From the IMG/VR virus record IMGVR_UViG_2869976549_000005: a DNA stretch of 41,251 bases; one strand, written 5' to 3'. Below the pieces are notes generated by a model. It was not told where the DNA came from and made no database searches. It saw only the letters and a program-made list of their open reading frames with translations. A program made the translations under genes and the position numbers. The stretch comes from a virus. Its lineage: Duplodnaviria; Heunggongvirae; Uroviricota; Caudoviricetes. Positions within the stretch are counted from its first letter, which is position 1. Each line of letters starts with the position of its first letter. Shown piece by piece: positions 1 through 41,251 of this stretch.

Positions 1-393
1 ATGGACGAACAGTGGGGCTATGTCGGGGCTAAATCGCGCCAGCGCTGGCTGTTTTACGCGTATGACAGTCTCCGGAAGACGGTTGTTGCGCACGTATTCG
101 GTGAACGCACTATGGCGACGCTGGGGCGTCTTATGAGCCTGCTGTCACCCTTTGACGTGGTGATATGGATGACGGATGGCTGGCCGCTGTATGAATCCCG
201 CCTGAAGGGAAAGCTGCACGTAATCAGCAAGCGATATACGCAGCGAATTGAGCGGCATAACCTGAATCTGAGGCAGCACCTGGCACGGCTGGGACGGAAG
301 TCGCTGTCGTTCTCAAAATCGGTGGAGCTGCATGACAAAGTCATCGGGCATTATCTGAACATAAAACACTATCAATAAGTTGGAGTCATTACC
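1..393 (+). mobile_element. insB: IS1, partial (3' 393 bp; window starts inside the element); contains InsB C-terminal coding part 1-378
   Basis: Positions 1-393 are identical to 40352-40744 of the complete IS1 copy; ends with the IS1 terminus ...GGAGTCATTACC; ORF 1-378 is the InsB C-terminal 125 aa. Confidence 0.9.
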
Positions 394-510
394 CGATATC
401 CTGCTGAGAACATAAACACCCACGGATCGAGGCGTACGCTATCATGTTGCTGTGCACCGCCCAGTTTATAATTGGCGATGGTATCGATATCCATGTACCA
501 CACTGACATG
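394..510 (-). pseudogene. 5' fragment of an unidentified gene whose reading frame runs into the IS1 end (truncated by IS1 insertion)
   Basis: ATG at 510 (minus) opens frame MSVWYMDIDTIANYKLGGAQQHDSVRLDPWVFMF... that continues uninterrupted into IS1 at 393. Confidence 0.3.
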
Positions 511-696
511 TTTTAAAAAATGCAATAAGACATTGTATCTGAAAGAAAAAACAGGATTTTAAGGCGCTTTTTTATACCGTTTTCCGTGTTTTTAACTGCC
601 TGATTTTATTGAAATCTTTTTTAGTTTTGCAGAAAGGATTTTTTGCTCGATCGCTTTAATTTTATACATTCCTGATAACGGAAATTTTTTTGCCCG

Positions 697-726
697 TTGA
701 CAGTTTTTGTTCTCCGGGGCTATATT
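697..726 (+). promoter_or_regulatory. sigma70-type promoter candidate (TTGACA - 18 bp - TATATT) driving the Rha-family gene leader
   Basis: Exact -35 TTGACA at 697-702 and -10 TATATT at 721-726, embedded in AT-rich intergenic DNA. Confidence 0.5.
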
Positions 727-786
727 CCTCACACAACCGCAAAATCGGTTGTCGGGATTGGCGTCTCGGATAACATCACAACGCAT

Positions 787-808
787 AGCCGCGTTTGCGG
801 TTTTTTTT
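787..808 (+). terminator. intrinsic terminator / attenuator in the leader (hairpin CCGCGTTTGCGG + T8)
   Basis: GC hairpin at 789-800 followed by TTTTTTTT at 801-808, ~70 nt downstream of the predicted start; preceded by a second hairpin CAACCGcaaaatCGGTTG at 734-751. Confidence 0.45.
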
Positions 809-968
809 GCGTTAAGCATTGCCACATTCGCATTATGGTGGGGCGTGCAGGGGCGGAGAAATCCGCGCCGGGTTTTGTGATGACCGGTTACGCCAACCCT
901 GTACGTCTCACCACCTCCCTGATTGGCGTCAGAGGTGGTGATCATCCAATTAATTGGAGTCATCACAT

Positions 969-1526
969 ATGAATACAGCTATAACTTTTTCTAACGAGTC
1001 ACCAAAAGTCTTTTTCAAAGATGGTCGCCTGGTTACCACCTCTCAAGCTGTTGCCGACTACTTCGATAAACAACATAAACACGTTTTAGCTAAGATTGAC
1101 ACACTCGACTGCTCTCCCGAATTTACATCAGCCAACTTTTCGGCCGATGTTCAGACTGTCGAAATTGGCAACGGCGCAGAACGTGAATCACGATGCTACC
1201 TGATCACAAAAGACGGCTTCATGTTCCTCGTAATGGGATTTACTGGCAAAAAAGCAGCCAGACTAAAAGAAGCTTACATTGAAAAATTTAACGCAATGGA
1301 AGAAGAACTCCACAAACGTCCTCCTGCAGCACAAAACTCCCCCGCCCCAAATAATGGATGCGCATTACTGATCCACTTCGATAAACACGGTCAGGTCGAG
1401 TTCACAGAAAAAGTCCCCGCCGATGCGATGGTATGCACTCTGGAACGGTTTAAATTTTATCTGGAGCAACATGGGTGGATCGTTGCCCGTAAAGAACAAT
1501 TGGTGGAAAGGTTGATGCGGTTTTAA
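969..1526 (+). CDS. Rha-family phage regulatory protein (antirepressor-like), 185 aa
   Basis: N-terminus TSQAVADYFDKQHKHVLAKI matches the Rha-domain signature; GGAG RBS 9 nt upstream of ATG 969; 12-bp palindrome CCAATTAATTGG (947-958) overlaps the RBS region. Confidence 0.7.
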   Translation: MNTAITFSNESPKVFFKDGRLVTTSQAVADYFDKQHKHVLAKIDTLDCSPEFTSANFSADVQTVEIGNGAERESRCYLITKDGFMFLVMGFTGKKAARLKEAYIEKFNAMEEELHKRPPAAQNSPAPNNGCALLIHFDKHGQVEFTEKVPADAMVCTLERFKFYLEQHGWIVARKEQLVERLMRF

Positions 1527-1652
1527 TGAATGCAAAACCCCGGATGATCACCGAGGTTAATTTTATCGAGCGTGATTGCCGCTAATCGCCATCGCTCTGA
1601 TTGAGCGTAAATCATTCAGGTTATTCAGTTCTTCCTTCTGCTCTCGCTGACG

Positions 1653-1799
1653 TCAATAAATCCCATCATTGCGATCAACCTCATCCTTAACCATTGATGC
1701 GAGCAGTTCTTCCAGTTTCTGCGCTGACAGCTTTACCTGGTGATCTTCAGCATCTTCCCGGGCTATTGTGGTTCGCGCAGTGGCTGATTTTGCTGACAT
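1653..1799 (-). CDS. hypothetical small protein (48 aa, MSAKSATARTTIAREDAEDHQVKLSAQKLEELL...)
   Basis: Short ORF between the Rha-family gene and the Tfa remnant; weak RBS; no recognisable family. Confidence 0.2.
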   Translation of the reverse strand: MSAKSATARTTIAREDAEDHQVKLSAQKLEELLASMVKDEVDRNDGIY

Positions 1800-1887
1800 C
1801 ACCACAGGGGGCAGACGGACCATTGAACCATGGCCTCCGGAACAAATAAGGGCAAAAATAACAACCACTATCGAAAGCTCACAAACT

Positions 1888-2020
1888 AACCGCAGCACGT
1901 TCCTGCATACGACGTGTCTGCGGCATAATCCCAATGATTACTCCCTGACAGGATTTGCAGGCCACTCAATATCAGGTGCAGTTGATGTATCAACACGATT
2001 CAACAATACCCGATATTTAT
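1888..2020. repeat. direct repeat copy 1 (~130 bp; tfa 3' end plus hairpin), flanks the methyltransferase gene
   Basis: Near-identical to 2948-3078; begins with inverted repeat CCGCAGCACGT...ACGTG(T)CTGCGG. Confidence 0.8.
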
Positions 2021-2157
2021 TCCATGCCTCCAGCAACGATCTTTCTTCCTCCGTTGCGATTTCCAGATCTACAGCATCCTGCAGTGGCGCAATATACTCA
2101 CTAAATTCCTGGATGTAGAACTGTGTGGTGACGGTCTTCCAGCCATTCGGCTCCTGC
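1930..2157 (-). pseudogene. tfa: tail fibre assembly protein (Tfa) C-terminal remnant
   Basis: Minus-strand frame encodes ...[50 protein letters not shown], the conserved Tfa C-terminus; no N-terminal part upstream. Confidence 0.6.
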
Positions 2158-2275
2158 TGTATCGAAGCATACTAGGCTATTTCAATATCGCTATGCTGCG
2201 GCAGCATTTAACCCCTTGTAATTCATCGCCATAATTGATTTAATTCACAAATAAAACTATAACATGGTGAAATCA

Positions 2276-2932
2276 ATGAAAACAAACACAGATGATGGGG
2301 CTAAAATTTACACACCACTTACCCTAAAGCTTTATGACTGGTGGGTTTTGGGAGTATCAAATCGGCTTGCATGGGGATGTCCTACAAAGGAACACCTTCT
2401 TCCACACTTTCTGGAACATTTAGGTAACAACCATCTGGATATTGGTGTTGGAACTGGGTTTTACCTTACTCACGTACCTGAGAGTAGTCTGATATCTTTA
2501 ATGGATTTGAACGAAGCTAGCCTGAACGCGGCATCTACAAGGGCTGGGGAATCAAAAATTAAACATAAAATTAGCCATGATGTTTTTGAACCTTATCCCG
2601 CGGCGTTACATGGTCAATTTGATTCCATTTCCATGTTTTACCTTCTTCACTGCCTGCCTGGAAATATATCTACAAAAAGCTGTGTAATACGCAATGCGGC
2701 GCAGGCCTTAACTGACGATGGAACTCTATACGGAGCCACAATTCTTGGCGATGGAGTTGTGCACAATAGCTTCGGTCAAAAACTGATGCGCATTTACAAT
2801 CAGAAAGGCATCTTTTCAAACACAAAAGATTCCGAAGAAGGCTTAACACATATACTCTCAGAGCATTTCGAGAATGTTAAAACCAGGGTTCAAGGTACTG
2901 TAGTAATGTTTTCCGCTTCAGGGAAAAAATAG
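2276..2932 (+). CDS. class I SAM-dependent methyltransferase, small (218 aa), AT-rich cargo gene
   Basis: Motif I DIGVGTG, acidic post-I LMDLNEA, motif II FDSISMFYLLHCLP; no DPPY/NPPY motif (so probably not a DNA amino-methyltransferase); GGTGA RBS before ATG 2276 (alternative ATG at 2264); hairpin terminator just after the stop. Confidence 0.75.
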   Translation: MKTNTDDGAKIYTPLTLKLYDWWVLGVSNRLAWGCPTKEHLLPHFLEHLGNNHLDIGVGTGFYLTHVPESSLISLMDLNEASLNAASTRAGESKIKHKISHDVFEPYPAALHGQFDSISMFYLLHCLPGNISTKSCVIRNAAQALTDDGTLYGATILGDGVVHNSFGQKLMRIYNQKGIFSNTKDSEEGLTHILSEHFENVKTRVQGTVVMFSASGKK

Positions 2933-2947
2933 CATCCAACCGCAGCA

Positions 2948-3078
2948 CGTTCTTGCTTAAGACGTGCTGCGGCATAATCCCAATGATTACTCCCTGACAG
3001 GGTTCGTAGGCCACTCAATATCAGGTGCAGTTGATGTATCAACACGGTTCAGCAACACCCGATACTTTTTCTAGGCTT
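2948..3078. repeat. direct repeat copy 2 (~130 bp; tfa 3' end plus perfect 11-bp-stem hairpin)
   Basis: CCGCAGCACGT-tcttgcttaag-ACGTGCTGCGG then sequence near-identical to 1888-2020; encodes ...[26 protein letters not shown] on the minus strand. Confidence 0.8.
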
Positions 3079-3079
3079 C

Positions 3080-3337
3080 CACCACCAGCACGACAAGATG
3101 CCGCATACAGTGACCCAGTCAGTCCAGTTTTCAGACAACCAGTGCGTCACCTTTTTGAAGGCGCTTTAAAGCACGTTTTAATCCAGGTCGGCCTGTCCTT
3201 GTTCCGCTTAATTTATCTTCAAATATTTGTTCATATCCTGCACAAACAAGAGCGTTTCGTTGCAGGTCTGTATTCTGGTCATTTGTTGATACCCTTACAT
3301 AGCCAATCAGCACGCTGAATCTCCCGTCCAAAAGCAC
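3080..3337 (-). pseudogene. pin: Pin/Gin/Hin-family DNA invertase (serine recombinase), N-terminal remnant with in-frame stops and 3' truncation
   Basis: MLIGYVRVSTNDQNTDLQRNALVCAGYEQIFEDKLSGTRTGRPGLKRALKRLQKGDALVV, then TGA where the conserved W and R codons should be, then fusion to the Tfa-derived repeat. Confidence 0.8.
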
Positions 3338-3368
3338 AAATCATGCCATGCAGGCCAGAAACCGCCAT

Positions 3369-3394
3369 TATCTAAAACCTCGGTTTACGAGAAC
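3369..3394. other. gix/hix-type inversion crossover site (left)
   Basis: TTATCTAAAACCTCGGTTTACGAGAA resembles the Mu gix / Salmonella hix 26-bp sites; inverted partner at 7551-7576. Confidence 0.7.
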
Positions 3395-4152
3395 TCGGCA
3401 CAAGCGGGGAGAAAATACCGTTACTCAGTACAGCGAATACCTGGACTAATCGACAAACATTCAGCGGTGGCCTTTCTGGTGAACTATCCGGCAATGCTTC
3501 TACAGCTGCAAAATTAAAAACTGCCAGGAAAATAAGCAATGTGGCTTTTGATGGTTCCTCCGATATCACATTAAAAGCAAGTCATGTTGGTGCGTTTGCC
3601 TTAGGGAAAACAGGAAGCACCGTTGCGAATGATAAAGCAGTTGGATGGAACTGGAGTAGCGGAGCCTATAACGCAACTATTAGTGGTGCATCAACGTTAA
3701 TTATTCATTTTTATATGGGAGAAGGAAGTTGTCCTGCAGCTCAGTTTCGGATTAATTATAAAAATGGCGGTATTTTTTATCGTTCAGCCCGTGATGGTTA
3801 TGGTTTTGAAGCCGACTGGTCCGAATTTTACACCACCAGAAAACCTTCAGCAGGAGATGTTGGTGCACTGCCGTTATCTGGTGGTCAACTGAATGGTGCA
3901 CTGGGTATCGGAACATCCAGTGCTCTTGGCGGTAATTCGATTGTATTGGGTGATAATGACACGGGCTTTAAACAAAAAGGCGATGGTAATCTGGATGTTT
4001 ATGCTAATAACGTCCATGTTATGCGCTTTGTCTCCGGAAGCATTCAAAGTAATAAAACCATAAATATTACGGGACGTGTTAATCCCTCGGATTACGGTAA
4101 CTTTGATTCCCGCTATGTGAGAGATGTCAGACTTGGCACACGAGTTGTTTAG
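3376..4152 (+). CDS. alternate (silent-orientation) tail fibre C-terminal variable segment Sv'
   Basis: Open frame starts inside the gix site and reads tail-fibre-like sequence (…GNSIVLGDNDTGFKQKGDG… shared with the stf C-terminal region); followed by its own tfa. Confidence 0.6.
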   Translation, partial: NLGLRELGTSGEKIPLLSTANTWTNRQTFSGGLSGELSGNASTAAKLKTARKISNVAFDGSSDITLKASHVGAFALGKTGSTVANDKAVGWNWSSGAYNATISGASTLIIHFYMGEGSCPAAQFRINYKNGGIFYRSARDGYGFEADWSEFYTTRKPSAGDVGALPLSGGQLNGALGIGTSSALGGNSIVLGDNDTGFKQKGDGNLDVYANNVHVMRFVSGSIQSNKTINITGRVNPSDYGNFDSRYVRDVRLGTRVV

Positions 4153-4304
4153 ACCATGAAGAAAGGCGTGATGTATGAAAAATCAGGCCATGTAATCACG
4201 GGGCTTGGTATTATCGGTGAAGTCGATGGTGATGATCCGGCAGTATTCAGACCAATACAAAAGTTAATTAACGGAACATGGTATAACGTATCGCAGGTAT
4301 AATC

Positions 4305-4838
4305 ATGCAGCATTTAAAAAACATTGTCGCAGGTAATCCAAAAACCGTTGAACAATACCAGCTAACAAAGAATTTTGATGTTATCTGGTTATGGTCCGAA
4401 GATGGAAAAAATTGGCATGAGGAATTAAAAAACTTTCAGGAGGATACAATAAAACTGGCTTACACAGTTGAGGGAATAATTATTGCTATAGACAAGGATG
4501 TATCAGCAATTAATCCAGAAGGTTTAAGTGTCGTTGAGTTGCCTGATATTACAGCAAATCGCCGGGCTGATATTTCGGGCAACTGGATGTTCAAAGATGG
4601 TGCGGTGATAAAGCGAACTTATACCGAGGAAGAGCAAAGGCAACAAGCGGAAAATGAAAAGCAGAGCCTGCTGCAGCTCGTCAGGGATAAAACCCAGCTG
4701 TGGGACTCTCAGCTACAGCTGGGCATCATTTCCGATGAGAATAAACAAAAATTAACCGAGTGGATGCTCTATGCGCAGAAGGTTGAATCCACAGACACCT
4801 CCAGCCTGCCAGTAACGTTTCCCGAACAACCAGAATGA
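4305..4838 (+). CDS. tfa: tail fibre assembly protein (Tfa'), partner of Sv'
   Basis: [21 protein letters not shown]... paralogous to the minus-strand tfa at 4867-5394; typical Tfa size. Confidence 0.8.
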
Positions 4839-4866
4839 GAGAAGGCCCGCTATCGGGCCTTAATTT

Positions 4867-5394
4867 TTATTCAGGCTTTTGTGGCCATTCAGGATTTGCC
4901 GTATCCACACGGCTGACCAGAACACTGTAGCGTTCCCATGCTTCCAGTCGTGTGCGTTCCTCGTCTGTTGCCATATTCAGCCTGACAGCTCGTTCCAGCG
5001 GCTGGATGACTGATTCAGCTTCGGAAAGCAATGCGGCCTTTTGTGATTCGGCCTGTTGTTGCAGTTCCTGTTCTGTATATTCCCTCTTTACTACTTTACC
5101 ATCCAGAAACATCCATTTTCCGTTATTGTCTGCGTGACGATTTGCCGTAATATCAGGAACTTCAACTATGCTTAGCCCTTCAGGATTAATAGTTGAAACG
5201 TCTTTACTGACAGCAACGATGATGTTGTTCTCATCGTAAGCAATTTTTATGGTGTCTGGCTGAAAATTCTTTTGTTCCTCATACCAGTTTTTGCCATCTT
5301 CGCAAAAGAGCCATACCACGCCCGCTTTTTTAGTTAGCTGGTATTGTTCCGGTGTTTTCGGATTCCCGGCCTTAATATTTTTCAGGTGCATCAT
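4867..5394 (-). CDS. tfa: tail fibre assembly protein (Tfa), partner of the currently joined stf C-terminal segment
   Basis: [21 protein letters not shown]...; C-terminus ...[14 protein letters not shown]; start overlaps stf stop. Confidence 0.8.
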
Positions 5395-5395
5395 C

Positions 5396-5684
5396 TTAAA
5401 CACTCCCCACGTTGTACCATATTCCCCCAATCAATTTCTGAATTGGCCTTCTGGCAACAGTGTCGACAATATCATCCGCATTGCTGTTAATTGCGGCTGT
5501 TAAAACATAACCTGACGCATCGCCAAAGCCGTAGTCGCGCCATACGTTTTTATATTCAATGCTGCCAAGACGAATATCCCGAACGACATGATTATGCAGC
5601 CATGTGCTTAACCAGTTGTTTTCCCACACTGAACCATAAATATCGCCACTAGACGCAACTTGCGCACCACTTCCCAGCGCAAAT
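5396..5684 (-). pseudogene. stf: side tail fibre stf, 3' segment (last ~95 codons) separated from the rest of the gene by IS600
   Basis: Frame is continuous with ORF 6949-9419 once IS600 and one copy of the 3-bp duplication AAT are removed. Confidence 0.7.
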
Positions 5685-5748
5685 TGAGGTAGCCTGAGTT
5701 TAACGGACACTCCTTCCTGAAATAGAATGGCATCAGAAGGAGCTAATA

Positions 5749-6051
5749 ATGAGCAGAAAAACCCAACGTTACTCTAAAGAGTTCAAAGCCGAAGCTGTCA
5801 GAACGGTTCCTGAAAATCAACTTTCGATCAGTGAAGGCGCTTCCCGATTATCTCTTCCTGAAGGCACTTTAGGACAATGGGTTACCGCCGCCAGAAAAGG
5901 GCTCGGTACTCCTGGTTCCCGCACGGTGGCTGAACTGGAATCTGAAATTCTGCAACTGCGTAAGGCGTTAAATGAAGCTCGCCTTGAGCGAGATATATTA
6001 AAAAAAGCAACAGCGTATTTTGCACAGGAGTCGCTGAAAAATACGCGTTAA
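5749..6051 (+). CDS. IS600 OrfA (transposase N-terminal HTH component)
   Basis: MSRKTQRYSKEFKAEAVRTV..., 100 aa. Confidence 0.9.
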   Translation: MSRKTQRYSKEFKAEAVRTVPENQLSISEGASRLSLPEGTLGQWVTAARKGLGTPGSRTVAELESEILQLRKALNEARLERDILKKATAYFAQESLKNTR

Positions 6052-6086
6052 TCGAACAATGGCGACAACAATTTCCCATTGAAGCG

Positions 6087-6905
6087 ATGTGTCAGGTATT
6101 TGGTGTATCCAGGAGCGGTTATTACAACTGGGTACAGCATGAACCCTCAGACAGAAAACAAAGTGATGAGCGGCTAAAACTGGAGATTAAGGTGGCACAT
6201 ATCCGCACTCGCGAAACATATGGAACCCGGCGGCTCCAGACGGAGCTGGCAGAGAATGGCATCATTGTTGGTCGTGACCGACTGGCACGTCTTCGTAAGG
6301 AGCTAAGGCTACGCTGTAAGCAGAAACGCAAGTTCAGAGCGACTACGAACTCGAACCACAATCTGCCAGTTGCGCCAAATCTGCTGAACCAGACGTTCGC
6401 TCCTACAGCACCAAATCAGGTCTGGGTGGCGGACCTGACGTATGTTGCCACACAGGAGGGATGGTTGTACCTCGCTGGCATCAAAGATGTTTATACGTGC
6501 GAAATTGTCGGCTACGCCATGGGAGAGCGCATGACAAAAGAGCTGACAGGTAAAGCCCTGTTTATGGCGCTCAGGAGCCAGCGCCCACCTGCCGGGCTAA
6601 TCCACCACTCTGATCGAGGTTCACAGTACTGCGCATACGATTACCGGGTCATACAGGAGCAGTCTGGTCTGAAAACATCAATGTCGCGTAAAGGTAACTG
6701 TTACGACAACGCTCCGATGGAAAGCTTCTGGGGAACGCTGAAAAATGAGAGCCTGAGCCACTATCGTTTTAATAACCGGGATGAAGCCATCTCAGTAATA
6801 CGGGAATACATTGAGATTTTCTACAATCGTCAGCGTCGTCACTCTCGTCTGGGGAATATCTCCCCGGCAGCCTTCAGGGAAAAATATCATCAGATGGCTG
6901 CTTAA
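6087..6905 (+). CDS. IS600 OrfB (transposase catalytic DDE component; expressed as OrfAB fusion by frameshift)
   Basis: 272-aa ORF with IS3-family integrase-core sequence. Confidence 0.9.
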   Translation: MCQVFGVSRSGYYNWVQHEPSDRKQSDERLKLEIKVAHIRTRETYGTRRLQTELAENGIIVGRDRLARLRKELRLRCKQKRKFRATTNSNHNLPVAPNLLNQTFAPTAPNQVWVADLTYVATQEGWLYLAGIKDVYTCEIVGYAMGERMTKELTGKALFMALRSQRPPAGLIHHSDRGSQYCAYDYRVIQEQSGLKTSMSRKGNCYDNAPMESFWGTLKNESLSHYRFNNRDEAISVIREYIEIFYNRQRRHSRLGNISPAAFREKYHQMAA

Positions 6906-6948
6906 AAAAAGAACAAATGGTAGTGTCCGCTATTGCCAGTACACCTCA

Positions 6949-9419
6949 AATCCCCCATCTGTTTTAAAAATGAAATCACCACCACCATCTGAACCGTTAT
7001 TAATATGAACACCATCACCACCGTTATCTTTCCACAAAAACATACGAATTCTTCCGTCTTCGTTGGCGAATGTAATGTGGTGGCGGTAATTACTTTTTAA
7101 TCTAAAATTGCTGCCATTAGATTCAATATCTTTATAAAGATGTAATCCTAACTCATCAATATGTCCGATGCGCGAACCATTTGAATAGAAGCTAATAATA
7201 CCATCTCCATCTTGCCTAAATCCGGTGTCGTTATCTCCCAGAACAATGGAGTTTTCACCCAGTGCGTTATCAGTAGCTCCAATAGCTAGACCTCCTTTAA
7301 TTTTGGCCCCGTGGCTGACAGATATAGCACCTGTTCTCAGATTTATAGCGAATGGCCTTAATGGGCCGATATTACCGTTTTCGCCTTGTCCTTCAGCCGT
7401 CGGAATGAAATGAAGAAAATCTTCTGAACGACGGAAAATTAGACCGAAGGTATCATTGAAAATTCGCAGCGCATTCACCGTGCCAATTTTCAGTTCTCCG
7501 GTCATTTTATCGCCGGAACGCTGAACGGCGTTACCAGCCTTGTTTACCGTTTCCTGTAAACCGAGGTATTCGATAACGGCAGCAACGGTCGATTTCGCAA
7601 GAATATCCCGCCCGACTTTTGTCAGGGTTGCCAGGCTGGCGACATCATTCCCCGTAAAATACGGAAACTTGCCTGCCGCAGTAGTAAGTCCGGCCAGCGC
7701 CGTCAGGGTGGCATCTTTCGGTTGCTTACCCGCAAGCGCGTTAGTCATGGAGGTCGCAAAATTCGGGTCGTTGCCCAGCGCCGCAGCCAGCTCGTTCAGC
7801 GTGTTCAGTGCATCAGGTGACGAATCTACAAGGGCGGCAATCGCAGCCATAACGAAAGCCGTGCTTGCGATTTGGGTATTATTCGTTCCCTGTCGCGCAG
7901 TTGGTGTTGTTGGCGTTCCGGTCAGTGCAGGACTATTTAAGGGCGCTTTCTTGTTCGTTTCACCCATTACCGCCTTAACCGCTTTTGGCGTTGCCGCCAG
8001 TGACTCGGAAGTGCTGTTGGTCGCACTGCTGAGCTGTACTATCCCCTTTTTCGTCGTGCTCGCATCCTCCAGCGCCACGGCGGATGCAATATCCTCTGCC
8101 CGTTTTGCTGCTGTCTCGGCGCGCGTTGCCGCGGATTCAGCAGCAACTTTGCTCTGAGATGCAGCCGTCGCACTGCCTGCCGCCTCTGATGCTTTCGTTG
8201 TTGCTGTCGTGGCACTACCTTTCGCTGCTGACGCTTGTCTGGTCGCCTCATCTTTTGAAGCAGACGCAGATGATGCCGATGACGCCGCTGAACTGGCTGA
8301 CGATGCGGCTGCTGCCTTAGAGGAAGCAGCATTGTCTGCTGAAGTCTTTGCATTTGTTTCAGAGGTTTTTGCTGCAGAAGCAGACCTCGCTGCTGCAGTG
8401 GCTTGCTCAGTGGCTTTGCCAGCCTTCGTTGTGGCTGTTGAAGCGGATGATGCGGCGCTTTCTGCCGATTTTCCGGCGGCGGTGGCACTGGCTGAGGCCT
8501 GCCCGGCTCTTGTTGACGCGGCACTGGCAGATAATGCAGCCGCTGTTTTTGAACCTGCCGCAGCTGAGGCGCTCTGTCCCGCTGCTGTTTCAGAAGACTT
8601 AGCGTTCGTCTCGGACGTTTTTGCCGCCTTCGCGGAATTTCCTGCCGCCGTTGCCGAGGAAGCTGCACTACTGGCACTTGATGATGCATTCGTTTCTGAA
8701 GATTTCGCTGCCTCTTTTGAGGCCGCCGCACCCCGTGCCGAGGTGGCAGCTTCTGACGCCTTCGTGGTCGCTGTGGATGCAGAAGTGGCTGCCGATTTTT
8801 GTGATGCTGCGGCATTCGTTTCTGACGTTTTCGCGGCACTGGCGCTGGTAGCTGCCGCGCTTTTTGATGACTCTGCAGCAGCACTTTTTGCTGCTTCACG
8901 GGCCTTTGTCGATGCCGTTCCTGCGCTGGAAGACGCTGACTGAGCCGACGACGCGGCCTGTCCGGCTGACGTGCTGGCGGCACGTGCTGAGGCTGCAGCA
9001 TCGGTTGCATGAGTTGCCGCCTCGCTGGCTGATTTTTTCGCGGCTGCCGTATTCTGTGCAACCGCGGAGGCGTTACGTGACACCTCTTCCACCATCTGCT
9101 CAAAGCGGCGCAGTGCCTCCGGTCGGACATCATCCTCCGTCATGGCACCGAGAAAATCATTCAGCGTACCTGGTCTGGAACCTTCATAGACGGTAATGGT
9201 CCCGGCATGTGAAGGCGGAAAACCTTCAACCAGCAGGGTGACGCTGTACTGACCATGCTCAACATCCATGCTGTAACGTCCGGCTTCATCCGGATTTTCA
9301 GAGGCCACCGTGTTCACCACCATCGTGCTGCTGGTTCGTCTGGCCTTCAGCACAATGGTGCAGTTCTGTACTGGTTTTCCTGTGCCATCTTTAAGCACGC
9401 CAGAAATTTTTACTGTCAT
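6949..9419 (-). pseudogene. stf: lambdoid side tail fibre protein Stf, 5' portion (823 codons), interrupted by IS600
   Basis: N-terminus MTVKISGVLKDGTGKPVQNCTIVLKA... typical of Stf; long Ala/Ser/Thr-rich repeat region; ORF stop at 6930 lies inside IS600. Confidence 0.85.
7551..7576. other. gix/hix-type inversion crossover site (right), inside stf at the constant/variable junction
   Basis: TTCCTGTAAACCGAGGTATTCGATAA, inverted relative to 3369-3394 and close to the Mu gix sequence. Confidence 0.7.
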
Positions 9420-9570
9420 ACTTTTCCACCAATAAAAAAAGCCCGCAGCAGTGACGCCACGGGCTTCAGGACAGTGTAACTTTACGTTTCCTCAAACGCA
9501 GTTCACCCCATAAGGTGGATGAACCTGCGTATCATAACAATATTTACAGAAGATAAATCGGCGTCTGTTG

Positions 9571-10170
9571 TCAGATACGGTATCCGATACCAACAATAAA
9601 TGCATCCGTTCGCCAGTCACCACTACCGGAACCTTCATAAGCAAGGTCAATGGTCACGGATTCGGTCGGGTTAAACTGCACGCCAGCCCCCCACGCCAGA
9701 GACGTGTTGCTGTGGCGACCGTCATCACTTCCGGTCAGCACATCGTGCGTTTTCCCCTTGTTGTCAGTTACGCGGAGATAATCCCCGGAGAAAGTCGACA
9801 CACGGCTGTAAGCCACACCCACCATCGCATACGCGCTGAACCATTCATTCACGCGTACAGACGGCCCCGCCATCACGCTGAACCAGCGGTTACGCACGGA
9901 ATCTTCATGCCAGCGGGTATCGCTGTAGTGCGTTTTTTGCTCATCCTCAGCATTGGCATAACTGAAGGACGTAATCAGCCCCAGCGCGTCCGTAAACTCA
10001 TAACGGTATTTCACGTTAATCCCGTTCAGATTATCGCTGCCGGGAGCGTTCGTACGGGCATGAAGATACCCCGCGCTCAGTGTGGACTGATGTTCAGACG
10101 CCCATGCAGGCGCACCGGATACGGACAGACAGATGGCTGCGGACAAAATGGCTGCACAAACTTTACGCAT
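9571..10170 (-). CDS. lom: Lom-family outer membrane protein (Ail/PagC/OmpX beta-barrel)
   Basis: Signal peptide MRKVCAAILSAAICLSVSGAPAWA, C-terminal ...GIGYRI; position between J and stf as in lambda. Confidence 0.85.
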   Translation of the reverse strand: MRKVCAAILSAAICLSVSGAPAWASEHQSTLSAGYLHARTNAPGSDNLNGINVKYRYEFTDALGLITSFSYANAEDEQKTHYSDTRWHEDSVRNRWFSVMAGPSVRVNEWFSAYAMVGVAYSRVSTFSGDYLRVTDNKGKTHDVLTGSDDGRHSNTSLAWGAGVQFNPTESVTIDLAYEGSGSGDWRTDAFIVGIGYRI

Positions 10171-10195
10171 AATTACCTCTCGCTTTTCTGCAATA

Positions 10196-10222
10196 AAAAA
10201 GGCGCCATTTCTGGCGCCCGTA
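10196..10222 (-). terminator. intrinsic terminator between J and lom (minus strand)
   Basis: Minus-strand GGCGCC-agaaat-GGCGCC hairpin followed by TTTTTTTAT. Confidence 0.5.
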
Positions 10223-10237
10223 TATGGGTTATAAAAT

Positions 10238-13200
10238 TCAGCTGATACTGATGCCTGCGGTGGCTTTCTTCATCACCACAACCAGCAAATCGCTGATACT
10301 TGCTGTGGGATACCAGTTATTCACCAGCCATGCTGACACCGAAAACTCCAGCGTCATGTGGCCGCGACCAGCTGGCATATCAATAACACCACTGTAAATC
10401 AGCGTATTATCCAGCGCGGTACGGTTATAAATTTCAGCACCGTTTTTCCGTACTATCAGGCGGCATGACGAATAAATATCGTTATTCTCCCGCTCATGTT
10501 TAGCGCCGCTGAATGCCACCGCCGGAATAACAATTTGCCTGTCAAAAGGCTGATCGTCATAAATCCTGACGGTAATGGTCCCTGATGGCCACCGCTCCGG
10601 TGCCCGGGAGTCCCGCGGAAAAGCCTTACCCACTGTTTTGACTATATCGCCTTCAATCTGGTTGGCTGACAGTTTCCCCTTAATCTGACAGTTCTCATTA
10701 ATTGTGACATTGTTGAGCGTCCCGGCGTTCGCATTCACACTGCCACTGATATCTGCATTTTTAGCGGTCAGTTTTCCGTCCGGTGTCAGGGAAAATGCCG
10801 GAGGATTACCGCCGCTGGTAATGGTGGGAGCCGTCAGGCGTTTCAGGAACACGTCGTTCATGAATATCTGATCGCCCTGACCAACAAACATCGGCTTTGT
10901 GTTGCCATTCGCAGGATTAATCATCGCAATCCTGTCTGCCGCCAGCAGCACCTGACTCTGCATTCCTGCTGGCGTATTCTCAATACCGGCACCGATACCC
11001 GCAATATAAAGGCGTCCGTCCTTCATCTGTTGCAGCTTCACAGCCCACATGCTGTTCAGATTATTATTTGTATCAACCTGAACCTTCTGTATCTGCTGGA
11101 TTGCCGCACTCTGGTCTTTCAGTTTCTTATTGACAGTCTGCGTGATTTCATTGCTGACATCCGTAATGGACGTCCTGATTTCAGCCAGGTCAGGCGCAAG
11201 CTGACCGTTATCAATCTGCGTCCACAGCTCCTGAGCCAGATGTGTTTTCCCTATCTCTCCTTTGAAAAAATCCAGGTAACCTTCCGCATCATCGCTCGCC
11301 CGACCGACAGCCTCCACGAATGCCGATTTGCCAACGGTGTTCACACTGCGAACGTAAAAATAATAATCATGGCCCGGTTTGATATTGATACTGGCGGCTA
11401 TCCAGTACAGCGCCGTGCCAAGATAGCGGGCGCTGGTTTCAACCTGCCTGATATCCGCAATCCGCTTTTCCGAGAACCAGAACTCAAACTGTACCGTCGG
11501 GTCATAAACGGCAAGATGCGGCGTTGCGGTTATCTGAAAATAGCCCGGCGTCAGCTCAATCCGCGACGGTGCTGCCGGTGCGGCAATCCGGAAGGTGGTG
11601 GTGGCAGGTTCACCCTGCTGGCCATAGCTGTTTATCGCCCGCACCGTCAGGGTGTATTCCCCGAGCGGCAGGCCGCTGAAACGGTGCTCCGTGTCTGCGG
11701 TGATGGCGGTGGTCACCAGTCTGGCATCCGTTCCCTTACCACTGGTCAGGCGCAGACTGAAGCGCACACCCTTCACCACCCGCGGCGTGTCCCATTTCGC
11801 CTGCGCCAGATACTGGCCGTCAGGTGCTGCACTGCCGGTGGGATGACGCTGTTCAGGGAACCTGACTGCGGCTCAAAGCGGGCACCGTTATCCACGATGG
11901 CTTCTTTTTCCAGTACGTGCTGCACCGCCGTGATGGCAAAGGTGCCGTCCGTGTTTTCCCGGACGGAGACACAGCGGAACAGGCGACGGCGCAGTGACGG
12001 CAGGGAGAGTCCCCACACCCCGTATGTCTCCACACCATCAGGCAGGGTACTGACCTGTATCCGGTCCGGCGCGGGGTGTTCGGTGATGTCCACACTCACC
12101 GGCTTACCGCTGCCGTTAATCAGGTTCACCGTGGCGGCACCGGTCTCCGGAAGTGTCACTTCACGGTCCAGCGTCAGAGTGCGGGTGGCAGCATCAATGG
12201 ACAGGACACGTCCGCCGGTCAGGGTCCCGGCATAGTCGTTATCACAGATTTCAATGATGTCACCGGGTGTGTGCCGCAGCCCCTGAGACCCGAGCGTGAA
12301 ATCCACCGTCTGCGTTTCCAGCAGTTCGGTCTTTATCACCCACAGTCCGGCACGGTGGGCCTGACCGCGGCTGGTACAGCCGAACGCGTCCATCTTCAGC
12401 AGGTTGCGTCCGTAGCGCAGTATGGCTTCCGGGTCTTCCACCAGTTCCGTGGAGGTCTGCCAGCCGTTCTGCGGGTCGGTATAATTCACCTCCACCGCCG
12501 TGTGCCGGTCCTTCAGGGCACTGAAGCTGTAGCGGAAACCCACGCCGTTATCATCCACCACCACATCGCTGTTGGTGTACGGCCACACCACATCCGACGG
12601 GCGGTCCTGAACAAACGTCAGCGTCTGGCCGTTCCATACCGGCATACAGCGCATCGCCGAGCAGAAATCACTGAGCACGTCCCATGCCTTACGCTGTTGT
12701 GCCAGGTACGCATTGAAGGTCATCCGCGGCTCGGTCTCCCCGAAACTATCCGGGACCGTCTGGTCGCAGTACTGCCCGATGGCATACAGCGCCCACTTGT
12801 CCACATCCGCCGCCCCCAGACGTTTTCCCATGCCGTAGCGCGGGTGAGTCAGCATGTCCCACAGACACCAGGCCGGATTGTTGCTGTATGCCGGTTTCAG
12901 GCTGCCGTCCCAGATACCACTGTACGTGCGTTTTTCCGGGTCATAGTTTGACGGCACCTGGATGATGCGACCGCGGATATGGTAGTTCACCGTCATCTGC
13001 TGGCCGCCGAACTGCTCCGCATCCACCTGCAGCCCCACAATGGCCGTGTTCGGGTAGCACTGTTTCACATCGATGATTTCGGTGTATGACGACCACAGCG
13101 TCTTATTCTGCAGCTGGTCCGTGGTGCTGTCCGCTGTCTCCCGGACCATCCGGATGTTAAAAGGACGGGGAGGCAGATTATCCAGAATCACCGACGCCAG

Positions 13201-13689
13201 AAACTGCGAGGTGGTCTTGCCGTTAATGGTGACATCCTTTTCTGTCACCCAGTTACCGTTACGCTGTAACTGAATCAGCAGGCGGACGGATGTCGGGTTT
13301 CGGTCACCCTTTGACGTGGTCTGCACCAGTGACTGCACCCCGAAGGTAACCCGCAGGCGGTCAATGTTCGCGGACGTAATGGTGCGCGTCACCGGTTTTG
13401 CCTTCGTCACTTCCACGCCCAGTCCGGTTTCAGCACCGGAGGACTCAAAGCCTTCCGGTGGTGTCTGCTCCTGCTCCCCGGCGCGTCAGACCGCCGTCAC
13501 ACCGTGTATCACGGGATTACCGTCCGTGTCCGTCAGCGGGGTTTTGTTCACCAGGATACTCTGCAGTCCCTTCACCGGACCTTCTATCAGTCCCTCACCA
13601 ATCGCATCAATCACGCTCATCATCTGCGTGGATTTGAGATTATCCTTCGCCTCACGAGGCGTGTGTGCCTTACCGCCACCTTTTCCCAT
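10238..13689 (-). pseudogene. J: tail tip / host specificity protein J, inactivated (in-frame TGA plus frameshifting deletion)
   Basis: Three ORFs (13689-13486, 13416-11773, 11779-10238) together align with lambda J; in-frame TGA at 13486-13488; frame change near 11790 where ~26-28 nt of lambda sequence is missing. Confidence 0.85.
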
Positions 13690-13894
13690 ACAGCCTTCCC
13701 CTGAATAAATTAACCGCCACTTGCCATTCCGTACAGAAGTCGGATATCCTTCGCCCGAAAAGCATGAAACACATTTCTGCCATGCTAAAGAGAAACCCCG
13801 GTATCAGCAGATACCGGGGTTTTCTTTCATGCCCACCGATAATCCTGTTGGTTAAAACCGGTAATGGCATAAAAATTCTGAATATCTTCACATT

Positions 13895-13922
13895 TTCACA
13901 AACTGACTGTGGCGCGTATAAT
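13895..13922 (+). promoter_or_regulatory. candidate plus-strand promoter (TTCACA - 16 bp - TATAAT) inside the I-J intergenic insertion
   Basis: Perfect -10 TATAAT at 13917-13922, -35-like TTCACA at 13895-13900. Confidence 0.3.
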
Positions 13923-13987
13923 TTCTCTGCGTTAATTTTTTTGTCGTGATATAAGAATAATTCCTTACACTTAATCTTCGTAACTCT

Positions 13988-14026
13988 CCCGCAGTTCCTG
14001 TCCGCGATCACTGCGGGATTTTTTTA
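13988..14026 (+). terminator. plus-strand intrinsic terminator (8-bp-stem hairpin + T7)
   Basis: CCCGCAGT...ACTGCGGG followed by ATTTTTTTA; ~95 nt downstream of the candidate promoter. Confidence 0.4.
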
Positions 14027-14032
14027 TTCTTT

Positions 14033-14713
14033 TTACCCCTGCCGCCCGATAACCACGACCTTTCCGCCCCCGCCTTCATCACGGGTGCTGATGTCCTGGG
14101 ATATACGGCGGGAGCCAACCAGCATTTCCCCGTAAGGCACCGGCATCGGGTTCCCCTGGGCAATCATGTTATCCAGTGAGGAAAAGTACGTGTTCTGTCT
14201 GCCGTTATCCGTTGCGCGGTAATCCGGTGTTTTTGCCTTCGGGGCCAGCATCTGGGCCACACCGCCCAGAATCATGCTGGCTCCAAGTGAAAACAGCATC
14301 GTGGTGGCAGAAAAACCACCGGCTGCCAGGGCTGAACCCCATAACGCCATTGATGCCCCGGCAGTGAAGAAAGAGCCCACGATGGCTGCCGCCCCCAGCA
14401 CAATCTGCAGTCCACCCTTTCCGGCCCCGGCCAGTCGCGGCACAATGTGGATGACCGTTCCCTCACCCAGCTGTTCGTGAAGACGGGCGTACACCGCCTC
14501 CGGTGCCGTGTCATAACCGGCAATACGTATCTGGTACCAGCCTTCGTTCATCTGACGGCGAAAGCCCGGCATCTGCATCGACAGGGCGCGAATGGCTTCC
14601 GCTGCCGTGTTCACATACAGGCTGAGGCGGCGGCCAAATCGTTGTAAATCCCCGTGAAGGCAGATGCGTGCCAGTGGCGGTGACGCCAGACTGAATGCGT
14701 TCGTCGTTGCCAT
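14033..14713 (-). CDS. I: tail assembly protein I
   Basis: 226 aa, Gly/Ala-rich hydrophobic C-terminal half, position between K and J. Confidence 0.85.
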   Translation of the reverse strand: MATTNAFSLASPPLARICLHGDLQRFGRRLSLYVNTAAEAIRALSMQMPGFRRQMNEGWYQIRIAGYDTAPEAVYARLHEQLGEGTVIHIVPRLAGAGKGGLQIVLGAAAIVGSFFTAGASMALWGSALAAGGFSATTMLFSLGASMILGGVAQMLAPKAKTPDYRATDNGRQNTYFSSLDNMIAQGNPMPVPYGEMLVGSRRISQDISTRDEGGGGKVVVIGRQG

Positions 14714-15354
14714 TTTTCGGAATACCTCTCCCGTTTACTCAGTTGTTCAGGCAGATGGTGAAGCAGCTCACCGTTGCCGCAGTAAATGGCGGCATGGTTC
14801 GGTACCGAAGCACCAAAGCAGCACAGCAGAATATCGCCCGCCTGTGCAGAGGACAGGGGCACCCGGTAAAAGCCGGTGACCGCCATATTGTCCAGGTAAA
14901 GGTTCTGACCGTTGCGCCACCAGTCATCCTCGCGATGAAAATCCGGCATTTCAGTCCCCGCCAGATGATAAGCATCCCGGAACAGCGTGTAACAGTCCGT
15001 CACCCCGTGCTCAAAGCGCCGTCCTGTCAGATGTGGCACACAGCGGAATTTGTGAATGTCACCCCGGCAGACCAACCACCAGGGCAGTGCGCTTTTTATC
15101 TGCAACCGCCGGTCAGCCTCGCTCAGCCAGGGCAGCCCACCGGGATGACTGTGGACCAGTGCCACAATCTCCCCCTGCATCTCTGCCCGCAGCCAGTCTT
15201 CCGGTGCGATACGAAAATACGCCTCCGGCTCTGCGGAAATATTCACACAAGGGATATACCGCTCCCCCTCCGGCGTGCTTATCACGAAGCCGCACGACTC
15301 CGCAGGCGCACACCGCCGGGCATGTGCCAGAATCGCTGATTCAGTCTGTGTCAT
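14611..15354 (-). CDS. K: tail assembly protein K (NlpC/P60-type peptidase domain)
   Basis: MTQTESAILAHARRCAPAESCGFV... matches lambda K; start 15354 chosen over the longer upstream-extended ORF. Confidence 0.85.
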   Translation of the reverse strand: MTQTESAILAHARRCAPAESCGFVISTPEGERYIPCVNISAEPEAYFRIAPEDWLRAEMQGEIVALVHSHPGGLPWLSEADRRLQIKSALPWWLVCRGDIHKFRCVPHLTGRRFEHGVTDCYTLFRDAYHLAGTEMPDFHREDDWWRNGQNLYLDNMAVTGFYRVPLSSAQAGDILLCCFGASVPNHAAIYCGNGELLHHLPEQLSKRERYSEKWQRRTHSVWRHRHWHASAFTGIYNDLAAASACM

Positions 15355-15364
15355 AAACCGGGAT

Positions 15365-16063
15365 TTACTGCGAAAGTTTATTAATGGAAAGGAAACCGCC
15401 AAAATTGCCGACATTCCTGCGCAGTTCACACCCGCGCATGCACTTGCTGCATCTGTCCTTACGGATATCCGTGGTGGGGTTGTCGAACTCATCCGCCACC
15501 GCAGGACCGTTATACCCGCATTCATCTCCCCGGTAATCCCACATACAGGTGTTCGCCAGCATGATGCGACCGGGAAACAGCGCCCCGTCCGTCTCGGTCG
15601 GTGTAGCCAGCACAAACGAGGCCGTCATGGCTGTCAGCTGCGACATCTGCTCCACCACCCAGCGGTCACTCAGCTCCTGCTCCGGGTCCGCCTCCGGATT
15701 GCCCGCAACGAAATTCACCGCATCCAGAAAACGGGCATACACCCGGCGGCGGACCACCGTGGCCCCCACCAGACTCTGCAGGTCTTCCGCCATCCCGGTG
15801 ACCAGACCGAACAGATTGGACACCGTCAGCGACGGTCTGGCACTGCTGCCCCGGCCGTTCATCTCAAAGCCGCTGCCGTCAATCGGGTATGCCTCATACT
15901 TACGCCCCTGCCAGGTGACCGGCTCCCCTTTTTCATTCAGCTCATTACAGAAAAAATACCGCTCACCACCCTGTACCGTCAGGTCGATTTCCCAGAGTAC
16001 CACCCGCGGTGACTGCTCTGACTTAACCGACTCGTTCAGACTTTCTTCGCGAATATCCTGCAT
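15365..16063 (-). CDS. L: minor tail protein L
   Basis: MQDIREESLNE...FGGFLSINKLSQ, near-collinear with lambda L. Confidence 0.9.
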   Translation of the reverse strand: MQDIREESLNESVKSEQSPRVVLWEIDLTVQGGERYFFCNELNEKGEPVTWQGRKYEAYPIDGSGFEMNGRGSSARPSLTVSNLFGLVTGMAEDLQSLVGATVVRRRVYARFLDAVNFVAGNPEADPEQELSDRWVVEQMSQLTAMTASFVLATPTETDGALFPGRIMLANTCMWDYRGDECGYNGPAVADEFDNPTTDIRKDRCSKCMRGCELRRNVGNFGGFLSINKLSQ

Positions 16064-16392
16064 CAGTTCACCACCTGCTTAAACTCCGCGCTGAACTCAA
16101 CGCGCAACATCCCGACCCGCGCAGACCACCCGGCACAGGTCACCTTTATCTGCCGGTATGCATAGGGTGGCTTCCACAAAAATGCCTTCCAGCCACCGTG
16201 CTCTGCCAGGAACGCTTCCAGATGCCGGGCCTCCTCCCGGGTCACGGAAAGCGTCACCCTGTATGTTTTCAGGTCAGCATTCAGCCCTGCCGCCATACGC
16301 TGTGAGTACCCGTCACCAAAACGCACTTCACGCACCGATGGCTGCGAGTTCACCTCCATATCCGGCTTCACTTTCCAGCGAAAGGTTTTCAT
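16063..16392 (-). CDS. M: minor tail protein M
   Basis: 109 aa, position and sequence like lambda M. Confidence 0.85.
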   Translation of the reverse strand: MKTFRWKVKPDMEVNSQPSVREVRFGDGYSQRMAAGLNADLKTYRVTLSVTREEARHLEAFLAEHGGWKAFLWKPPYAYRQIKVTCAGWSARVGMLRVEFSAEFKQVVN

Positions 16393-18962
16393 CCACCGCT
16401 CCCTGATAACATACCGCCATCACGCAACTGCAGCCGGAGTTCATCCTGTGCCCCCTTGCGGGCCATCTCATACACCGCTTTCATCAGCTGCGGCCCTGCC
16501 CGCCCGTTGGGGCCGTCGTTCTGAATCACCACGTGATTGTTCTGATTAAAATTAATGCCTTCCGCCCGCCGCATCTGCGCCGGACTTCCGGCACCGCCGA
16601 CATAACCACCTTCCGCATAGCCCCGCATCAGGCGGTACAGATTGCCGACACCAATCCGGCTGGTCGCCTCCTTCGTGAAGACAAACTCCCCGCGATGAAC
16701 AATCCCCGCAGGTTCATATTTACCCCCCGTCCCCGTAAATCCCCCGGTCGCGAAATGGAAGTTCGCCGCCGCAGCCTGAATGGCCGTCCCCGTGGAGGCA
16801 GACGCACCACCACCGAAAGCACCGCCAATGGCGCTGCCGATACTCCCGACTATCCCCACCATCGCCTGCTTCAGAAAAATCTCTGTCAGCATGGACAGCA
16901 CAGAACGGGTGAAACCACGCCAGTTCTGTTCGCTGCCGATCAGCATCGCTGCCATATTCTGTGCAATACCGTCAAAGGTCTGCGTGGCCGCGTTTTTAAC
17001 CTGCGAAAAACTGTCCGTCGCACTTTCCGCCCACTCGCCCCAGCCGGACTTCATCCCGGCCATCCAGCTTCCACGAAGCTGCTCCTCCGCAGACCAGGTG
17101 TTCTTCAGTGCAGATGTGGCCTTCGCCAGCGCAGCCGGATTATCACCGTACACCTCACGAAGGCGCTGCTCTTCCGACTCCCGCTGCGCCTGACGGTCGG
17201 TGAGTCCGCGGGCTTTTGCGCTGATTGCCGCCTGCTTCGCGCTCTGCTGCTGTTCAAACCGCGCCGCCTGCTGTGCCAGCTCATTCAGCCGTTTCTGGTG
17301 TTCAATCTTGTCGCCCAGCTCAGCCAGCTGGCGTTTGTACTCCAGCGTTTCTTTCTCATGGGCCAGCAGGGATTTTTCCTGCTCAGATAACTGCCGTTTC
17401 GTGGCGGCCTCTTTCAGGACCACATACTGATTTTCCGCTTTCCATAAATCACGGCGCTGCTGGCTGATTTTTTCATTCGCACCGCTGTGCTTCTCCAGCG
17501 TCCTGAGCTCAGTTTCAAGCGCCAGCAGGGCTGCATGCGCCTGGTCTTCCTGGCGCTCACCGGCAGACACCTTCACACCGGACGGCTTTTTCTGCGTCGA
17601 CTCATAATCCTTTTTTGCCGACGCCATCAGCGTGTTGTAATCCGCCTGCAGGATTTTCCCGTCTTTCAGGGCCTTATTCAGCTCTTCCTGCCGGGCGGTA
17701 TATTTCTCCAGTGGCGTCAGCAGGCGCTCATACGCCTTCTGCGCCTCTCCGGTATACTTCAGCTGTGACGACTCACGCTCAGCCCTGTCCCTTGCCGCCA
17801 GTTCACCGGCTTTTTCCATATCCGACTGCAGCGTTGCCGCTGCCAGACCCAGACGGGCATTTTCCCGGTCATCCCATGCGCCCTGAAGGTTGGCCCGGAA
17901 AGAGGAGGTTTTACCGCGGCGCTGGCTCCGACTCTGGTACCACTGCCATTTTTTATCCGCCTCATCAAATGCCTTCTGCGCACTGGCGAGCATATCCGCT
18001 GAGGATTCCGGACGACCGATATCCAGAATGGCATCCCACATCGATTTGAATGCCTTCCCTGTTTTATCCGCCCAGGTCTCCAGTGTTCCCATGTTTTCTT
18101 TCAGGCGACGGGTCTGCTCATCAAAGCCTTTCGTGGCGATATCGTTCGCCGCCTGCAATGCCCCGGCCTCGTCTCCGGAACGCTGCAGCTGTGCAACATA
18201 CGCAATCTGCTCTGCCGTCACGTTACGGAACTGGCGCGCCATCGCCATCAGTCCCGACGTCGGGTCAGTGGTCAGCTTCCCGAAGGCTTCAGCGACTTTA
18301 TCCACCTCCACACCGGATGCAGACGCAAAACGCGCGACACTCTGGTTGATGGCATCAAACTGTTCACCACCACGCACACCGGCATTCACCAGGGCTGCCA
18401 GTGACTCTCTCGCCTGGTTAAACGTCAGCCCTGCTGCCTGCCCGGCTCTTGAGAGAGTCAGCATACGATCGGCAGTCAGTCCGGACTGATTACCGGAAAG
18501 AACCAGGGTTTTATTAAACGCTGAAAGCGTGGAATCTCCCTGGTACCAGGCGTACACCAGTGCACCTGTCGCCACCGCCAGCGAGGTGACCCCGACCATC
18601 GGCAGGGTGATCGCATCGGCAAGCCCCCTGAACATGGGGATCATCCCGCCGAAGGAGTCCTTCACCTGACCGCCCTGTTGCAGCAGGATCAGCCAGGGAT
18701 TCTGACCACCGGCAAGCTGCGTGGCGATATCCGTAAACTGTGCGGGCAGGGTTCGCATGGCCGCTTTATACTGCCCGACGGAAATCCCGGCTTTTTGTGC
18801 AGCCAGCGCCTGGCGGCTCAGGCCCTGTTCAACAGCACTGGCGGTTTTTCTGGCGTCGGTATCCAGACCTGAAAAATGACGCCTTACCCGGCTCATCTGC
18901 TCATCGAAACGGACAGCATCCAGACTCAGGTCAATAACAAGATCACCAACCGGCTGGGACAT
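16389..18962 (-). CDS. H: tail tape measure protein H
   Basis: 857 aa, coiled-coil-rich middle, Gly-rich C-terminal region; position as lambda H. Confidence 0.85.
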   Translation of the reverse strand: MSQPVGDLVIDLSLDAVRFDEQMSRVRRHFSGLDTDARKTASAVEQGLSRQALAAQKAGISVGQYKAAMRTLPAQFTDIATQLAGGQNPWLILLQQGGQVKDSFGGMIPMFRGLADAITLPMVGVTSLAVATGALVYAWYQGDSTLSAFNKTLVLSGNQSGLTADRMLTLSRAGQAAGLTFNQARESLAALVNAGVRGGEQFDAINQSVARFASASGVEVDKVAEAFGKLTTDPTSGLMAMARQFRNVTAEQIAYVAQLQRSGDEAGALQAANDIATKGFDEQTRRLKENMGTLETWADKTGKAFKSMWDAILDIGRPESSADMLASAQKAFDEADKKWQWYQSRSQRRGKTSSFRANLQGAWDDRENARLGLAAATLQSDMEKAGELAARDRAERESSQLKYTGEAQKAYERLLTPLEKYTARQEELNKALKDGKILQADYNTLMASAKKDYESTQKKPSGVKVSAGERQEDQAHAALLALETELRTLEKHSGANEKISQQRRDLWKAENQYVVLKEAATKRQLSEQEKSLLAHEKETLEYKRQLAELGDKIEHQKRLNELAQQAARFEQQQSAKQAAISAKARGLTDRQAQRESEEQRLREVYGDNPAALAKATSALKNTWSAEEQLRGSWMAGMKSGWGEWAESATDSFSQVKNAATQTFDGIAQNMAAMLIGSEQNWRGFTRSVLSMLTEIFLKQAMVGIVGSIGSAIGGAFGGGASASTGTAIQAAAANFHFATGGFTGTGGKYEPAGIVHRGEFVFTKEATSRIGVGNLYRLMRGYAEGGYVGGAGSPAQMRRAEGINFNQNNHVVIQNDGPNGRAGPQLMKAVYEMARKGAQDELRLQLRDGGMLSGSGG

Positions 18963-19814
18963 ATCTCACACCTCCCGGAATCCCCGCTGAAGCCATCATT
19001 AATGCGGCATCATCCACCATGACATCCGCCACATCCGCAGACGATAAAATATCGCGCCCTCCGTCCCCACCGAACCGGACGCCTCCGGCAAGTCCTGCCG
19101 CTTTCTGCATCAGCATTTTGTCCTCATCCGGCCTCTCCACCTGCTCTTCCTCATGCCGGGGGACAAGCAGACTGAAATCAGAGGGATGCATATCCGGATC
19201 GCAAAAAAACAGGCTGAGTACAGCGTACGTCAGCCCGGAAAAATGCATATCCAGCTGGGTATCCTGAAAATAATGCGTGCGGTAAAAACGGTGCCAGTCG
19301 GCATATTCGGTGGATGTCATCCCGGCAAGCATGGCGCGCCAGTCGGGTCTCCCCATCTCACGCGCCAGTCTGAGGGCAAAGTTCAGCTCGCCGTCGAAGA
19401 CTTTCCCGCAGAAAAATCATCATCAATCAGCGTGTTATTTTTCGCCACTTCAGTAATATCAGTATCCGGACGAACAGCTTCGATCATCCCGGACAGGCAC
19501 AACACCACGTCTTCCGCCCGGGCAATGGCATCGGCAGGCCAGGTGGTGAGCACTTCCTGCTCTATCTTCATCACGGCCTCATTCATTGACGGTGACTGCG
19601 TTTTCTGTGGATGGTTATGCCACAGGGACATCGCCACCAGAAACGCGCCGGTTCTGACGAGATCTTCCACGCTTACCTGCAGGTTGCCGCTGGATTCTGC
19701 CTGTTCTGCACGCCGTTTCAGGAGGGCAAGATGCTCGATACGCTGCAGCGCAGACAATTCGGAAAGCGTGACAGACACACCGTTATATTCAAATTGTTCT
19801 GTTTTCAGAAACAT
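18943..19814 (-). CDS. T: tail assembly chaperone G-T fusion produced by programmed -1 frameshift
   Basis: Slippery heptamer G GGA AAG (plus-strand CTTTCCC 19401-19407) 16 nt before the G stop; T frame open 18943-19356. Confidence 0.75.
19383..19814 (-). CDS. G: tail assembly chaperone G
   Basis: 143 aa, MFLKTEQFEYNGVSVTLSELSALQRIEHL... Confidence 0.85.
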   Translation of the reverse strand: MFLKTEQFEYNGVSVTLSELSALQRIEHLALLKRRAEQAESSGNLQVSVEDLVRTGAFLVAMSLWHNHPQKTQSPSMNEAVMKIEQEVLTTWPADAIARAEDVVLCLSGMIEAVRPDTDITEVAKNNTLIDDDFSAGKSSTAS

Positions 19815-19827
19815 GTATTACCTCCGT

Positions 19828-20580
19828 TTACCCTGCAGCGCCCGCTTCAGTAACGGTGACTTCAGCCACTGCGGCGAACTGACCATTTCCGCTCACCACA
19901 GGGATCTGCACCTTACCTGTCGCCACGCCGTTTACCGTAATTGTCATATCTTTCACACTAATGGTGGCTTTCGACGGATCGGCGGAAACCGCTCTGAACG
20001 TCTTGTCGGTTGCACTTTCCGGCTCAAAAGAAACCGTCAGGGTGGTTGTTTTCCCTTTTGCCACCGTACCGGATGTCGGCGTCACCTTAATCGCACTGAC
20101 CGGCGTAATTTTGCTGCGTTCTTCCGCTACAGAAGGTTTACCCACGTTAGTGACTTTCACCGTGCGGGTGATCACTTCTTTCGCCGTCACGGCCTTACCG
20201 ATACTGCTGACCCAGCCACGAAACACATCCACCGTGCCATTCGGAAAACGGATTTTATAGGCCCGGACATCGCCGCTTTCAAACCAGCCTATAAGCCCTT
20301 TCTGGCCTTCCTCTCCCGGTTTCCAGGCCAGCGTAAAACTGGTATCACCTGCAGATTTCTGCCCCTGCCCGGTCGCGCTCCAGTCCGCGTCTTCATCATC
20401 CAGGTAGTTATCATCATAGGATTCAGCCGTCATCTCGCCCGGCGTCAGATCCTTCACCTTAGCCAGTCGCTGCCAGTCATCGTCTGACAACGGGTTTGCA
20501 TAAGCATCAGCCTTGCCGTTGTAAACCCACAGAGTGGTACCGGCACCTTTTACCGGCTCCAGGGGATTTGGTGTTGCCAT
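19828..20580 (-). CDS. V: major tail protein V (with C-terminal Ig-like domain)
   Basis: [22 protein letters not shown]... close to lambda V. Confidence 0.9.
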
Positions 20581-20587
20581 ATCGTCC

Positions 20588-20983
20588 TCACATCTCGTAT
20601 GTAATGGAATAAGTCAGATCCGCAGAGCTCCATAACGCCATATCGTCATCACGACGATACTCATAGCCCTGCGTAACCATCGTGGTAATCAGTCCTGCCA
20701 GTGCAGGGATCGCAGTCATCGCCGGATAAATCCGGCTTTCCATCCACTGATCGAGCTCCGAATCAGGTACCTGTGCCGGTAAAAACACCTCAATATGCAG
20801 TGTGGCCCGCCAGGTATCTGCATCCAGCTCTTCACCGGTATACTCTGCATCCGTCAGATAAACCGCGATCGCAGGAAAATCCTCTTCGTCAAAAACAACG
20901 GGGCGACCATCAAACAGCGTCGCCCCGTGTTCATGCTGCTCGAGTGCATCCAGCACTGCGGCACGAATGTCAGTGTGTTTCAT
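20588..20983 (-). CDS. U: minor tail protein U (tail terminator)
   Basis: 131 aa, position between V and Z. Confidence 0.85.
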
Positions 20984-21555
20984 CGTTTTATCGCAATCCT
21001 CAGTTGTTGTTTCAGCGCGTATGCCAGTTCTTTAGGCAGGCGTTCACGCCGGATACGGTCAACATTCTCATCAAATGCCTGTTTCAGTGGGGCCGCCATC
21101 GGGATTTTCACCACCTGAATGGGAAGGCGATTACGCTTTTTCCTTCCCTTGTCGTCATTGCCCTCCTCATATCTGGCCTGGGGAAGACGTTGCATAACAT
21201 GCCAGCGCCCATTATTTAATCGCTGGATAAATGCCCGCTGATAACGATGCTGACCGGCTTTGAGTATGCTGTTCGGACGACGCCCCAGCATTCTGATCCC
21301 CAGCTTAATCACAGGGAGATCACCGCGGTTAACGATAATTCTGGCATTCGGATTTCTGACCGTCGCCCGTTTCAGTCTGGACCGTTCCTTTACCAGTTTC
21401 CGTCTCACCCTGGTTTCCCGGGCAACCTGTGACGAAGACTGATTAATCGCCGTTGTGGCCACGCGGTTAATGGTCATTGCAGAAGCAGCCGGAATGGCGT
21501 TTTTACGAACCCGGCTCAGATTGTCAATCGCCTGATCAAGCCCTTTTATCGCCAT
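20980..21555 (-). CDS. Z: tail completion protein Z
   Basis: 191 aa MAIKGLDQAIDNLSRV... Confidence 0.8.
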   Translation of the reverse strand: MAIKGLDQAIDNLSRVRKNAIPAASAMTINRVATTAINQSSSQVARETRVRRKLVKERSRLKRATVRNPNARIIVNRGDLPVIKLGIRMLGRRPNSILKAGQHRYQRAFIQRLNNGRWHVMQRLPQARYEEGNDDKGRKKRNRLPIQVVKIPMAAPLKQAFDENVDRIRRERLPKELAYALKQQLRIAIKR

Positions 21556-21644
21556 AATTCACCCTGCGTTTATCGTCGCCGGTTAACTGCGGGTGGTTGC
21601 CCACGGTTGAGCCAGAGATAACAGCTGCCCCCGTCATCCGGAGA
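21556..21644 (-). pseudogene. probable 3' remnant of the gene upstream of Z (FII-like), cut by IS21
   Basis: Open frame ends at 21556 immediately before Z; upstream part replaced by the IS21 end. Confidence 0.3.
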
Positions 21645-21745
21645 TGTCAGCGCCAGTGATATAAGACGGTAATTCGCCATTTGGATTGTCCGCTCCACCC
21701 AACATGTTGTTTCCTTAAGGTTCTCACACCAGAAAGGACATCAAC

Positions 21746-23298
<1,553 letters not shown>

Positions 23299-23357
23299 TA
23301 GCCTGAGTTTAACGGACACTCCTTCCTGAAATAGAATGGCATCAGAAGGAGCTAATA

Positions 23358-23660
23358 ATGAGCAGAAAAACCCAACGTTACTCTAAAGAGTTCAAAGCCG
23401 AAGCTGTCAGAACGGTTCTTGAAAATCAACTTTCGATCAGTGAAGGCGCTTCCCGATTATCTCTTCCTGAAGGCACTTTAGGACAATGGGTTACCGCCGC
23501 CAGAAAAGGGCTCGGTACTCCTGGTTCCCGCACGGTGGCTGAACTGGAATCTGAAATTCTGCAACTGCGTAAGGCGTTAAATGAAGCTCGCCTTGAGCGA
23601 GATATATTAAAAAAAGCAACAGCGTATTTTGCACAGGAGTCGCTGAAAAATACGCGTTAA
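23358..23660 (+). CDS. IS600 OrfA
   Basis: 100 aa, identical family to 5749-6051. Confidence 0.9.
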   Translation: MSRKTQRYSKEFKAEAVRTVLENQLSISEGASRLSLPEGTLGQWVTAARKGLGTPGSRTVAELESEILQLRKALNEARLERDILKKATAYFAQESLKNTR

Positions 23661-23695
23661 TCGAACAATGGCGACAACAATTTCCCATTGAAGCG

Positions 23696-24514
23696 ATGTG
23701 TCAGGTATTTGGTGTATCCAGGAGCGGTTATTACAACTGGGTACAGCATGAACCCTCAGACAGAAAACAAAGTGATGAGCGGCTAAAACTGGAGATTAAG
23801 GTGGCACATATCCGCACTCGCGAAACATATGGAACCCGGCGGCTCCAGACGGAGCTGGCAGAGAATGGCATCATCGTTGGTCGTGACCGACTGGCACGTC
23901 TTCGTAAGGAGCTAAGGCTACGCTGTAAGCAGAAACGCAAGTTCAGAGCGACTACGAACTCGAACCACAATCTGCCAGTTGCGCCAAATCTGCTGAACCA
24001 GACGTTCGCTCCTACAGCACCAAATCAGGTCTGGGTGGCGGACCTGACGTATGTTGCCACACAGGAGGGATGGTTGTACCTCGCTGGCATCAAAGATGTT
24101 TATACGTGCGAAATTGTCGGCTACGCCATGGGAGAGCGCATGACAAAAGAGCTGACAGGTAAAGCCCTGTTTATGGCGCTCAGGAGCCAGCGCCCACCTG
24201 CCGGGCTAATCCACCACTCTGATCGAGGTTCACAGTACTGCGCATACGATTACCGGGTCATACAGGAGCAGTCTGGTCTGAAAACATCAATGTCGCGTAA
24301 AGGTAACTGTTACGACAACGCTCCGATGGAAAGCTTCTGGGGAACGCTGAAAAATGAGAGCCTGAGCCACTATCGTTTTAATAACCGGGATGAAGCCATC
24401 TCAGTAATACGGGAATACATTGAGATTTTCTACAATCGTCAGCGTCGTCACTCTCGTCTGGGGAATATCTCCCCGGCAGCCTTCAGGGAAAAATATCATC
24501 AGATGGCTGCTTAA
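23696..24514 (+). CDS. IS600 OrfB
   Basis: 272 aa. Confidence 0.9.
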   Translation: MCQVFGVSRSGYYNWVQHEPSDRKQSDERLKLEIKVAHIRTRETYGTRRLQTELAENGIIVGRDRLARLRKELRLRCKQKRKFRATTNSNHNLPVAPNLLNQTFAPTAPNQVWVADLTYVATQEGWLYLAGIKDVYTCEIVGYAMGERMTKELTGKALFMALRSQRPPAGLIHHSDRGSQYCAYDYRVIQEQSGLKTSMSRKGNCYDNAPMESFWGTLKNESLSHYRFNNRDEAISVIREYIEIFYNRQRRHSRLGNISPAAFREKYHQMAA

Positions 24515-24714
24515 AAAAAGAACAAATGGTAGTGTCCGCTATTGCCAGTACACCTCAGTTAGTCAGCTTCTTATCGAACTTGAGCTGAAGGATCTTAAAA
24601 CAAGTTTCCATAGTGCTCCTGGATTTTCTCTTTTTGGACATTGACGTCTCCACTGGTTTAAACACGGCAATGGAGACTGTGGTGAAAAGAGTTAATTCCC
24701 GGAGTGACTGGCGA

Positions 24715-24847
24715 ATTCCAATCAATGATCGGAAGTATGCCAAATCGTGATCGATTGTGATGCCAAACTGTGATCGGAGATGGATGCCAAATCATGATCG
24801 ATTCGAATGCCAAACTGCGATCGATTCAGATGCCATTTTGCAATCAG
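24715..24847. repeat. tandem array of about six 22-24-bp direct repeats, each with a GATC site (consensus ATGCCAAAYNRYGATCGATT)
   Basis: Contiguous units at 24737, 24760, 24784, 24807 plus degenerate copies at 24715 and 24830; no spacers. Confidence 0.7.
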
Positions 24848-24947
24848 CGCCAGAACAGCAGCTGACAGGCCGTATTTGATTTTTGCGCTCATGGATATTT
24901 ATCAGGATGCTACCAATGAAAGATACTGGAAAGCCAACTGCAAAAAG

Positions 24948-25262
24948 CTAACAACCCGTAATCGAGTTATCAGAACTGTTAATTTTTATGGTATACCGCG
25001 CCTCTGAACAGGGGCGCGTTTCTGGCAACAGCTCGTCCCCTTCACATAACCCGGCAGCAACATCCAGGAAGACCTGTCTGATGCTCCTTCTGGCTGCTGC
25101 CTCATAAAACTCCAGCGCGGCACCTTCAACACGGTCCAGCGAGATGTCCAGGTCAAAAATTTCACCGTCAAAGCGTTTTTTGTCCCGTAACGCTAAAGTT
25201 ACCGTAACTTTATTCTCAAAATTGCGGATCCCTTTCACAATCAGTTCATAGTTTTGAGTCAT
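24948..25262 (-). pseudogene. DUF1327-like (YdfO/YbcV-type) prophage protein, probably C-terminally corrupted
   Basis: N-terminus MTQNYELIVKGIRNFENKVTVTLALRDKKRFDGEIFDLD... recalled as the YdfO/YbcV family; C-terminal 25 aa read through a hairpin/terminator. Confidence 0.35.
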
Positions 25263-25266
25263 TGAA

Positions 25267-25482
25267 TTACTCTCCCCGTGCAGCCTTACGACGGTCCTCT
25301 CTGATTTTGAAATACAGGTTAGTCAGATATGTCAGCAGCCCAAACAGCAGACTCCCCAGCACGCCTATTGCCGCCCACTGAGACGGGGAAACCCTGTCCA
25401 GCAACTGCAGGAACCAGTAGCCCGTTCCCACCGCTGACGTGGTGTATGACACACCTGTTGTGATTTTTTCCATCTGGTACAT
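25267..25482 (-). CDS. phage-21-type class II holin (pinholin S21) with dual start (71-aa and 68-aa forms)
   Basis: [13 protein letters not shown]...[50 protein letters not shown]; two TMDs; Met1 and Met4 dual-start pattern. Confidence 0.75.
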
Positions 25483-25632
25483 ACCCCGTCTCCCGTTATC
25501 CGGAAGCTGACAACAATAAAAAAAGCCACCAGTTAAGTACTGATGGCTCTGATAACTCATGCAGGCATCTCAGACGACCCACTGACACTACCGGTGAGTT
25601 TAACGATACCTTCCATTTGGCTGGCTCACTTT

Positions 25633-27486
25633 TTATGATGATGCCGGTGCATTTATCTCCAGCACCAGACTTTCTATCTCAACGCCATACGCTGCATTTT
25701 TGGTAATATCCGTCAGCGTCAGCGCATTCAGCCCCAGTGTCAGACTGTCTTTTATGACCTGGAATGCCGGGCCAGCCACTCCATTCAGTTTCGGAGTAAC
25801 CGTGGCACTGCCGGCGGTGAACACCAGCTCCAGCGTCAGCCAGTCGTTACTGTAATTCCCGAACTCGCCCAACTTTGTGTTTCCTGCTTTCTTGTGATGC
25901 ATCAGATTCAGTTTGCCGTCTGTGGTCTGGGTGAAGAACGACATCAGGAACGGGTTACCAGTCCCGGTCATCGCCACGACGTCAGGTAACGCTACATCGG
26001 TATACAGATAAATTCCCAGACCGAACTGGTTGTTGGTCAGTGCGCCTGACAGTCGAAACTTACAGCTCAGTCTGCCACCCCGTGTCAGCAGGGAGACTGC
26101 GTCATCCACCGGGCGCGTCAGGGACCAGGCTTTATTGCTCTGCTTGGTGATCTTAAATACACCATCTGACAACTGAACTCCGCCATTCTTAATGCTCCAG
26201 CCCTGCGCAGCAGCGTCTCCGGCTGTCGGCAACAGGGAGATTGTGCGTATGGATGCATCTTCAGACGGCCCCGATGGCGTGTCGCCGCCGGGCGAGGGTT
26301 TGATTTCCGGTGCCTTACCACTAATGAAGGCTAAGGTGCGACCGGCTACGTTCAGAATAGCAGTTGCCATACGATCGGGAATAATGCCACGACGCGCCCA
26401 TGAGCTGAAATGCGTCGGGCGATTTGATGATACCCAGTTTTTGTTCGTTCGGGATGCCGAACCGTAATAACCAGACCCGGCAATATCAGGATCTTCTGAC
26501 GGGTTGTTTGTCGGTGTATTAACTCCGCTACCATCGGTCATAAAGGGAACAAAATAAATCTGCTGGGATTCTTTACCTTTATATGCACCATATACCACTT
26601 CATATTGCGTACCGTGTTCTTGTTTCCACGCGTATGTCGTGTCGCCACAAATCCAGGGGACTGATGCCGGACTTCCACCGTGACACTGCGCCGCCAGCCC
26701 GGCAAGGTCAGCACGGAACTGCTGTACCATTGCAAGAAATGCTGCTGGCTGCTGGGCGTAACTGGCATTCGTCATATCGAATTCCCCCTGCATCCAGCAT
26801 ATCGCCAGCAAAACGTTTTTCGGGTTTTTCTGCAATGCTGCCTTCGTGCGGAAAAGCAGATCCTGATATAACGGCTTACCCACTCCCCAGCGAGCCGAAT
26901 CCTGACTGGCCCCCGTGGACTCGCTGAATGTCCCCTCCGTGCCCTGGGTGAATGCCGAACCACCACGACAGCATGGTACCAGCAGGATCCCCGCATTATT
27001 AGGGATATACGGAAGCAGTTTTTTGGCAATATGTAAGCCCTGTCCGACACAGCCGTACTGCCCTTTGCTCAGGTCAGCCCGGGGATGGTTAATCGTACTC
27101 ATATCCTGAACATCATGCAGACAATGGTCAGCAGGAATGATGTCGTTAAATACGCATACTTCACCACCGGGAGTCACTGTGTTACGACGGGCCAGTTGCT
27201 TAATGCGCGGATGGGGCGCATCGTATGAATCCGGAAGCGGAAGACCTTCACCGTAAGCCATGGCATTGGATTGCCCGGCCAGTACGATGACGTAGTACCA
27301 CTCCGGCTCAGTTGCACCACTGACGACCACATCACCTTCTGCTGCAATCGCCTGCATCAGGGTATAAGGGGTTATGGCCACCGGACTACCAAACGGCTGC
27401 CAGCCCTCCTTCAGTTTTTGTGTCAGTCGTTTCGCAAGGTCTGACGGCGATGCCGCCCTGACCACGTCATAGTGTTTAAATGCCAT
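25633..27486 (-). CDS. nanS: prophage NanS-p-like sialate O-acetylesterase (SGNH hydrolase with N-terminal DUF1737-like region), 617 aa
   Basis: GQSNAMAY esterase motif; size and position (upstream of the holin, downstream of the tRNA cluster) as in Stx-converting phages. Confidence 0.6.
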   Translation of the reverse strand: MAFKHYDVVRAASPSDLAKRLTQKLKEGWQPFGSPVAITPYTLMQAIAAEGDVVVSGATEPEWYYVIVLAGQSNAMAYGEGLPLPDSYDAPHPRIKQLARRNTVTPGGEVCVFNDIIPADHCLHDVQDMSTINHPRADLSKGQYGCVGQGLHIAKKLLPYIPNNAGILLVPCCRGGSAFTQGTEGTFSESTGASQDSARWGVGKPLYQDLLFRTKAALQKNPKNVLLAICWMQGEFDMTNASYAQQPAAFLAMVQQFRADLAGLAAQCHGGSPASVPWICGDTTYAWKQEHGTQYEVVYGAYKGKESQQIYFVPFMTDGSGVNTPTNNPSEDPDIAGSGYYGSASRTNKNWVSSNRPTHFSSWARRGIIPDRMATAILNVAGRTLAFISGKAPEIKPSPGGDTPSGPSEDASIRTISLLPTAGDAAAQGWSIKNGGVQLSDGVFKITKQSNKAWSLTRPVDDAVSLLTRGGRLSCKFRLSGALTNNQFGLGIYLYTDVALPDVVAMTGTGNPFLMSFFTQTTDGKLNLMHHKKAGNTKLGEFGNYSNDWLTLELVFTAGSATVTPKLNGVAGPAFQVIKDSLTLGLNALTLTDITKNAAYGVEIESLVLEINAPASS

Positions 27487-27721
27487 GAATCCTCCCGGCC
27501 GGGATAATATTGTGAGTAAAATAAGGAGCGGGCTGAAGTCCGGAAGTTACAGGACAATGGCAGAAGAGAGACGACAGCCCGCAATTCGAAAAAGACCGCG
27601 CAGTTGCGCAGAGTGATTACTATGGGGTATTATTCGCCAGCTGAAATATTACTTCACGTTTTATTGTTTATTCCTTGCCGCCCGCGTCTCCCAGCGCGGG
27701 CTTTTTTTGCCCACAAGAAAA

Positions 27722-27950
27722 CCCCTCCGGAGAGGGGCTAAAGCCGCGTATCTGTATCATCATGCACATGGTGCCGGGTGCCTCCCGGTGAGTTCAGCCC
27801 GGTGCCACTAAACCCGCGTCATTCTCGTTTTGATAATCAGAGATTATACCGTCACCAGTCGCCCCTCCGCTCAGGGGGATTCACCATGCGAAATTTTTTT
27901 AACAAATGCCCAGTCTGACAGGCAACTGTCAACTTACTGAATTGTGAGCA
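27722..27950 (-). repeat. structured non-coding element, paralogue A
   Basis: Shares hairpin blocks with 29475-29685: CCCCTCCGGAGAGGGG, TGCCGGGTGCCTCCCGGTGA, CGCCCCTCCGC-CAGGGGGATTCACCATGC, AACTGTCAAC, CTGAATTGTGAG. Confidence 0.6.
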
Positions 27951-28084
27951 ACATAGCATTTAACGGGGAACCTGTTTTCTGCAGTAAAAAGGCCCACCGG
28001 AGCGGATGGGCCTGGAAGGATGAGGTAGCCTGAGTTTAACGGACACTCCTTCCTGAAATAGAATGGCATCAGAAGGAGCTAATA

Positions 28085-28387
28085 ATGAGCAGAAAAACCC
28101 AACGTTACTCTAAAGAGTTCAAAGCCGAAGCTGTCAGAACGGTTCTTGAAAATCAACTTTCGATCAGTGAAGGCGCTTCCCGATTATCTCTTCCTGAAGG
28201 CACTTTAGGACAATGGGTTACCGCCGCCAGAAAAGGGCTCGGTACTCCTGGTTCCCGCACGGTGGCTGAACTGGAATCTGAAATTCTGCAACTGCGTAAG
28301 GCGTTAAATGAAGCTCGCCTTGAGCGAGATATATTAAAAAAAGCAACAGCGTATTTTGCACAGGAGTCGCTGAAAAATACGCGTTAA
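28085..28387 (+). CDS. IS600 OrfA
   Basis: 100 aa. Confidence 0.9.
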   Translation: MSRKTQRYSKEFKAEAVRTVLENQLSISEGASRLSLPEGTLGQWVTAARKGLGTPGSRTVAELESEILQLRKALNEARLERDILKKATAYFAQESLKNTR

Positions 28388-28422
28388 TCGAACAATGGCG
28401 ACAACAATTTCCCATTGAAGCG

Positions 28423-29241
28423 ATGTGTCAGGTATTTGGTGTATCCAGGAGCGGTTATTACAACTGGGTACAGCATGAACCCTCAGACAGAAAACAAAGT
28501 GATGAGCGGCTAAAACTGGAGATTAAGGTGGCACATATCCGCACTCGCGAAACATATGGAACCCGGCGGCTCCAGACGGAGCTGGCAGAGAATGGCATCA
28601 TCGTTGGTCGTGACCGACTGGCACGTCTTCGTAAGGAGCTAAGGCTACGCTGTAAGCAGAAACGCAAGTTCAGAGCGACTACGAACTCGAACCACAATCT
28701 GCCAGTTGCGCCAAATCTGCTGAACCAGACGTTCGCTCCTACAGCACCAAATCAGGTCTGGGTGGCGGACCTGACGTATGTTGCCACACAGGAGGGATGG
28801 TTGTACCTCGCTGGCATCAAAGATGTTTATACGTGCGAAATTGTCGGCTACGCCATGGGAGAGCGCATGACAAAAGAGCTGACAGGTAAAGCCCTGTTTA
28901 TGGCGCTCAGGAGCCAGCGCCCACCTGCCGGGCTAATCCACCACTCTGATCGAGGTTCACAGTACTGCGCATACGATTACCGGGTCATACAGGAGCAGTC
29001 TGGTCTGAAAACATCAATGTCGCGTAAAGGTAACTGTTACGACAACGCTCCGATGGAAAGCTTCTGGGGAACGCTGAAAAATGAGAGCCTGAGCCACTAT
29101 CGTTTTAATAACCGGGATGAAGCCATCTCAGTAATACGGGAATACATTGAGATTTTCTACAATCGTCAGCGTCGTCACTCTCGTCTGGGGAATATCTCCC
29201 CGGCAGCCTTCAGGGAAAAATATCATCAGATGGCTGCTTAA
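28423..29241 (+). CDS. IS600 OrfB
   Basis: 272 aa. Confidence 0.9.
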   Translation: MCQVFGVSRSGYYNWVQHEPSDRKQSDERLKLEIKVAHIRTRETYGTRRLQTELAENGIIVGRDRLARLRKELRLRCKQKRKFRATTNSNHNLPVAPNLLNQTFAPTAPNQVWVADLTYVATQEGWLYLAGIKDVYTCEIVGYAMGERMTKELTGKALFMALRSQRPPAGLIHHSDRGSQYCAYDYRVIQEQSGLKTSMSRKGNCYDNAPMESFWGTLKNESLSHYRFNNRDEAISVIREYIEIFYNRQRRHSRLGNISPAAFREKYHQMAA

Positions 29242-29474
29242 AAAAAGAACAAATGGTAGTGTCCGCTATTGCCAGTACACCTCAGGATAGCGGTCATGTG
29301 ATGCCGGTTTCCCGGTAACTCAGCACCGGTATCTGAGTCAACGTTTTCTCTACTGGGTCATTTCCGATACGCCCTGCCTGCTGACAGGCTTTCATCACAT
29401 CTGAAAATATAGCACCCTGACTGATACTGTAGTACCTAAGGTTCCAGAAACTGTGATGTATCCGGCACAGAAAA

Positions 29475-29685
29475 GCCCCTCCGGAGAGGGCTGGAGAGTG
29501 GCGCTATGTGCCATTGCATGATGCCGGGTGCCTCCCGGTGAATTCAGTACCAGCACCTGAATCCGCGATTATCCCATATACCTACTCGCTGATTGCCCCT
29601 CCGCACAGGGGGATTCACCATGCCAGTTTCTTTTAACAAACTCCCCGCAAAACAGACAACTGTCAACCGTCTGAATTGTGAGACA
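29475..29685 (-). repeat. structured non-coding element, paralogue B
   Basis: See 27722-27950; conserved hairpins with compensatory loop differences. Confidence 0.6.
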
Positions 29686-29688
29686 TTT

Positions 29689-29714
29689 AAAAAAAAGGCC
29701 CGCAAAAGCGAGCC
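29689..29714 (-). terminator. intrinsic terminator just 3' of tRNA-Arg(UCU)
   Basis: Minus-strand GGCTCGC-tttt-GCGGGCC hairpin followed by T9. Confidence 0.5.
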
Positions 29715-29728
29715 AGGGAAAATAAGTG

Positions 29729-29805
29729 TGGCGCGTTGTACTGGATTCGAACCAGTGACCGATTGCTTAGAAGGCAATTGCTCTGTCCGGCTGAGCTAAC
29801 AACGC
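29729..29805 (-). tRNA. argO: tRNA-Arg (anticodon UCU), 77 nt, CCA encoded
   Basis: Cloverleaf deduced by hand: acceptor GCGUUGU/ACAACGC, anticodon loop CUUCUAA, T-loop GGTTCGAATCC. Confidence 0.8.
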
Positions 29806-29843
29806 ATGATGCAGATAATGGACCGCCATCGGGGACTTGAACC

Positions 29844-31181
29844 CATAAGCGCTAACTTAAGGGTTGTGGTATTACGCCTGATATGATTTAACGTGCCGAT
29901 GAATTACTCTCACGATAACTGGTCAGCAATTCTGGCCCATATTGGTAAGCCCGAAGAACTGGATACTTCGGCACGTAATGCCGGGGCTCTAACCCGCCGC
30001 CGCGAAATTCGTGATGCTGCAACTCTGCTACGTCTGGGGCTGGCTTACGGCCCCGGGGGGATGTCATTACGTGAAGTCACTGCATGGGCTCAGCTCCATG
30101 ACGTTGCAACATTATCTGACGTGGCTCTCCTGAAGCGGCTGCGGAATGCCGCCGACTGGTTTGGCATACTTGCCGCACAAACACTTGCTGTACGCGCCGC
30201 AGTTACGGGTTGTACAAGCGGAAAGAGATTGCGTCTTGTCGATGGAACAGCAATCAGTGCGCCCGGGGGCGGCAGCGCTGAATGGCGACTACATATGGGA
30301 TATGATCCTCATACCTGTCAGTTCACTGATTTTGAGCTAACCGACAGCAGAGACGCTGAACGGCTGGACCGATTTGCGCAAACGGCAGACGAGATACGCA
30401 TTGCTGACCGGGGATTCGGTTCGCGTCCCGAATGTATCCGCTCACTTGCTTTTGGAGAAGCTGATTATATCGTCCGGGTTCACTGGCGAGGATTGCGCTG
30501 GTTAACTGCAGAAGGAATGCGCTTTGACATGATGGGTTTTCTGCGCGGGCTGGATTGCGGTAAGAACGGTGAAACCACTGTAATGATAGGCAATTCAGGT
30601 AATAAAAAAGCCGGAGCTCCCTTTCCGGCACGTCTCATTGCCGTATCACTTCCTCCCGAAAAAGCATTAATCAGTAAAACCCGACTGCTCAGCGAGAATC
30701 GTCGAAAAGGACGAGTAGTTCAGGCGGAAACGCTGGAAGCAGCGGGCCATGTGCTATTGCTAACATCATTACCGGAAGATGAATATTCAGCAGAGCAAGT
30801 GGCTGACTGTTACCGTCTGCGATGGCAAATTGAACTGGCTTTTAAGCGGCTCAAAAGTTTGCTGCACCTGGATGCTTTGCGTGCAAAGGAACCTGAACTC
30901 GCGAAAGCGTGGATATTTGCTAATCTACTCGCCGCATTTTTAATTGACGACATAATCCAGCCATCGCTGGATTTCCCCCCAGAAGTGCCGGATCCGAAAA
31001 GAAGAACTAACTCGTTGTGGAGAATAACAAAAATGGTCATCTGGAGCTTACAGGTGGCCATTCGTGGGACAGTATCCCTGACAGCCTACAAAACGCAATT
31101 GAAGAACGCGAGGCATCGTCTTAACGAGGCACCGAGGCGTCGCATTCTTCAGATGGTTCAACCCTTAAGTTAGCGCTTATG
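29844..31181 (+). mobile_element. IS186 (IS4 family), 1338 bp, inserted at a GGGG-N7-CCCC site with ~12-bp target duplication
   Basis: Termini CATAAGCGCTAACTTAAGGGTTG...CAACCCTTAAGTTAGCGCTTATG; GGGACTTGAACCC duplicated on both sides. Confidence 0.9.
29893..31173 (+). CDS. IS186 transposase
   Basis: MNYSHDNWSAILAHIGKPEELDTSARNAG... 426-aa ORF. Confidence 0.9.
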   Translation: MPMNYSHDNWSAILAHIGKPEELDTSARNAGALTRRREIRDAATLLRLGLAYGPGGMSLREVTAWAQLHDVATLSDVALLKRLRNAADWFGILAAQTLAVRAAVTGCTSGKRLRLVDGTAISAPGGGSAEWRLHMGYDPHTCQFTDFELTDSRDAERLDRFAQTADEIRIADRGFGSRPECIRSLAFGEADYIVRVHWRGLRWLTAEGMRFDMMGFLRGLDCGKNGETTVMIGNSGNKKAGAPFPARLIAVSLPPEKALISKTRLLSENRRKGRVVQAETLEAAGHVLLLTSLPEDEYSAEQVADCYRLRWQIELAFKRLKSLLHLDALRAKEPELAKAWIFANLLAAFLIDDIIQPSLDFPPEVPDPKRRTNSLWRITKMVIWSLQVAIRGTVSLTAYKTQLKNARHRLNEAPRRRILQMVQPLS

Positions 31182-31251
31182 GGACTTGAACCCCGCGCAG
31201 CCAGCTTCGAAGGCTGGCGCTCTTTCCTGATGAGCTAATGGCGGTATGTGA

Positions 31252-31327
31252 TGGTGGCCCTTGCTGGATTTGAACCAGCGACCTGGCGATTATGAGTCGC
31301 TCGCTCTCACCACTGAGCTAAAGGGCC
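31252..31327 (-). tRNA. ileZ: tRNA with anticodon CAU, ileX/ileZ-like (tRNA-Ile2 type), 76 nt
   Basis: GGCCCUUUAGCUCAGUGG...anticodon loop CUCAUAA...GGUUCAAAUCC...CCA; resembles E. coli ileX rather than initiator or elongator Met. Confidence 0.7.
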
Positions 31328-31367
31328 GGGAGCCGCATAATAACGACGCGTAATTAATTCTTCAATA

Positions 31368-32426
31368 TCATCCGTTCTGGCTGACTAAATCCTGTACTTC
31401 CCGAACCGTCTGCTCAAAACGTTCAGTCTCCAGCTCAACGCCAATTGCACGACGCCCGAGCGCCAGTGCCGCTTTCACTGTCGAACCCAACCCCATGAAA
31501 AAATCTGCAATCAGGTCACCCGGACGACTGCTAGCGCTGATTATCTGCTGCAGCATTTCTGCCGGTTTTTCGCACGGATGTTTCCCGGGATAGAACTGCA
31601 CCGGTTTATGCGTCCACACATCGGTATACGGCACCTGCACCGTCACGCCAAAATACCGCCGCAGATGTTTATATTCACTCAGCAGCTCCGCATACTGCCG
31701 GTTCAGTGAGGTATACGTATCCACCAGCTGGTGGTGGAGCTTTTCCAGTTCACCACGCCGATGCTTCTCTTCTGCCACCCGGGCAAACAGCGCCTGTAAT
31801 TTCAGATAATCGCTTTCATTCGGCAACTGCCACTGACCGGCACTGAACCAGTGCGACACCATGTTTTTCTTTCCTGTGGCATCTGCAATCTGTTTTGCCG
31901 TTATCCCCAGGGCAGCTCGCGCATCACGAAAGTAAGAAATCAGCGGGGCCATCACATGCTGTTTCAGTGCACTGCCCTTCGCCGCATACCCGGCATCTTT
32001 CGGACGATACGGCCCCTGATAATGTTCCGCGAACAGAATGCGCTCTGTGGCGGGGAAATACGCCCGCAGGCTTTCCTTGTTGCATCCGTTCCAGCGTCCG
32101 GACGGCTTCGCCCAGATAATATGGTTCAGCACACTGAAGCGTTCACGCATCATGATTTCGATATCAGATGCCAGGCGATGACCACAGAACAGGTAAAGAC
32201 TTCCGGCAGGTTTCAGCACCCGCCAGAACTGCGCCAGACACTGGTCCAGCCACTTCAGGTAATCATCGTCGCCCTTCCACTGGTTATCCCAGCCCTCAGG
32301 CTTCACTTTAAAGTACGGCGGGTCCGTGACTATCAGGTCAACAGAATTTTCGGGTAACGACCGGATAAATTCCAGGCAGTCGGCGTTGATTAACTCACAA
32401 CTGGATATTTTTACAGTATTAAGCAT
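31368..32426 (-). CDS. orphan DNA methyltransferase (amino-methyltransferase; DPPY motif N-terminal, FxGxG SAM motif C-terminal)
   Basis: DLIVTDPPY near the N-terminus and DFFMGLGST near the C-terminus; no adjacent restriction endonuclease gene. Confidence 0.8.
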   Translation of the reverse strand: MLNTVKISSCELINADCLEFIRSLPENSVDLIVTDPPYFKVKPEGWDNQWKGDDDYLKWLDQCLAQFWRVLKPAGSLYLFCGHRLASDIEIMMRERFSVLNHIIWAKPSGRWNGCNKESLRAYFPATERILFAEHYQGPYRPKDAGYAAKGSALKQHVMAPLISYFRDARAALGITAKQIADATGKKNMVSHWFSAGQWQLPNESDYLKLQALFARVAEEKHRRGELEKLHHQLVDTYTSLNRQYAELLSEYKHLRRYFGVTVQVPYTDVWTHKPVQFYPGKHPCEKPAEMLQQIISASSRPGDLIADFFMGLGSTVKAALALGRRAIGVELETERFEQTVREVQDLVSQNG

Positions 32427-32576
32427 GGATCATTAAGCCTGTCTCTGATAGGCTCATTCTGCTTTTGCGCAAAGCAGTGGGCCTGAGGTTTGCTTGTGAA
32501 CCCAACGCATGAGCAGATGGCTGGTGGGTGCCCCTAACACCCACCAGCCGCCCATTTACCACAAATAAAAAAGCCT

Positions 32577-32774
32577 TCACTGCGGAAGGCGTCTGTAACA
32601 ACCGAACTGATAGTCTGCCAGACCCGCCATAACCAGCTGGGTCAGTATTAACTGGCAGCGTTCGCGTGAAAGGTAAGTATTCTGCGCTATCTCCCCGACT
32701 GTCGCCGGTTCGGTAACGCTTAATTCATTAAACACCACTCTGGCGGTTTCTGTCATATCCTGCTGTTTTAGCAT
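32577..32774 (-). CDS. small DNA-binding-like protein (65 aa), hypothetical
   Basis: ORF directly downstream of pR'/tR'; followed by a hairpin + T6 terminator. Confidence 0.35.
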   Translation of the reverse strand: MLKQQDMTETARVVFNELSVTEPATVGEIAQNTYLSRERCQLILTQLVMAGLADYQFGCYRRLPQ

Positions 32775-32894
32775 GTCTTTTCCTTTTCCGGTTAACGTGA
32801 CACACCAATAACTCTTGTCGAAAAAGCCAGCAAGCTGAAAGACAGGTATTCACCGCCACCAGCGCGTTTACTGTACTGACGCGATTTCAGTCAT

Positions 32895-32918
32895 AAAAAA
32901 CCCGCTCGGCGGCGGGTT
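32895..32918 (-). terminator. tR'-like intrinsic terminator downstream of the late promoter
   Basis: Minus-strand AACCCGCCGCCGAGCGGGTT followed by TTTTTAT. Confidence 0.65.
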
Positions 32919-32965
32919 GTAGAAACTCTTCTAACGTCAGGCATAAAACGCCCATCGTTATGACG

Positions 32966-32993
32966 AATTTACCACAGATTCCGGAAAAATCAA
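32966..32993 (-). promoter_or_regulatory. pR'-like late promoter (TTGATT - 16 bp - TAAATT) immediately after the Q-like gene
   Basis: -10 TAAATT identical to lambda pR'; sits directly 3' of the putative Q stop with tR' ~50 nt downstream. Confidence 0.55.
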
Positions 32994-32998
32994 CCTTG

Positions 32999-33820
32999 TT
33001 ACCTAGTTACCTTTTTTAACTGCCGCTCAGCCCATGCTTCTTCAATATCAAACCGGGTCACCAGCGCATCATAAAATTTCTTAACTGTTTTTTCCCATGA
33101 CGCGCGTGTTATCTGGTTTGTCACCTCGCATATAGCATTAAATGCCTCCGTTGATGGTAGTCTTTCATAGCCACGACCACCACAACGCTGGCAGTCTCTG
33201 ATAACAGGCATACCACGTTTTACCGACTCTTCACGATGAATGGCGACACCACGCCCACGGCAATCCTTACAGGCGGTGGAAACCTCACCCTTTCCGCCAC
33301 ACTCCGGACAGGCAACTTTTACCACCTCCCTGACTTTTTTCCATTCTTCCCAGTAAGACGGATACACACCTTTCGTACACTTTGCCCATACCGGCGGCTT
33401 ACCATCCGGATACTGGATCTTGTTTGTAAAAACCTCGCTTTCAATAAATTTTTTTCCGTGACAGCAGGGGCACTGTTTTTTGCTCGCCGCGCTACGGGCA
33501 TAATCTTCAAACGCATACGAAGCCATAATACGCATCACTGCCGGTTTTATTTCTGCCGGGAGTTTTCTTAACGCCGCCACGCGATCACACCGACTGAGTG
33601 CATATTCTGTCAGCAATTCTGTTGCCCGCTCTCTGTCATTCATACTAATGCCCATTTTCCCAAGGAACGCAGAAACCCCCATCTCAGCCCGATTCTGTGT
33701 CATGCCCTGCGCGGCCATCACATCAGTGATACTCAGCGCATCTTTCGACGTTGAGGCCGATGCATCAGTCAGGCCGGGGGATTTTGGGGAGTAGTATTTC
33801 GGTAAATCTTCCAGTTTCAT
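32999..33820 (-). CDS. putative late antiterminator Q (273 aa) with four CxxCxGxG zinc-finger motifs
   Basis: Assigned mainly by position (between RusA and pR'/tR'); motifs CPCCHGKK, CPECGGKG, CKDCRGRG, CQRCGGRG. Confidence 0.5.
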   Translation of the reverse strand: MKLEDLPKYYSPKSPGLTDASASTSKDALSITDVMAAQGMTQNRAEMGVSAFLGKMGISMNDRERATELLTEYALSRCDRVAALRKLPAEIKPAVMRIMASYAFEDYARSAASKKQCPCCHGKKFIESEVFTNKIQYPDGKPPVWAKCTKGVYPSYWEEWKKVREVVKVACPECGGKGEVSTACKDCRGRGVAIHREESVKRGMPVIRDCQRCGGRGYERLPSTEAFNAICEVTNQITRASWEKTVKKFYDALVTRFDIEEAWAERQLKKVTR

Positions 33821-34197
33821 TTTTTGACCTGCCCTTCAAGCATTATGGGATAAATCTTCACCCCCAGACGTCCACCAGATACTGGCTGAGCACGAACGAT
33901 ATTGATTTCATCAAACTGCTCATCGTCCATTAGCAACCCCGCATGCGTCAGCGCATCCAGCGGCGCTTTCAGAATATTGTCCAGGTCACGGCGGCGCTTA
34001 TCCGGTGGTTCTGCAATAATTTTTATTGCCAACCTTCCGGACAGGCTTAATTTCAGCCGCTGCTGGCGAACAATAAGCGCCACTGCCCGGCGATAACGCT
34101 CCCCGGCTTTTGATACAAAATATGTGCTGCCACGACGACGCCAGTAAGTGTTCACCGTCGGCGGGTAAGGTAAAACAAATTCTATGCGCTCGGTCAT
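33817..34197 (-). CDS. rusA: Holliday junction resolvase RusA
   Basis: 126 aa, MTERIEFVLPYPPTVNTYW...DLDN, conserved RusA N-terminus. Confidence 0.85.
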   Translation of the reverse strand: MTERIEFVLPYPPTVNTYWRRRGSTYFVSKAGERYRRAVALIVRQQRLKLSLSGRLAIKIIAEPPDKRRRDLDNILKAPLDALTHAGLLMDDEQFDEINIVRAQPVSGGRLGVKIYPIMLEGQVKK

Positions 34198-35184
34198 TTA
34201 TGCTTTCCACTTCAGAACACCCGAATTTCTCGCGTGCATTAAAAAACGAATCAGCAACAACAGCTGACTGCCGTGTTTCTCTTCAAAATCTTTTACTCCG
34301 GCATGTAGTTCGTTACGGCATTTACGGCATAACGGAATAACAAACAAATCATCAGCCTTTGTTCCCATCCCTCCCAGTCCATGACCAATGATGTGATGCG
34401 GATCATCTGCCTGATTGCCACACGTCATGCATTTCTGCGTTTTTACCCAGCGCGTGTATACAGGCATCTCTTCCCGTTGTGATTTCTGGCGCTGGAGATA
34501 CTGAGCCGGTGACTCCGGATCAACGGCAATGCTGACCACCGTCTTTTCCTGTGGTGGGTTCTGTTGCTGGTGGACGTGAGGCAGTAACGCAATATTTTTT
34601 GTGCGCTGCTTCAGTATGCTGGTGGCTGTCTGCTCTCCCGGTATGATGTCGCTTTCACTGTACACAGAGCGAATTTTTTCCGCACGCAACCCCAGCGAAC
34701 GACGTAATACCGCTTCCGGTAGCGCGTCCGCCACCTGATTGCGGACCGCCCACCAGGATAATTCAGCCAGAGATAATTCACGCTCCTGCGTACCGCTTAT
34801 TGCGTGACCGATGACGTCAATCATCCATGCTGACAGGTTTTGATGAGCAAGTTGCTCGAGTGATTCGGATGTCTGGTCACGCAGCTGGTTGTCGCAGTGC
34901 CAGCACAACACCATTGCGCCGGTACCATAACGGTGAATGACGGTTTCGCTGTGATGATAATCGCCGTGTGGCCACTGGCAGGATTTAATATGGCGCAACA
35001 GCCAGTCAGACAATGCACCAGCACCACCAGCAGCACGAATCACCCGTGCGTTACTGAAAAACGGCAGCAATGTTTTGTCTTCCACCAGCGGCTGGCGAGC
35101 GGCAGGAACGACCCCGGACGGCAGATTACGCATGCTTTTTGGTTCCGGCTCCACCAGTATTCTGCCGTTATGGAATGCTGACAT
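34198..35184 (-). CDS. DUF968-family nin-region protein (YdfU-like) with C-terminal HNH/zinc-finger-like motif
   Basis: C-terminal CMTCGNQADDPHHIIGH...CRKCRNELH; start taken at internal Met (the ORF can extend to 35256). Confidence 0.6.
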   Translation of the reverse strand: MSAFHNGRILVEPEPKSMRNLPSGVVPAARQPLVEDKTLLPFFSNARVIRAAGGAGALSDWLLRHIKSCQWPHGDYHHSETVIHRYGTGAMVLCWHCDNQLRDQTSESLEQLAHQNLSAWMIDVIGHAISGTQERELSLAELSWWAVRNQVADALPEAVLRRSLGLRAEKIRSVYSESDIIPGEQTATSILKQRTKNIALLPHVHQQQNPPQEKTVVSIAVDPESPAQYLQRQKSQREEMPVYTRWVKTQKCMTCGNQADDPHHIIGHGLGGMGTKADDLFVIPLCRKCRNELHAGVKDFEEKHGSQLLLLIRFLMHARNSGVLKWKA

Positions 35185-35256
35185 TGATTCACGGCCTGGC
35201 TTAACGATAACCAGACCGAGTTCCGGTACCAGAACAGGTCGAAGTAATACCCGCAC

Positions 35257-35616
35257 ATTACCTCCAGATCCGTTGCTGGAATGTGCGGGACGGACGCGTT
35301 GGCCGTTCGGAGTAAGGGAGCCTGACGGAGATTATCCAGTGACGGTAGTCGAGGCTAAGGGCTTTTTTAACCTCGCATCCGCGCCTGCGGTAACACTGAA
35401 TGAGCCATTCGGCCTGTTCTTCAGTGCATGGGGGATGCTGGTACCAATCAGATTTAAATGCGTGAGAGCGCCGCCCGTGCCTGCTGGCAAAGACGGCTGA
35501 ATTATCAGAATTGTGTAGTCTGGAAGGCAGTGGCTGACAATAGCGCCATTCTCAACGCGCACAGTATAGAGGCCATCTTCACTAAAAATTTCACGTAATT
35601 CTTCGATTTTCATCAA
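35257..35616 (-). pseudogene. hypothetical nin-region gene, apparently frameshifted
   Basis: Plausible N-terminus MMKIEELREIFSEDGLYTVRVENGAIV in one frame, plausible C-terminus ...DWYQHPPCTEEQAEWLIQCYRRRGCEVKKALS... in another. Confidence 0.3.
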
Positions 35617-35740
35617 CAGAATCCTTCCAGATAAATAGCACTCCCCTGTTCGGGGTCCATCCCTCTTCTCCCTGCGCGCTACTTAAGTATTTTTGATTCT
35701 ATTCCGGCACCATCTAAAACTTCAAACGCGTTGAAAATAA

Positions 35741-35766
35741 AAACAAAAACCCGCCGAAGCGGGTTA
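35741..35766 (-). terminator. intrinsic terminator after hok
   Basis: Minus-strand AACCCGCTTCGGCGGGTT followed by TTTGTTTTTATTTT. Confidence 0.6.
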
Positions 35767-35833
35767 AGTGTGGGTGCATTGAGGATGCCTGACCCATCAG
35801 AGGTGGCGAGGGATTTCTCCCCCGCCTGGTCTC

Positions 35834-35989
35834 TTACTCCTCAGGTTCGTAAGCTGTGAAGACAGCGACCTCCGTCTGGCCGGTTCGAATTCGTACCTCG
35901 CAGAGGTCTTTCCTCGTTACCAGTGCCGTCACTATGACGGTTAAACAGATGACGATCAGGGCGATTAACATCGCCTTTTGCTGCTTCAT
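35834..35989 (-). CDS. hok: Hok/Gef-family type I toxin (51 aa; RelF/HokD-like)
   Basis: MKQQKAMLIALIVICLTVIVTALVTRKDLCEVRIRTGQTEVAVFTAYEPEE; AAGGAG RBS; in-frame upstream extension to 36046. Confidence 0.85.
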   Translation of the reverse strand: MKQQKAMLIALIVICLTVIVTALVTRKDLCEVRIRTGQTEVAVFTAYEPEE

Positions 35990-36200
35990 AGCCTGCTTCT
36001 CCTTGCCTTTCGGCACGTAAGAGGCTAACCTAGATTTGCCGTTCATAGATTGAGCCTCAGATTAATGTTAAGCGTCTTGCCGGACGCGTAATGTTAACTG
36101 GGGCTTTTCTCTATCTGCCTTTTGGTGTTCATGCCTGAGACAGATAGCCTCAAGCACCCGCTGCAATTCTACTTAACTCTCCTTTTCCCGCAAACCGTTT

Positions 36201-36284
36201 TTATCCCCAGCGGCAAATCGAATACACCACCAGCGCCACCGCCATCGCAATTCCTACCGTTGTTAATGCTTCAGGCCAGGTCAT
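36201..36284 (-). CDS. 27-aa hydrophobic small protein, translationally coupled (ATGA overlap) to the upstream ORF
   Basis: [27 protein letters not shown], a single predicted TM helix; not in the ORF track because <60 aa. Confidence 0.3.
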
Positions 36285-36625
36285 CGTAAAATATCCTCCA
36301 CGCTTATCAGTCCGTTCCGCTCCAGATAACTCATCGCCTTATCCGGTAATTTGCAGTCTGGCTTCGCTTTCCTCAGTTGCCAGGTTAACTGCTTTACCAG
36401 CATGGTTAACTCATCGACCAGACGCTGATATCCCACTGGTTTGTATTCATGCAATTTACCGGCTGGCTCTGCTGCCAGCGATACCAGTGCGATTTCCAGA
36501 ACAGCAATATCCATCTTATATGTGCGGATGATGTCATGGTCGATTGTGCCCGGTATGCACAGTCTCTGTGCTTCAATAGTCTCCTCTGCGTGAGCTATTA
36601 ACTGCTCTCTGGTAAAAGTCGTCAT
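36281..36625 (-). CDS. hypothetical protein, 114 aa
   Basis: [22 protein letters not shown]...; ATGA overlap with the upstream 55-aa ORF. Confidence 0.5.
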
Positions 36626-36789
36626 GCCGTAGCCCCTTCTTGATATTTTTCAAACCAGAACACAACCGGCTCTGCTTCCAGCGATGCCAGCGCAATCCGT
36701 GCCAGTTCCATTTGTTCACCACGGGTAAGCCCGTTTTCAAGCGGGTTTTTAATGAACAATTCAATACGTTCTTTGGTAATAGTGGTCAT
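36622..36789 (-). CDS. hypothetical small protein, 55 aa
   Basis: [55 protein letters not shown]; AGGAG RBS 5 nt upstream. Confidence 0.45.
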
Positions 36790-36799
36790 GTGTTACTCC

Positions 36800-36913
36800 T
36801 TAACCCGCAGTGCTTTCAACTGATGAGGGGAACAAAATCTTTTCATCAAACCCTGCATTCATATCATGAACAGCAACACACCAATCCATCGACGAACGAT
36901 TATCAAGAGCCTC
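36800..36913 (-). pseudogene. 3' end of a gene interrupted by IS911 (continues at 38163-38250)
   Basis: Frame ...MDEIMEALDNRSSMDWCVAVHDMNAGFDEKILFPSSVESTAG* is continuous across the IS911 site after removing one CTC. Confidence 0.4.
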
Positions 36914-36921
36914 TGAAGTGG

Positions 36922-38090
<1,169 letters not shown>

Positions 38091-38162
38091 TGGAGCACCT
38101 GTGTTGTTCTGAGGTGAGCATATCACCTCTGTTCAGGTGGCCAAATTCAGTGTGCCACTTCA

Positions 38163-38250
38163 CTCCATGATTTCATCCATGCGGCGTAGGTCATACAGGT
38201 AAATGCTTTTATCGCCAATGGTGTAAAAGCCAATTTTTTTCGGTGATGGA
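38163..38250 (-). pseudogene. internal fragment of the gene split by IS911, itself cut upstream by IS600 copy 4
   Basis: Open frame ...HHRKKIGFYTIGDKSIYLYDLRRMDEI... continuous with 36800-36913. Confidence 0.35.
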
Positions 38251-38293
38251 TGAGGTGTACTGGCAATAGCGGACACTACCATTTGTTCTTTTT

Positions 38294-39112
38294 TTAAGCA
38301 GCCATCTGATGATATTTTTCCCTGAAGGCTGCCGGGGAGATATTCCCCAGACGAGAGTGACGACGCTGACGATTGTAGAAAATCTCAATGTATTCCCGTA
38401 TTACTGAGATGGCTTCATCCCGGTTATTAAAACGATAGTGGCTCAGGCTCTCATTTTTCAGCGTTCCCCAGAAGCTTTCCATCGGAGCGTTGTCGTAACA
38501 GTTACCTTTACGCGACATTGATGTTTTCAGACCAGACTGCTCCTGTATGACCCGGTAATCGTATGCGCAGTACTGTGAACCTCGATCAGAGTGGTGGATT
38601 AGCCCGGCAGGTGGGCGCTGGCTCCTGAGCGCCATAAACAGGGCTTTACCTGTCAGCTCTTTTGTCATGCGCTCTCCCATGGCGTAGCCGACAATTTCGC
38701 ACGTATAAACATCTTTGATGCCAGCGAGGTACAACCATCCCTCCTGTGTGGCAACATACGTCAGGTCCGCCACCCAGACCTGATTTGGTGCTGTAGGAGC
38801 GAACGTCTGGTTCAGCAGATTTGGCGCAACTGGCAGATTGTGGTTCGAGTTCGTAGTCGCTCTGAACTTGCGTTTCTGCTTACAGTGTAGCCTTAGCTCC
38901 TTACGAAGACGTGCCAGTCGGTCACGACCAACGATGATGCCATTCTCTGCCAGCTCCGTCTGGAGCCGCCGGGTTCCATATGTTTCGCGAGTGCGGATAT
39001 GTGCCACCTTAATCTCCAGTTTTAGCCGCTCATCACTTTGTTTTCTGTCTGAGGGTTCATGCTGTACCCAGTTGTAATAACCGCTCCTGGATACACCAAA
39101 TACCTGACACAT
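38294..39112 (-). CDS. IS600 OrfB
   Basis: 272 aa. Confidence 0.9.
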   Translation of the reverse strand: MCQVFGVSRSGYYNWVQHEPSDRKQSDERLKLEIKVAHIRTRETYGTRRLQTELAENGIIVGRDRLARLRKELRLHCKQKRKFRATTNSNHNLPVAPNLLNQTFAPTAPNQVWVADLTYVATQEGWLYLAGIKDVYTCEIVGYAMGERMTKELTGKALFMALRSQRPPAGLIHHSDRGSQYCAYDYRVIQEQSGLKTSMSRKGNCYDNAPMESFWGTLKNESLSHYRFNNRDEAISVIREYIEIFYNRQRRHSRLGNISPAAFREKYHQMAA

Positions 39113-39147
39113 CGCTTCAATGGGAAATTGTTGTCGCCATTGTTCGA

Positions 39148-39450
39148 TTAACGCGTATTTTTCAGCGACTCCTGTGCAAAATACGCTGTTGCTTTTTTTA
39201 ATATATCTCGCTCAAGGCGAGCTTCATTTAACGCCTTACGCAGTTGCAGAATTTCAGATTCCAGTTCAGCCACCGTGCGGGAACCAGGAGTACCGAGCCC
39301 TTTTCTGGCGGCGGTAACCCATTGTCCTAAAGTGCCTTCAGGAAGAGATAATCGGGAAGCGCCTTCACTGATCGAAAGTTGATTTTCAGGAACCGTTCTG
39401 ACAGCTTCGGCTTTGAACTCTTTAGAGTAACGTTGGGTTTTTCTGCTCAT
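39148..39450 (-). CDS. IS600 OrfA
   Basis: 100 aa. Confidence 0.9.
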   Translation of the reverse strand: MSRKTQRYSKEFKAEAVRTVPENQLSISEGASRLSLPEGTLGQWVTAARKGLGTPGSRTVAELESEILQLRKALNEARLERDILKKATAYFAQESLKNTR

Positions 39451-39514
39451 TATTAGCTCCTTCTGATGCCATTCTATTTCAGGAAGGAGTGTCCGTTAAA
39501 CTCAGGCTACCTCA

Positions 39515-39904
39515 AAAATTAAAGGGCAGGTTGTTGAACTTGTACGTCTGAGCGGTCGCGAGACGTTGCGGCAACTGGAAGCCAAGACAGGTGCGACAAG
39601 ATATCTGATGAGTGTTCTCGCCAGAGAGCTGGTTGCCAGTGGCGATGTATACAACTCTGGTTACGGGTTATTCCCGTCTGAACAGGCGCGTAAGGACTGG
39701 CAAAACGCCCGCAAAAAACTCTCAAGGGCAAATCTGAAGAAACCATCTGTGGTTGATCCTGACCTTATCTGGTCATTACCAGACGGAGAAATACGCCGCT
39801 ACGACAGGCGTCAAAACATAATCTGTAGCGAGTGCCGGAAGAGCGAAGCTATGCAGCGTGTACTGGCTTTCTATCAGGGTAATTTTCAGAAGGTGCTGTT
39901 GTGA
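39515..39904 (+). pseudogene. 3' portion of an unidentified phage gene, 5'-truncated by IS600
   Basis: Frame is open from the IS600 boundary (...KGQVVELVRLSGRETLRQLEAKTGATRYLMSV...) with no start codon context. Confidence 0.4.
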
Positions 39905-40031
39905 GCCAAATTAACAATCGGAACTTCGTGAAGAGAAAGCATAATCCAAAATCTGAATAATTAAGTTCAGCACTGTGGTGATGCTGCCAACTTACTGATT
40001 TAGTGTATGATGGTGTTTTTGAGGTGCTCCA

Positions 40032-40307
40032 GTGGCTTCTGTTTCTATCAGCTGTCCCTCCTGTTCAGCTACTGACGGGGTGGTGCGTAACGGCAAAAGC
40101 ACTGCCGGACATCAGCGCTATCTCTGCTCTCACTGCCGTAAAACATGGCAACTGCAGTTCACTTACACCGCTTCTCAACCCGGTACGCACCAGAAAATCA
40201 TTGATATGGCCATGAATGGCGTTGGATGCCGGGCAACTGCACGCATTATGGGCGTTGGCCTCAACACGATTTTACGTCACTTAAAAAACTCAGGCCGCAG
40301 TCGGTAA
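40032..40307 (+). CDS. insA: IS1 InsA
   Basis: 91 aa, zinc-finger CPSC...CSHC N-terminus. Confidence 0.9.
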
Positions 40308-40729
40308 CCTCGCGCATACAGCCGGGCAGTGACGTCATCGTCTGCGCGGAAATGGACGAACAGTGGGGCTATGTCGGGGCTAAATCGCGCCAGCGCTGGC
40401 TGTTTTACGCGTATGACAGTCTCCGGAAGACGGTTGTTGCGCACGTATTCGGTGAACGCACTATGGCGACGCTGGGGCGTCTTATGAGCCTGCTGTCACC
40501 CTTTGACGTGGTGATATGGATGACGGATGGCTGGCCGCTGTATGAATCCCGCCTGAAGGGAAAGCTGCACGTAATCAGCAAGCGATATACGCAGCGAATT
40601 GAGCGGCATAACCTGAATCTGAGGCAGCACCTGGCACGGCTGGGACGGAAGTCGCTGTCGTTCTCAAAATCGGTGGAGCTGCATGACAAAGTCATCGGGC
40701 ATTATCTGAACATAAAACACTATCAATAA
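40226..40729 (+). CDS. insB: IS1 InsB (expressed as InsAB' by -1 frameshift)
   Basis: Overlaps insA in the -1 frame; C-terminal 125 aa identical to ORF 1-378. Confidence 0.9.
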
Positions 40730-40787
40730 GTTGGAGTCATTACCCGGCACTGTAAATAAAATTTAATCCTTAACTGGAGGTATATCT

Positions 40788-41000
40788 ATGTCAAATACAC
40801 AGAAAATTATTAACACTGAAAAATATAACGAGTGGGTGAAAAAATTCTCTGAGCAGATTTTTAAAATTACTGGCGACGAGAATGTGGCAAAAAATGAATT
40901 AGAACCGTGGACACCTGAAGGAAACGCACCAAATTATTGCTGGTGGGAGGTTGATCCGGTTGATGCTGCAAATGAAGCCATGAGTTACCACAACGATTAA
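40788..41000 (+). CDS. hypothetical small protein, 70 aa, AT-rich
   Basis: Strong GGAGG RBS 7 nt upstream; MSNTQKIINTEKYNEWVKKFSEQIFKITGDENVAKNELEPWTPEGNAPNYCWWEVDPVDAANEAMSYHND; hairpin GCCGCCC-gaaa-GGGCGGC after the stop. Confidence 0.45.
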   Translation: MSNTQKIINTEKYNEWVKKFSEQIFKITGDENVAKNELEPWTPEGNAPNYCWWEVDPVDAANEAMSYHND

Positions 41001-41032
41001 TGTCGGGAGGCCGCCCGAAAGGGCGGTAAGAA

Positions 41033-41251
41033 ATGACTACATTATTCAGAAAAGAATATCCGCAAAAAAGTAGGGCGACAGAATTTTTGTTTCTCATTCT
41101 GTTTATCGTATTGATGATACCGATATCCCCTCTAATTTTTGTCTGGGCAATCGGGAAAATAATTGAGCCAGTTACTGAATTGTATACCGACGTTGTATGG
41201 GCGTCGTTCAACACACTGCACAATAAAATTAATCCGTATAAGGAAAACTGA
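41033..41251 (+). CDS. hypothetical small membrane protein, 72 aa
   Basis: One hydrophobic helix (FLFLILFIVLMIPISPLIFVWAIG); stop is the last codon of the window. Confidence 0.4.
   Translation: MTTLFRKEYPQKSRATEFLFLILFIVLMIPISPLIFVWAIGKIIEPVTELYTDVVWASFNTLHNKINPYKEN

Follow-up and report, generated by a model that had tools for sequence, protein, structure and literature searches.

A conserved structured RNA leader precedes an orphan M.EcoGII-family methylase gene in the late operon of a defective lambdoid prophage

M.EcoGII and M.EcoGI, from prophages of Escherichia coli O104:H4 C227-11, are non-specific beta-class N6-adenine DNA/RNA methyltransferases (Murray et al. 2018, PMC5778455), and the enzyme of phage 1720a-02 has been named as very similar to M.EcoGII (PMC5778455). 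M.EcoGII, a non-specific adenine methylase, stays silent in the lysogen and is harmful once expressed; of its control, its authors say only that it is 'not expressed' (PMC5778455). It binds and methylates RNA too, and reconstructed ancestors of its clade retain the non-specific activity. In the com-mom system of phage Mu, a toxic, broadly adenine-modifying enzyme, silent in the lysogen, ends a late transcription unit and is preceded by a small regulatory-type ORF, encoding the zinc-finger protein Com, and by mRNA structure (one or two hairpins) around the start codon, with transcription controlled by Mu C and Dam/OxyR; com homologues also precede the non-specific alpha-class adenine methylases Hin1523, Nma1821 and Hia5 (Drozdz et al. 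2012, PMC3299994). Finally, the lambdoid pR'-qut-tR' region, known from lambda 6S RNA and from StxS (Sy et al. 2020, PMC7547250), combines a constitutive late promoter with an early terminator after Q.

The window, i.e. the whole stretch of 41,251 nt analysed here (IMG/VR virus record IMGVR_UViG_2869976549_000005), contains the late-operon start of a defective lambdoid prophage without stx. The initial annotation had placed in it, between pR' and a tRNA cluster, a 352-aa methyltransferase with DPPY and FxGxG motifs and no restriction partner, preceded by a structured leader with a 12-bp-stem hairpin and by a small 65-aa ORF. All of these parts were recovered, in the following arrangement:

32999..33820, minus strand: Q antiterminator, 273 aa (Pfam PF03589, Antiterm)
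32951..32993, minus strand: pR'-like late promoter, read by eye just past the Q stop codon
32892..32918, minus strand: first intrinsic terminator, tR'-like (AACCCGCCGCCGAGCGGGUU followed by UUUUUAU; hairpin at 32918-32899)
32577..32774, minus strand: 65-aa winged-helix protein of phrog_331 (ORF 32774..32577), adjoining the leader
32427..32600, minus strand: conserved structured RNA leader (alignments, covariation counts and covariance model; no sense-strand match in Rfam)
31368..32426, minus strand: M.EcoGII-family beta-class N6-adenine DNA methyltransferase gene, 352 aa (ORF 32426..31368)
31178..31327, minus strand: tRNA cluster downstream of the methylase, tRNA(CAT) and truncated argN
29845..31180, plus strand: IS4-family (IS421-like) element that interrupts argN, with 13 nt of target duplicated

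The 352-aa ORF matches Pfam PF01555 (N6_N4_Mtase; E=7.9e-42, 144 bits against a cut-off of 26.7) from aa 29 to 340, that is over the whole catalytic core, which places it among the beta-class amino (N6-adenine/N4-cytosine) DNA methyltransferases; M.RsrI, CcrM, M.MboIIA and DpnA are among its PDB relatives. Homology thus assigns it to an N6-adenine DNA methylase family and not to a non-DNA methyltransferase, the outcome that would have undone the initial annotation. The motif order is that of a catalytic (D/S)PPY at the N-terminus (DPPY, aa 35-38, invariant in 120/120 homologues) and an AdoMet-binding FxGxG at the C-terminus (FMGLG, aa 310-314), the second x being Leu here and Ser in the family. 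No cognate restriction endonuclease is encoded among the neighbouring genes (DUF968/HNH, RusA and Q upstream; tRNAs, IS elements, a SASA/DUF1737 esterase and a holin downstream), which makes the methylase an orphan. Specific equivalog models score far under their curated cut-offs (PRK11524, 111 vs 292 bits; CcrM, 71.5 vs 830). Against M.EcoGII, for which we used the machine-read copy in Table S1 of PMC11551740 with its few reading errors, 324 of 349 residues are identical (about 93%) over the full length, including the central target-recognition domain, and identity to the phage 1720a-02 methylase reaches 333 of 352 (95%). Such full-length identity puts the protein in the M.EcoGII family, with which it shares the N-terminal DPPY, the central helical target-recognition domain, the C-terminal FxGxG and an orphan position in a lambdoid prophage. 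It differs from M.EcoGII in length (352 vs 349 aa), in a C-terminal tail that it has in common with phage 1720a-02 and in about 20 substitutions. Judged by its sequence, then, the gene is a known kind of orphan late-operon phage methylase, and as close kin of M.EcoGII the enzyme is ordinary; from this homology we infer that it would methylate adenine whatever the surrounding sequence.

The exact protein is the allele of Shigella sonnei, being identical in thousands of S. sonnei assemblies. One of its substitutions, S313L, falls inside motif I (the AdoMet-binding FxGSG) and was seen solely in this allele: none of 120 family representatives has Leu (119 Ser, 1 Asn). Given this position within the cofactor motif and the absence of Leu from the 120 representatives, the copy in the window could be impaired. 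A reading of S313L as a clear inactivation was not sustained, as the aligned residue is Val in active CcrM and Thr in TTHA0409.

Upstream, transcription of the module would start directly after Q, a protein whose central region is Cys-rich and zinc-finger-like and matches the DnaJ central domain. The late promoter consists of TTGATT at 32993-32988 (-35), a 16-nt spacer and an extended -10, TGgTAAATT, ending at 32966; six bases further on, AACGATGGG at 32959-32951 holds a -10-like pause element, AACGAT, followed by GGG. It was absent from the list of the consensus scan (8/12 matches) and was recognised by eye from this layout, which we take to be that of lambda pR'/qut. A terminator scan found two intrinsic terminators on the sense strand between the promoter and the methylase. 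At the first of them homology to Stx phages begins, and the predicted terminated RNA is about 60 nt long, as compared with 258 nt for StxS. As in Stx phages, the methylase module fills the interval between Q and the stx or lysis genes; unlike in Stx phages with StxS, the Q and promoter module is another allele and stx genes are absent. The conserved leader lies downstream of tR' and hence outside StxS.

Downstream, an ileZ-like tRNA(CAT) (31327-31252) and the truncated tRNA argN (31238-31178) are followed by the IS421-like element, which separates the methylase from argO (tRNA-Arg(TCT), 29805-29729) and the remaining late operon. Head and terminase genes are missing from the prophage, and of its five IS copies this one cuts the late operon just past the methylase. 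The methylase ORF itself is intact, as are its leader, the small ORF, Q and the promoter. The order Q, small ORF, methylase, ileZ/argN/argO also occurs upstream of stx2 in Stx phages, and in Salmonella, Klebsiella, Pantoea and Citrobacter the methylase is flanked by lysis genes on one side and, on the other, by Q genes belonging to three different Pfam families.

Between the 65-aa ORF's stop codon and the methylase ATG lie 150 nt, all of them taken up by the leader, whose structure extends well beyond the single hairpin first noticed. Its parts are:

32573..32590, minus strand: helix H1 (GCCUUC/GAAGGC), which overlaps the small ORF's stop codon
32519..32549, minus strand: helix H2, the 12-bp hairpin (GGCUGGUGGGUG / CACCCACCAGCC), core of leader domain 1
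32509..32555, minus strand: leader domain 1, in which H2 stacks on helix A1 and four bases bulge out (AUCU, 32518-32515)
32428..32501, minus strand: leader domain 2, nested long-range helices

In E. coli and Shigella phages, H1 is followed by a U-run (32572-32563) that turns it into the second intrinsic terminator; in other genera the stem covaries (6/6 pairs changed on both sides) and the U-run is often degenerate. The arms of H2 (32519-32530 and 32538-32549) are 12 nt long, 100% complementary and separated by a 7-nt loop; by our own estimate (about 600 positions × about 40 loop sizes × 4^-12), roughly 1e-3 perfect 12-bp inverted repeats are expected by chance in a 600-bp stretch. H2 is conserved in other genera with compensatory changes, 10/12 pairs having changed on both sides and 96.5% of the cells being paired in the two-domain and fitted alignments. 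Helix A1 (AUGGGC, 32555-32550, with GCUCAU, 32514-32509) is 98.9% paired, with one-sided, pair-preserving variation only. In domain 2, G(G/U)UCA (32501-32497) is predicted to pair with UGAUC (32432-32428, -6 to -2 of the AUG), AAGC (32495-32492) with GCUU (32438-32435), and GGCCCA(C) (32483-32477) with (A)UGAGCC (32457-32451), the last enclosing hairpin P4 (32476-32471 with 32465-32460). The bulge base at 32515 (U) covaries with 32491 (A), i.e. columns 99 and 138 of alignment A4 (CG 35, AU 15, UA 14, UG 6), as a tertiary pair or part of an alternative helix, P3. Two partly exclusive folds fit the data: a junction with P1 and P3, or two domains joined by the tertiary pair. Minimum-free-energy z-scores for the leader are -3.7 and -4.4.

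Conservation of the leader exceeds that of its surroundings, with a median identity to the window of 0.80 vs 0.72 for the adjoining coding DNA. Spacer length is constant at 147-150 nt, and the indels among 58 distinct leaders have lengths that are not multiples of three. In a MAFFT alignment 79% of the cells are paired, compared with at most 58% for slid partners, and 0/500 shuffles reach the observed values; in the model-fitted alignment the figure rises to 94.4% (slid controls at most 43%), with both-side changes in 21/34 pairs, and the two-domain model gives 92.4% vs at most 44% when slid. In the most strongly covarying pair of columns, every combination is Watson-Crick or wobble (100%), and CG, AU and UA each occur. 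Covariation hardly tests the AUG-adjacent helices, as these are almost invariant. Since G-U pairs are abundant, the fold holds for the sense strand only.

Other interpretations of the spacer were tried and discarded. H2 is no intrinsic terminator, as the sense strand continues with AUCUGCUCAUG and the other strand with GCCCATTTACC, neither of them a U-run; indeed, the terminator scan lists hairpins neighbouring H2 and omits H2 itself. A DNA cruciform or protein site was rejected because the many G-U pairs restrict the fold to one strand. Hidden reading frames of 60 aa (32601..32419) and 33 aa (32555..32454, beginning MGGWWV) were both rejected as the reason for the conservation, since 1-nt indels and early stops in other genera break them. 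A helix drawn by eye, GCUCAU:AUGAGC, conflicts with the variants of the Hafnia group and of L037 and was dropped. A 'split Shine-Dalgarno' hairpin, AUCAG:CUGAU, that would place GAG near the AUG was dropped too, because about 20 sequences carry a U-to-C change that disrupts its pairing.

A covariance model of the leader (R1) scores the copy in the window at 164.8 bits (span 32415-32600) and finds this one copy there. The leader sits at a fixed distance before the methylase family in many Enterobacterales genera: in viral contigs, 115 of 120 occurrences have a DPPY methylase 60-61 nt downstream, and its association with the M.EcoGII-type family is exclusive. A few family members (L033, L049) are without a leader altogether, and in Xenorhabdus and Photorhabdus shortened leaders keep the extended hairpin of domain 1 as their sole part. 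The spacer is present, without any annotated feature, in 1816 of 5426 complete E. coli genomes (about a third). Searched on the sense strand with the window leader and a consensus-like Salmonella leader, Rfam returned no match (gathering threshold; E up to 5-10); weak hits to P26 on the plus strand and, near the promoter, to Trp_leader and isrK do not rise above chance level. Literature searches with exact-sequence words for the hairpin and the conserved blocks brought up nothing relevant, and searches on M.EcoGII regulation, the Stx pR' region and the S. sonnei methylome turned up no account of the leader. It thus appears to be an undescribed conserved RNA element of enterobacterial prophages. 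Hairpin, small ORF and methylase, which the initial annotation had treated as loosely associated, form instead a cassette of fixed layout, its 150-nt spacer being a single conserved RNA throughout.

The 65-aa ORF matches phrog_331 (E=1.4e-37; 334 cluster representatives), and a fold search gave generic winged-helix matches only, with Foldseek E above 1e-3. It lies directly upstream at a fixed distance in 38 of 59 loci with a full leader and in 21/21 with a short one; the other 21 full-leader loci have a near-identical leader and methylase without it, so that the small ORF is a frequent but dispensable companion of the leader-methylase unit. This bears on the comparison with Mu com-mom, of which we propose the leader to be a functional analogue. 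Both place a toxic adenine-modifying enzyme, silent in the lysogen, at the end of a late transcription unit, behind a small regulatory-type ORF and an mRNA structure around the start codon (here predicted). The parts, however, are all unrelated: the small protein is here a winged helix without a Cys4 motif rather than a Com-type zinc-finger activator, the RNA element comprises about 150 nt and several helices, and lambdoid Q antitermination presumably takes the place of Mu C and Dam/OxyR. With the small ORF missing from 21/59 leader loci, the obvious candidate activator is dispensable, which weakens the analogy, as do the few leaderless family members (L033, L049).

The explanation towards which we lean, as somewhat better than an even bet, is that of an orphan M.EcoGII-family methylase in a Q-dependent late operon, its translation gated by the leader. 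As the enzyme is harmful to the host, several layers would silence it in the lysogen. Transcripts from the constitutive late promoter would end at the terminator about 50-60 nt downstream, a second terminator after the small ORF would halt the remaining transcription, and only Q-modified RNA polymerase would read through both; the dependence of methylase transcription on Q is accordingly presumed from this arrangement. The methylase mRNA would then present its start codon without a Shine-Dalgarno and behind a two-domain fold of roughly 150 nt, in which distant conserved segments would pair, within domain 2, with the bases immediately preceding the AUG; the leader may thereby gate translation initiation, or a coupled processing step, such that methylase is made solely from bona fide late transcripts. 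Sequence features agree with a gate of this kind. A Shine-Dalgarno-like sequence within 15 nt of the ATG is absent in every homologue, and the conserved UGAUC by the AUG is predicted to pair with the conserved GGUCA, in pairs that barely vary. Compared with shuffled upstream sequence, 33 of 41 leaders give a lower predicted accessibility of the initiation region; the effect is small (0.38 vs 0.46) and fails in the other 8. From these predictions we infer an action on translation and its direction, and the leader probably keeps the toxic methylase off until the lytic phase. Methylation would then shield lytically made phage DNA from many restriction systems at once. The initial annotation had likewise thought protection of phage DNA likely, and as a role for the family this coincides with the proposal of the M.EcoGII authors (PMC5778455); it does not carry over to this strain, where the missing head and terminase genes and the many IS elements imply no virions and thus no phage DNA to protect. 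In a defective prophage the module may indeed never be induced. A bolder reading, which we hold only tentatively, makes the spacer a new class of cis-regulatory RNA, a true switch, operated by a ligand, a protein or polymerase kinetics, that would license methylase translation only on Q-antiterminated late transcripts; if true, such a switch would be at work in roughly one in three E. coli genomes and in prophages throughout the Enterobacterales.

Among the rival accounts, those concerned with the enzyme itself turn on its relatives and on the state of the prophage. The initial annotation had speculated that the GATC repeats at 24715-24847 might be among the targets, and GATC-containing repeats of about 22 bp are present there; a sequence-specific orphan methylase with a regulatory role, Dam-like or recognising another motif, would also fit the automatic names of many homologues. 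The 93-95% identity to enzymes shown or inferred to be non-specific, the scores of the PRK11524 and CcrM models far under their cut-offs and the silence of the family in lysogens nevertheless make such specificity very improbable. Since the closest characterised relative methylates adenine in any context, the suggested homology check of target specificity, which did lead to non-specific M.EcoGII relatives, leaves no motif to assign, and the repeats lose their standing as a target. That the copy in the window is a decaying, non-functional remnant from which no active enzyme is made seems doubtful: S313L, the missing head and terminase genes and the five IS copies, one of them in the late operon, are what a remnant would show, but against it stand the intact state of the promoter, Q, the small ORF, the leader and the ORF itself, the retention of the identical protein across thousands of S. 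sonnei assemblies and the Val of active CcrM at the aligned position.

For the leader, a role mainly in RNA processing or stability is unlikely, albeit compatible with a translational gate. RNase III-type processing signals occur in the lambda N leader and in T7 early mRNAs, and domain 1, a long, near-perfect duplex of ~18 bp with an asymmetric bulge, could be another; cleavage would detach upstream RNA from the methylase message and determine the half-life of that message or reshape its 5' end. The survival of domain 1 alone in shortened leaders agrees with this, as does the position of the unit inside a long polycistronic late transcript that also bears tRNAs in need of processing, whereas such signals rarely require invariant unpaired segments across 150 nt, and the missing Shine-Dalgarno and the AUG-adjacent pairing favour translation. 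RNAs that bind ligands or proteins typically combine several helices with long unpaired segments that do not vary, and the mutually exclusive helix sets P1/P3 and A1 plus domain 2 each have some support; a ligand- or factor-responsive switch between two alternative folds, be it a riboswitch (e.g. for SAM or SAH), an operator bound by the methylase, M.EcoGII being able to bind and methylate RNA, or a kinetic fold sensing Q-modified as opposed to ordinary polymerase, is nonetheless quite improbable. No known riboswitch class was matched, the retention of domain 1 only in Xenorhabdus and Photorhabdus would be unusual for a ligand pocket, and a switch is not required, as the covariation between 32515 and 32491 fits a single fold as a tertiary pair. 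Nor do we think it probable that the 65-aa protein is a dedicated controller of the methylase, acting on the leader RNA like Com or on DNA like a C-protein. Its fixed position directly upstream in the loci counted above, the binding of DNA by winged helices (and of an RNA hairpin in SelB) and the precedent of com with non-specific adenine methylases (PMC3299994) are set against the 21 loci that keep leader and methylase without it, its lack of relation to zinc-finger Com and the generic nature of its fold matches.

The leader, rather than the enzyme, appears to be the novel part of the locus. The methylase adds nothing new, being another allele of M.EcoGII, which is sold as a reagent and used in chromatin and RNA footprinting. 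The conserved leader would give a testable handle on how such an enzyme is silenced in the lysogen and released in lytic growth. It would also add an RNA motif to genomes that have been studied very thoroughly, among them the stretch of Stx phages just upstream of the Shiga toxin genes. It may further offer a compact regulatory part for the control of toxic genes.

Two automatic names at the locus are misleading. NCBI annotation often calls homologues of the methylase 'site-specific DNA-methyltransferase', and many phrog_331-type representatives carry the name 'TrmB family transcriptional regulator', which is a name only.

The methylase locus was as the initial annotation had described it in every particular, including both ORFs, the 12-bp hairpin, and the flanking pR′ promoter and tRNAs. 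Its elements, among them two terminators upstream of the methylase, are the following:

32999..33820, minus strand: Q antiterminator, 273 aa (PF03589)
32918-32899, minus strand: first intrinsic terminator, 3′ of the pR′-like promoter
32774..32577, minus strand: small ORF, 65 aa
32590-32573 plus U-run, minus strand: second intrinsic terminator, overlapping the small ORF stop codon
32519-32530 and 32538-32549, minus strand: arms of a perfect 12-bp inverted repeat with a 7-nt loop
32426..31368, minus strand: methylase ORF, 352 aa

The genes for RusA, a DUF968/HNH protein and Q lie upstream of the small ORF and the methylase. Reading the sequence immediately 3′ of the Q stop codon by eye, we found TTGATT, a 16-nt spacer, TGgTAAATT, six bases and then AACGATGGG, which we take to be the layout of lambda pR′ including its promoter-proximal pause element; the site was absent from the output of a generic promoter scan. 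The RNA predicted to run from this promoter to the first terminator (32895-32998, minus strand) gave Rfam matches at chance level only (Trp_leader, E=0.23; isrK, E=1.8) and, at ~60 nt, would fall well short of the 258 nt of StxS in the Sakai Stx phages. On the 3′ side of the methylase follow tRNA(CAT), a truncated tRNA and tRNA-Arg(TCT).

In every homologue context examined from Salmonella, Klebsiella, Pantoea and Citrobacter (methylases of 74-86% protein identity), Q and the lysis genes flank a small ORF, a 147-150-nt spacer (the leader) and the methylase. Three different Pfam families are represented among these Q genes. Aligned, the spacers contain long invariant blocks. A genome-wide scan yielded 80 loci, from Escherichia to Yersinia, Hafnia, Serratia, Photorhabdus and Xenorhabdus, in most of which a sequence profile located the spacer upstream of the methylase. 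The spacer is better conserved than neighbouring coding DNA, with median identities to the window of 0.80 and 0.72, respectively. Coding as the cause of this conservation is ruled out by single-base indels among 58 distinct leader sequences.

Residue covariation indicated the leader to be folded. The top covarying column pair was 100% Watson-Crick or wobble (CG 32, AU 11, UA 10, UG 4), and minimum-free-energy z-scores were -3.7 for the window leader and -4.4 for a Salmonella leader. On a MAFFT alignment, a five-helix model had 79% of cells paired versus at most 58% with the 3′ partners slid, and the observed values were reached in none of 500 column shuffles. Fitting the alignment to a covariance model raised pairing to 94.4%, with both-side changes in 21 of the 34 pairs (152 cells); since this alignment is biased toward its model, MAFFT gives the more cautious figure. 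At many positions G-C interchanges with G-U, or U-A with U-G; the fold therefore exists on the sense strand only, and thus as RNA. The structured leader that had been proposed is real, its hairpin being the central helix, with compensatory changes in 10 of 12 pairs.

In a two-domain model (Model A), domain 1 would comprise AUGGGC:GCUCAU stacked below the 12-bp hairpin with a 4-nt bulge, and domain 2 GGUCA:UGAUC, AAGC:GCUU and GGCCCAC:GUGAGCC nested around a small hairpin. Here UGAUC ends two bases 5′ of the AUG, the most 3′ helix of the conserved fold thereby abutting the start codon. On the alignment, 92.4% of cells paired versus at most 44% when slid; clean compensatory events were few (e.g., AU to GC at one pair in four sequences), and the basal helix had one-sided changes only, the large majority pair-preserving. 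The Photorhabdus and Xenorhabdus loci (L063-L093) carry a short leader of ~85-105 nt, ~100 nt upstream of the methylase, with the small ORF present; their retention of domain 1 without domain 2 speaks for Model A as far as domain 1 is concerned. An alternative junction model (Model B) would pair UGGGC with GCCCA and UUXGC with GCYAA, making use of the strongly covarying pair X-Y (in the window, U 32515 in the bulge and A 32491). X-Y could equally be a bulge-to-loop tertiary contact inside the two-domain fold, and the data therefore fit one compact fold as well as a switch.

At least 120 stretches of viral contigs match the invariant-block pattern, and in 115 of the 120 listed a DPPY ORF of ~350 aa starts 60-61 nt downstream. 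The covariance model detected one leader copy in the window. Of 5426 complete E. coli genomes, 1816 contain the window's 150-nt spacer, in 3088 copies altogether, none of which carries an annotated feature. The methylase can exist without the leader, as the homologues of Erwinia endophytica and Pantoea sp. (L033 and L049; 73-76% identical) have neither a recognisable leader nor a small ORF upstream. No Rfam family matches the leader, literature word searches with the conserved blocks returned nothing relevant, and neither the M.EcoGII papers nor those on the Stx late promoter mention it; within the literature searched, it appears to be undescribed.

The methylase itself is already known. It matched Pfam N6_N4_Mtase (E=7.9e-42) and scored far under the curated cut-offs of NCBIfam models of specific enzymes such as CcrM, and all its solved relatives are beta-class amino-methyltransferases. 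In DNA searches, the whole segment that begins at the first terminator and ends at the tRNAs matched ~290 phage records, the majority being Stx2-converting phages, where it sits between Q and ileZ-argN-argO-stx2AB. M.EcoGII is a prophage-encoded, 349-aa beta-class protein that methylates adenine in any context, is silent in the lysogen and deleterious once expressed, differs from M.EcoGI at 16 of 349 positions and is very similar to the enzyme of phage 1720a-02 (PMC5778455); reconstructed ancestors of its clade retain non-specific activity (PMC11551740). The methylase is identical to the 1720a-02 protein at 333 of 352 positions and to published M.EcoGII at 324 of 349, the latter reference being a machine-read copy from a later paper's supplement (PMC11551740 Table S1) in which three differences look like reading errors. 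Judged by this homology, it most probably has no target motif, which answers the initial annotation's question of target specificity; the protective function suggested there agrees with the literature on M.EcoGII. Its tentative link to GATC repeats is unsupported: no tie between repeats and methylase was found, and M.EcoGII, the closest characterised relative, acts in any context. The repeats (24715-24847) form about five tandem ~22-bp units (ATGCCAAAyyGTGATCGATTs), each with one GATC, just downstream of the DUF1327 gene.

What is added here is the leader, a real, widespread and strand-specific RNA element with covariation support, for which we infer from sequence a role in governing initiation of methylase translation. 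Lambdoid late promoters fire constitutively, their transcripts being terminated as long as Q is not acting; with initiation under control of the leader, leaky read-through in the lysogen would give no enzyme. None of the homologues has a Shine-Dalgarno sequence at the methylase start codon. In a thermodynamic test, shuffling the upstream sequence raised the predicted accessibility of the initiation region for 33 of 41 leaders (0.38 native vs 0.46 shuffled), which weakly supports translational control. That the conserved fold is instead a processing or stability signal seems improbable, and a true ligand- or protein-responsive switch slightly more so. The closest functional precedent for translational control by the leader is phage Mu com-mom; in Mu-like prophages, com homologues precede unrelated alpha-class non-specific adenine methylases (PMC3299994). 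The present system would work alike but is not a member, as its RNA is far larger and its small protein, which is dispensable, is not Com.

Control by the 65-aa protein itself is likewise a poor candidate explanation. The protein, of a compact family of unknown function (phrog_331), is a predicted winged helix (pLDDT 80) whose structural neighbours are generic, including DNA-binding IclR/MarR domains and RNA-binding SelB winged helices, and it is encoded in all 21 short-leader loci. Among the 59 full-leader loci, 38 have a homologue and 21 do not, the leader in the latter being preceded by an unrelated gene or by Q plus a terminator; leaders that are near-identical can occur with or without it. 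The leader's maintenance is therefore independent of this protein. At two loci, L028 (2058-2297; Kosakonia sacchari) and L029 (record titled Vagococcus sp.), another ORF, ~200 nt 5′ of the methylase, stands in for the winged-helix ORF; its zinc-ribbon-like product of 79 aa has two CxxC pairs and recalls the zinc-finger protein Com. At locus L014 (653-3331; Citrobacter-type contig), a moron inserted between Q and the small ORF encodes an EcoRII-type restriction enzyme together with a C5-cytosine methylase; L011 and L014 also have HicAB toxin-antitoxin pairs at comparable positions.

Decay of the window copy is unlikely, if less so than these other readings. Its methylase has Leu at residue 313 (codon 31489-31491, minus strand), the later of the two 'x' positions of the AdoMet-binding motif FxGxG (FxGSG), where 120 family representatives (down to 74% identity) have 119 Ser, one Asn and no Leu. 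Given Val at the aligned position in active CcrM and Thr in TTHA0409, S313L is not callable as inactivating. Thousands of assemblies, Shigella sonnei 53G among them, encode an identical protein, and the substitution appears to be fixed in the Shigella sonnei allele and peculiar to it.

The prophage is defective and the following insertions were mapped:

29845-31180: IS4-family (IS421-like) element, inserted in tRNA argN with a 13-nt target duplication
5685-6948, 23290-24558, 28018-29285 and 38251-39514: four copies of an IS3-family element, three on the plus and one on the minus strand

Beyond the IS4-family element, Stx2a phage homology resumes and stops ~50 nt short of the expected stxA start. 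The IS3-family copies (orfA, 100 aa; orfB, 272 aa) share at least 99.8% mutual identity; such an IS load is typical of Shigella. Lysis genes (holin, DUF1327), an IS copy and one 390-aa ORF, then Minor_tail_Z, tail U and major tail, fill ~21500-25600. The interval between holin/DUF1327 (~25 kb) and the tail genes (~21.5 kb) is too small to hold terminase, portal and head genes; with these missing, the prophage cannot form particles. The segment comprising Q, promoter, small ORF, leader and methylase is still intact. Two full-length matches to the STnc100 sRNA family (161 and 124 bits; 27709-27918 and 29463-29652, minus strand) flank one IS3-family copy, which suggests a duplicated or recombined segment 3′ of the tRNAs. 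Rfam further placed isrK and C4 antisense RNA adjacently near one end of the window (733-918, plus strand) and sok antitoxin RNA in the nin region (35984-36159, minus strand), with a hok-type ORF in related loci.

Follow-up and report, generated by a model that had tools for sequence, protein, structure and literature searches.

The window, as we call the whole stretch of DNA that was analyzed (41,251 nucleotides), contains on its minus strand an open reading frame (ORF) of 273 amino acids (32999..33820), which starts with ATG, ends with a TAA stop codon at 33001-32999, directly follows rusA, and precedes the late unit. Its translation carries four CxxC motifs, CPCCHGKK (residues 117-124), CPECGGKG (171-178), CKDCRGRG (184-191), and CQRCGGRG (210-217). 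Four C..C motifs are present in 106 of 108 full-length homologues, which come from Escherichia, Salmonella, Klebsiella, Enterobacter, Citrobacter, Serratia, Pantoea, and others, and are therefore not a product of chance. A first-pass annotation of this DNA had described the ORF, the four motifs, and a stop codon 5 bp before a promoter of the form TTGATT-16-TAAATT, all of which were found as described, and its proposal from gene position that the product is the late antiterminator Q is borne out by the placement after rusA with a pR'-like promoter and an intrinsic terminator immediately 3′. The ORF, promoter, and terminator all lie on the minus strand, which that annotation had left unstated.

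In minus-strand order, the genes around Q are DUF968/HNH, rusA, Q, a 65-aa ORF, a methylase, tRNA-Met, an IS transposase, tRNA-Arg, and an IS, with a sialate-esterase-like gene and a P21-type holin gene further downstream; the DUF968/HNH protein is encoded by the upstream neighbor, a 352-aa ORF. The 65-aa ORF (phrog_331; 32577..32774, minus strand), identified from the ORF list and a profile match, would be the first gene of the Q-dependent unit, with a second hairpin of terminator type after it (32590-32573). This ORF is also found behind different Q genes in Stx phages, and no similarity between it and lambda orf-64 was found. The next late-unit gene encodes a DNA methyltransferase (N6_N4_Mtase; 31368..32426, minus strand) that shares 94% identity with the Stx2_EH1910 methylase. 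The locus is syntenic with this Stx2a phage, in which the same gene, labeled quuQ, lies upstream of stx2AB and heads a unit comprising the 65-aa ORF, methylase, tRNAs, and stx2AB; a literature search on "quuQ" returned nothing relevant. The window represents a degraded lambdoid prophage disrupted by IS elements: an IS transposase gene splits the tRNA cluster of the late unit, a second IS sits at the position of stx2AB in Stx2_EH1910, and other IS-type genes are found upstream of the nin region. The window has no stx sequence.

Both checks that the first-pass annotation had named for the protein, a profile search against the Q families and a structure prediction, place it closest to Q-lambda. 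In Pfam, PF03589 (“Antitermination protein Q”) is matched in two stretches with 179.2 bits (cutoff 26.7; E=1.6e-53), and the Q21 (PF06530) and Q82 (PF06323) families are absent from the Pfam matches even at E<=1. The PHROGs family phrog_127 (“anti-termination protein Q-like”) spans residues 1-273. The best phmmer match in the PDB is Q-lambda 7ubm_Q (E=3.5e-41), aligned in two blocks: residues 1-113 align with lambda 1-113 without gaps (86 bits; G39 invariant), and residues 182-273 align with lambda 116-207. The lambda zinc ligands C118, C121, C144, and C147 correspond to C184, C187, C210, and C213, and all four of these arm cysteines are invariant in alignments of 9 and of 109 sequences. For an AlphaFold2 model built on 109 homologues (mean pLDDT 84), the top eight Foldseek matches in the PDB are Q-lambda chains; the best match of this predicted model is the NusA-engaged form 7ubn_Q (E=6e-14, TM 0.76 on the target). 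Judged from these sequence and model comparisons, the 273-aa protein clearly belongs to the Q-lambda family (PF03589). The first-pass annotation had seen in the zinc fingers an architecture other than the lambda Q fold and had called the family assignment uncertain, a view that is contradicted by the 179-bit PF03589 score, the PDB alignment on either side of an insertion, and the 7ubn_Q match. Two of the four CxxC motifs belong to a zinc ribbon that lambda Q has too, and the other two belong to an inserted ribbon.

Q-lambda is composed of a body with an HTH (residues 61-113 and 153-207) and a zinc-ribbon arm (114-152), and its disordered N-terminal 60 residues refold, when NusA is engaged, to form a torus by which the RNA-exit channel is narrowed (PMC9388147). 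By alignment to lambda and PMC9388147, residues 1-60 of the window protein (33641..33820, minus strand) would constitute the equivalent N-terminal torus or nozzle segment. Residues 61-113 (33482..33640, minus strand) constitute the first half of the helical body, aligned with lambda 61-113 and with predicted helices at 60-80, 82-85, and 92-108. The Q-lambda-equivalent zinc-ribbon arm, recognized from the four invariant cysteines and PMC9388147, is formed by residues 182-218 (33167..33277, minus strand), and the second half of the body, comprising the HTH region and a C-terminal helix, is formed by residues 219-273 (33002..33166, minus strand), aligned with lambda 153-207 and with predicted helices at 223-233 and 239-272.

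The remaining residues, 114-181 (33278..33481, minus strand), fall in a 66-column gap in lambda Q and carry C117, C120, C171, and C174. The insertion measures 66-68 residues and is located exactly at the junction of the Q-lambda body and arm. In the model, it folds into a long β-hairpin (125-136/159-170) with CxxC knuckles on either side and a short helical excursion at the tip, which would make it a second zinc ribbon, longer than the lambda-type one and placed in tandem with it. Because repeats 3 and 4 pair by homology to lambda Q, the zinc sites are assigned as 1+2 and 3+4, a tandem arrangement suggested by homology together with the order of the secondary-structure elements. In the 109-sequence alignment, F131, K134, C171, and C174 are invariant and C117 and C120 are near-invariant. 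The insertion is net basic. The knuckle regions of the two ribbons align with each other by BLASTP at E 0.008-0.011, a faint hint that the insertion might have arisen by internal duplication of the arm.

The Q of a Pectobacterium prophage (L056) bears on the history of this insertion: its identity to lambda Q is 81% in the columns that align with lambda, yet it has a 64-aa insertion at the same site. The window, phi80, and SfV forms all have the insertion as well; outside it, pairwise identities among these three and lambda Q are only 36-48%. Because so lambda-like a protein as the Pectobacterium Q contains it, the short form of lambda probably reflects a deletion; parsimony over these sequences favors a long form that is probably ancestral, with the deletion in the lambda lineage.

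The minus strand downstream of the gene reads TAA, CAAGG, TTGATT, a 16-nt spacer, TAAATT, CGTCAT, and AACGAT. TTGATT (32988..32993, minus strand) is the pR' -35 element, at the position of TTGACT in lambda, and TAAATT (32966..32971, minus strand) is the -10 element, which is the same as the lambda pR' -10, as the first-pass annotation had noted. The spacer, TTTCCGGAATCTGTGG (32972..32987, minus strand), is a candidate QBE on the grounds of conservation and position. AACGAT (32954..32959, minus strand), the lambda hexamer, begins 6 nt past the -10 element, is followed by GGG, and is predicted to be a -10-like sigma-dependent pause element; a QBE and a pause element were what the first-pass annotation had suggested looking for at this promoter. 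Lambda pR' transcripts begin with the first A of AACGAT, and the start here is inferred by analogy to lie at about 32959. A -35-like TTGACT is located just upstream of the pause element in lambda; the element at that place is degenerate here (TTCGTC). The promoter agrees with consensus at 8 of 12 positions, and because of this it was missed in a simple sigma-70 promoter scan of 32300-34300, which returned 0 sites with pR' under threshold. What argues for the promoter is thus its positional match to lambda pR' and its conservation in relatives rather than consensus strength.

Regions downstream of Q were compared in 12 phage loci and about 65 genome loci, and the spacer was compared in 40 unique promoters from many genera, within a clade whose Q proteins are at least about 48% identical. 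In these 40 promoters, the -35 position reads TTGATT or TTTACT and the spacer TTTCC[CG][GT]AA[TA]CTGTG[GT] is nearly invariant, whereas the 6 nt between the -10 and pause elements and the leader past GGG are variable. The Q-binding site TCGCGGA annotated in the phi80 record falls at the equivalent spacer position, and it is on account of the conserved spacer and the position of this phi80 site that 32972-32987 is taken as the candidate QBE; its likeness to the lambda QBE would be one of position. The conserved spacer may accordingly be read as a candidate QBE consensus for the clade. The spacer of the window contains TTTCCGGAA and CTGTGG. A clade of SfV/quuQ type has its own, different conserved spacer, and the long-form Pectobacterium Q precedes a lambda-like one, so the spacer tracks the lineage of body and arm, not the insertion. 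The pR' layout is alike in long and short forms, and AACGAT is the pause hexamer in 39 of 58 unique leaders of the family.

The hairpin and U-tract that had been reported some 50 nt beyond the promoter are confirmed by a scan and fold as the intrinsic terminator tR' (32893..32918, minus strand), with a 7-bp GC-rich stem and a T-tract. The stem (32918-32899) begins 48 nt past the -10 element, and the T-run ends near 32895. In a scan of a 2-kb region, 8 terminator-like sites were found against 1.9 expected, with tR' listed first; relatives have terminators at the equivalent site, which are annotated in ES18, SfV, and phi80. With the start set at the first A of AACGAT, the stem falls at +42..+61 and tR' at about +42..+66, and a terminated leader of about 65 nt is predicted. 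The fold of this leader comprises a 5′ hairpin, an A/U-rich linker, and the terminator with its U-tail; the hairpin (+1..+27; 32933..32959, minus strand) is predicted by the MFE fold and has the pause element as its 5′ arm. Of the 58 unique leaders, 47 have a complement of +1..+4 further downstream, where 6.7 would be expected to have one, and this complement varies with the type of pause element. From these sequences, we entertain, as a conjecture less probable than its negation, that the late leaders of the family share a covarying 5′-terminal hairpin that contains the pause element; we know of no function assigned to such a hairpin. An Rfam scan of 31000-34500 returned only tRNAs, with no match to the leader above threshold. 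Rfam matches to “Trp_leader” over the leader (21.8 bits vs 41) and to “P26” (below threshold) were treated as chance.

Taken together by analogy with lambda, the ORF very probably encodes a late antiterminator of the Q-lambda family, and the ~110 bp that follow it very probably form the matching pR'/QBE/pause/tR' cassette. On the mechanism described for Q-lambda (PMC9388147), RNA polymerase would start at pR' and pause near +16/+17 as sigma region 2 rebinds AACGAT. Without Q, it would stop at tR' and release the leader RNA of about 65 nt. With Q, the HTH body and the lambda-equivalent arm would bind the spacer DNA and touch the paused polymerase, after which, with the help of NusA, the N-terminal 44-60 residues would refold into a ring narrowing the RNA-exit channel. 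Terminator hairpins would thereby be blocked, allowing read-through of tR' and of the 32590-32573 site into the late genes. At three lambda positions implicated in flap-tip or torus contacts, the residue is different here (C53 is L, H56 is M, and L58 is I), and the arm tip is a basic SVKRG in place of the lambda TELWG; these changes, like the degenerate -35-like element and the extra arm, may be of consequence.

Among the known systems, lambda Q (207 aa; PDB 4MO1, 7UBJ-7UBN) shares with the window protein its Pfam family, body, arm, N-terminal segment, and zinc ligands, and lacks the 66-aa second ribbon. The lambda pR' reads TTGACT-17-TAAATT-TGACTC-AACGATGGG and that of the window TTGATT-16-TAAATT-CGTCAT-AACGATGGG, so that the -10 element, the 6-nt gap length, and AACGATGGG are identical, whereas the lambda spacer TATTGAATAAAATTGGG differs. 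By locus positions, the terminator lies about 190 nt downstream in lambda and about 65 nt downstream in the window, and the distance from the Q stop codon to the -35 element is about 43 bp in lambda and 5 bp in the window. The Q of phi80 (gp17, 269 aa; NC_021190) is a long form with the same four CxxC motifs and the same insertion, inside which it is 53% identical to the window protein, and is 36.5% identical outside it. In the phi80 record, pR' is annotated together with a site for Q binding between the -35 and -10 elements and, about 55 nt downstream, a terminator; the phi80 spacer, TTCGCGGAAAAACTGGA, is 17 nt long, and the pause element is AACGCT rather than AACGAT. Guo and Roberts are said to have studied, in 2004, the DNA-binding regions of phi80 Q together with those of lambda Q. 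The SfV Q, or 250-aa Q of E. coli and Shigella prophages (quuQ type), is likewise a long form: it has four CxxC motifs, its gene is accompanied by AACGATGGG and a terminator close by, and in SfV the same 65-aa ORF as in the window lies downstream of Q. This type is about 40% identical to the window Q and has a shorter inserted-arm tip; its spacer, TTTTCAAAAAATATGGA, differs, which implies a different QBE specificity. StxS and lambda 6S RNA are short constitutive pR' RNAs that end at tR', and a comparable RNA would be expected from the window. StxS, processed to 74 nt from a 258-nt transcript, occurs in phages with a different Q. For phi80, a short terminated late RNA has been reported (PMC7547250).

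Three alternative readings were weighed, one of which denies that the gene is Q. The four CxxCxGxG-like motifs recall the cysteine-rich domain of DnaJ (PF00684), whose CxxCxGxG repeats likewise bind zinc, and the gene could on this account encode a DnaJ-like or nin-region zinc-finger protein, with the true Q elsewhere. A weak PF00684 match (30.1 bits), a DnaJA2 entry in the Foldseek list at E about 0.5, and the name “chaperone protein DnaJ” given to the homologue P0029 by its source agree with it. However, the PF00684 score is under the cutoff of 32.7, TIGR02349 (DnaJ) scores 27.9 against a cutoff of 377.2, the NCBIfam matches to DnaJ and anti-TRAP zinc motifs are all sub-threshold, and no J domain was matched in the 273-aa protein in Pfam and NCBIfam profile searches. 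The DnaJ zinc sites are, moreover, nested (1+4/2+3) rather than tandem. Against these scores stand the strong PF03589, PDB, and Foldseek matches to Q-lambda, and no second Q-family gene was found beside the ORF, the adjacent 352-aa ORF encoding the DUF968/HNH protein. The DnaJ and separate-Q readings were rejected on the profile scores and the identity of this neighbor, and we regard them as extremely improbable; the combination of a non-Q family and a separate Q gene to the side, which the first-pass annotation had named as the outcome that would count against Q, was not what was found, and its term “DnaJ-like” holds for the motifs and not for the domain. A different question is whether the second ribbon gives long-form Q a materially different way of loading, for instance through a third DNA contact or a distinct RNA polymerase or NusA contact that is needed for function. 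Conservation of the insertion across the family and its basic character fit such a role, the insertion adjoins residues that in lambda touch the beta' zinc-binding domain (PMC9388147), and the PDB Q-lambda structures that were matched are all of the short lambda form. Lambda Q, however, functions without the insertion, the ES18, ST104, and SfV forms lack the tip of the hairpin, and long and short forms have a common promoter layout. Because the long-form Pectobacterium Q precedes the lambda-like spacer TTGAATAACATTGGG, the insertion does not set QBE specificity. A materially different way of loading is, in our judgment, rather unlikely. With the inserted arm next to the residues that contact the beta' zinc-binding domain, loading could still differ in detail, and our best guess for the insertion is an auxiliary DNA or RNA polymerase contact near that interface, with the mechanism unchanged. 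A broader proposal, that the two-ribbon form is both ancestral and prevalent, that lambda Q is a reduced version, and that the extra arm touches DNA, the beta' zinc-binding domain, or sigma/NusA, is put forward as speculation that we do not expect to hold in full. If it is true, a specific contact by the extra arm could change the loading requirements.

The other alternative concerns not what the parts are but whether they are still at work, namely that the cassette is an intact relic whose Q is uninduced or no longer acts on lysis and virion genes, so that the main product is the ~65-nt leader, perhaps a StxS-like sRNA. Such a reading does not conflict with the identification of the parts given above. 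Given the IS within the tRNA cluster, the IS at the stx position, and the IS-type genes upstream of the nin region, Q expression may have been lost and the late genes may be incomplete. Lysogens contain abundant terminated transcripts from pR', one of which, StxS, acts as a regulatory sRNA (PMC7547250); the architecture of the leader, with its 5′ hairpin, A/U-rich linker, and terminator with U-tail, would suit a product of this kind. On the other side, the Q ORF has kept its full length and shows 97% identity to alleles that are widespread, the cis elements are all intact, the holin gene and other late genes remain downstream, and no Rfam family scores above threshold on the leader. A relic of this sort is a serious possibility, although one to which we give less than even weight.

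As a late antiterminator of the Q-lambda family, the gene is not new: it is an ordinary, already annotated late antiterminator of a widespread long form. Among 5,426 complete E. coli genomes, 2,497 match the 936-bp segment of Q and promoter, with identities of roughly 80-98% and the annotation “antitermination protein”, and protein clusters at 94-97% identity contain thousands of member sequences. There are 249 matching phage records, 131 of them with at least 80% query coverage in one piece. Among the matches listed, the full-coverage ones are long forms, including ES18 gp73, ST104 gene 23, SfV Q, and Stx2c phages, and lambda, P22, and HK97 give two-piece matches from which the insertion is missing. 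Structural work has all been on the short lambda form, whereas most of the family members seen here have the second ribbon. The gene, which nearly half of the complete E. coli genomes contain, follows the lambda paradigm in its family, fold, and cis elements. For at least one Stx2a phage, namely Stx2_EH1910, stx2 is driven by a Q of this allele type, whose strength and specificity therefore bear on toxin expression. In megablast comparisons, likeness to phages with this Q stops at the terminator and likeness to Stx phages with other Q genes begins there, so the cassette moves as one mosaic unit.

The late leader, the RNA that runs from pR′ to tR′, is predicted by folding and complementarity to begin with a 5′-terminal hairpin (32933–32959, (−) strand), with counterparts predicted in the leaders of the Q-downstream comparison loci L001 and L004–L091. 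The pause element AACGA, at bases +1 to +4/5 of the leader, can pair with its complement TCGTT ∼20–27 nt downstream, and the lambda leader has the same AACGA/TCGTT pairing as the window. Within the Q family, the pairing covaries: AACA is matched by TGTT in ES18, ST104, and the Erwinia and Pantoea types, the Xenorhabdus leader pairings are GATGA/TCATC and ATAA/TTAT, and the Providencia pairing is AGAAT/ATTCT. An exact complement of +1 to +4 is present in 47 of 58 unique leaders compared with 6.7 expected from shuffling, although these sequences are related and their independence is overstated. The same caution, overstated independence among related sequences, applies when the leaders are divided by type: TGTT is found in 9/9 AACA-type leaders and CGTT in 2/9, whereas AACG-type leaders contain CGTT in 36/39 cases and TGTT in 7/39. 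As a guess, the hairpin might stabilize the 5′ end of the RNA.

Most relatives (L014–L048) have GTGAGCTA conserved immediately 5′ of the −35 element (∼10–45 nt upstream), frequently as an inverted repeat with GCTCAC farther upstream. In contrast, GTGAGCTA is missing from the window and from the E. coli relatives closest to it, where the stop codon of Q lies 5 bp from the −35 element. At the downstream end of the leader, tR′ (32893–32918, (−) strand) forms a mosaic junction. Alignments to mEp460_ev081 and vB_EcoS-640R1, which carry the same Q, are confined to the side running from the terminator towards Q. For many Stx phages that carry a different Q, the alignments cover only the opposite side, from the terminator into the 65-aa ORF.

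Synteny with the Stx2a phage Stx2_EH1910 extends from rusA through the tRNA cluster. However, stx2AB is missing from the late region of the window (29595–31327, (−) strand), in which 29688–29844, just past the second tRNA-Arg, abuts 29595–29685, sequence found beyond stx2B in Stx2_EH1910. The tRNA cluster is split by an IS with a DDE-transposase ORF (29893–31173, (+) strand), leaving a partial tRNA at 31178–31238.

The window prophage is heavily degraded. A two-ORF IS (100-aa and 272-aa ORFs), which we take to resemble an IS3-family element typical of Shigella, is present in four copies, at 5749–6905, 23358–24514, and 28085–29241 on the (+) strand and at 38294–39450 on the (−) strand; the 272-aa translations of two of the four are identical. 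A further integrase-core transposase ORF lies at 36922–37761.

Upstream of rusA is a 352-aa ORF (34198–35256, (−) strand) with counterparts in L002 (4312–5361) and L004 (1–317). In phage records LR597641 and LR597642, it is named “Phage antitermination protein Q”, a label that looks like a mis-annotation, because Pfam and PHROGs searches return DUF968/HNH endonuclease and no Q-family match. In addition, a short Q of the lambda type (207 aa, 31–32% identity to the window Q) is encoded by 10 genome contigs (L081–L090) whose assigned taxa are unrelated and include Bacillota, Collinsella, Pseudomonas, Oceanobacillus, Segatella, and Leeuwenhoekiella; these probably represent lambdoid or enterobacterial DNA contaminating the assemblies rather than true hosts.
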